From positions 2,914,001-2,978,000 of the forward strand of contig NC_089432.1 of assembly GCF_026210795.1 (NCBI RefSeq): a DNA stretch of 64,000 nucleotides, read 5' to 3'. Below, piece by piece: positions 1-64,000 of this stretch. Numbering within the stretch: the first letter of the stretch is position 1; each line of letters starts with the position of its first letter. Below the pieces are notes generated by a model that was not told where the DNA came from, made no database searches, and was given only the letters and a program-made list of their open reading frames with translations. The DNA comes from Rhizophagus irregularis (lineage: Eukaryota). The translations under genes and the position numbers were made by a program.

Positions 1-9
1 CATTATTTT

Positions 10-2282
10 TTAAAAAAATTCTTGCATATCATTTAAATCATTTAATCTATACATAGCATCTTTATCTCCTTGTTCAGAAGATCTTTTATACCAATAAATT
101 GCTTGACTCATATCTCTTTTAGTCCCATTTCCACTTTCATACATCAAAGCAAGATTATATTGAGCTATACTATTTCCTAAATTTGCAGCTTTTTGATATA
201 ATTCAAAACCTTTTTCCATATCAATATCAGTACCAATTCCTTTATAATAACAATAACCTAATAAATTCATACCACCTGAATGACCACCTTCCGCTGATCT
301 TTTAGATAATTCGAAAGCTTTATCATCATCTTTATCAATAACTTCACCATCAATATACATATCAGCAAGATTACATTGAGCTCTAATATTTCCTTGATCA
401 GCAGCTTTTTGAAATAATTCAAATGCTTTTTGTACATCAACATCAGTTCCAATTCCATTATAATAATAATATCCTAAAAGATTTATTCCACTCAAATATT
501 CTTTTTCTGCTAATTTTTTAGATAATTCAAAAGCTTTATCATAATTTTTAATATCACCTTCACCATCTTCATATAAATAAGCAAGACTATATTGAGCCAA
601 ACAATTATCTAATTCTGCTGATTTTTGATATAATTCAACTGCTTTTTCTTTATAAACATTAATTATAATTCCATGATAATTAAAATATCCTAATAAATAA
701 ATAGAATTTGAATCATTTTGATTATTTAAAAGCCAATTATAAATTTCTTGTAAATTTATTTTAAAATTATTAATATAATTTAAAATATTTTTCTTTCTTG
801 TACTTTCTTCTTTTCCTTCATTTACTTCTTTAAAAGAAAAATTAATCAATTCATCAATCACAATACTTAAATTTTCTTCAAATATATTTTTATGAATATT
901 CTTTGTTGTAGGTTCTAATTCTTTTATATTTGTTTTATCAAAATTTTGAATAATTTGATATAAATCTTCATTTAATTGATTATTATCTGATGTTAGTGAT
1001 GTAGAATCAAGTTGATCTGATCGTTTTAATATCATTTTGTTTTTCGTAATAATTGTTTTTAATTTAGAAACCACTTGATTAATTTCGGGTCTATTATCTG
1101 GATCGTTATTCCAACATTCTAAAAATAATAATAATAATAATAATAGTAAATATAAGATTTTAATTTAAATAACATTAAAAATTAATTATATTTACCAATA
1201 TAGAGAATAGAATAATCAAGAGGAGTATTTGAAACAATTGATTCTCTATAACCTTTTAAAATTTTCATAATTAAATTATCATTATATGATTCATCTTTAA
1301 ATGGTGATTGACCACTTGATATCTCCCATAATATTACACCAATACTATAAACGTCACTCTTCTGATTTAATGAGTACGGATTTGATGAGTACGAATTTAA
1401 TAAGTACGGTTTTAACATTTTTGGTTCAATATAACATATCAAATCCGATTTTTGATTAGATAATTCCTTGGCCCTTTTCGATAATCCAAAAACGGTTAAT
1501 TTGATTGTATTTTGATGAATTAATATATTATTAGGGTTCTATTGTAAAAAAAATATATAATATGAATTTTATGAAAATCTTTTAAATTATTCAACATTAT
1601 AAAAATTAGTAAAATTACCAAGCCACAATAGGAAATCCCTTTATCATGTAAATGTGATACAGCACATGTTAACTGGTATGCAAATTCGTACTTGTCTTCC
1701 CAAGTTAGTTTATTAAAGTTTTCTTTCAAATAGTTTCGAAGGGAATTACCATTAGCGTACTCCATTACTAATAAATATTCCTTCGCTTGATTATTTCGAA
1801 CTTCTAATTCAAAAGTAGTTAATTAATATATTTTATAAAGTCGAATTAAAAATATATAATTCATAACTTTAAATATTGTAATACATATATTACCTTTACT
1901 CGTAATACCAAAAAATCTAATGATATTTACGTGTAAATTAACATCGTTACAAAATTCAAGCTAAATTACAAATATAACTGATTCGTAAATGATTAGACCA
2001 AAAATATATTTTATTAATAATTTTTATAAAATTTACCTCATGAATGATTTCTTTAACAGTAATATTATCAATGTTAAGGGATTTTAATACAAAATATTGT
2101 TCCGAATTCTTCCAATTTGCACGATAAACTTTTCCAAAATTATCATTATTAATTTTTTCAATATTATGAAAATGATAATATTCATAATATTTTATATTTT
2201 TATTTTTAGAAATATATTCTTCAATACAATTAATCCATTCATTTGAATATTTTGTTACTTGAACTTCGTTTTTATAGGACAT
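10..2282 (-). CDS. TKL-like pseudokinase + 6 SEL1 repeats; 5 exons (2282-2037, 1960-1894, 1803-1619, 1538-1196, 1118-10)
   Basis: GT-AG introns at the same positions as in the paralogs. The spliced frame is open (LVMEYANG, KSDVYSIGVILWEI, CWNNDPDNRP, then SEL1 repeats). HRD reads YCG and DFG reads VFG. Confidence 0.88.
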
Positions 2283-3773
2283 ATTAGGATTATTGAATGT
2301 AAAAAAGCGAAAAATCTAGGAATGTAAAAAAATGGTAGTGAAAATAAACCAATGAAACGTGATTATATATTACGTTATTTGGTTAGTCATTGATGTCATA
2401 GATGCAATATTATGTATAACATACATGAAGTTTATTGGTGGTACCATGAAAATGATCGACTGCTGCAAATTTTAATGATATACTTCTTGTTTGTCCAAGA
2501 TTTTTTACGATAATATTACAAAAGAGGGTTTCGTCAAAAATTACGACGACTTATTTCAAAAAAAAAAAATATTATAATTTATATAAATCACACTTTTGAA
2601 ACTATTAATGAAATTTGAATTACGATAATACGAATAATTGAACAATATCATTTTTTATAAATTACAATAAAAGTTAAGTTTATTAAATTTGATTTTACTT
2701 TGTAATGAAGTATTGATTATTTCAAAATTTATTAACGATATTTGTAGATGTCATTATTTAAGCTAATAGTATTTAATAGTTTCTTTGCGTTTAATTTTTG
2801 TAATACCGATATTTTTGTTTGATTTATATGATGAAATTTAAACGTTTCGCTCTTATGACGTCTTTCAAAATACGTGTTTTTTTTAATATATCTTTTTTTC
2901 AAAAAAGCTAAATTACCATACCGCACTGCACAAGATACATCGTACTCCCATGGGTATTTTGTAAGATACATGGCCAAAATTTAATTCCAGAATTAATATT
3001 TTTCAAGTCGTATATTGTATACTGGTCTTCTTTCCCAGCGGACTTCTTATGATTAATAGCTTAAAATATGTATCTACAGATTCAATATTCGTATAAAAGG
3101 TAAGCCACTGCGGCTATTATCAAAATATGAGAAACGATATTTGTAATAATTTTACGTTAAGATATCATATGTGCGTCACCGTATCATATTTTGAATAAAA
3201 TATTTATGATAAATTGATTTAATTAATATTTTAACAAATTAGAATGAACAAATCAATTACATTAAACGTTAGGTTCATTAAATTCTTTATAACTATACAT
3301 AATATATTCAATTCGACAAATTATTTTCTACGTTAATTTAAACGTCACGTCGTCACGTCGTCACAATGTCATGTCGTCACGTTGTTAAACAATATAGGGG
3401 GCAGTTACACAGTATTACGATGCACAAAAGTTATTTAAAATTGAACGTTCAAAATCATTAATACATAAAAATATTTTCCTCAATTAAAATTATTCAATAT
3501 TTTCACTAATAATTTGCGTTATTATGACATTTAAAATGATGAATTTAACCATATTAATATGTTTAGGAATTAAATACAATTTCGTATTATTACATTATTA
3601 TATCTCTTCTAATGGATCATCATAATTACGTCATAATGGTCCATTGGGTCTAAACCCGTATTGGATAATAAACAAATATGTTGTGATAATAATTCACAAC
3701 ATAAGTAAGTACTATTTAATACGACAAGAACAATAATAAAAGGATTTACAAATTTCTTTTTTTTTTTGATAAA

Positions 3774-4685
3774 ATGAATACAAAAGAAATGGAACCAACC
3801 ACTCAAAAAAATATTCATAAAAATATATTTGAAGAAGATTTAAGTATTGTAGTTGATGAATTAGTTAATTTGAGTTTTAAACAAGTAAATGAAGGAAAAG
3901 AAGAATTTGTAAGAAAACAACATGTTTTAGATTATATTAAAAATCATAATATAAATTTACAAGAAATTTATAATTGGTTATTAAATAATCAAAATAATTC
4001 AAATTCTATTTATTTATTAGGATATTTTAATTATCATGGAATTTTAACAAATCTTGATAAAAAAAAAGCTTTTGAATTATATGATAAAGCAGCAAAATTA
4101 GAAAATAATTTGGCTCAATTTAGTCTTGCTTATATGTATGAAGATGGTGAAGGTGGTCATAAAGATTATAATAAAACTTTTAAAATATCTAAAAAATTGG
4201 CTGATAATGGACATTCTGGTGGAATAAATTTATTAGGTTATTGTTATTATAATGGAATAGGTACTGATATTGATATGCAAAAAGCATTTGATTTATATCA
4301 AAAAGCTGCTGATTTAGGTAATCCTAAATCTCAATATAATCTTGCTTTAATGTATGAAGTTGGAATTATTGAAAATGATGATAATAAAGCTTTTGAATTA
4401 TCTAAAAAATCTGCTGAAGGTGGTTATTCTGGTGGAATGAATTTATTAGGTTATTATTATAATTTTGGTGTAGGTACTGATGTTGATATGCAAAAATCTT
4501 TTGAATTATATCAAAAAGCTGCAAATTTTGGTAATCATGATGCTCAATATAATCTTGCTTTAGCTTATGAATATGGTAGTGGTGTTGAAAAAGATATAAA
4601 CAAAGCGATTTATTGGTATAAAAAATCTGCTAAACAAGGTTCTCAAAATGCGAAAAAAAAATTAGAAGTTTTTTCTGAAAATTGA
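3774..4685 (+). CDS. Kinase-less SEL1-repeat protein (303 aa, 6 repeats), close paralog of the last exon of the 10-2282 gene
   Basis: NIHKNIFEExLSIVxDELxN and INLQEIYNWLLNNQN are shared with the 10-1074 ORF; no kinase exons upstream. Confidence 0.85.
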   Translation: MNTKEMEPTTQKNIHKNIFEEDLSIVVDELVNLSFKQVNEGKEEFVRKQHVLDYIKNHNINLQEIYNWLLNNQNNSNSIYLLGYFNYHGILTNLDKKKAFELYDKAAKLENNLAQFSLAYMYEDGEGGHKDYNKTFKISKKLADNGHSGGINLLGYCYYNGIGTDIDMQKAFDLYQKAADLGNPKSQYNLALMYEVGIIENDDNKAFELSKKSAEGGYSGGMNLLGYYYNFGVGTDVDMQKSFELYQKAANFGNHDAQYNLALAYEYGSGVEKDINKAIYWYKKSAKQGSQNAKKKLEVFSEN

Positions 4686-5624
4686 ATTATAATTAAAATA
4701 GTTTAAATAATATTAGAACTTTTAAATCCAAAGGGTGATATTGTCGTAAAATATACGAAAGTCCGTGTAGAAAAAAAACTAATTTATTTTATGCTCTATA
4801 CTTTTTAATTGCTTGTAATCTCCATATATTATGAAATTATTATGAACGTTAGCTTTTAATGATTAAAAGAGTATGAAAGGAATGATATTTATCATTGATA
4901 TCAGTAAATGACGATAAAAAATAACAATTATACATATTTGGATCTAGATTATGTGATAGTTTAATGTGTACGTTCGAAATTTTCACTCATAATCGCTTGT
5001 TAGTATTGTGTCGTATAAAGTATCTAAAGCGTTATTCAAAAATTTTGACAAAAAATTACAAATTTTAATGGTCTTTTATAAATGCATGCATCAGTTGCAT
5101 CACCTTGATTATTTTCACATGTTACATTTGAAGTTAATCCCATCTTCATTGGCTCTACAATTTTCTGACGTTGAATTAATTTCTGGAAATTTTATAATAA
5201 ATTTATCATAAAAACATTTCAAAATCAAACGCAAACTATATGCATTATTTGTCACGAGACTAACACATAAATATCCTTGTTGCTTTTTTTTCCTTTTAAC
5301 AACGATTTCTTGACTTTTTGGAAACCAATGTGAGTTTGTTTCTTTTGTTCTTTTTTTCATGTTATTATTTTCATTTTCTTTTCATTTAGAGAGTTATTGG
5401 CATTTCTTTTACTTATTTTTTTTCTTTAGTAACAGCTTCTTGGACTTTTTGTAGACCAAATGGTAAATTTATATTTTTCTTTTTGTTCATTTTTTCGGTT
5501 TCTTTTTGTTTGAGGATGTTATCGACGTTCATTTTACTGTTTTCCTTAGTAGCGACTTCTTTAGACTTTTTGGAGTTAAGTGTGAAGATTTTTTTCTTTT
5601 TTCCATTTTTTTCATCCTCTTTTC

Positions 5625-6434
5625 TAGAGGTTGGAACCGACCAAAAAAACCTTAACCGATTAATAATCGACTAATCAGTTACCATAACCGAATAATAATC
5701 GGTTAATTAATCGGTTAATTAATCGGTTAATTTGTGATGAGGTTAACCGATTAATTAATCGGTTAATATATAAATTTTGCACCCTATATGGATAATATAC
5801 ATGTATTATTTCAAAAAGTTATATCAAATTTTAATGGGAAACGAGAACTGACTTTAATTCAAGGTTTACTTAAATGGGAAATTAACAATATTAATGATAG
5901 TGGAATTGAATTGCAAGTTTTTAGGAATGTTTTTATTCCGCCGCCCATTTGAATATTTTGCGTAATATATATCACATGACATTTAGCTACGCCATAAATA
6001 ACTTAAAATAAAAACAAATACTTATAAAAGCATTTAAATATGTTACAAAAAAATATATAATAAATGACCAGATAGAGATTCATTTTCAATAGGTCTATAA
6101 TCAATATATTCTGAAAAAATGTCATTTGTTTCATTATTACCCATATTGTATAATTTTTTTTATAATAAATTAAAATTTCTCAAGTTTTTATAAAAAGTTT
6201 AAATGGGTTTATTTTTTTGACAAGTTTGTCAATACTGTATATTAAAAAAAACTTCTTATCGGAATTTCGGGATAAAAAATCATCATATTATTTTAACCGA
6301 CTAAATTAGTCGGTTAATTAATCGGTTAATTTAGTCGGTTAATTAGTCGATTAACCGATTTTTTGATACTTCTAACCGATTAACCGCCTTAACCGATTAA
6401 TTAATCGATTAACATTAATCGGTTCCAACCTCTA
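5625..6434. mobile_element. hAT-type MITE, 810 bp
   Basis: TIR TAGAGGTTGGAACCGA / TCGGTTCCAACCTCTA; 8-bp TSD CTCTTTTC (5617-5624 and 6435-6442); subterminal TTAACCGA/AATCGGTT repeats. Confidence 0.93.
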
Positions 6435-7042
6435 CTCTTTTCATTTAGAGACATACAAGATTACAAGTGGTTAGGAAATCTAAGAGAAAAATTGTAGAAA
6501 AAGTTGATTACGGAATTCGTAGTGCCCTTCAGGTAAGGAATGGGAGTATAGGAAAAAATGCTTGAACGAAATTCAATGACCATTTTTATGTGGAAGGGAC
6601 AGAATAATGACTTACGGGGAGGAAGGTAGAACTATACAAGTTTCAACCGGTTATAATTATCACAATTTGGGATGCATGGAGTCTTCTTTGGACTTACGTC
6701 AATCGGCCTTCGAGACGTGCTGCGAAAAATATGACGTTAGAGTAACAAATAATTATATAATGAGAAACCTGAAACTGTTGGCGGAAAGGTTTAAAATCTG
6801 CGCCCAGCAACGGTCAACGTGACATGGTGGCGTTGATGTGTCGGATGTCATAACCAACAAAAAAACGAGGAAATTTGGGGAATTTTGCGGAGTTGGTACC
6901 CTTCGAGGTGATATGCCAACCTCTCAGAAAAACGTATCGAACCTGTCGTCTTGTACAACTATACCCTCGCCTTGTCTAGGAAGAAGAATCAGTTAGAATT
7001 GATAGCCAAAAACTATGTTGCAAGTGCGACCAGATTACCTTT

Positions 7043-7573
7043 TTGTACATGCGAGTGTACGTATGTAATGAAAAAGATGCTTCACAAAGGAGTTGCAATG
7101 TTACTTCCATATCAATATTAGTTGAAAAAATATTAGTTGATAAATTTAAGGACAAATCTCGCATTGCGAAATTTATTGATTTTGAGGTTCTTGATACTGA
7201 TCCAAAGGAACTAATATACTATATATCTTGTGTTGCTGAATATGGCTTTGATCACATAATTATTGTTGAAGAGACAGATTATGGAATGATATTTTTAGAT
7301 TGCTATGGCCGGGTTTTTCAGTTGGATGATGAGAGTCAATTTTTGTGGCCACTTGGGGATTCTCCCGAAGAAGCGCAAAAATATTCAACTGATAGAGGTG
7401 AGTTAGCATGGTTCGTAGAGAATGGAGTTATACACGAGTATATTAGGAAACCTCAATGTACGTACTGTATGCAAAGAAAATTATTATGGCAGTATTGTGT
7501 ATTGATTATGTTATTTTGACTAATTTATATATACTTTCTTTCAGATGTATATCCTGAAGTGAAATGGATGTAG
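7043..7573 (+). CDS. Hypothetical protein with a possible SUKH-like C-terminal domain; start uncertain; intron 7458-7544
   Basis: ORF contains MIFLDCYGRVF...LWPLGDSPEEA; a GTACGT..TTCAG intron gives the C-terminus YVYPEVKWM*. Confidence 0.5.
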
Positions 7574-7987
7574 AGGAATAAGTAAAAAGACATCGATGAA
7601 TTAGTTTATATAATTTTTAATTTTAGCGTAATATTTTACATCCAAAAAAATTTATAACAATCTACTGAAATAATAATACATTTTAATGCTAGTTTATATA
7701 ATTTTAATTTTTTAACGTAATATTTTACTTACAAGAATTTATAACAATCTACTGTAAAAATACATTTTAATGCTTTTTCCTATATTTTTTGTTCACCTCT
7801 CTTCAATGTCATTTTTGTGATGTTTCTATATGCATCATTCGATATCAAGTTTGCAAACAACATCGATGACCAATCAGCAAAAACATTGGTGTACAACGAG
7901 ATCAAAAAAAGATTTTTTTTTCTTTCAAAAATTAAGAATTATAGAACACTAAGATTTTGATTTTTTTTTTTAAAAAAAAAATCGTCA

Positions 7988-8154
7988 TAAGGCGGGCAAA
8001 AAAAATTTCTAGATTCTCGTGACATAAAATTTTGCCAAAAACTCAAAATCACGTGATGAAAATTTTTTTGACTATTAAAAAAAAATTTCCATTTTCCGAA
8101 AAACTGACCCGGCCGGGTCACGAGAATCTAAATTTTTCTTTTTTGCCCGGCCTA
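7988..8154. mobile_element. Small degenerate MITE (hAT-like termini)
   Basis: TAAGGCGGGCAAAA..TAGATTCTCGTGAC versus GTCACGAGAATCTA..TTTTGCCCGGCCTA; internal palindrome TGACCCGGCCGGGTCA; no TSD visible. Confidence 0.6.
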
Positions 8155-8553
8155 ATTATATAAATTTCGTAATATTTCAATTATCTGTAATTTGATTTGA
8201 ATAATTTTTTGTATTAATATTGTTTCAAATGGTTTGTGAAATTTTCTAATTATTTTAAAGTTGTAAAAAGGGCATAATAATAAAATTTTTTCTTTTGAAC
8301 GTCTTATGTCGTTTAAAAAATAAGTAGTTAAGGGGAACGTAAATAAGAAATTACACGTACAGTCGTACAGTCGTACAATACTTTAATTATGGCATTATTA
8401 ATCGGAATGTTATATTTCAATGTAAAGTGATACAAAATGTCTTGTCGAATAATGATTGGTTTCCGCTATTGCACTTTAGTTTTCTCATATTGATTTAAAA
8501 TCATTGTTTCAGATTCGCGTAAAAAAGATTTTCTACACTATTCTACACATTAT

Positions 8554-9040
8554 ATCTGCTAAACAGCAGGGATCTCAAAATGCTAAAAAAATGGAATTTT
8601 TTTATAGGATTGAATTATACTTACACTGTATAATAATAGGTGAATATTATTAATTATGAATTTATTTAAAGCCAAAGGTCAACGTTAAAACAGGATTTTG
8701 AACCAAGCAATGACTTGAACGTAGTATGCGGGTAATATTGTCGGACAATTACAATAACTGAAAGAATATAGGAACCAGTCGACACAAAAAAAAACTAGAA
8801 AATTATGATAAAAAAACCTCGGCTTTTTGTAATCTTCTAAAGCATCGTAAGCTAAATTATATTTGAGTTAGATTTCGCTGTGAATCTCTCTATGTTATGA
8901 AATAACAATAAAATTATTAATAGGAAATTATCCTGGACGTGCTATCGTTGACAGAGGTAAATAATGATAATAATCATACATATTTGCGATCTAAGTTATG
9001 TGAGTATATATTCAAAATTTCACTCGAAATTGTTTGTTGA
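8554..9040 (+). pseudogene. Remnant of the 3' end and 3' flank of a SEL1-only gene
   Basis: ATCTGCTAAACA..TCTCAAAATGCTAAAAAAA matches 4625-4660; the downstream flank matches ~4900-5000 (AAATTTTCACTC). Confidence 0.55.
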
Positions 9041-10039
9041 ACAACATGAAAACCCGCTAAAAATTTCGATTTTGACAAAATTTGGGCTGGCATTATGAAT
9101 TTGGCCAGAGTTAAGAAAATTTTGGGTCAATTTTAACCATTTGTATCTTTATAAAAAGATACCTTATATTAATTTTTCTTGGTCAATGATCATTTTTACA
9201 TATTATTAAATCATTAGCCTTGCATCGATTTCTCATTTTTCCGAAGTCAAATTAGTTTTTACGAGTCTATATAATAATAGATTAATTTGTTTTGGTAATC
9301 ATAAAGATGAGATGAATGTGCGACATGAGCAATTTTATAATAGACACGTTACACAAACTTTTTTAAAAAATCAAACAGAAGTTAGTATAACGATTAGTAC
9401 TACCGAATTTGTTAATAATCAAAAAATTTTTAAATTGAACGACATCACATTTACTACGTGTGTTGAGGCACATAGTTTAATTCACCTTTAATTTTGTTAC
9501 GGTATTTGCAAATGCAAAAAACAGCTCTCTCATTTTTAATATCGAATTAATGTGTTTTAAAACAAATAACCCTCATATTTAAAATATGAAATTCTTAGCG
9601 AAAAAAGATTAGTAATCTCATTACAGTCACCGCGCATGTAACATGTAGATCAATTTTATAATAATAAAATTTTGTGTAACCATAATTGAATTACATCATT
9701 TAACAATTAATCATCAATTATAATATACAACACCATACCAAATAAAGTAATTTAATAGATTATCATGTGCTCTATCAGTTTCTTAAATTAGTTTTTCGTT
9801 TTACTAATAATTTTTTTTTCTTACATATACATGAAGTTTATTTTAAAAAACACACTTTTTTTGAGATCCTTTTAAAGGTAAGAAGAAAAATGTAGTTTTA
9901 ACAACAGAAATATATGTAATTTTGCGAGAAAAGAAAGTTTTTCTAAGCTTCCAATATTGGTTATTCAAACAGATTTTGCATAAACTTTAAAAAATCAAAA
10001 TTTTATATTATTTCTTAAGTACGCAAATTTTTTTAAAGT

Positions 10040-10700
10040 AGTAGTTTTAGCAATTTTGACATAAACATATCACCTTTATATATTAAGTAAAAATTGTTCA
10101 GCGATATCAAAACTACTTGCAACTTAATTTTCATTAAATTTCATTTAATAGTTTGTTAAGTTATTTGTATTTTTATAACAATGCTAACTTTAAATTTGTT
10201 ATTTTTTCCGTTTAGTAATTTTAGAGCGTATTTAGGCACTTTATTCATAAGCAAATCGCCTTTGTTTATTAAGTGAAAATTGTTCAGCGAGGTCGAAACT
10301 ACTTGAATTTCAATTTATACGAAATGTTAGCCAATATTTATGAAGCTACTGATGTTATTCATAACACAATTAATTTCAATTTTTTGCACACAATCAGTTA
10401 CTTCAGAACGTAATTTAGACACTTTGGTCATAAGATAATCACCTTCGTGTATTAAGTGATAATTGTTCAATGAGGTCGATTCCATATGTATTTCAATTTT
10501 CATAAGTTTTTAATCAGTACTTATGGAAATATTAGCGTTCATTTATTATCTATTCATTTAATACATTCAGAGCGTAATTTAGGTACTTTGGTTATAAGAG
10601 AATCGCCTTTGTGTATTAAGTGAGAATTGTTCAGTGGGGTCGAAACTAATTGTATATTGAATTTTGTTAATTTTCGTTTGATATTCGTGAAGCTATTGAT
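10040..10700. repeat. Four degenerate tandem repeats of ~165-186 bp
   Basis: TATTAAGT..AATTGTTCA..GGTCGAAACTA recurs near 10092, 10278, 10461 and 10626. Confidence 0.7.
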
Positions 10701-11328
10701 GTTTTACGTAATGGTATAGATTTTCGAAACTTTATTTTCTTTTATTTGTAATATAAAAAAACATTAATTTCAAATGAAGATCCAACTTGAAAACTCAGTT
10801 TGAGTAATGAATTTTTTTTTAATAAATCTGTAGAAATGATCAATAAGTTTATTTTGCTTTTTAAATTAAAGTGTTATATTATATAAATATAATGTTACAT
10901 TTGACATGTATTTTTCTAAATTTAATTAAATTTATGCCGGAATTATGGATTTGGCCAGAATTAAGAAAATTTTGGCCGGAATTACAATTTAAAAATCATC
11001 AATTTTAACCAATTAAAATTAATTTAACCGATTTTAATATATATATATATACTAAATATTCAATAAGTAAGCTGTGCCACAATTTTTATTATATCAATCA
11101 TAATAACAAAAATTAGGGTGTTACATGCGCACTGGTTGATTAGGTATGTTGTACCATGCATCTATCGTCATCATGCAGATTTTCAATAATGCAACTTTTT
11201 CGTATTGTTCGTATGATCGACATGGAAATTCAAGTATATAATGCGAATATACAGTATACCGATTGATCGTCTTATTTAAAGCACAAATTAAATAAAATCC
11301 TTTGTAAAAAAATTTCTACGATTTAACA

Positions 11329-13603
11329 ATGTCTAATAACTCTGAAATTGAATTTACTGATAATTTAGATGAATATATTAATTGGATTGAAGAAGCTGTC
11401 ACGAGAAATTATTTTAAATATTACGATTATAAACACTTTATTAATATTCAAGAAATTGGTTTTGGAAATTCCGGAAAAGTATATCGCGCAAACTGGAAAA
11501 ATTCTCGTAATTATTTAGCATTGAAATCTTTTTATAATTACAATAGCGTCACAATTAAAGAAATTGTTAATGAAGTAATTATAATTTAATTTAATTATAT
11601 TTTTCCTATATATTACGTTCATAAATTAAAATTTTATTTATTTATAAGCTTAAACTTCAACGCGAAGTTGATTTTCATGAGAATATTATTCGATTTTGTG
11701 GCATTACAACAGGTATTATAAATATTTCAATGTATTATTCTCATAATAATTTTAAAAAAGTCTAAAAAAATTTTTTCTTAGAAGAGAACCAAAACGATTA
11801 TTCAAAAAATTTTTTGCTTGTGATGGAATATGCCAATAGTGGTACCCTTCGAAATTATTTATGTAAAAATTTTGAAAACCTCACTTGGAATGATAAATTA
11901 AACCTGGCATTTCAGTTATCTCATGCCGTATCATGCTTACATGATGAAGGGATAGTGCATCGTGATTTGGTACTGTAGGTTATTTGCTTATTTATGTTTA
12001 TTCATGTTGTATGTAAGATTCATTGTATTTAATTATTTATTTTATTTATTGTTTAATATTAGCACTCCAATAATATATTAGTTCACCAAAATACCATCAA
12101 ATTGGCAGATTTTGGATTATCCAAAAGAATCGAAGAATCAACCAATGTTCAATCAAAATTATTTGGAATGGTTGCTTACATTGATCCACAAATATTCAAT
12201 AGAAGAAGGGATAGTAATAACCAAATAAAAATATATGTATTAAATAAGAAGAGTGACATTTACAGTATTGGCATACTCTTATGGGAAATATCTAGTGGGC
12301 GCCCACCTTTTAGTAATGAACCATATGATGTTGGTTTAGCTATGGAAATATTACAAGGTCTTAGGGAAAACCCTATTCCCAATACACCTGAAGACTATGT
12401 GAAAATATATACCGGTAAATACATTTAAATTATAATTTTTATTTATAATAAAAATTTTAATTATTATTTGTTTTTGTTTTAGATTGCTGGAATAAAGAAC
12501 CAGATAATCGTCCAACTGCCGACCAGGTTGTCGCAAAATTAAATGAAATTATTCTATTAAATGAAAAGCAGAATATTGTTGAAATTCCTAAAAATGTTAT
12601 TGATAACTCATTGCATGGAGAAATGTCTCAAGTTATTAAAAACTTTTGTAATATGAATACAAAAGAAATAGAAACATCAATAACATCTGACAATAACTTT
12701 TATATAATGGTTAATGAAATAATTCTCCTTCTTGACAATGTAAATAAAGAAAGGAAAAAACATGAAATTGTTAATTATTTTAATAATCATAATATAACTT
12801 CACAGGAAATTTACAATTGGGTATTAAATAATCAGGATAATTCAAATTCTGTTTTTTTACTTGGAATATTTAATCATTTTGGAATTGAAGTTGATGTTGA
12901 TGAACAAAAGACATTTGAATTATATCAAAATACAGCTAATTCTGGAAATGTATATGGAATAACTAGTTTAGGATATTGTTATGAAAAGGGAATTGGAACC
13001 AGTGTTAATAAACAAAAAGCGTTTGAATTATATCAAAAGGCTGCAAATTTAGGTAATGCGCGCGGATTAAGTAACCTAGGAGTGTGTTATGAAAAAGGCA
13101 TTGGAACTAGAATTGATAAACCAAAGGCGTTTGAACATTTTCTGATAGCAGCGGATTTAGGAAATACACTTGCAATATACAATTTAGGAAGGTGTTATCA
13201 ATATGGTACTGGAATTAGTATTAATAAGAGAAAAGCGTTTGAACTATATCAAAAAGTAGCAAGTTTAGGAAATCCAAATGGAATATGTAATTTAGGATAT
13301 TTATATGAAAAAGGAATTGGAACTAGAATTGATAAGCAAAAAGCGTTTGAGCTATATCAAAAAGCAGCAAATTTAGAGAATGTTATTGGAATAAATAACT
13401 TAGGGTGGTGTTATCAAAGTGGTATTGGAACAAGTATTGATAAACAAAAGGCATTTGATCTATATCAAAAGGCAGCAAATTTAGGAAGTGATTTAGCCCA
13501 ATATAATCTTGCTTTAATGTATGAATTTGGAGAAGGAGTCGAAAGGGATATAAATCAAGCTAATTATTGGTATGAAAAATCTGTTAAGCAAAGATATCAG
13601 TAA
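11329..13603 (+). CDS. TKL-family protein kinase + 7 SEL1 repeats (5 exons)
   Basis: ALKS, MEYA, HRDL|HSNNIL, ADFGLSK, KSDIYSIG and CWNKEPDNRP joined across GT-AG introns; 36-aa SEL1 units. Confidence 0.9.
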
Positions 13604-14040
13604 GCTCAAATTAATTAAAGGACCTTAGTAGGGCAGTTTTGTCGTGGGTATTAAAGAAGGTTCCTAGTATTCAAGCGTCGTGGTAGTGAGGGTGCGTTTG
13701 GTATATTGACCAAGTTTTTGGTTCATGATATGAGCGCGGTCGTGCGCTAGTGTGTTGAGTACTTTCTTGAAGTTGTTGTCGTTCCCTTTTAGCTACGTTT
13801 GCGCTGACAAGTTCTACAAGTAATAATTTTATGTATTATTTATTAGTAGGTAATGTAAGATATGTTAACATTTTATGTATTGTATTTTAGATCTTTAAAA
13901 TTAATAAAATTGGTATTTATTTTATGATTTTTTTTTAAAATAACAATTTTATCCGAAAAATCTTGACATTAATTCATTGGGTTATGGAATAAAAAATAAA
14001 ATTATTAAAAATTTGTAATTTCTGATAATGATTTAAACTA

Positions 14041-14143
14041 CCCTATAAAAAAGTAAATACGTTTTTCATACAGAAATTATACTGAGGGGCATGTTTTTAT
14101 ACTGGGATACGGTTTTCAGTATAATTTCACATGAAAAACTGGG
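14041..14143. mobile_element. Tiny TA-flanked inverted-repeat element
   Basis: TA|CCC...GGG|TA; internal inverted repeat GAAATTATACTGA / TCAGTATAATTTC; the left end resembles the 22246 terminus. Confidence 0.4.
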
Positions 14144-14679
14144 TACGCTGTCAAGTCTTATATAAAATTTTATTAATAAGATCATCATTAATAAGATCAA
14201 ATTCAGGAATTTTCTTTGTTTTTTATTAAAAAAACCCAAAGTTTTTAAAATTCGATAACTTTTGCATTTATAAAATTGGGATTCAATAAATATTAAAAAT
14301 TTAAAGAATACTCAATAACTTAAAGAATAACATAATATCTCGCTTTTTCGAAAAAATACTAAAGAAAAAAATTTTATCTTATGGAAATGAATTAAAGAGT
14401 AAATACTTATTATTGTCGAAACTTAAAAATAATTTTTTATTGGAAAAGCCTTCTATTATATGAAAAAATGAAAGATGTAATTGTTTGGGATAGTTATGCT
14501 GAATTTTGAAAAAAAAATGGTGAAAAGATTTGGAGTAATTTTACTACGTTAGTGTTATTAGACAAATCAACCAATATGCAATTCTATCATGGTACTGTAG
14601 TATTGGTTTTCGCAACTTTTAAAAAATAATTTTATAGCTTATAATTAATCAGTTATAGAACGTTACTATTCAAGTTATG

Positions 14680-15650
14680 TAGTTGCGTCATTTTTTTCAA
14701 CATCCCGTCAGTAGCGTCACATTGTCGTATGACGCCATAAATGACTTTTGCCATATGGATTTTTTTAGACTTTTAGACTTTACATAAACTTTTGGACGTA
14801 ATTACTTTTATTTTTTTTTATTTTTTTTTTAAAAAAAACTTTATTAATAACATGATGATCGCTAAATGGTGCATCATGTTCTAGACGACGTGCATCTGCT
14901 AATAAAGTATCTATCTACTAAAACAAAAACGAAACATACAAACAAGAAAACTACTTCTAAACCTAACTTCAAAAAAAGAGAAAAAAAAAAATTTAACACT
15001 AGCTATTTATACGCCTGATTTAACAACTTTTTAACCAAGCATTAGTGCCAATGTTAAACTCCATTATAGATACACGTAATTACTTTTAAATTTTTAGGCT
15101 TTATATAATAAACTTTTGGTGTAACTACTTTTAAACTTAATATACTTAAAAGCAGTTTTCAAATAAAATAAAAATTTATATTATTTATATTAAGTTTCGA
15201 AATTTAACATATCGCCATATTCTACTACTATAATTTTATCTACAAATCCAATCTTTCAGGATGGAGAAAATGGATTGCGTGAAGAACTAAATATACTTAA
15301 TACTAATAAAGAAGTTAATAATAGTATGGAATTTAATCCTATTGACATAGTTGATGATGTTTTAAATACTAGATTTATAGAGTGAATTGTTTACATGCTA
15401 TCATTATGATTTTATATCCTTCGATTATATACTAGTAATAGTAAAATTGCATATAGAAAAATGTTAAATAATGCTGTTAATTAAAAGAAGCAGTAATTGC
15501 TATTATTTTTAATTATATATAAATATGCTAATTTATTTAATATTTTATATGTTTTTTAAAATTATTTAATTATTTTTTTAATTACGTCATACTGTACGTC
15601 AAAACTGTATGAAGTTACGTCCATGATGTTACGTCACTTGAGACCGCTAA
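14680..15650 (+). mobile_element. Degenerate DNA-transposon remnant (possibly hAT) hosting the retro-insertion
   Basis: CGTCA subterminal repeats at both ends, terminal GAGACCGCTA, and a short acidic coding remnant at 15240-15384. Confidence 0.35.
14811..15073 (-). mobile_element. 5'-truncated non-LTR retro-insertion (263 bp) with poly(A)
   Basis: 15-bp TSD ACGTAATTACTTTTA (14796-14810 and 15074-15088); T-tract on + at the left end with minus-strand AATAAA next to it. Confidence 0.8.
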
Positions 15651-16149
15651 TTCAAGTGAAATAAAAGTAACAAAAGGTAAGTCAAAACTTATTAACTAGT
15701 CTTAAAAAATTTTATTTCGATTTATTATACAATATGATAAAATTCAATCGTTTCGCTTTTACAGCAGTATTACAAACGTGTGTTTTTAATACCAATTTTA
15801 AATTAAATTTTCTTTATTGGTGGTAAACTTATAGCACGAATATTGTACATTATGGATTTATATTTTAACCATCATAATAGAATAAAATATCTCGAATTTA
15901 AATTTGAATATATCATCTACTTCGGAGTGTAATAAAGATTATATTTTCTAACTTAAAAGTACTAATACAAAATTTTCAAATGACTGCCTGCTTAATAATA
16001 AATAATTGGTTCGTCATCAATAACCATCATTTTTTTTAATTTGCCATATTAGTTTAATATCTTTCCTTTCAGATCAATAACGCGTTGCTATAAATAGTGA
16101 AATTAATAAAGATATTGACTATAAATAAATATGTCGTGGTGCAACATCA

Positions 16150-16430
16150 TGAAATGTATTTAAGTATTGTAATTGATGAATTTGTTAATTTCAGTCTTAA
16201 AGAAATAAATGGATATTTAATCATCATGAAATTGTAATAAAGAAAAGCATTCGAATTATATAATAATAAAACAGCTCAATTTAGCCTTGCTTATATGTAT
16301 TTAGATGAAGAAAATGGTTATGAAGAACTTTTGAATTATCCAAAAAAAATTAGCTGAAGATGGATATTCAGGTGGAATAAATTTATTAGAACATTATTAT
16401 TCCAATGGAATAGGAGCTGATATTGATATA
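16150..16430 (+). pseudogene. Decayed SEL1-only gene
   Basis: Frameshifted and deleted matches to 3830-4280 (GCTCAATTTAGCCTTGCTTATATGTAT, GGTGGAATAAATTTATTAG); flank to ~16845 matches 8670-9040. Confidence 0.75.
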
Positions 16431-17059
16431 TATGGGAATAAAATTAAATATAAAAGCTAGAGGTCACCATTATAACAGAATTATAAAGAATGACTCAAAT
16501 GTTAGTATGCACAAGTGATATTGTTGAACCTCGGCTATTTTGTAATTTTTTAAACAATCGTAAATTATAGCTTTATCACAGGCAATACGGTTCGAGGAGC
16601 ATCGGTTTGGAAATCAAGACCTTCGGCATCGTTATCCATAACGAATGTTTACTTAAATATCATTACAAATATTAAGCTTCACTATTATTTAGTTATATGT
16701 TATGAAATTTATAATGAAAATATTAATATGAAATTGCTATGAACTAATAATGAAAAAATTGATTTGTTTCGTTGACAATCAACAAATATTTGCGTGATAT
16801 CTAGCAAATTTATGTTCGAAATTTTATTCACAATTGTTTGTTGGCATTATATATACGACAATACTACACTCTTATAAAAAGCTATTTTAGAATTAATTTC
16901 AGATATTTTTGATATTTTGAAATTGTGGCAAAGAATATCTGAACTCCGATAGAAAATTATATTTACAATATGATTATATTAGGATAATATAAATTATATA
17001 TACTGTACATATTAATTAAATTTTACAATTTTAATTAAATAGTTATAACTTTCCAATAA

Positions 17060-17560
17060 TTTTTTATAAAAGAACTCTAATTCCTTATTAAAAAGAAAAA
17101 AATTCAAGCTAAAATACTCAATACCCTTATTGAAAAAAATATTATTTTCAATAAAATTTTCTATTAAAACACTTCTAAATGAAATTCTCCATTAAAAAAA
17201 AAAAGACACTGTTTAGTACGCTATAAAAAACTTTTCAACAAACAAAATTATCATAAAAAAAAAAACTCCTCTATTAAAGTAAAATTTTCTAAAGAAATTC
17301 TCAATCAAAAAAAAAAAAAAATATTCCCTATTTAAAGAAAAAATTTTCTAACGAAAATCTTCAATCAAAAAACATATTTTCCCTATTAATAAAAAAAAAT
17401 TCAAAAAAGATTTTTACCTATTAAAAAAAATCTCAAAAAAATTTAATTTCCCTCCTATTAAAAAAAATCTTTAACGAAATTATCTATCAAAACCTGTTAA
17501 TAAATTTGCTACCAAAAAAAAACTCCCTTATTAAAAAAATTCTCCCTAAAAAATTTTTTA
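17060..17560. repeat. Degenerate A-rich minisatellite
   Basis: Recurring CCTATTAAAAAAAA / TTTTCT units. Confidence 0.55.
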
Positions 17561-17760
17561 ACAATACTATTGTTAATTCTCTGTTATTTGCCGATCAAAC
17601 CATAAAGAGTTACGTGTAAAATTATTTATCTAAACGTCACTGTTACACAGGTGGATGCTAACCTTGATTGATCATAGCTTAGTATATTTTATATATTAAG
17701 CCAAAAATCAAAAAAAAAAATTCCTTGTAGAAAATTTTCTGCACTTTAAGCACTTTAACA

Positions 17761-20399
17761 ATGTCTAATATTTCTGAAATTGAAGTTACTAGTAATTCAA
17801 ATGAATGGATTAATTGGATTGAAGAGGCTGTTGCAAAAAATTATTTTAAATATTACGATTATAAACATTTCAATAATATCCAAGAAGTTGGTTTCGGAAG
17901 TTGCGGAAAAGTATATCGCGCAAATTGGAAAAATTTTCGTAATTATTTAGTATTGAAATCTTTTTATAATTACAATAGCGTCACAATTAAAGAAATTGTT
18001 AATGAAGTAATTATTATAATATATAAATATTTTATCTTTAATCTTATATATATTACGTTCATGATTTTTAAAATTTTATTTATTTTAGTTTAAACTTCAA
18101 CGTGAAATGGATTTTCATGAGAATATTATTCGGTTTTATGGTGTTACAACAGGTATTAGAAATATTTCAAAGTATTATTTTAATAAGAATGAAAAATCTA
18201 AAATAATATTTTTCTCTCAAAAGAAAATCAAAATGATAATTCTAAAAAATATTTACTGGTGATGGAATATGCTAATAATGGTACCCTTCGAAATTATTTA
18301 AGTGAAAATTTTGAAAATCTTACTTGGAATGATAAATTAAGTCTGGCATTTCAGTTAGCTCATGTTGTAACATGCCTACATGACGAAGAGATTGTACATC
18401 GTGATTTGGTAGGTTATTCAATTTGCTTAGTTATATTTATTTATGGAATTATATACAATCATTTATTTTATTTATTACTTTATAATAGCATTCCAATAAT
18501 ATATTAGTTTACCAAAATACTATCAAATTGGCAGATTTTGGATTATCCAAGAGAATCGAAGAATCATTCAATGTTCAATCAAAATTATTTGGAATGGTTG
18601 CTTACATTGATCCACAAATATTTAATAGAAAAAGGGACGGCAAACAAATATATACATTAAATAAAAAGAGTGATATTTATAGTATTGGTATAATCTTATG
18701 GGAAATATCTAGTGGTCAACCACCTTTTAGTAATGAACCATATGACGTTACTTTGGCTATGGAAATATTACAGGGTCTGAGGGAGAAACCTATTTCTAAT
18801 ACACCTGGAGACTATATAAAAATATATACTGGTAAGAGAATTAAATTTAGTCATGATCTATAATTATAATATTGATTAATTAAAAGTTTAAATATTTTAG
18901 ATTGTTGGAATAATGAACCAGATAATCGTCCAACTGCCAACCAGGTGGTTGAGAAATTAAATGAAATTATTCTAAAAGAAAATATTAAAGTATCAAGCGA
19001 GCAACAGAATATTGCTGAAATTTCTGAAAACATTATTGATAATTCATTACATGGAGAAATGTCTCAAGTTATTAAAAATTTTTATAATATGAATACAGAA
19101 GAAATAGAAATTTCAATGTCATCGGATAACTTTGACATAATGGTTAGTGAAATAATTCTCTTTCTCGAAAACATAGAAATAGAAGGGAGGAAAAATGAAA
19201 TTATTAATTATCTTAATAATCATAATATAACTTTACAAAAAATTTATAATATGTTATTAAATAATCAAAATAATTCGAATTCTGTCTTTTTACTTGGAAT
19301 ATTTAATCAAATTGGAATTGAAATTAATGTTGACAAACAAATGGCATTTGAGCTATATCGGAATGCAGCAAATTCAGGAAATGTATTTGGAATAACTAGT
19401 TTAGGGTATTGTTATGAAAAGGGAATTGGAACCAGTGTTAATAAACAAAAAGCATTTGAATTATACCAAAAGGCTGCAAATTTAGGAAATTCACGTGGAA
19501 TAAACTACTTAGGATCTTGTTATAATAATAGAATTGGAACTAGTGTTAATGAACAGAAGGCATTTGAATTATATCAAGAGGCTGCAAATTTAGGTAATTC
19601 ATGCGGATTAAGAAATTTAGCAAGGTGTTATGAATATGGTATTGGAATTGGTATTGACAAACAGAAGGCATTTGAATTATATCAAAAAGCAGCAAATTTA
19701 GGAGATGCGTATGGAACATGTTATTTTGGAATTTGTTATGAATTTGGTATTGGAACTAGTATTGATAAACAAAAGGCCTTTGAACTATTTCAAAAAGTAG
19801 CAAATTTGGAAAATACAAGTGGAATGATCCATTTAGGAAGGTGTTATGATAGTGGTATTGGAACTAGTATTAATAAACAAAAGGCCTTTGAACTATTTCA
19901 AAAAGCCGCAAATTTAGGAGATGTGTATGGAATGAACTTCTTAGGAAGGTGTTATAAAAATGGTATTGGAACTAGTATTAATAAACAAAAGGCCTTTGAA
20001 CTATTTCAAAAAGCTGCAAATTTAGGAGTTGCGTATGGAGTAAACAACTTAGGAAGGTGTTATAAAAATGGTATTGGAACTAGTATTAATAAACAAAAGG
20101 CCTTTGAACTATTTCAAAAAGCTGCAAATTTGGGAAATGCAATTGGAATACACAACTTAGGAAGGTGTTACAAAAATGGTATTGGAACTAGTATTGATGA
20201 ACAAAAGGCATTTGAACTATATCAAAAAGCAGCAAATTTAGGAAATGATTTAGCTCAATATAATCTTGCTTTAATATATGAATATGGAAAGGGAGTTAAA
20301 AAGGATATAAATCAAGCTAATTATTGGTATAAAAAATCTGCTAAACAAGGAAATTTGGGTGCTCAAGATAAGTTAAATAAATTAAAAGAATCTTGTTGA
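17761..20399 (+). CDS. TKL-family protein kinase + 10 SEL1 repeats (5 exons)
   Basis: HRDL|HSNNIL, DFG and CWNNEPDNRP intact; near-identical 108-bp SEL1 units at ~19850-20200. Confidence 0.92.
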
Positions 20400-22245
20400 A
20401 AGTCTTTTTGTATTTGATTTGTTTATTATTTTTGATAAAATTGCAGTAATGGCTATATTGTGTGGATTAAAGTTGTGCTAGCATTATGCATTATAATTTG
20501 GATCTTGAAATTTATAAAATTGATATTTATTTTATTTGTTTATTTTATTTTATCTTATTTTATTTATTTATTATTTGTAAAATGGCAATTCTATCATTAA
20601 ATAATACCTTTGTAATGCAATAAATTTAAAAAATTTTAACATTAATTCATGTAGATTATAAGAATAGAAAATAAAAATTATTACAATTTTTAAAAAATGT
20701 AATTAACATACTATAATAAAAGGACAGTCAGATAAAAAATTGTGTTACCTTAAAAATGTATTTTTTCATATTGTTTACCAACCATTTGACTGAGAATGCT
20801 CCCATTTGAATGTACTGTAGAAATAAATTGTACAGTATATTAATGCGATTGATGCTATGTATTTGAAATTAACAAGAGCGCTTAGTTTGAGTAAAATAGT
20901 TGTTATGATAGCAAATATAAAATTCTTAAAATTTTTTAGAAACAAATGAAAAAGTTATTGATCAACTATATCATGATTACCGTGCAGTTTGTGCATATAT
21001 TAAAATCACTTTTATTCTAAAAAAGTAATACAAGAAATTGCAAATTAATGAAACAATCATTATCAAAAAATTATTAGTAAAAACCAAGGAGCACAGCAAA
21101 AAGAATAGAAAATAAAGTTTTGATAAAATATGAATTTTATTTGATTATAGGCAATTTTTTGAGATTTTTGTTTGACTACAGCACAATATTTGAGGCTCAT
21201 AATAGAATAATTACCAATTTCATGATGACCCATAATCCAATTATATTCATTATATTCCTTATTATTTTTCTATTGCATTTGGAGTTCTTTCCAGTTCTCA
21301 TAAAAGTATGTTATCTTATATTAAAAGTCATTGATTTATTCCATATGAAGACATGCTGAGCTTTTTGTTTATTAGCAAAATTTTTGATACTCTTCGAATT
21401 ATTCAGCTGTTAAATTAAAAAATTAGTGGAACGCCTATCTTGGTATGAGCCAGAGGAATTGAAGATTTGAGACATCAGATTTTGAAGTACTGTGTATATT
21501 ATCATGCTGTAGTAAACCTAAAGTAATCTAAGCAAGATAAAAAAAACATTAGTATGATTTGCACCATACTCCATAAAAAAAAGCTCCAGAAAAGTGTTAA
21601 TATCATGCTCCAGTGGTTCACCCTAGAACTAGTACAATATACTGTATAATCCTATGGCAAACCACTGAAATCATGACACCAACCATAAGAGCCAGATACA
21701 TAGACTAACTCTCCTCAGGGAAAGCCAGTTTCTTTTATATCTTACTCCTCAGCTTTTTTTATCCATAAACCAGTATCCTTAAAACTATGCAAGCAGGAAG
21801 CGCAAGCTTACCTTAATAAATAAAATTATTTTATTTATTTTCAACTTCAGTAACGCTAAACTTCCAAAGTTTCAGACTGTACTGTTAGGAAGTCTCACTT
21901 AAAAATAATTTTTTAAGAGTAAAATAATAAAATATGTAATATAATGTGTATTTTTAAAGAAGGAAAGAAGTGTGTAATTTTTAAAGAAAAAGAAGTGTAT
22001 ATTTTAAAAAAAAGAAAGAGAAGGTGTATTTGAAAGAAGGGTGTATTTTTTAAACTAGAAAGAAAGAAGGGTGTATTTTTTTTTAAAAAAAAAAGAAGTT
22101 TGAGATTTTGAGGGTATATATATACTTTTAAAAAACCCTTTTGGATACATAGTGACTAATAATCTTGTTATACTTCTTTAGGGAGTTTTGGTTACAATAT
22201 TACATCATTTTTTCCCATAAACTTTGTTTAACTGATTTTTGACTA

Positions 22246-23237
22246 CCCTATGAAAAAATGTGTTTGGAAAATATTCTGAAATTGTCCAGAATATAATTGT
22301 ACAAATTCTGGACTAAATGAGTGTCCTGAAAACATACAAAAATGTGCAAGATTTGGAACATTTTCTGGACATTGATTTTTGTCCAAAATTTGTCCAGATT
22401 TGGAATTTGTCCGGAAAAAAAATTTTCTCTGAAATGATCAGCAAGTCATGATATCTATGGAAAGCCGTCCTTGACAAAAGGTTGATATCCAGACATCATG
22501 TTGGATAATGGTCTAGACATCATGTTTGATATATGTAGAATAATGTTTGTACATCATTCAACATGATGTTCAAGCATGATGTCTTAGACATCATGTTACC
22601 AAATATAGTAAATTTTATTTTGTGTAACTCATAAATATACTATATTTGGTAATTTGATCAGCATGATGTCTAGACATCATGTCGGTTGATGTCTTTCACA
22701 TCATGTTAAATAATGTACAAACATCATCCTACATATATCAAACATGATGTCTAGACATACCATCATGATGTCTAAATATTATATTTCATGATGTTTGGAC
22801 ATCAACCTTTTGTCAAGGACGGCTTTCCATAGATATCAATGATATATTCCTTATACAAATACCTAACTGATAACTGTTTATAGCAGTTCAAATTAACATC
22901 ATGGATAGTATTTTTGCTTGCTCTTTAAGTTTACTTAGTATACACACAAAGGTTTTGAATACCAATTTTTTGCTTTTTACATTTTTTGTCCAGAATTTGC
23001 CTGGAATTTTTTCTTGTCTAACTACCAGAATTTGTCCAGTTTTTTTTTGTCCAGTTTTGTCTATCCGAAATTTGTCCTGAATTTTTCATGTTTGGACAAA
23101 TTATGGACTTCAAAAAATTCTGGACACCATATTTTTTCATAATTCCGGACATTTTCCAGACATTTTATAGGTAGGTATACTGGACAATTTCTGAACAGTT
23201 TTGGTGACAAATTCCAAACATTCTTTTTTTGTAAGGC
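22246..23237. mobile_element. Non-autonomous TIR element, TA-flanked
   Basis: CCCTATGAAAAAATGTGTTTGGAA versus TTCCAAACATTCTTTTTTTGTAAGGC; many TGTCCAGA/CTGGACA subterminal repeats. Confidence 0.7.
22449..22838. mobile_element. Nested MITE with ~52-bp TIRs
   Basis: TGATATCTATGGAAAGCCGTCCTTGACAAAAGGTTGAT is perfectly inverted at 22801-22838; internal ACATCATG repeats; TSD unresolved. Confidence 0.85.
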
Positions 23238-26200
23238 TATTATCATAAAATCATTTTGTTGTCAGAGCTTATAATTTTATACTTGCATGATGATCAATAA
23301 AAATAGACTTCAAAATTGTATTATATTATTACGCAAGATACTATTGGCCAGCCTCTTTTTTTTATATATATTAATAAAGATATATTCTTAAACTTGTATA
23401 TGTCAGCGTGTTTTTTGCTGGAAAATGAAATAATATTCTCTTGTATTTTGAACTTATTTTAAAAGCAAAGTTCTGATTATCTGATAGCTTAATATCAACT
23501 GGCATCAGTAGCATCAGTAAGATTTATTACAATAATATTTTGCATAATACAATTGTTTGACAATATTAGTAATTTTTTTTTATGGAAAGATAACGTCATT
23601 TTGGCTTTTTTTTAGACCTAATAAAAAACAATAGATAACTTTATTGCCATAATACTTTATTACATAACAATATACGTATATTTAATAGTGAGTCATAATT
23701 ATAGAAAAAATAAGTGCTGCGGATTGAGATCAACTTTTTTTTAAATCATTCTATATTATTAAAAAGTGCGTTCTCACATAATTTTATTAATTCTTTCCAT
23801 AATAAAAAATTTTTTGTATGTCATATGAATAAAAAAAATCAATGAATAAAATTATTTGATAAAAAGATATACATTATAATATTAACACCTACTCCTAAAT
23901 TAAAAAAGTTACCAGTTTACGAGATTTTAATTTTATATTAAATTTACATGTATGACTACCTTTGAACTATCTAAAATGACCTCACTGTATTTATTGATGT
24001 GATGCCGGGTATTTTCTTTGGAAATTCATGTTTAAAGAATATGTTTCCAAAAGACAATTTTTAATTTCTTGTAGATTAGTAATTATCGCTTTAAGACAAG
24101 GCAAATGAAAGTTGGCAAGAAATTTAGTGGCATCATCTTCATTGGAAACTCATTTGATATAATATATACTTGCAATATTTTAAAGCAGAATGGGTTTTAA
24201 GAGCTTTTGCAAGTTCTTTAAATGTATTTATTTTTATTGGGGGATAGATATCAGAAGGTCAATATTTAATTTACATAATTTCAAAACTTGATATTATTAA
24301 TTAAACATATTGACTCATTCTTCAGGAATAACGGTCCCATTGTATCTTGAAATTGACTCGACATTGTACAACTAATTAATTGGTCATGGGCAGTTGCTGA
24401 GGTGCGGTAATTTAGCAAATTCATTCAAGTGTACTCAATTTCGAACGATAAATATTATTTATTGAGGGAAATAATAATTATAATGTACCCAGAGATCAAT
24501 ATCATCAGCAGTAAACATTCACCAAGATATTTAGAAAAGTTTTTTATATCTTTTTTTTCGTTCAGTTTATCGTGCCGGTTATCACTTTACTTTTAGTAGC
24601 TGGTGTGGAATGATAGTAAATATGCCATCATTTCTTTAATTTTCCTCCACTCAGATTTTTTTGGAACGGCCTCGCCTTTGAAGCACTTGGTATCATCTTG
24701 ATTATTCGCCACAACATGTACACAAGTAAACACAAATCACACATGTATACACCGTTTTCTCACACATTACGATGAAGATTTGTTTGGATGAATAACTTGG
24801 AATCTCTTGGTTTTAGTTACAACTTTTTTTTATACTAGTTTCTGTAATAAATAAGCTATTAAAACATTACTTACGAAAATTATATAAAATATAAAATGAA
24901 ATTTTTTAATTTCTTTTTTTTTAGTTATTTTTGAACTAAGATACAAATTTTTTAATAATACCTAAAGTTGCAGGAGTAAAATTCATGCAAGTGGAATGGC
25001 ATCTTAAGTATTCCTAACGGAATTTTTCATATCATATGCAAAGAACCTTTTTTATCATGGAATGAAAATACATTTTAACGCTATATACAGTATTACTGCC
25101 ATATCACTTGTCCACTTTTGATTTTCGGCTAAAGATTATAAAGACGCCTTATATGTATGCTCAATATACCAAAAGAAGATAAAAAAAGTGTCCGCTATGG
25201 AAAAGCACTAATTCTCCAAACAAATAATGTTTCCACTTTACAACGTAAATTGATCTATTTTTAATACAGTACTTTTCACAAAACGCTTGAAGAGTACTTT
25301 AGAGTTGTATACTATGTAGGTATGAGGGGATTGATCAATATGAGACGTCATCATCTTAAAGTCTGCATAGAGTAAAATAATCTCCAATGCGATTGTCCGC
25401 CGCTATTCTTGATGAATTAACGAAATTCTTGGGCAAACATAAAGTGATTATAACGTTCCAAAATTAGCCAGAACCTACAAAAGAGAAAACAAAAAATGCT
25501 AGTAAGTAGTAACGTTTCTTAAAAAGTAAAAACAAAGTTTTGAAGCAACCTTAGCTATAAACTTTAATGGGAATAACATCAACTTACACCCTTATTATGG
25601 TTACATATTTAATTCAGTGCAACCTTTAATTCCTTAAAAGCTTGTCACGATGACAATAATTGGATTTCGACAAGAATAGGCAGGTAGTTAAAATTATGAA
25701 CAATATTGAGAAAGTTCAATAATTAAGGTTTGTATATCATAATACCTAAATGCTTAAGAATAGAAAACGGGAGCATTTTGCAAATAAGAAAAAAAACTTT
25801 AAATCACACTTGTTGGTTCAGTTTGTAATTTGCAATTATATTCAATTATATTCTTTATTATGTTAATAATGTGCTTCAATTATTACGGTTAATATCAATA
25901 ATTAGTTTGCAAATTAATGATATTTATTTACAAATGTATTAAAAAAGGTTATAAATACCATTTTTGACATTTTTGACAATTTATGACTTGGGGGTGAGGA
26001 ATATCGTATCGAATCTCACCCAGGATAGGGTGAGGAATAAATTCACCCTTAAATAATTAATCTGCTTTTTAAATAAAGATGAAAAACAAAGTTCCTCCAA
26101 ACTTATAATTTATCTGGATAAATTTTTAAGATATATTTAACCATAAAAGATATAAGATAATAACTATAAGATAATATATAGGCAAATTTTATTGCTATTT

Positions 26201-28567
26201 AACCTTTGAATAAAATTATTATTACATATTGCGTTAGTCATTGATGCAATATTATACATATCGTTTATTGTTAATGTTCCGACGATAATTGATACTTCAA
26301 AAATTAAATAAAATAAAAGATATAAAAATTAAATTATTTCACATATCAAACATTCTTTTTTTACTTTCATTTCACTTTTTCGTGATCCATTTTCTTTAAC
26401 AACATTTTAAATATCAATCACTATTATTGTCTCTTTCTTGATTTTTTTTTAATCTTGTTGTTTCGGATTTTGCTAAAAATATTTAATAAATAATTTTTGA
26501 AAATTTTGAAAAATTTGAATTCTATAATTCTTTTTTTTTTTTTGTTACATCCTTTTCTACTTTTTCCATATTTCCAATTTCCCTTAAATTCCCTGGTCGA
26601 TCACTGCTTATGTTTTGTCTATCTTTTTCGTGAAACCAAAATTTTATTTCTTATTATTTAAGTGTTTTTCTAATAAAATGATGTTTCTAAAGATTTCATG
26701 TTTTTATATCATATTTTTTTTTAAAAAAAAAAGATTTGGTCAATTGATCATTTATGTAAAGAATTTTGAGTGAATTACAAAAAAATCTCATTTAACAAGC
26801 TTAAATATAAAAAGAATGCAAAGAATAGTCATTTATTTAATAATATCTGAACCAAATTTTTTTTTTCATTTTTATTTATTGTTAGTAATAAATAAAAAAA
26901 ACAATAATAGTAAAAATAATTTCAAAATAAGAAAAAAAATTCAACTTAAAAAAATTTAAAAAAAAAATATTTTGATTTAAAAAAAACCAAATTAAAATTA
27001 ATTTTATTTGGTTTGAAAAAAAAAGAAAAAATTTTTGATCTATAAGAACCAGAAGAAGAGAGGGATATTTTAAAAAAATAAATAAATTTCCAGTTTGTGA
27101 GAATCAAAAAAAAGGCACCTAATAAAATAAATTTCCCAGTTATAATAATCAAAAAAAGATACTTAATAAATTTCCGATTGAAAAAATAAAGTTCGTTATA
27201 TTATACGCCAAGTAAAATATGATTTGGGACGGATGTACGGATGGTCGGATGGTCGGATGTCCATCATCCGATGTTAAAGATTATCCATTTGAGCCATTAA
27301 ATCCTGAATTTGAACAAATAAAATATGATAATGAATTGAAAAAATTAATAAATAAACCAATAAAATTTAGTTATTATTTTAATGGTCAGTTTTATTATTG
27401 TGGAGCTGAATATGTTAAAGGAATGAAAATTTATTAGCTTATCTTCAAAGAATTTTTTTAATTTTATAATTTAACATTTAATTTTATAATTAGTAAGATA
27501 TTTTGTTGAAAACAATATTCGAAGTTGCACAAAAATACAAAAATGCAAAGTCGTACGATTGTACGAAAACTCAAATTAATACGAAAATTTTAAAACTTTC
27601 GTACGTACTAGTATTAAAAAATTGATTAGCTGTAACACACGTACGTACTAATTTGCGTTAGAACGTACACATGACCTCGGGCGCAGGCATGTCACGGGTT
27701 TCACATTACAGCACGGGTTTTCGTGTTTACACAATTCAAATTATTTATATGACTACTCAAAACGTCACACAAATTTTTTTTAACTATATATTTTACACCT
27801 ACCGATAGTAACAAGTTGGCCCATGATCAATTTGTCCATTGGAATTTTTTGTTCTTTGGATAGTTTTCTAAGAAAGTTTTTTGAGTCTTTCAACTTTCTT
27901 TTGGGTTTTAGCAACATTTTTTTTTTTGAGAAGGTGTCGTCGTGAAGATATTTTGATTGTTTAAAAAAATGATGCAACTAAGTAATTGGCAGACACTTGA
28001 TATTTTTAATTTCGCGGAAGTTCGCGCCGTAATTTCAACACTTATCGATTCAACATCTGTAGAAAAGTTGAGTGGTAGCAAAATTTTCTTTTGAAAAAAA
28101 TTTGAGAATTTTTTTTTTTTGGGATTTATTACAAAGCGCCAAGGTGAGATAGTAATAAAAATTGTATTGATAATTTAACTATTAACGCACATCCAAACAA
28201 ATTTGAAACCCTCATTGTAAACGCATAAACATTACCCTTTTTGATAGTAAACTTCTATGATATTGTCCTGTTGTCGTAACATGCTCGTATATTTCCTGTT
28301 ATGTCAAAAAAAACAAAAAATATATGGCGGAACACAGTTTTTTAGGAATTTTTATATTATAAATTTCTATACATATCAAATTTTTTTTTTTCGCGACTTA
28401 GCTAGATGATCACGTGATTTTAAGAAGAATTTCACTTTATTTTTTAAAAGAAAAAAAGTAATAATATAATTTTAAATAAAATAAATAAACAAACAAATAA
28501 AATAAATAAAAATAAAACGAGTATTAAAATATCCTATAAAAATTGGATATACAGTATAGTAAATTAA

Positions 28568-30788
28568 TTAAAATATACTACATGGATAATTTACTTTTTC
28601 ATTAAGCTTATCTAATTGATTTTGAGCGTCTCGATTTCCTTGTTTAGCCAAATTTCCATACAATTTAATTGCTTGATTTACATCCTTTTTTACCCCCTTT
28701 CCTCTTTCATACATAAAAGCAAGATTATATTTAGCTATATTATGACCTAATTTTTCTGAATCTTGGTACAAATTAAATGCCTTTTGTAAATTAGGTTCAG
28801 TTCCAATTCCATAATAATAACAATAACCTAACATTACAATACCATCCCGATGATTTCCTTCAGCTGATTTTTTAAATAATTCAAAAGCTTTTTTTAGATA
28901 ATCTTTATCGTCACTATATTTATTTAAATATAAAAGGCCAAGATTACACATGGCAATCTCACTTCCATTATTCACGGCGCGTTCATACCAGCAAATGTTT
29001 AATGTTAAACCTATTTTAATATCTATATCGTGATATTGACCAACTTTCAATTGTCCTGTTGAATAAGTTTTATTAATAAAATTTTCAAAGTATTGAAAAG
29101 CTAAGTCTTCATTTTTTGTAGTTCCAATACCAGATTCGTAACATTTTCCGACGTAATATTTCGCTAATAGATGATCCTTATTTGCCGCATTAATAAACAA
29201 ATTAAACGCTTTTTCATAATTTTTTTTTGTTTCAACTCCTAAATAATTGAAATATCCAAGTAAAAAAATGGAATTTGGATCATTTTGATTATTTGATAAT
29301 CGATCAAGAATAATTTTTGTATTGACATCATAATTACTAATATAATTATGAAAACAAAATAGTTGACAATTTTCTACATTTTTTTTTCCGGTTATTTCAT
29401 CAATTTTTATTACCATATCATTAATCATTATTTTAAATAAATCCCTTTCGGTAACAGAAGAAATTGTTGTTGCTGGTATATTATTAATTTGTAGAGATGA
29501 TTCCCCATGTAAAGATTTTTCAGCACAAATATTCAATTTCGATATTTGAAAAGGTAAATCATTTTCGCTTTGTTTATCGATGATCGTCTTTAATCTTTTA
29601 ACAACTTCGTGCATAGATGGTCGTTTGTCTGGATCCCCACTCCAACACTCTAAAAATTTAAGATTTTATTTATATTTATACGAACAAAATTTAAACGTAA
29701 TTATATTTTTTTTATATTTACCAATATAAAGGTGTACGTAATCAATCGAAGTATCGGGGTTGACTTTTTCTCTAAGACCTTGTAAAATATGAACGGCTAA
29801 GCTGTCGTCAGGTTCTTCAAAAGGTGGTTTACCGCTCGAGATCTCCCATAAAAGAATTCCAACGCTGTAGACATCACTTTCTTTATTTAAAGAGTATGAT
29901 TGAATACTGAATTTTTTTGGATCAATATAAGGGATAACACCATATAATTTTGTTGAAATTATTGATACTTCATGAATTCCTTTTGATAAGCCAAAATCAG
30001 CCAATTTGATAGATTTCTGATGAACTAATATATTATAAGAATTCTACAATACATATAATCAGTTAAAATTTTATTAATGAATCGAGTTAAATTTATTTTT
30101 ATTTTACATTTACCAAGTCACGATGCAAAATGTTTTCTTCATGTAAACACGATACAGCATGAGCAAGTTGATATGCCAAATTATATTTATCCTTCCAAGT
30201 AAGAATGTCGGAATTATTCATCAAATACTCTCGAAGAGTACCGCCATCAGCGTACTCCATTACTAACAAATAATTTCTTGATTGGTCAATTACATTTTCT
30301 AACGAAAAAAAAAAATGTGCATATTAACTTTTTTATACAAAAATCAAATAATTTAATTAATTTAATTTTCAATTGATATTATCTTACCAATATTATTTTT
30401 TGTAATTCCATAGAAGCGAATAATATTTTCATGAAAGTCCACTTCTCGATGATGTTCAATCTGAATTTACGAATATAAATTTAAAATTTCAGAGTAAGTA
30501 TAATAAATAAGAAATAAAATTATAGAATAAACATATTACTATAAAATATTTTACTTCGCGAATGACTCTATTTACGGTAGCATTGTTAAGATTAAAAAAA
30601 CATTTTAACGCGAAATATTGTTCCGACGTTTTCCTATTGGCACGGAATACTTTTCCAAATGCTCCAACTCCAATTTCTTTTATGTTACTAAAATCTTTAA
30701 AATCATAATACTTAATATTTGTACTAGAGATAGCATTTTCAATCCAATTAATCCATTCATTTGCACTTTGAAAATTGTTATCAGACAT
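28568..30788 (-). CDS. TKL-family protein kinase + SEL1 repeats (subfamily B, 5 exons)
   Basis: GVGAFGKV, ALKC, HRDL|NSYNIL, ADFGLSK, CWSGDPDKRP; ~6 SEL1 repeats, the third degenerate. Confidence 0.9.
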
Positions 30789-31669
30789 AATGAAATATGG
30801 TTAATTTGAAAAAAAAAATCAAAAATACGGTACGTGAGTACGTGAAATGAATTCCATGTTATAGAATTTCATGAAAAAGATTTTCATGAAAATGACTTCA
30901 GCACAAGGCTTTCTTGGTAATCTATGAAAACTATAAAAACTCAAATAGGCAATTAGATGAAAGTTCCACTTTGTGTAACATATATCAGAAGAATCAAAAA
31001 TTGTTCATTAACTGTTGATTGAATTTGAAAAAACCCGTTTTAAGTACTATGGCGTATATGATAAAGAAATTCATTATACAAAGACTCTAAAATCATATCT
31101 TTTTATGTGAATTTTGTGAGTTATTAAATTTCTAAAAAAAAATTTAGAATATGTAGAATTTGGAAAATTAATACAATTTGTTTAAACTTGATTTGACAAA
31201 TTTTAACTTAATTAATTTTTTTTTTTTCCTTTAACCCGGATCGACAGCCGTTTTGAAAATTAACGTTTGAAATCACTTTTTTTTTTTAAAAAAAAGGAGA
31301 GTATTATATAATCGGATTAGTATGTTTTTATGTCATCATCGTTTTTGAATTTATAGTGTGATTAAGTAATTGATTACAAATCATTTTTAAGGGATCGGGC
31401 AATTGTATTGTATGAATAATAAGATGGAAATATTAACATTTAAATAACAAATTATTTCATGATCTAAATCTTCTTTTCTAAATAAATCATAAATTCTCTT
31501 TTTAGATTTTTCTTTATTTTTTTTTCTTTGTAAATAAGTTTTTTACCTACCTATTAATGTATTAGGATAGGTAACTCAAACTTATGCTTGAATTAAACGG
31601 TATAGTAAGTTATACATGCTACGGTTAACAACCCTTTTAAAGTTAATAAAAGCGTTCGAATGCGATCGA

Positions 31670-32752
31670 TATCTCGACAATCATTTTCTTGTCACATCCT
31701 TTGCCCGACAAATATTCTCGGTAATAACATATTTCCGAATAGACTTTTTATCGGCATGTCATTTTTCCTGATATATTATCTCCAGTATATTTGCCCGAAA
31801 ATGATTTACCAGTGATTTACAAAACCGCAACTTATATAAGGAATATTGATGCACTATAAATGATACAGCCAAATAGGGATAGGATCATGCAATTTTAGGC
31901 ATCATGATATTTTTAGACTAAGGTACAAATAAATTACTAATTACTATTGCAAAAATATCTCTGATGAATTACGTCATTTAGATTCAATATCTAAATTTTA
32001 TAGGAGTTGATAGCTTATTTAGTTTCTTTATATGAAGTAATTTAAGCATAATTTTGGATGCCTGCATATTAACTATTATATAAATCTTCCATGTACATTT
32101 ATAGCAATAATTTTCAAAAAAAAAAAGATAATCAAATTCGTAAACAAAAAAGAAATTTTAAAAAAAACACAAAACTAATAAGAGATCTCAACTATTTTAT
32201 TGAAGAATCTCTGAAATATTTAAATAAGAAAAAGAAATCATCACTATTATACAGATTTATCAGATGAAATAAGAGATAATCTCAATCTACCCATGAATTA
32301 TAAGAACCTTTCTTCATTTAATCATATTGAATATTATAAACATTTGCAATTATGCAATTTAGAAAATATTTGAGAATAAAAAAACAAACCATTTATAAAT
32401 AAAATATGTAATTTTTTTTTATTAATAAAATACAAGAATTGCGCATCTTTATATACTCACTGTTGCTGATTTAATTATTAGATGCATACATCTTCTTGTC
32501 CTTGGAGATAAAGTTCGTCTTTCGGTACTTTAACAACAGATAATGTTTAAATATAGTTAATAATTAAAAAAAAATTTTTTCATTAATTTTATTATTTTTT
32601 TTTGGTAAATCACTTTTTAAATCATTTTTGACAAATGTTGCCAAGAAAATGTCTGTCAGGATATATATATCATGTGGGTAAAAAGACCATTTAGAAACGT
32701 GACATGACATTTATGTCAGGCAATAGTTATCGGACAAAGAAAAGCGGTTGCC
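31670..32752. mobile_element. Old TIR element remnant (MULE-like long degenerate TIRs)
   Basis: CTTTGCCCGACAA..GACTTTTTA near the left end is mirrored by TAAAAAGAC..TTATCGGACAAAG near the right end. Confidence 0.4.
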
Positions 32753-33189
32753 TGGTATAACCTCAAATGTGGAAATTAGATCAGCGTGGTAAATTTTATC
32801 ATACTCCTACATTTTTATAAGAACTCTCCTGAAACAATTTTCTCAAAATTTTTCAATCTGAAATATTTAAATTAATTCTTCAAGTGATTCCAAATGTTTT
32901 TCCATACTTATTATAAATGAATAATTATGTATAATGTAATATTTTGTCTTAATATATACACTACCCTACAAAAAGTATTCGGATTTTATAAATTTTACAT
33001 GGTACATAAAATTGTTGATTTTCAAGTTGCATGAAAATCTGCGAATTTTCAGCGATATAATCAGAAATATTTTATCTTTAAAATGCAAAAAAAATGTTAA
33101 TCTATAAAGTGATAGACAGAATAATTTTATATGTAAAAACGCAAAAAACATATAGAAAAATTGTTACCTATATTTTACAATGAGAATAT

Positions 33190-34720
33190 TTTTTTATGCT
33201 AAAAAAAAAAACTTCTTTTACTTTAAAACGACAATTGTAGTAACAGAGGATATAAAAGTACATATCCAAAATCCAAAATGGAAAAGGAAAGATCTAAACT
33301 ATGGATATAAAAAATTATTTTTTTATACTATCATCCACCCTAAGGTTGACTCATCCTTCGTAGATAGAAAAGCGGGGCTATGACGTTGTTATAAATCTAT
33401 TTACAAATGATAAACAAGGAATTATGAAGAAAGAAAATTAACAGATAAGAAATGGAATCACGGACCACTGTGAAGAAAGCTATTTGATGTCCACCGGATC
33501 CAAAACTGATGCGCAAGAGGATTTGGTGGGTGATTCCGGAGAATAATCAATAAAATTTGTTGCGTTGTGATTCACGTGATTGATGCGAATGTCTAGTATT
33601 TGTAAAGTTTAGAATAATTTATGAAATCCGTTTTGAAAGGTGATGTTCAACTCCATTGACAGTAAAGTTTCCAACTTTCTTGAATAAAAAGGGCAATATA
33701 AAAATCCTAACGAGGTTCCGGGATGAGGTTGTGACACAATAAATAGAGGTGACATTCATTGATTGGAAGATATTAGTACGCAACCAACTGAAGACGGGAT
33801 TACGTATAGCGGAATGTTTAATCAGAAGTATTAATTTGTCAGGTAGAATAGAAATCAAAAAATGTTTATGTGATTGTCACTAATGTGACGTAGTAAGAGA
33901 TCATTAATGACCATATTTAGATTTGACAATGCGGGTTATAAATATGTTCTGTGATGAGAGCTGGATAATTTTTTCGTAAAATTGTCATCCGTAGGCAGAG
34001 TTTCGATAAGTGATTTGGTTTGGTAACTGATTAATTTGGATAATTTTTGAAAGGTAGGACGCGAGACGGGATTATAATTTATCCACTCCTTGGTCTTAGT
34101 TGATGTCATCTTTTTCATGAGCATGCTTAATAAATCAAGGTTTGAGTGTTGTATGAATTTATTGAGTTTTGCGTATATCGCGATCGAAAGAAATTGAATT
34201 GTTCCAAATGATATTGGTAGTAATAATCGAGGTGTTCCTTGCATTAATAATTAGAGCGTCTCAAGATATATAATAGGCCCAATTTGGCTTGCTCATCGAC
34301 CGCTTCATTTAGACGGATTCTGGAGTGTGCTTTGACTTGTGTAAGGTAACTGTAGAGATTTAACAATATAAAAATAATCTTTTAAACAATAATTTTTAAA
34401 TATCGTCTTGGAGACATTTGTGGGGAGCTGAAGGAATTAAACTGACTAATACAGCATTGTGAAATGGTGAAATTTCGATCGTACTGTGTTTTGGACAATT
34501 TGCTAGCGCAGTGCATATCGCTAAAGTCTCTGCTTTAGTAGATAAGGGGAAATATCTGGAGGAAGCGTTAAAGGTGAGAGTTGGGATCGACGAATGTTCA
34601 ATAATCCAGTCAAAACCCATGAGAGTTGACCGAGATTCATTATTGTTGGCCATTGACCCGCTGTGAAAATTTAAATTTTGGTAAGTTGAGAAAGTGACAA
34701 GGAGATGTTCGTCATTATCC
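33190..34720 (-). mobile_element. Degenerate non-LTR retrotransposon 3' part (RNase H region)
   Basis: STKAETLAICTALANCP and VKAHSRIRLNEAVDEQAK RNase H motifs in broken frames; higher GC than flanks. Confidence 0.75.
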
Positions 34721-35766
34721 TGATGTTTTTTTTTTTATTAAAAATATTTCTAAAAAAATCTATTTAGGGAAAGACATGATACTATGGGAGGCCATTCCGG
34801 AGAGGGATTTGTAAGTTTGTTATTGCGGATTAAATAATCATTGCATGCTGTATGTACATCTTGCAAAAATTTGGTAATGAGTCAAATCCATTTTTTGCTT
34901 AATATTTTAATTCTGTTGCTTTTTTCTAGTGATTACATGTTTGATGGCAGAATTAACAAAAACTAAAAAAATGATAATTTATTGCATTAATTGGATTTTT
35001 TCTTCCTGAAATTTTTGTCTGAAGCGTAGCGTAGGACCATTTACTTACAAGCATTTCAGATGCAATGTCGTTCTGTCCCGAATGCTTATCGACAAATTAG
35101 ATTTTGTATTTAGTTTACGTTTTTATGTACATGTTACGTGATGTAAATAAATTGATTATGCTTCGGACCTGAACGGTTTGCGCTCCCTAGTTTCATAAGG
35201 AATATATCTTTATTATAATGAACTTTTTATCTTCATTTTCATCTCGCTCAATAAATAAAAAAATCATTAAAACATAATTATGCGACTATTTTATTTAAAA
35301 AAATATTTAATGATGAGAAATTTAATGGTGCAGTAAATTTTTCTTTAAACACTTACACAATATATTAATATTACGCAATATTTATTTTCGAAAAGATATT
35401 TATACTAAAGAATTTTAGTAGGTACACGTGATCTCTGCATGATGCAATATGACAGTGCACGACTGCACGTACTGATCGTACTGTCATGGGCAGATCACAC
35501 AAAATTTTTTGTTTGTCCATGGTAGTACAGTCAGGTAGGTGATTGACTGTTGCGCCACATTATTGGCGTAACCTGTCACACATTTCACACATTTCGGCGT
35601 GCTAACTGCTAACACACATTCTGCACTACGTTACGTCGTTACTATGAACTTAAAATCATATTAAATTTTAAGTTCATAACTTTTTACCTTAAAAATTCAT
35701 TTTTTTATAATTTTCTTTTTATTATTAAACTTTAAGTACAAACTGAATCAACGTTTTGTATCAATC

Positions 35767-38700
35767 ATGTCTAATAGTACTGAATTTAATTCAAATGAGT
35801 GGATTGATTGGATTGAAGAAGCTATTGCAAAAAAGCACATTAAATATTACGATTACAAACATTTTAATAATATTCAAAGAAATTGGTTCTGGAGGTTTTG
35901 GAAAAGTATATCGTGCTAACTGGAAAAGTTTGCGTAATCATTTAGCATTAAAATCTTTCTTTAATTTCAATAACATTACAGTTAAAGAAATCGTTAATGA
36001 AGTAATTATAATAATTATATGTTAAAATTTTATCTTTTTTTTTTGTATTTCTATCTTTAATTATATATTACGTTCTTAACTTAAAATTTTATTTTCAATA
36101 TTAAGCTTAATCTTCAGCGCGAAGTAGATTTTCATGAAAACATTATTCGTTTTTGTGGTATTACAACAGGTATGATATATAATTTGAATCGTTATTATCT
36201 TTTTTTTTTGGAAAAAATAATCTAAATAATTTTTCTTTTTTTCTCAAAGCAAACCAAGATGATAATTCAAAAAAATATTTACTGGTTATGGAATATGCCG
36301 ATAGTGGTACTCTCCGAAATTATTTAAGTGAACATTTTGATAGTCTCACTTGGAAAAATAAATTGGATCTAGCATTTCAATTAGCTAATGCCATATCATG
36401 CTTATATGATGAAGGTATTGTTCATCGTGATTTGGTAGGTTATTTACTTCAGTTATTTACATGTTAATAAATTATACTGTATAATTTTATACTAATTTAG
36501 TCATTGCATTTAATAATAGCACTCAAATAATATATTAGTTCATAAGAATACCATTAAATTAGCAGATTTTGGTTTGTCAAAAAGGATTGAAGAATCATCC
36601 AATATTCAACAAAATTTATTTGGAAGGATTGCTTATATTGATCCACAAGCATTTAATAGAAAAAGGGATAGTAATAATAAAATACAAGTATATTCATTAA
36701 ATAAAAAGAGTGACATCTACAGTATCGGCATACTCTTGTGGGAAATTTCTAGTGGTCGGCCACCTTTTCATAATGACCCACATGATGTTGGTTTGGCTAT
36801 GGAAATTGTACGAGGTCTTAGAGAAAATCCTATACCTAATACACCTGCAGATTACATAAAAATATATACTGGTAAGTACAATTAAACTAATTAGATTAAT
36901 AATGACAATATTCTTTGCTAACAACCTAAAATTTTTTAAATGTATTGTAAAATTATTGTCACAATACATCATGTACTAACCATGATAAGATACTTGTTAT
37001 TGGGTTTGTAGGGACATCGTACAATATGCTTCTATTACAAATTTTGATATTAATTTATAGATATGTAGTAAGATTGATTACAAAAATATATAGTGGCAAA
37101 CCATTGTAAAATTAATTATAAATTGGAAATTGTAAATAGATCGTTGAAAATTTATTATAAAACGATTTGTTATACATGTATTGTAAATTTAAATAATAAA
37201 AATAAATTGTGTAATTAATTATAAGATATATATGTATGTAATGAATAGGCATAAGGCAATTTAAGAATCATAAACTCTCGTAGCCACGCTCAATTAAGGC
37301 AATGTATTACTAGACCTACGCTAAAGATGACTTTAGCAAGGCTTTCTTTGTGAATTAAAGAAATTTCATACACCTTGCCAGCTGGTGGGAAAGCCTATGA
37401 TTTTAACCCCAAATCCCAAATCCCAAATCCCCAAACATCTAGAGACCTGGATTATCTAAAAAAAAAAGGAAATTGGAATGTTGTAAAATATTTCATTGAA
37501 ATGCATAATTAGAACAGAGTTTCACCAAATTTTTCATGTGTTCAAACCAACCAACTGAAAAGGAAAGATGATGAATGTTAGTGACTATTCGCTAAAAAAA
37601 AAAATTTGAAGAAAAAAGTTAAATAACTTACAAAGTTCGCATCTAAAGGAGCCAATTCTAAAAAAAGAAAAAAGAAAGTTAGTATTTGTTTGTTAAAGTA
37701 AATAACTTAGTAAAAAAAAATATCTTACCAAAATTCTGCATCTAAACATTCAAAAAACCAAAGATCTATCTCATTAATAGGTTAGCATTTCATTAAAATT
37801 AAATACACCGTAATTTGCATCTCCAAAGATACCCAAAGAAAAAGCCATCTAAAAAAGAGAAAAAACAAAATGTTAGCAATCGTTTTATTAAAAAAATAAT
37901 TAAAAAATAACCATTTTCTACCAAATTTCCACATGTCCAAGAATTAAGCCATCTAAAAAAAGGAAATCGAAATGTCAGTATTATGTTTCAATAAGAATAA
38001 TTCAGTACTAAAAAAAAAATGGAATATTATTTTTTTCTTATAATTTCAATAAAAATACATACAAAACCGCAAAATAATATCTTGTTATCAATATTTTTAA
38101 CATACTCTAAATTTTTAAACACATGTTTAATTGCTAAACCTTTGTTAAGAAAGAAAAAGCTTGTAGGGAAAATATCAAGTCCTAAAGAAATCTACCTAAA
38201 AAAAGTAAAAATCGAAATGTTAGTAAATGTTTCGTTAAAAGAATAATTTAAAAGAAAAATAAAATTCCTACCGAAATCCTATGAACTAGCCCAAAGACCA
38301 AAGACTGCATACCTAGTTGTCTAAAAAAAAAGAAAAAAAGAACTAAGAAACTATTCAATAAAAACAATTGAAGAAAAAAAAAATATGAACTTACTGAAAT
38401 GTAGCATCAGGAAGATTGAGAGAACCACTTAAATATAAAGAATATTTAAATGGAAAGTACAGGAAAAAAGGACAGGAAGAGGGAAAGAAAGGACAAAGGA
38501 AAGGATAAGAGAAAAGAAAATGAAATAGGATAAAATGATAAAGGATTTGAAATTAAAGGTACAGTGGTAAAAGTTAAAAAAAAGTTGATCATCATATTTA
38601 TTAATTTTTAATCACATGAAACATGTGAAATATGGCCAATATTAACTTTTTTTATTTTTAAGCTGAAGCCGAAGTTCTTACAAGTTACTACAAAACAAAC

Positions 38701-41700
38701 CTAAAAAAAAGCAACCCATTAGTAAACATTTCATTATTTGATTTAAAGTAAGAAAAAAAATCCCCTCAGTTCTCCTTACTGAATTCTTACGCGTTCAGAT
38801 ACCAGAAGACTGGTCATCTACAAAAAGAAGGAAAAAGTAAAACGTTAGAATTATTTCGTTTGAAAGAGTTATTTATAACAATTCCCTCACTGACTTTTCC
38901 ATATATCCAAGTATTCCAAGGAACTGATCATCTACAAAATAAAATAAATGAAATATTATTGATCGTTTGTTAAAAAAATAAAAATAAAAATCTCCTCGCA
39001 GAATTTTTCATGCATCCAAGTACCTTAAAGAATTGATCATTTACAAAAATGAAAAAATGAAATGTTAGAAAAATTTCGTTAAAAGAATTATTTATTTAAA
39101 GAATAGAACTCTTCATATCAAATTTTCCACACGTTCAAATAACTTAAGAACCAGCTTCTACAAAATGAAAAAATTGAAATGTTAGAAATGTCTCATTTAA
39201 AGAAATAAATTTAAAATAAATAATTCTTGTAATCTCCTACCAAATGCTACGTGTCTAAAAAAAGAGTAAAATCAAAATGTTAAAAAAGAATATTTTCAGA
39301 TTTTACTACTATGCGTCCTGAAGATCTTGACTAAAAAAAAATTTGGAGTCCTCCTACTAAAATTTCACATGTCCAAAGGCCTGGCCGTCTAGAAAAAAAT
39401 AAAAATAGATGGAAGCATTTTGTATTGTAAAATAAATAATTATGAAAAAATCTTCCCACCATATTCCTATATGTTTAAGTATCTATAGAACCAAACCATC
39501 TAAAAAAATTAAGAAACAAGCCATTAAAAATCGTTCATTAAAATAAAACAAAGAAATAAATCTTGACAAACTTACCAAAATGTCGCATCAGGGACTGTAA
39601 AAAAAAATTGAAACATAGAAACATTTCATTATCTTGCATGATGTGCTTTCAACCTTTTTTTAAATCAAGTACAAGTGGGAGAAAAATAGGAAGTAATAAG
39701 GAAAATAGGAAATAATAAGGAAATAGAGAAATGGAAATAGGAGAAATGGAAAAAAAGAAAAGGAAAAATTTTTGCTGAAAAAATAAAATATAACCAATTA
39801 ACAGATAAGCTTCGTTAAAATAATAAAAAGAAGTTAAAAAAGCTTAAAAAAAAGATCCGCAAACTGAAAAAAATAGAAAATAATGTAGAAATAATAATTT
39901 ATTTTTTTTTTTACGAAATAAATAAATACAAATTAAAGTAACTAGTATTAGTTAGCATCATCTTACATAAATATATCATGTCACACAGATCTTTGCTAAA
40001 TTGACTGCGGTATAAAAATAGTCTAAATTAGTTTAATAATTTATTTATAAAGTCTATTAAAATTCATCTTGTTAAAAAATTATTTTATTTTTTTATTTTT
40101 TACTCCCTACTTTTACAACTTTGCAGTTGTTTTTCTAACAATGGTAAAAATAACTCATTCAAAATCATACAACATTAACAAAACAAACAATACTACAAGC
40201 AAAAATAAAACTATGTATAAACGTCAAAGAACATCAAACAGTACTATTAAGGAATCCAGTAAGATATTAATTTGTTAATTTTTTTCCATGATTTTATATG
40301 ATGATCTAACTTTAATAACCTGAGTAGGAAAAAAAAGGAAATTCATCCAACCCATCTGGTGAAAGTTTTGATGATGCACGCAATGATCTACTTGATGATC
40401 CAACTCTCGATGAATTTATTATGGATATTAATACTCCTCATAACAGTACCTCTTTTAATAATGAATCTCTTGAGGAATCGGATAAATCACCTATCAAAAA
40501 GTCAAATTCAAATGTAACTAAACGCCTTTTGCATTACAAACCTAATATTAACTTAAGAGATGGATTACTTCATTTACTGCATGTTGTGCATAAAAATTTG
40601 TATTTAATTATGAATCAAATTTGTATTAATAAATTTTATACTATTGGTGTGAAAAGTAAGAAAGAGTGCGTGAAAAGTTATTAGTAAAGAATATTTTAGT
40701 CTGACCGCCAGCGGATAAGTGAATGAAACACTAACATTATGTTAGGAACCTCCTTAACGAGCCAAATTAAGGAGAAGTAATTCATCGTCTTAAAGTGCGT
40801 GGTTAATCAGGTTAAAATACTTACTATTAGCTGTCAATGAAAAATAACAACGTAGTAGTTATATGGTTCGTTATATGTATGACAAACCATGTGTAATGTA
40901 TAAGTAAAAAAAATTGTTTAAAATCGTAAGATGACTTATTAAAATATAATTGTGGCTAAATAAATTACAAGTGCTTGTGTATTAATATATACTTGACAAT
41001 TTATAATCCAAAACTATTGTACAATTCATTATAGAATTTAAATATATTGTACAATACTTGTACAAGTATCGTACAATACATTACGTAAAATTTTAGTTGT
41101 TAGCAAAGTTGATTAATTATAAGCTTATGTATATCAGATTGCTGGAATTATGAACCAGATAATCGTCCAACTGTCAACCAGGTTATTGCAAAATTAGATG
41201 AAATTATTCAAAAAGAAAATGTTCAATTATCAAGTGAACAGAAGAATAATATTGAAGTTCCCAAAAATATTATTGATAATTCATTACATGGAGAAATGTC
41301 CCAATTTATTGAAAATTTTAATAATATGAGTACAGTCGAAATAGAACCTTTAATCTCATCAAATAATAAATTTAACATAATGGTTAATGAAATAATACTT
41401 CATCTTGAAAATACAGAAATGATAAGAAAAAAACATAAAGTCATTAATTATCTTAATAATCATAATAAAACTCCACAAGAATTTTATGCTTGGTTATTAA
41501 ATAATCAAAATGATTCAAATTCTACCTTTTTACTTGGAGTATTTAATCATTTTGGAATTGAAGTCAATGTTGACGAACAAAAAGCATTTGAGTTATATCA
41601 AAATGTGGCAAACTCTGGAAATGTATTTGGAATAACTAGTTTAGGATATTGTTATGTTGTAGGAATTGGAATCAGTGTTGACCAGCAAAAGGCATTTGAA

Positions 41701-42330
41701 CTATATCAAGAAGCTGCAAATTTAGGAAATCCACGTGGAATATTTAGTTTAGGATATTGTTATGATAATGGAATTGGAACTAATATTGATAAACAAAAAT
41801 CATTTGAATTATATCAAAAGGCTGCAAATTTAGGAGATTCATCTGGAATATTTAGTTTAGGACATTGTTATGATAATGGAATTGGAACTAATATTGATAA
41901 ACAAAAGGCATTTGAATTATATCAAAAGGCTGCAAATTTAGGAGATTCGTCTGGAATATTTAGGTTAGGATATTGTTATGATAATGGAATTGGAACTAAT
42001 ATTAATAAACAAAAGGCATTTGAATTATATCAAAAGGCTGCAAATTTAGGAAATTCAGGTGGAATATATAATTTAGGATGTTGTTATAAAAAAGGAATTG
42101 GAACTGATATTGATAAACAAAAAGCATTTGAATTATATCAAGAATCTGCAAATTTTGGTAATAGTTCAGCTCAATATAATCTTGCTTTAATGTATGAAAA
42201 TGGAGAAGGGATTAAGAAGGATATAAATCAAGCAACTTATTGGTATAATAAGTCTGCTGAGCAAGGAGATCAAGGTGCCCAAAACAAATTAAATAAATTA
42301 AATAAACGCAAATGGAAAATTTTTGTATAA
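35767..42330 (+). pseudogene. Kinase + 7 SEL1 repeat gene with a +1 frameshift in exon 1 and a 4.2-kb insertion in the last intron
   Basis: ATTCAAAGAAATTGG at ~35872 versus ATTCAAGAAATTGG in a paralog. HRDL and DFG are intact. The last exon resumes at 41139 (CWNYEPDNRP). Confidence 0.8.
36913..41108. mobile_element. 4.2-kb non-autonomous TIR element (CMC-like, 2-bp TSD TT)
   Basis: CTTTGCTAACAACCTAAAATTTT..ATGTATTGTA versus TACAATACAT..AAAATTTTAGTTGTTAGCAAAG; removing it restores a short intron like the paralogs'. Confidence 0.85.
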
Positions 42331-43391
42331 TTTATTATTAACTTTATTTGGTACTATATTCTGTTATGAGTTACTTTTTTTAATTATATTAGTATGGGTT
42401 TGAAATATATAACGTGAAACAATAATTTAAATTAATTATGTAAAGTAAATATTTTCAAGTCACACTAATGATAAAAAAAAAACTAATTAATTAATCTTAG
42501 AATTGTCATTTTTTTATATTTAGCCTTATACTATGTGATGATTCATTTTTTTGTAAAATCCATATTCCAATATTACATTATTTTCATATACTTTGTGTGA
42601 TTGTGGCAAATAGAAGTTATAATTTACACTTCCAAATTCTATTTCTTTTTTTACCACAAAATTGTTGCAAAAACTCTAAATAATATTTTAAAATATGGCA
42701 TAAATTGGGGTTGGTTTTTTAATATCATACTCAATGAAAAGCATATTAAATAATGATCAGGCCATATATCATTTACGAATGAGAAATATGAATCTATTAA
42801 AATTCAAAATTATCATATATAATATATTCCGATGATTGATAATATTAATGATATCCAAACTCTCACATTAGTTAATCTAGTTTGGTATTATACTTACGAA
42901 ATGTTCTGTAAGAATAAAGTAAATACAAAAACTGAATAGGACAACCAAGACAGCAACCAATTATTTTAATAGAAGAACTTACAATGTTGATGAATTGATA
43001 AGAAATTTATTTATTAAAAAATTTTATTATTTAGGTCATTAATTAAATTTAAAAAATACGGCAATTTCTAAAGATCAGTTATATAAGTTAAGAAGTAGTA
43101 TATTATTAATGACTTCAAAAAAATTTTTGTTATGACACCTTAAATAACACCCTTAAATACTATAAAATTTTGCGAGACTTCAAAAAAAAAAAATGTGAAA
43201 CATGCGTTTTGTTTAATGTAATAGTATGTTACTATGCTTACAGGATTTTTTTTATTTTATTTGTTTTTTTTCTTAAAATTACTTATTGCTATTACACTAC
43301 CATAATATTCGTGCTGAAAACTTTTTTTCTATGTGTAGGTTTTTTAAAACCCATTACATTCATATCGTTTTTGCTATTTCATAAATAAAAA

Positions 43392-45810
43392 TTACAGCAG
43401 TACAGTAAAGTACTGTATATACTTTAAAATTATTTTCCATGAAGAATTTTCTTTTTTTTTCTTAATTTTCTCAAATTTATCTAATTGAAATTGAGCAATT
43501 AGATTACCTTGTTCAGCAGATTTTTCATACCAATATATTGCTTGATTTATATTCTTTTTAACTCCTTTTCCTATTTCATACATAAAAGCAAGATTACATT
43601 GAGCTATTTTATGTCCCAAATTTGCTGACTCTTTAAACAATTGAAATGCATTTTTGAAATTAACTTTAGTTCCAATTCCATAATAATAACAATATCCCAA
43701 CATTATAATTCCACCTAAATATTCTCCATCAGCTGATTTTCTAAATAATTCAAATGCTTTTTGATAATCTTTATCAATTCCATTTCCGTTTAAATACAAA
43801 AGGCCAAGATTACGCATAGCTATTACATTCCCATTACGTGCGGCCTCTTCGTACCAATGAAAAGCTATTCTAAAATCTTTTTTAATATCTGTTTCTTTAT
43901 CACAATATTGAATAATTTTTAATTGTCCCGTTGGATAATCTCTATTAATGAATTTTTCTAAATATTTAAATGCTAATTTTTCATCTTTTATGGTTCCAAT
44001 ACCAAATTCATAACATTTTCCAACATAATATTGTGCCAACAGATGATCTTGTTCGGATGCATTAATAAATAAATGAAATGCTTTCTTTTCATTTTTAATA
44101 GTTTCAATTCCTAAATAACTAAAATATCCAAGTAAAAAAATAAAATTTGGATTATTTTGATAATTTGGATTATTTTGATTACTTAATATCTTTTTACGAA
44201 TTTCTTCTACATTTATATCAAAATTATTAAGATAATCAAGAAAAAGGTAAGGTTGCTCTTTTCCTTCATTTGTTATTTCACATATTTTCATTAATATATC
44301 ATTAACTATTTCACATAAATCTTCATCAACATTTGAATTTGTTGATGTATGATTAATTAATGATTCTTCATTTAATTCATTTAATGAAGTTGAATTTTCA
44401 TTTGATATTTGGTAAGTTATATTATCAATACTTTCATTTTGTCGATAAATAATTGTTCTTAATCTTTTGACGACTTCATTCATTGACGGTCGATTGTCTG
44501 GTTCGTCATCCCAACACTCTAAGTATTTAATAAAATATATCAAAGTTGTATAATTTTATTAATAAATTTAGCCATTGAAATATTTTAAATTTTATCGTTA
44601 TACTTACCAGTATAAAGTTTCTCATAATCAATAGAAGTATTGGGAATAATTTTTTCTCTAAGACCTTTTAAAATTCGAACGGCTAAATTGACATCAGATT
44701 CGTCTTCAAAAGGTGGTTTACCACTTAATATCTCCCATAAGAGTACACCAACACTGTAGACATCGCTTTTTTTATTTAATGAATATGATTGTATGTTGAA
44801 TTTTTTTGGTTCAATGTAAGGAATCATATTAAATGATTTTGTATGTGATTTTGATACTATATCAATTTCTTTTGATAAGCCAAAATCTGCCAACTTTATA
44901 GAATTTTGATGTACCAATATATTACAGGAATGCTATCATAAATATTCAGTAAATATATGTCAATTAAATTAAATTCACGAATATGTAGTAATTATTTACC
45001 AAGTCACTATGCACAATATCATCATCATGTAAAAATGATATAGCACAGGTAAGCTGATATGCCAGATTGCATTTATCATTCCAAGTGAGAACATCAAAGT
45101 TTTTTTTTAAATAGTTACGAAGATTACCCCCGTTGGCATACTCCATTACTAACAAGTAATTTTTTGATTGATCAATTTCATTTTCTACGAATAAATAAAA
45201 AAATATGTATATTAGCTCTTTTTACAAAAAGTCAAATAATCTAACTAATTTAATTTAAATTAGTTTTATCTTACTCGAATTAAGTTTTGCAATTCCATAA
45301 AAGCGAATAACGTTATGATGAACATTCACGTCTCTTTGACGTTTGAGCTAATATAAAAATAAAACTATGAATAAAAAATTGTGATTTGCGTGTTTGAACG
45401 TGCATAATAAAATATATATGTTATGCGCCAGATGCCGATTTGCGTCAGATGACGCCGGCCTACATTATCAATATTTCCAAATATTATAATGCCTTAAGTA
45501 GGTTGGCCAGCATTACTAGCCAGCCGTCATCTGACGCACGTCAGCTGTCAGCTGACGTAACATAGTATATATATTAGATATAAATGAATACCTCACGAAC
45601 GATCTTTTCTAGAGTGAATTCGTTAAAATTAAAAAAGGATTTTAACGCTAAATAATGTTGTGAATTTTTATAATTAGCACGAAATACTCTTCCGAAATTT
45701 CCGATACCAATTTCTTCAATATTATTAAAATTATCATATTTGTAATATTTAATAATTTTTTTTGATATGGCCTCCTCGACACAATATTTTGTACTTATAG
45801 TATTATTCAT
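43392..45810 (-). CDS. TKL-family kinase + SEL1 repeats (subfamily B; catalytic loop HSDL)
   Basis: GIGNFGRV, ALKS, HSDL|HSCNIL, ADFGLSK, CWDDEPDNRP; paralog of 28568-30788. Confidence 0.88.
45416..45565. mobile_element. MITE in intron 1 of the 43392-45810 gene
   Basis: TATGTTA..TGCGTCAGATGACG versus CGTCATCTGACGCA..TAACATA; the intron is much longer than in the paralogs. Confidence 0.65.
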
Positions 45811-46579
45811 CTTGATGTTATCAGTTAGTATTATATGTTTTTGTTAGAAAAAAAAAAATTTAAAAAGACTTACAAAAATAAAATCCTTATTTATATAGAA
45901 ATTTTTTTCAACAAAACGATTCAAATCGTCAGATCGGCACAAATTATTAATCGCTAAATTCACCGGTAAATTAAGTTTATAAGGAAATTAATATAATGCA
46001 CTGCATTGTAAGAAGTATCAACAATTTATAATTAGAATGAATCAAAAAGCTTGAAGCGTTTCAAGTTAAAAAGCGAAATAAGCGCATATAATGGACTTTT
46101 AATTATTTCCTTTTTTGAAAATCAAGAACTAATTAAGAAAAAAAATTTTATCGTATAATCGGAGTTCGGCGCATTCACATGAGCATCACGCATGATTATC
46201 TCGATTATGAATGAATCAAAGATGAGGCTAATGATTATTTAACAATGAAACGAGTTGGTTGATCATCTAACCGTTTATGTTTGAACATGTCCAAAAAAGG
46301 TAAATAAAGAAAATCCTTCACCCCAGCCAAATGATCGGCATAGTTTCTAAGCTAAGTGGGCGTGCACTACATCCTAGCTTATAAACTGCCCATGGCCAGA
46401 TTAGCCCACGAGATCTGATTGGTCCAAACAACTTACCAACATTTAATTACAAATAAGGCAATTTTATAACTTTTGACCGGATATTTACTTATAAACTCAT
46501 GGTCAAGGATTGCATTAATGTACATTTTGTACCACCTTGTAACTATAAAAAAGGCAAAAATTTTTTTAAGGTTACACAT

Positions 46580-46830
46580 TAATTTGGCCAGAATTAAGAT
46601 AATTTCGCCCAGCAAAATTTGGCCGGAATTATAAAACGGACATAAATGTCCGTTTGCAAATTTGGCAAGAATTATAAAAATGGACATAAATGTCCGTTTG
46701 CAAATTTGGCCAGAATTATAAAAACGGACATAAATTTGGCCGGAATTATAAAATAGATGGTTTTCTAATTTGGCCGGAATTATAAAAACGGACATTTATG
46801 TCCGTTTTTGTAAATTTGGCCAGCATTATG
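46580..46830. repeat. Tandem AATTTGGCCRGAATTATAAAA(CGGACATAAATGTCCG) repeats, TE-derived dispersed family
   Basis: About 7 copies here; related motifs at ~9080-9125, 10935-10985 and 62812-62848. Confidence 0.75.
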
Positions 46831-47020
46831 AATGTAAATATTTTAACTAATTATTCAGTAATCATAAATAAATAAATTATATTTTGTTGGCTTTGTCTCA
46901 TCAAAATATGCTAAATAGTGGTAATTTCATATTTCTATTATCAATAAATAAAAGTTATTAGCATTTATAAATATTTAAAAATATAAAAAATTATTTCAAG
47001 AAAATGTTAATATTTTATTA

Positions 47021-47227
47021 CCGTAAAGTCCCGAATATAAGCAACCTTTTTTTGCCTATTTCAGCCAAAATCCTTATAAAAAAAACTATAATATCCCCTT
47101 AAAAAAAATATTACAAACTGTAGCTCCGCAATGGTCCTTTATAATGAAAAATGAATCTGACCAAAATCATTATCATTCAGGCCAGGGTGCTCATTTCCCG
47201 GAGTTGCTTATATTCGGGACTTTACGG
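47021..47227. mobile_element. Tc1/mariner-type MITE, 207 bp
   Basis: Perfect 25-bp TIR CCGTAAAGTCCCGAATATAAGCAAC; TA on both sides. Confidence 0.92.
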
Positions 47228-48082
47228 TATTTATTTATTAATCCTAAAGGTATAAAACTGCTACCATTTAAAATATCTCAAAAAAACAATCCAACAAGCT
47301 ATATATATTTTATCTTTCTATTTGTAATTACTTGATTTCAAGCTAAAGCAGTTTAGCTTTTAGCAATTTAATGTAAATATTTAATCAGATAATAGACATT
47401 TGTTTTTTTTTTTAAATCAGAATACTAGATATTGTTTTATTATTTATTTAATATATAAAAGTTATATGAACATTGTGTTTTATAAATATTATACGAAAAT
47501 TTTGTAAAGAAAATTTACAAAAATTTATAATTGATATAATTAATTAATAATTTAATTTATTATTCTAATTGTTATAAAATAATACATCACATGCTATTTA
47601 TGGAAGTTTACTTTAATATAATATATATATATTACATTAAGAATATATAAATAAATTATTTAATTATCCAATTCATTATATACTATCTTTGTAGATAATG
47701 TTATATAAATATACTATTTATTTAATGCTATTTGGCATTTAAAAAATTGGGTTATTGAAAAAATATTGACTTTTTGGTTTTTTTATTTTTAAAATTGCCA
47801 AAAAATTAGATCTTTCAATTATTAGTATATTAAATATATGTGGAAGTTACATATATAAATATACCTAGTATTTAGTAGTAAATTAAATATATATATGTGA
47901 AAGTTACATAAACATATTGGTATTTAATATAATTTGGTATTTAAAATTATTTTATTAATTAAAATATTTTTTTTATTATTAGATGCAAATTATTTTAAAA
48001 ATTGTCAAAAAATTAGATTCTTTAATTATTAGTACATTACATATGCAATTTAGCAATTGAAAAATTATTTTATTAATAGGCC

Positions 48083-48259
48083 TATACATGCCACCCAAAT
48101 TATTTTGGGCTGCCGTAATTATAAGTAAAATCCCAAATTCAATTATGACATCCCAAATTATTTTGGCACTTTACATAGTAAATTATATATAAATTGAATG
48201 AATTACGACATCCCAAATTATAATTATGGCATCCCAAAATAATTTGGGCAGCATGTATA
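48083..48259. mobile_element. hAT-type MITE, 177 bp
   Basis: TIR TATACATGC..CCCAAATTATTTTGGG; 8-bp TSD AATAGGCC (48075-48082 and 48260-48267). Confidence 0.92.
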
Positions 48260-51200
48260 AATAGGCCATTGATTTTATTTTAGTTTTATTCTTTTTTTTA
48301 ATTAGATATAATTTATTTTAAATATTATTAGAAAATTAAATGATTTGATTCTTTTAATTATTAGTATATTATTATATCTATAGAAGTTGCACAGGTCGAA
48401 TAATGTCAAATCGGTCATCAATCCGTCATCAATCGGGTATCCGATTTGTGCCTGATTGGTAACTGATTTCTTCAATCAGATACCAATCGGGCTGCCTGAT
48501 TGGTATCCGATTTCCGCCAAAATCCGACACCAACCGGTCAGTCCGATTGATGACGGAATGATATACCGATTGGTGACAGATATGCACATGATTGTTAACA
48601 GATTATTGATAGGTTGTTAACTGATTTATGCCTGATTGGTAGCCGATTTTACTTGTTTCAATCTGACATCAATCTGACATTGACCCGATTGTTGACCGAT
48701 TGTTGACCGTCTGTTGACCGACTGTTAACCGACTGTTGACCGATTGTTGACCGATTGTTGACCGATTGTTGACCGATTGTTTGCTAATTTAAATAGTTGA
48801 TTATAGCCGACATTATGTACATTTTATAGTGTAATTATTTATAAATTATGGCCTGTACTATTATACGTTTATAAAAAAATTTAAAATGATCACATTTGAA
48901 ATATATTTTATTATTCAGGTAGATTAATATTTACAATATAAATATATGATCATATTGTGTGATGTACAGTATATTCAATATCTACTACCACTTATTATAA
49001 TTTCATAAATGAAAAATTAGTATATTTTTGTTTCCAATCGCCGAAAGCAGAGACTGATTTGAAAAAATGAAAATATGCATCATATTAATCTCTTAAAAAG
49101 GTAGTGCTAGAAATAAAAATCGAATGAGACTTACACCATTAAGACTAATATTCCTCAAAAATTTATAAACATTTTTGTTCTGATCACTAAAAGTAGAAAC
49201 CGATTTGTTAAAAACGAAATTTGCATCATATTGATCTCTCTTAAAAAAAATAGTGCTAGAAAGGAATGGAACTTACATCATTAAGACCAAATAGCGCCTC
49301 AAAAGTTCATCAAAATAGGTACATTCTTGTTTCTGATCGCTACAAGTAGAAGCTGATTTAAAAAAAATGAGAATATGCATCATATTAATATTCTTAAAAA
49401 AGGTTGTACTAGTAATCAGAATGAGACTTACATCATTAAGACTAAATAGCCTCAAAGTCCATCGAAATAGATTCATCTTTGTTTCCGATCGCCAAAAGCA
49501 GAGGCTGATTTGAAAAATATATCATATTAATCTCTTAATAAAAGTTGTGCTAGAAATAAAATAGGAGTGAAACTTACATCATTAAAGCTAAGTAATACTT
49601 CAAAAAGTTCTTCATGTTTGTTTCCAATCACTAAAAGCAGGAGCCAATTTGAAAAAAAAATCGTTTTAATATCTTATAAAAATGATTATATCTGATGCTC
49701 CCTCAAACGCCAAAAAAGTTGTATTGGAATTAGGATCATATACTTCTCCGTGAATTAGATTCTTGGATTGCTATAACAGCCGTAATGCATTTCGAATTTT
49801 CGATAGCCGTAATGCATTATGACAGACATAATGCAATTTGGCAGAATTCCGTTATATCAGACATATTGCCAATTCGTCTGGCATCCTACAAAGAAATAAA
49901 GAAGAAACGTTAGTAACATTTCTCCAAAGAATATTACAGAACTCCCTCTCCTAATCCCCTTTTACCTTAACCCTAAAGTCCAGTTCATAAATTCATCCGG
50001 CAACCCTACAGAGAAATAAATAAAAAATCTAGTGATGTTTCTTAAAAAATTAAATATAACGAAAAACCCCTCTCTCAGTCCCCTTTTACCTTAATAATTC
50101 CAAAGTTCGGTCATATAACTCGTATTATTCATCCGGCAACACTACAAAAAAAGAAAAAGAGAAGCGTGAGAAATAGAACGTTTCTCTTAAAAAAATATAA
50201 ATATTAATTATCCCCCACTTACATAAATTCAAAGTCCAGTCGTATAACTTGTATTATTCGTTTGACAACTCTACAAAAAAGAAAAAGAGAAGCGTTAGAA
50301 ACGTTTCTCTTAAAAAAAAAAACAAAAGTATTATCCCTCTTCCTCCACTCACATACCGTAATTCAATAGTCTGGGTTGTATAAAAAATTAGTTTTTTTTA
50401 TAATGAAAATCGGTTTAACAGTTGAAAACCGAAAAAGAAAGTTTTTTTTAAAAAATAAATGAAATATGGTTTAAAAAAAACTGAAAAAGATGATTTTTTT
50501 TTAATAAATAATAAAAAAAAGATCTGATTCCAATCAAATCTGAACATCTGATCGCCAAACCTATTTTGGTATTTCGGCTAATTAAATCTGTAAAAATACA
50601 TAAAATTACGTCAAAAAGATGAAATTAATTGTTAATTAATTCACGCTGAAGTATATAGGATCAGGAGAAAACTTACGTCATTCAAGCTAAATAGTTTGGT
50701 TGCAGAATTGCATAAAATAAATAAAAAATATGTTTACCATTCAGATGAAAAATAAACATAAAAATTCACAGTATGAAACAAAGTAAAAAAAACTGAAAAT
50801 AAGCCTTATATGTTCGAAAGAAAAGAAAATTTAGTTAAAAAGAATATTAGCAAGTAGAATTAGAGTACAGAAGAAGCATCTTCACTGAAGTACCATAACC
50901 TTGAGTGTCCACTAGCAATGAAAGTTCATCAAAATCGGTATACACTTGATTCCGATCGTTGAAATGCAAGTCACTTTAGATTTCATTAGAAATGAAAAAT
51001 CGGAACCTCTTCATCTTAGCGTTATTTTTTGTAACTGGTTATATATAAATTTCCATAATGGTGAATTTTCAGGTGGTCATTAGTATTACAATTGGTCATG
51101 GAAACTTATATTTCATTATTAAGAACGGAATAACTATTGAATGAGCTATATTTTCTTACCGCCAAAAAATCTTAAATACTAATAGGCAATAATAAGAGCA

Positions 51201-52000
51201 TTTGTTATATTTGTTATGGATTTATCTGGTTTCCAATAAGTCAAGGTTATCTCGTGGTTTCTGATTAACTTTATTGGTAACGGCATTCGTGCAATTTCTT
51301 GGTTCATACAAGATAGTTTTGTCGGTATTATCAGACTTCTAATAGTTTAAATAATTCCTATTGTGAAATATTTGTAGCTCTTTGCTGTTGCGAAACTACA
51401 AAACTCAGAGTAAATTATTTATCAGAGAAAGTTTGGACGCAAATTTGTTTATATGGGAAAAAAAGATTTTGTTTTTGAGTAAATAAACAAACCGGCCAAT
51501 CTATTTTTATCAGTGATGATCGACATCATGTGATAATAATTATAGTTTTAATGCGACCAGAATTATTGCTTTCAATTCTCAAATTCAAGAAGTTGGATTA
51601 TTGCTGATACCCCATCAAAAAATTGAAACTTGCATATGATTCTTTTTTTCCACCGCACAACAAGAAAAGCTTTTAACTCCCATCTCTTATGCTTTTCAAT
51701 TAACTTATAATTCCCGATAATATAACCCAAATTTTGCGAACCAATCATAACGACCCGAGAAGCCTCATTTTCTTTAGCAAAGGAACCCATTATTATAATT
51801 TGGTACGATCATCATAGTAATATTTAATTCCAGTTTTTTTTGTCATAAGCTGTACATAATCGGTAAATGTCATCAAAATTTGGCATTCACATTTGATATT
51901 TATCGTATTTATTGGAATGGAAAAATGCAAATTTATGTTATTACAATGGTCTTATTGTTTTACATCAGAAAATGTAAACATTTATTTGTGAAGTTAAAAC

Positions 52001-53792
52001 TTATTCGTCACAAGCAATAGACACAGCCCTTTTAAGTTCACCATTATATCCCTTAAGTGTCCATTTTGGTGCCTCAACGGGTTTTCGTTCGTCTGCTATA
52101 TGGTCACCATATGTTCGAACTCGTTTTACTTCTTTTGCATCCTTGTCCAGATAGTTTCGTAGAAACTTGCGAAGCTTATTTATAAAAAGAATTAGCACAC
52201 TTGGTCTAAAATATTACATATTTTAACAAATTCACTTACAGTGTCCGAACGCCAGGGAAGGTCTTTCACGATAATATTATTATCTTCATCCGACTCTTCT
52301 GGACTGTGATAACAATTTTGTTTGGTAATAGGTTCCAATTCAGTAAAATTAAATTGGTCCAGCAAGCGATCATTACTCTTTTTTAGGTTGTTTATCACTT
52401 TCGTCCTCTTTCGCCTTTTCTATATAGATTATATAAATATAACAAAATTAAATAAATTAAATCTGGCGGCATACTAATTTACCTCTGATCGACGTGTATT
52501 TCTATGTTTTCTTTTTAATTCTTTTTTTTTCCCTTCTTCATCCTTGTTGTTGATTCAGTATGTATTCCGTTGGCTACGATGTCTCCTCTTGATAATTTGA
52601 TATATAACATTCTCGCTTATCGGGTAAATATTAGGATCTAAGAGTTGTTTGATCGTTGGAATTATTCTTTCAATTACTATCTTCTTTTGAGATTCGAACG
52701 TTTTACTTCTGTCTAATTGGCTTTCATCCGGCATTCTGGTAATATTCCAGAAAACATCTCGCTAGATAATTTATTGCAATTAATAAATTAAAGTATAACA
52801 AAAATAAACAATAATAACTGTAGAATTTATTTACACGTAAAGCTTCTTTCAAATCCTTTTCCATTTCGTTCAAATTATTGTACCGCTTGAATCCAACGGA
52901 TTCAGCATTAATCAACGGTCTATTGGAATGTCGGCGACTTCCTTTTTCAATACTTTCTTCTTCAGTTTCAAAACTACTATTTTCTTCTGCCCTTTTTCGT
53001 TTACCCTCATCGGAATTCAGTTGTCGATTTTTTGATCTTTTTCGGCTTGTTATCATTATCATGTCTTCGCTATCAGAAATTCGCTGATTTTTTCTTGAGT
53101 CCTTTCGTTTAACTTTATTATCCGCATCTTCAACCCACCGATTTTTTCTTGAATCCTTTCGTCTAACTTTATTATCTGCATCTTCGTTATCGGAAATCTG
53201 ACAATTTTTTCTTGAATCCCCTTGTTTGACATCATCATCTACATCTTCGCTATCGGAAATCTGCTGATTTTTTCTGGAGTCCTTTCGTTTAACTTTATTA
53301 TTCGCATCTTCAACCCACCAATTTTTTCTTGAATCCTTTCGTCTAATTTTATTATCTGCATCTTCGTTATCAGAAATCTGACAATTTTTTCTTAAATCCC
53401 CTTGTTTGACATCATCATCTGAATCTTCGCTATCAGAAACCCGCTGACTTTTCCTTAACTTTTTTCTGTTTTTTCTGGTAATGTTACTGCTAGGTTCGGC
53501 ACCTTTCGAAGAACTAACTTTGGTACTTTCCAGGCCTATAATGTTGTATGTGACAGACTGATTTATAAAAATTTCTTGGATATGCATTACAAATTCATTA
53601 TGCACCTTTTTTACGCCTATACCTTTATATTTCTCTCTTAACGAATCTGATATTGAGTCATCAGAATCGGTATAAGGTATCACTGACGTATCTGACTCAA
53701 CTTTTTGCTGACTTGCCCTGTTTAAAAAAAGTTAATAATAAATAATTGTAAATAAGTAACTGGTAGTAAACTAGTACAGAAATCACTTACAT
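52001..53792 (-). pseudogene. CACTA partner (accessory) gene, multi-exon, with one internal stop
   Basis: ATG split by an intron (53792-53791|53717); charged 60-aa internal duplication; C-terminal SPEESD..LPWRS and PKW; in-frame TGA at 52557-52555. Confidence 0.7.
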
Positions 53793-53929
53793 ATCTGTCC
53801 GTTTCTATTAATAAAAAATAAAATAAAATAAAATAAAATAAATAATAAAAGTCAGCCAATAAGTATATCGATTTCATCTTTAATGCTTGGAGTTCAATAT
53901 AACAATTTCATTATACTGAGCTCTGTGTG

Positions 53930-54300
53930 AACGTATAAGCCCAGGGGCTATAAAAGCCCACGGATGTGCGGATAAAAGCCCGGGTGCGCAAAAAAGACCC
54001 GGGCTTCCGAAAAGACAAAAGATAAAGCCCAGTTTCATACACAAAAAAATAAGGGCTTTGAAAGTAAAAGCCTAGACGCATAACAATACCTAAAAAATAA
54101 AATGGATAAATATTTGGTTGCATAATAAGCTAATACTTTGAAAGTAAAAGCCAAGATACTTGAAATTTCTGAACGGGTAAGTGGATAAAAGTTCGGTTAC
54201 ATAAAAAAGCCTGGGCAAAAGCCCGGTATGTAACAAACTAAAGAAGTTTGATTACATAATAAAGCCAAGGCTTTGAAAGTAAAAGCCCAGGCGCGTAATA
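53930..54300. promoter_or_regulatory. AAAAGCCC(GG) repeat cluster between the divergent transposon genes
   Basis: About 10 AAAAGCC motifs in the head-to-head intergenic region. Confidence 0.4.
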
Positions 54301-56588
54301 ACTAAAAGTTTCCGAACAGCTCTAGACAGACTAACTGGTAATAATATACTTACAAAAGTTGTATAAAAGAACGCGAAGTATTAAACGCAAAATAGGGGTA
54401 AATTTATTTATCTATTTAATCGATAAAACCACGTGACACATTGCTGGTTTTCACAAAAATATTATCAGTACAACCCTGGATTTTTAAAAATAGTTTATCC
54501 ATAAAATGTCCACGAAAATTAGAAATAAATTACCATGTTACTGTAAAACATGCAATGGGAAAATAGTGGATGAAAGGACAAAAAAGAGTCATGAAGAATT
54601 AGAAACTCAATTAGCTTTTAATGTTTCCGGATTTGTTCCCTCGGCAAATATGAATATGCTCTTGTCTAATCCTGAACCTAACATGACTCCTAGCCAGCAA
54701 CTTATCGCAATGGAAATTGATGAACCTATTATAGAAGGATCATCAAGAAAAGAAATTGGATCGGAACAAGAATCGTCTGGTGATGATAATTATGAAGCTG
54801 ATTTTGAACACTATGCTAGACGAAGACAAGATCGATTTCAAGAACCGGATGCAAATCAGTGTGATGAAAATTCAAATGATGATGAAAGTACAAAATCAAT
54901 TGTAAGTAGTGAAAACGACAGAGATAGTGACGATGAAATTCAATTTACTGCCCCCGATTTTGACGATGATACAGAATTTAAATATTCCGATACTACTATC
55001 GATTATGCAGATTCATGGATTTTAATATGGATTTTTAAATACCAATCAAGATTTCGTTTGTCAGACGTGTCTATCGACGTCTTGATCAAATTTTTTCGCC
55101 AAGTACTGGAGGATGCCAACAGGACAAGATTTGCTGACTTTCCATCCTCTTTATATGTCGCAAAAAAACTATTTAAATTCAATAAATGCTCAAAAATTTT
55201 TACGGCATGTACAAATTGCCATACATTATACAATACTGCTGAAATTGGTGATACAGAATTTAAATGTAAACATGTAGAATTTCCAAATCACACATTGCGA
55301 ACAAAAAGGGAACCCTGTGGAACAGTATTAACTGAGAAAATACCAATCAATAAAGGGTATAAAAGACGTCCCAAAATGTTGTTTCCTCTACCGAATTTAA
55401 AAATGCAAATAATTACCTTATACCAGCGACCAGAATTTGAACAACAACTTAGAAAATGGACCGATCGGCATATAGATAATGAGTTAATAACAGACATTTA
55501 TGATGGAGAAATTTGGAAATCGTTTCCAAATGATCAGACATCCCCATTTTTTTCACCTGAAAAAGCTGATTCCCACCTTGGAATCATGCTCAATCTCGAT
55601 TGGTTCCAACCTTTTGATTCGGCTGTATATAGTTCTGGTGCAATATATGGAGTTATTTGTAACCTCCCACGAGACCTTCGATTTAAGAAGGAGAATATGT
55701 TAACTCTTGGTCTTCTACCTGGACCAGAAGAAGCCAAATTACATCAAATTAATAATTATTTAGCTCCAATAGTAAATGAATTGCTAGAATTTTGGAATGG
55801 AGTTGATTTGCCATCCACTTATAATTATCCTAGTGGTAGGAACGTTAGAATGGCTGTAATTTGTTGCAGTAGCGATGTTCCAGCTACTAGAAAATTAGGT
55901 GGTCATATATCAGCACTTGTAGGATGCCATAGGTGTTATAAGAAAGCGAACAATGAAGGCGGCCAAAAATTAAATTTTGGAGGGTTTGAAGATATGAAAG
56001 ATTGGTTCATAATGAGAGATGCAGAAGTACATCGACATAATGCTGTAATTTGGAAAAAACAGCAGTCAGAAGAAAGTAGAAACAAATTTGTTAAGAGGAC
56101 ACATGTCAGGTGGTCTGAAATGCTCCGATTGCCCTATTACAACCCGATTAGACATTTAGTTGTTGATCCAATGCATAATTTATTTTTGGGCATTGCAAAA
56201 TGGATCGTTAAAAAACTATGGATTGATAGTGGAAAAATTACTCAATCTGACCTTGAGGCAATGGAAAAAAAGGCAGAAAAAATTAAATTACCTGCAAATA
56301 TGGGTCGAATTCCAAATAAAATTGCAACCGGAAATGGATTCTCTGGATTTACAGCAGATCAGTGGAAAACTTTCATATTAATTTATGCTATTCCACTTCT
56401 ATGGAATTTGCTAAGTAAATCTGATCAGAAAATTTTAGGAAATTTTGTCAGAGCTTGTTCTTTACTGGTCTCTAGAATTATCAATAATGATATGCTGAAT
56501 GAAGCTCATGAATGTTTGCTTAAAGTTGCCATATTAATTGAAAAAGATTATGGACCGGGAATGATCTCTCCAAATATTCATCTAAGCC

Positions 56589-59287
56589 CACTAGTCGAAA
56601 AAGGACAATTCGGCCTAAATTTGACCAGGTCGAATATAGGTCGAATAATGGTCTAACCTGTGTCAAATTGAGGTCGAATTTTCGGGCGCATTTAGGGTGC
56701 CAATCGTCCCAAATTCGGACTAATTATTCGACCATTATTTAGGTTTAAATTGACCAATATTCGACCTTAAAACTTTAAGCCGAATTATGGTCTAATAACA
56801 ACCCATTTATTTATAAATTTATTTTGATTTTTTTTATCAAATTTATTAAATAAATGTATTTATTAATGCTTAAATACTTTATAATTATATTATTATTATT
56901 GCATCTATCTAATTTACAAAAAATATTGCTAATTCTAATACAATTCCACAATTACATGATTCATGTATTCGTATATACGAATCTTTGATTGTTCTTTAGC
57001 AATCCATCCGAACCTATAAAAAAAGAGAAGAACAGTTAGTAACCGTTCATAATAATAAAAAAAAATAAGAAAAAAAACCAAGATTCGTACTTACGAATCT
57101 TTGGTTTTTTCCGTTCTTCAGAAGATACCCGAGACACCTGAGACCTAAAAAGAAAAGAAAAGAACGGTTATTAGTAACCGTTCATAATAATATTAAAAAA
57201 AAAATCAAAAAAAATAAACTCTTTTCCCGAAGGTCGGAAGCCCACTCCACCCGATCCTAAAAAAAAGAAAGAACGGTTATTAGTAACCGTTCATTAATAT
57301 TAAAAAAAAAAAATTAAAAAAATTAAACCAAGATTCGTACTTACGAATCTTGGTTTTTTCACACAAAAGCCCGCCCGAACCTATAAAAAAAAGAAAGGAA
57401 CGGTTAGTAAACCGTTCCAAAATGATAAAAAAATAAAAATAAAAAAATATATAAAGATTCGTACTGTACTTACGAATCTTTATCTTTGGGTTTTCGTTCT
57501 TCGGAAGCCCACCCGAACCTAAAAAAAAAAGAAAGAATGGTTAGTAAACCATTCATAATAATCAAAAATAAAAAAGATTAAAGATTCGTACTTACGAATC
57601 TTTGGGTTTTCGTTCTTCGGAAGCCCACCCGAACCTATAAAAAAAAAAGAAAGAATGGTTAGTAAACCATTCGTAATAATCAAAAATAAAAAAGATTGAA
57701 GATTCGTACTTACGAATCTTTGGGTTTTCGTTCTCCGGAAGCCCACCCGATCCTAAAAAAAAGAAAAGAACGGTTATTAGTAACCGTTCATATATTAAAA
57801 AAAAAACAAAAAAATTAAACCAAGATTCGTACTTACTTACGAATCTTGGTTTCTTGGTTTTCCGTTCTTCGGAAGCCCACCCGATCCTAAAAAAAGAAAA
57901 GAACGGTTATTAGTAACCGTTCATATATTAAAAAAAAAACAAAAAAATTAAACCAAGATTCGTACTTACTTACGAATCTTGGTTTCTTGGTTTTCCGTTC
58001 TTCGGAAGCCCACCCGATCCTAAAAAAAGAAAAGAACGGTTATTAGTAACCGTTCATATATTAAAAAAAAAAACAAAAAAAATTAAACCAAGATTCGTAC
58101 TTACTTACGAATCTTGGTTTCTTGGTTTTCCGTTCTTCGGAAGCCCACCCGATCCTAAAAAATAAAAAAGAACGGTTATTAGTAACCGTTCATATATTAA
58201 AAAAAAAAACAAAAAAAATTAAACCAAGATTCGTACTTACTTACGAATCTTGGTTTCTTGGTTTTCCGTTCTTCGGAAGCCCACCCGATCCTAAAAAAAA
58301 GAAAAGAACGGTTATTAGTAACCGTTCATATATTAAAAAAAAAAACAAAAAAAATTAAACCAAGATTCGTACTTACTTACGAATCTTGATTTCTTGGTTT
58401 TCCGTTCTTCGGAAGCCCACCCGATCCTAAAAAATAAAAAAGAACGGTTATTAGTAACCGTTCATATATTAAAAAAAAATCAAAAAAAATAAACCAAGAT
58501 TCGTACTTACGAATCTTGGTTTCTTGGTTTTCCGTTCTTCGGAAGCCCATCCGATCCTAAAAAATAGAAAAGAACGGTTATTAGTAACCGTTCATAATAT
58601 TTTTTTAAAAAAATAAAAAAAAAATCCAAGATTCTTACGAATCTTTGGAATTTTCCCGTTCTTCGGAACACGGAAGCCCACCCGAACGGCCGAATCTAAA
58701 AAAAAAAGTAATAAAAGAACGGTTAGTAACCGTTCATACTAAATTAAAAAAATAAATAAATAAACCAAGTTTCGTACTTACGAAACTTGGTTTTTCCATA
58801 CTTCGGAAGCCCACCCGAGCCTTTTAAATGGGCGTCTTGAATCTAAAAAAGAAAAAAACGAAAATGTTAGTGAAACGTTTCGTTAAAAAAAGTAAAAATT
58901 CGAAGGTATATGTATACCTTCGAAAGAGATAAGTGACGAAAGGAAAGGGAAAAGGGTAAGGAAGGGAAAAGCGAAGGAAGGGAAAGGAGAACGAAGGGAG
59001 GGAAAGGGAAAGAAGAAAAACTGGGACGAAAGAAAAGGGGAACGAAGGAAGGGAAATGGCGAGGAGGGAAGGAAGAAAATTAAAAAAGTTTAAAAAAGGA
59101 TCATCCTTTTTTAAACTTTTATTTTAATACGCGTATCGCGTAATGCGTAACGTTTGATTAACATAATTCAACTAGGTTGAATATATGTCTAATCGTAGAT
59201 CTTTACTAATTGAAGTCGAATTTTATTAATTCTAGTCGAATATAGGCCAAATTGTATTAAGGCCGAATATTCCTTTTTCAACTAGTG
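56589..59287. mobile_element. Non-autonomous CACTA element, 2699 bp
   Basis: TIR CACTAGTCGAAAAAGGACAATTCGGCCT / AGGCCGAATATTCCTTTTTCAACTAGTG; 3-bp TSD GCC (56586-56588 and 59288-59290). Confidence 0.96.
56990..58925 (-). repeat. ~15 tandem units (116-136 bp) of microexon + hairpin-structured intron
   Basis: Minus-strand unit: TTTTAG|GATCGGGTGGGCTTCCGAAG..ACCAAGATTC|GTAAGT..TACTAAY..poly-Y..TAG. Confidence 0.9.
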
Positions 59288-61781
59288 GCCTTCATCTTGC
59301 AGAATGCTGTAAAGATTATGGCCCACTATATTCCTTTTGGTGCTATTCATTTGAAAGGATGAATGGAATTTTAGGTATTTTTTCCAAATAATGAGATTAT
59401 AGAGGTGTGATCTGCTTAGCGTTATCCAGTCAAAGTCACGTGATATGTCTGTTAATTTCCTTTTTGGGATTAAATGTTATACAAATTTCCAAAAGGAGGC
59501 GTTTCCATTTTTAGATTTTTTTTTTTTGAACGAATATCACCCAAAAAAAAAAATGATCAGCATACTCGTGTATAACCGGATCAGATAATTGGCTCATCGG
59601 CTGATCAGATCGAATTTCATTTAGATTTATTTGACTTATATTATTACTATCTTTAGGTTCCTTTCCGAATAGCCGTCGTCAAATTGAGCCGGAATTACTA
59701 CGAATTATTATGCAGAATTGGAGAATCGATAATCTTATATCCTTTCGATCAGATGATGTTAAACTTTCTGAAGGATTAAAATTATTAAGATCCCAGAGCA
59801 CTACTGGCACTCTTGCCGCTTACGATGAGCTAGATTTTGGTGAACTACTTCAATTTAGACAAATTTTTTGTCAAGAAATTGATGATACAATTAATGGTAG
59901 TGAGCCATTTCCTGGAGAAATGCTTAAACCAAGTAAAAATCGGGTTGCTTTGCCTAATGATGTTTATAAAATATTAACCGACTACTATAATAGTGCTTAT
60001 GATCACCAATTTTTAACAATTGCCGAGTCAACATCAACCAATTCAGGTGGCTCTATTGTTGTACCAAACATAGTTAATCAGTTTGCCCGTGTTAGAATTG
60101 CAGCAGAAATTTTTGGATCAGCAATGTCACCTCGGTACTTGAAAAATGCATATATTTTGGCGAAATTCGTCCAAGAAAACCAAGGAAATGAAACAACCGA
60201 TTTATATCCTGGTCAGGTGCAATATTATTTTGAGCATACAATCAGAATATCAGGTGAACCTACGACTCATCGGTTGGCATTTATCAGATGGTACGAACCA
60301 GCACCAAACCGGCATATACGATTTTATACAAGTATCGATGAAAATGAAAACAGCTCAAATATTGAACTCTGGCAAAATAATTTTTATGATTTACGCCGGG
60401 ATTGCTTAATCCCAATTCATTACATATATAGCCGATTTGTATCTTGTAATTTTGTAGTTGGTAAAAAGAAATTTGTTTCATATCAAGCTGTAATACCAAT
60501 CAATAGGCAATTTCACATATAATAAAGTCTCGTTTATTATTTCTTCTGTCTGAAAAATTTCCCCACTTCTTTTTCTGATTTCTTATCAACTAATTTTAGT
60601 TTAATTTCTTGTTTTTCACCTATTAAGTTCCATCCAAAGAGATTGAGAGAATTACCTAACATAGGTAAAACGATGGTTAACCGGCATGATTGTCGGTTGG
60701 AGTATATCTTTAATATGTAAATTAGAGAGCAATCGGTATCAATTACAAATTGGATATAAATCAGAAGAGTATCAGAAGTATGCTGATTATTGTAGTTAAT
60801 AAAGAAATCTTCCGACTTGTAACTATTTATATATTTGAATATTATCAAGTTGGACAAGTAAATTGTATTTTCCGATTTATATTTTCGTCACATACAAATA
60901 AAAGGATGTTTAAATAATCATTTCAGTTGGTATATTTATTGGTCAATTCTGAAGGGCAACTAGTTGTTGCCAATAATTAACTACAATCGGAAACCACATT
61001 TTTATTAACAGGTAAAATAAATACTAGAGGTGCCAGTGAGTATGCATATTTTATCCGTGTTATCAATATGTGGTGCAACAAATAAATTCAGCAATAAGAA
61101 AATCAATTGCGCAATATAGTATAGCATGATACATAGCAAAAAAAAGGCAAATTTATTCGCTCTCATCCTGTCACGTAATCATATAATAAATGTTTTCATA
61201 TTTAATAAATAATAAATTATAAAGTTATTTTTTATAAATTAAAAAAAAAATATCAAATGAAAAATCAAAGTCGTTTAACAAAAAAAAAGTCATATGAAAA
61301 TCTTGTATAAACATATTGGACGGATATTCCAAAATCTGGATAATTCCCAACTCTCTTTTTTCAATAAATTAAAAATATTCATTTGGTAATAAAGATTTTA
61401 TATAAAATAGCATACCATCATGACTACTACAACCACGACCATGACCTCCTTCTCTCCATTCCCTAAAATTATTTAAAAAAGTCTAAATAATAAAAAAAAC
61501 TTGCTAAATTTAAAATTCTTGCTTCTCGATCATTGGTATTGTGTACCATATAATAAAATTAGAAAGAATGCAGGATCAGTTGAGATGGGGAAAATTATAA
61601 TTTCTGAAAATTAAATTAGAATTTTACATTTTTTTTATGTAGAAAAAAATTAGAATTCCCATTTTATATATGATACAATATATACTAATAGACATACAAC
61701 TAATATTTTTATGTGATTATGTAATCAATTTTATTCAAATAACAAAAAATTTTAAAAATAAAAAAAAACAAATACAATACT

Positions 61782-63250
61782 TTAAATGTTATTGTTATTT
61801 CTTTCAATTGCTTTTGCCGTTTTTTCAGATAAAGTAATTGCAGCAGTATACCTGGTTCCACCATCACTTAAGTCAAGTTTAGATGTACCATGTACCGCTT
61901 TAGTCAACCAGCACCAAATGGAATTTGACGACATTTCAATTGCAATACCATATTCTGGGTAAAAAAAAAATCCATCTTTAACTATTCCTTCCTCATAAAC
62001 ATATCCCACAGCATATTCTGACCGGTCATTGTCTATATGTCCAATTGCTTCATAATTTTCAGTACAAAATACTGCACCTATAATTTCATTATCATCTAAT
62101 TCTGATTGATTTTTAAATTTTTCATAAGAATCGACAGACCAGTGCAAATGTTGTTTTCCAAATTCAAACAACCATTTAGCCAAAGTAATTCCATTCTCAC
62201 AAAGTATTTTTTGTTCCTCAGGGTTAGAAGTTTTATAAACATATTTGTCATAACCAGAATTTAAACGATTGGGACGAAATCCGTCACCAACCATTTTTCC
62301 AAAAGATGCATGTGCCTTTCCACGTTTAATGATAGGATGACCTTCAATTATCGATTTAATTTTTATTCCAAAATGATTTGATAATTTTTTTATTGCTGCA
62401 TCACGTATGACCGCACCTACAGCTTTACCATTATATTTTAAAATAACTGACTTATTTTTACCAATTATTTTAATTTCTAAATCTTTTAGCAAATTAATAT
62501 GATCACCACTGTCAAAACAAGAAACCCTTTTTCCTAGATATTTATTTGCTAAGTCAGGACAGTAGTCAACTTCTACATCTAACATCGATGTTTCCATATC
62601 ACCTTTGTGTTTTAAATCTTTTGGAGTAATCTTAACTCTCTCTTTCCAAATATCTAATAAATATTCATTTTTTGTATTGATTAAATGTCGAGAAAATGTT
62701 GATAAAGGATCCTATAAAATAAAAATTTTTTTTTTTAACGTTAATATTGTTAAAAAAAAAATACCATTAATTTCCAAAAATAAGCAACTCATACATACAT
62801 GCATTACAATCATTTTGGCTGAAATTATAAAATTTTAGCCAGAATTACAAGTAAAAAAAAAGTGCTTATTTTTGGAAAATAACATTGACATAAATAAAGT
62901 ATTCCTCCCATCCTTCTTTTATAAATAAGAAAGAATTAATTCTTTTCTCACGTAAAATTTGGTTAGGAGGTATATTTATATTAATACCCTTTCTATCCTC
63001 CTTCCACAGGTCTTTAAAAAGAATTAAAACTTTAATATATTATAAAATTTGTTTAGGAGCATACTTAAATATATCTATGCCATTTATAATTTTAAAAAAA
63101 AAGATGAATAATAAAAATACATTTATCTAATATTACCTTATTCTTAATTCCTTTTTCCTTTAACCATTCTTCAAATCTTTCTGATTCTCCAAATAAAACT
63201 TTACAATGTAATTTGCTTAATCCACAAAGTACATTTACAACCTCATCCAT
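61782..63250 (-). CDS. TET/JBP-like 2OG-Fe(II) dioxygenase; last exon 62711-61782, upstream exons tentative
   Basis: HxD (GHIDND), distal H (VHGT), 2OG-binding R (TRYT), GFFFYPEYGIAIE and GKMVGDGFR. The frame stays open upstream to an AG acceptor at 62712. Confidence 0.78.
62763..62885. mobile_element. Small MITE in a putative intron of the dioxygenase gene
   Basis: Inverted repeat TTCCAAAAATAAGCA / TGCTTATTTTTGGAA. Confidence 0.55.
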
Positions 63251-64000
63251 ACTAATAGTAGTAGAAGATATCTTAAAGAAATAAAACTTCGTTAAAAATC
63301 TAATTTTCACTTTATTTATTTGAAGAAGGATAAATAAAACGCTACATACTTTTTTTTAGAAGATTCAAAAAATTTTTAGACCGTAAAAAAAAAAGCAAAA
63401 AACACCTTAAAAAAAAAAAGATTGATAATCAGATAATCTAGTTTGGGTATACAAGCCATCAGCAAGTCACGGGAAAAATGTTCATTCCTAAAATGTTCAT
63501 CATAAAAATATGTTGAACATCTATATTAAAATCTATAATAATATAATCAAAATTGATTCTCTACACGCGCGTAAGAAATATCCTTCACAATTAAAATTGC
63601 ATTGCATTCATCTTTACATTTTTTAATCTGAAGCAGGTATCTACAAATAAAAGTAGACACCATTAATATTTCTATCAAAAACGAAAAAAAACTTACAATT
63701 TTTAAACATTAATCATACTTTTCGAACCTACAAAAAAACAAAGAAAAGAAAATTTAGAGTTTCTGCTAAAGAAAATAAAAAAAAAAGATGGTAGGTTTAC
63801 GCAACGAAACTTACCATTTTAAATTCTTAACTCAATACCCCAGACAATCTACAAAAAAAAAGATTATGGTAAATTTCTTAAAGATAATCTATTAATTTAT
63901 TGCTTACTTAGTAAACTAATATAAAACATTATATTTAAAAGATAAAGAAGATTGAAATGTAAAGGTAAATAACAATAAAATCGAAGTGTAATCATGCCCA

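Follow-up and report, generated by a model that had tools for sequence, protein, structure and literature searches.

A non-autonomous CACTA transposon of Rhizophagus irregularis carries an array of short exons and introns with predicted hairpins over the splice signals, partly spliced in RNA of its family

Why should a transposon without a protein gene of its own carry a long row of spliceosomal introns? This question is raised by a locus in the 64,000-nucleotide stretch of the Rhizophagus irregularis genome analysed here (the window). Our analysis showed that positions 56589-59287 of the window form a 2699-bp non-autonomous CACTA element which starts and ends with CACTAG. Its arms are 37 nt long and 86% complementary in inverted orientation; the terminal inverted repeats, each with a CACTAG start, lie at 56589-56620 (plus strand, 3′ of the transcript) and 59256-59287 (minus strand, 5′ of the transcript), and short TTCGAC/TTCGGC repeats were recognised by eye near each end. 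A 3-bp target-site duplication, GCC, is found on either side (56586-56588 and 59288-59290). The insertion splits the plus-strand frame of a host CACTA transposase (Transposase_21, E 6e-14) into a 5′ part at 54497-56588 and a 3′ part at 59291-60522. With the element removed this frame stays open over the empty site and is then followed by a likely intron and a 295-aa frame. The duplication together with the continuous host frame indicates a real and probably recent insertion.

Inside the element no transposase was found, only low-complexity frames of 86-104 aa, and spliced models of it match hypothetical proteins without domains; the first-pass annotation, made from the sequence alone, had likewise described a nested CACTA element with no recognisable protein gene. 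With its CACTA...TAGTG termini, inverted repeats, 3-bp duplication and lack of its own transposase, the element is a non-autonomous member of the CACTA/CMC-EnSpm group. In these features and in belonging to an expressed family it is like the non-autonomous elements of that group (CMC-EnSpm and Plavaka in R. irregularis, as treated in parts of PMC11075540 and PMC8647823), from which it differs in its cargo of tandem structured spliceosomal introns and likely non-coding RNA. Contig depth at the element ends was about 21,000-57,000 in one contig set (X1) against 26-306 for single family contigs, which only hints at hundreds of family copies and is not a copy number.

Two minus-strand frames were noticed close to the host transposase. 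One, at 52724-53731, is a 335-aa charged repeat frame of 54/63-bp units, divergent from the host transposase and with no Pfam match, and is a candidate accessory gene of the host element. The other, 309 aa at 61782-62711 and downstream of the host transposase, has a weak match to Tet-like 2OG-Fe(II) oxygenases (E 0.02, below the cut-off) and no meaningful match among solved structures, and may be a TET/JBP-like cargo of the host element. Fungal transposons are associated with TET/JBP-like genes.

The minus strand of the element carries 15 acceptors and 14 paired donors, with introns of 75-93 nt. The donors are GTAAGT in 12 cases, GTAAGA in one and GTATAC in one. Internal exons (n=13) are 36-61 nt long, and the proposals of short exons, 46 nt in the core copies, and of lengths mostly not divisible by 3 both agree with our measurements (six exons of 46 nt; 8/13 not multiples of 3). 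About 15 units with donor and acceptor had been proposed; the array itself is real, except that the unit at 57256-57145 is without a donor. Further, a donor-like GTATAT at 56978 is not followed by any acceptor downstream.

From its 5′ end the minus-strand array is arranged as follows. An 18-bp palindrome (59084-59120), directly upstream of the RNA start and also present at locus L009, is a candidate promoter element. Exon 1 (58918-59084) is a CT-rich leader, 91% pyrimidine over 151 nt, and is followed by a 75-nt intron 1 (58843-58917) with a donor hairpin (58899-58924) unrelated in sequence. Then come a 61-nt exon with an 86-nt intron (58696-58842; intron 58781-58696), whose donor stem contains a compensated change from A-T to T-A, and a 57-nt exon with an 82-nt intron (58557-58695; intron 58638-58557). 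The core (57753-58556) is composed of six near-identical units of a 46-nt exon and an 84-90 nt intron, with a near-identical repeat period of 136 bp, donor stems of 11-15 bp and branch stems of 9 bp; five of the six units have a doubled donor, GTAAGTAAGT. Beyond the core there are two units with 39-nt exons (57519-57752; intron 57595-57519, 77 nt), with a compensated change from C-G to T-A in the branch stem, a 45-nt exon with a 93-nt intron (57381-57518; intron 57473-57381) and a 36-nt exon with an 88-nt intron (57257-57380; intron 57344-57257). The broken unit (57145-57256) consists of exon start, branch hairpin and acceptor, its donor being lost; it precedes a 50-nt exon with an 81-nt intron (57014-57144; intron 57094-57014). 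The last exon and an A+T-rich 3′ region (56800-57013) include a donor-like hairpin at 56967-56982, with no acceptor beyond it.

Is this array unique to the locus? A pattern scan of metagenomes gave nine loci, four of which are family members, and the other five were dropped as chance matches. No match to the family pattern was found in the prokaryote genomes, and all three matches on viral contigs were chance matches. The four metagenome loci and 157 database proteins support a dispersed family, for which a search for copies had been proposed. Locus L009 shares its end, palindrome and CT leader with the window element; its first intron is another one, though likewise with hairpins at donor and branch. 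The order and number of unit types vary among the five loci, donor-less units are found in the window element and in L001, and the flanks beyond the array differ at L001 and L008. At L001, positions 1-340, 3′ of its array, do not match the 3′ end of the window element. The array may thus ride in more than one element family. On the strand opposite to the element, the insertion flank of L009 (1145-1305) holds two branch-hairpin acceptors about 105 bp apart and, as far as sequence can tell, is another structured intron array.

The hairpins are concentrated on the splice signals. We counted 28 perfect stems of at least 8 bp in the 2.7-kb element against 36 in the remaining 61.3 kb of the window, five shuffles of which gave 5-13. 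Of the 28, 27 coincide with a donor, donor-like or branch motif, and the remaining one is the 18-bp palindrome just upstream of the leader. However, only three or four of the stems are independent, because most are copies of two ancestral stems. Folding z was below −2 for 11/13 donors and 13/13 branch regions (13 of the element's 14 introns were caught), as compared with 0/18 donors and 1/18 branch regions of the other introns of the window, these controls being motif predictions within the window and not annotated introns. Caged splice signals as a genome-wide trait are therefore unsupported within the window. The donor had been placed at the tip of its stem and the branch motif in a loop. 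Caging of the donor by a hairpin was corroborated, with donor positions +1 to +3 within the stem and the loop beginning at +4; the branch hairpins are also real, but in the TACTAAC units the branch A is situated in the 3′ arm.

GTAAG is retained in 35/40 donor hairpins of the five loci while the loop behind it is highly variable, and three mutually unrelated donor sequences are each caged by a hairpin. RNAalifold found no consensus for 26 donor regions because the variability of the loops prevents the 3′ arms from lining up. An anchoring script, which selects donor-like starts and mis-registered 2/29 hairpins, found stem position −4 paired in 29/29 distinct hairpins (A-T 23, T-A 5, G-C 1); the three pair types reflect two or three events, not six. 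One-sided changes on the sense strand gave G-U 4 vs C-A 3 in branch stems and G-U 1 vs C-A 2 at donor position −1, and the better-folding strand differs between two homologous hairpins. Since stem changes are compensated yet have no sense-strand bias, template switching could be the origin of the stems; as described in part of PMC8794818, it can produce stems and compensated changes in one step. At the donor CpG of the 40 hairpins, decays that kill the donor (2) and harmless ones (2) are equally rare, so no selection on the donor is demonstrable at the CpG. The balance of G-U and C-A, the differing strand preference and these even decays count against a role of the stems at the RNA level. Nineteen weak Rfam matches were obtained, none at the gathering score and none a snoRNA. 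A small-RNA precursor is disfavoured because the stems are only 9-15 bp and no Rfam match reached the gathering level, and a mirtron or hairpin precursor was rejected on the same short, local stems, the donor stem straddling the exon end and the intron ends not being paired together.

It is quite possible that the array is a neutral passenger: an intron-containing leader captured by a mobile element and expanded in the manner of a minisatellite, with palindromes left by template switching and splicing that follows from copied signals. This is what the near-identical 136-bp core units, the unit order and number differing at five loci, the donor-less units of the window and L001 and the unbiased stem changes would look like, and palindromes are 3-7 times the shuffled level elsewhere in the window too (36 vs 5-13). 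What it accounts for less well is the placement of 27/28 stems at splice signals, the unrelated first donor among them, the sparing of GTAAG by loop variation (35/40), and the fact that a cargo of about 2 kb and a defined start of the RNA persist in the family.

The RNA was followed in two raw poly(A) RNA runs of one study (unstranded libraries, about a quarter of each run used). Reads were placed on 58515-59400 (1009 and 1259 reads) and 56540-57640 (1239 and 1617 reads) at a likeness threshold of 88%; the core 57641-58514 was left out, so reads of the core block 57753-58556 are those on its first 42 bases. Reads at least 99% alike were few (38/1009, 63/1259, 77/1239 and 125/1617), and the RNA data therefore describe the family and not this copy. 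RNA depth was 0 over 59085-59204 in both runs although DNA contig depth there was as high as elsewhere, which indicates a start of the RNA within the element. It is in the leader (58918-59084) that the family RNA begins, as had been anticipated. At the other side depth declines from 56980 to 56800; neither start nor end was called as sharp.

Splice joints of the GT..AG type were found in both runs, on the minus strand, at intron 1 (58842>58918, 4 and 9 reads), at the 93-nt intron (57378>57472, 21 and 10 reads) and at the 77-nt intron (57516>57594, 29 and 27 reads). Joints were thus present at 3/7 introns covered by reads, and one more was seen through a variant copy (58638-58557, 5 and 13 reads), so that junctions do map to predicted minus-strand GT/AG sites. 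No joint at introns 58781-58696, 57344-57257 or 57094-57014 was among the joints listed (15/34 and 15/55), and the mapping skipped some repeat stretches and dropped joints there (all of 57344-57257, part of 57014-57144). Exon-to-exon joints of 39 nt (12 and 19 reads) and 43 nt (9 and 5 reads) show consecutive exons with the donor moved by 4 bases, and in a copy with a mutated first donor the reads join at the second; use of two alternative donors in family RNA is shown by these joints. We set aside circular RNA as an origin of these 39-nt go-back joints, as consecutive near-identical exons yield the same pattern. A stwintron was also rejected, since the doubled donor is a 4-nt alternative donor and an internal branch and acceptor are absent. 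Four contig sets contained none of these joints, and contigs lose rare forms; sets X13 and X19 were dropped as RNA, being without splice joints and, in the case of X13, spanning the untranscribed ends, and were treated as DNA-like or uninformative.

Splicing is only partial. Depth was 177 and 231 in the intron bin 57539-57575 vs 264 and 279 in the exon bin 57613-57640, and 5 and 22 in intron 1 vs 30 and 38 in exon 1. Intron interiors as a whole lie at about 0.2-0.8 of the neighbouring exon depth, rough ratios given unstranded libraries and no control gene, and retained-intron reads could be antisense capture, the introns being A-rich on the opposite strand. The transcript had been called highly spliced; its GT-AG splicing is real, but it is incomplete. 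C>T and G>A dominate the differences between copies, which suggests that most copies have probably been methylated.

Poly(A) RNA with high intron-to-exon depth, along with strong predicted hairpins, brings up the idea of a stall signal, in which caged introns would hold spliceosomes and lead to RNAi, the siRNAs limiting the family or its autonomous partner or titrating the silencing machinery. In Cryptococcus siRNA is triggered by stalled spliceosomes, and young R. irregularis transposons make small RNA, according to parts of PMC6643885 and PMC8647823 respectively. We consider this explanation improbable: splicing completes in many reads, and self-silencing should hold back the spread of an element, while this family is abundant.

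Could the exons be translated? The 157 database proteins match the translated exons, and all are from R. irregularis among the matches listed (at least 120), as are the first 15/15. One of them, GLOIN_2v1775927, is a model of this locus or an identical one and starts with a peptide encoded outside the element at 59508. Several isoforms are annotated per locus. Among 121 fetched proteins, three frames are used in 58, two in 52 and one in 11, and their starts and ends are scattered, with none in common. The 31 distinct exons of the five loci fall in all three length phases (14, 12, 5), and 14 have a stop triplet in some frame. Gene finders translate the array because the consensus exon is stop-free. 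None of the 19 longer gene models has a Pfam domain above the cut-off or a common downstream domain, and long fusions join unrelated mobile-element sequence such as reverse transcriptase. The family RNA is likely non-coding, and the proposal of a non-coding or frame-agnostic RNA is backed by the 110/121 proteins that switch frame and by exons of every phase, many with stops. That basic repeat peptides are made from a consensus exon open in every frame and under any splice pattern is very hard to credit. The database entries, their annotated isoforms and an ATG in exon 2, from which the fully spliced model stays open for about 155 codons, would agree with it, but the mixed frames, phases and stops, the scattered ends and the lack of domains do not.

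Protein models also bear on whether the element is a deletion derivative, its array being the spliced 5′ leader of an autonomous parent's gene and acting as a translational or splicing brake on a transposase or accessory protein. Multi-exon leaders occur in CACTA elements and count for this origin, as do the differing flanks beyond the array at L001 and L008 and the GA-rich leader that starts many gene models in place of a CT-rich one. We nevertheless think it decidedly unlikely, as the 19 models scanned have no common downstream domain, the long fusions join unrelated sequences and the RNA ends inside the element. The GA-rich leader, in kind the reverse complement of the CT-rich leader, was seen in P0002, P0007, P0013, P0062 and P0096 and at 400-450 of L008, which hints at a subfamily whose leader is inverted or at a second kind of promoter context.

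The explanation that we favour, and only tentatively, is that this non-autonomous CACTA element has the intron array as its sole cargo and that the array is a candidate licence which makes its RNA resemble host mRNA. The array would have grown as a few types of exon-intron unit were duplicated in tandem and reshuffled, with template switching likely creating and repairing the hairpins. By prediction these make donor and branch harder to recognise, so that introns would be retained; the doubled donor in the loop may be a backup for the first one, which has its G within a CpG prone to mutation. Repeated loading of spliceosomes would make the RNA more stable and reduce the silencing of the element, which would putatively leave it more available to a transposase supplied in trans. 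In the parts of the literature that bear on this, mRNA level is raised cumulatively by intron number in Cryptococcus (PMC3744415), and CG methylation is lower in expressed transposons of R. irregularis (PMC8647823). Slow splicing caused by hairpins would fit a licence badly, in view of the siRNA that stalled spliceosomes trigger in Cryptococcus; hairpin-slowed splicing and the dominance of C>T and G>A among copies are the weak point of the licence. Neutral tandem expansion stands close behind it. Bolder, and rather doubtful, is the extension that R. irregularis transposons share and reshuffle among families a protein-free counter-defence cassette of promoter and hairpin-tuned introns, which would load spliceosomes as a mark of self; similar arrays in the window suggest a whole class, much of it mis-annotated as orphan genes.

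Our literature search, which left most subscription journals outside its scope, found no description of such an architecture. Several known systems share parts of it. The snoRNA host lncRNAs GAS5 and UHG have a pyrimidine-rich leader, many short non-coding exons and introns as their main content; here no snoRNA or other Rfam family is present at the gathering level, and the 75-93 nt introns are in tandem in a mobile element. Micro-exon genes of Schistosoma have runs of tiny exons and alternative splicing, but their exons are in phase and coding, while the exons here are of every phase and tolerate stops. RNAi from stalled spliceosomes (SCANR) was reportedly described in Cryptococcus by Dumesic in 2013. 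Intron-dependent mRNA accumulation and SCANR, as presented in parts of PMC3744415 and PMC6643885, are alike in that splicing sets the fate of RNA, including transposon RNA, in a fungus; they differ in being a host pathway that acts on coding transcripts, while this transposon carries little but splice signals.

Introners and introner-like elements (parts of PMC3609843 and PMC9860276) comprise hundreds of similar spliceosomal introns with stable predicted structure, and many similar introns of this kind were also found here. Introners insert singly into unrelated genes, between non-homologous flanks. Here introns and exons have been multiplied together, head to tail, within one transposon; at each of the five loci the exons on either side of an intron are tandem copies homologous to one another, and, unlike in introners as covered there, the hairpins are local over donor and branch. 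The words intron and hairpin are absent from the main texts of PMC11075540 and PMC8647823, and the passages covered of the assembly preprint (10.1101/2022.10.19.511543) do not mention the array. The repeat libraries in the supplements of the R. irregularis transposon papers may hold the family as an unclassified or CACTA consensus. The vehicle is ordinary; the cargo is undescribed and experimentally supported.

If the licence is true, the family is a natural experiment, run in many copies, on whether a fungal RNA can be recognised as self by its introns alone. The copies have different numbers of units, donors in different states and stems of unequal strength, and published maps of methylation and small RNA are there to compare them with. 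If the array is neutral, it is a clear case of intron birth through tandem duplication, with real splicing. On either reading, at least 120 'hypothetical protein' entries of R. irregularis are accounted for by transposon RNA that is likely non-coding, a point that matters when orphan genes are counted in this model root symbiont.

Other minus-strand regions of the window also have repeated exon- and intron-like sequence. Behind two CT-rich leaders (at about 39770-39680 and 38540-38460), the region 37300-39800 holds a second, degenerate series of predicted introns and short exons; it is internally repeated, unrelated in sequence to the focal element, and without strong hairpins or clear terminal repeats. 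At 49030-49620 there is a 152-bp tandem repeat with a GTAAGT donor per unit and exon-like parts of 52-76 nt, possibly what is left of a coding repeat. At 49850-50500 four predicted introns follow each other in tandem; their homologous exons, of 40-52 nt, contain stops, and hairpin-like sequence is present at the branch motifs (z −6 for the single one scored). Finally, 63600-64000 contains short exons, predicted introns and a caged donor; a 66-nt part of it matches the 3′ end of the L008 array at 85% likeness, and it is probably a related array cut by the edge of the window.
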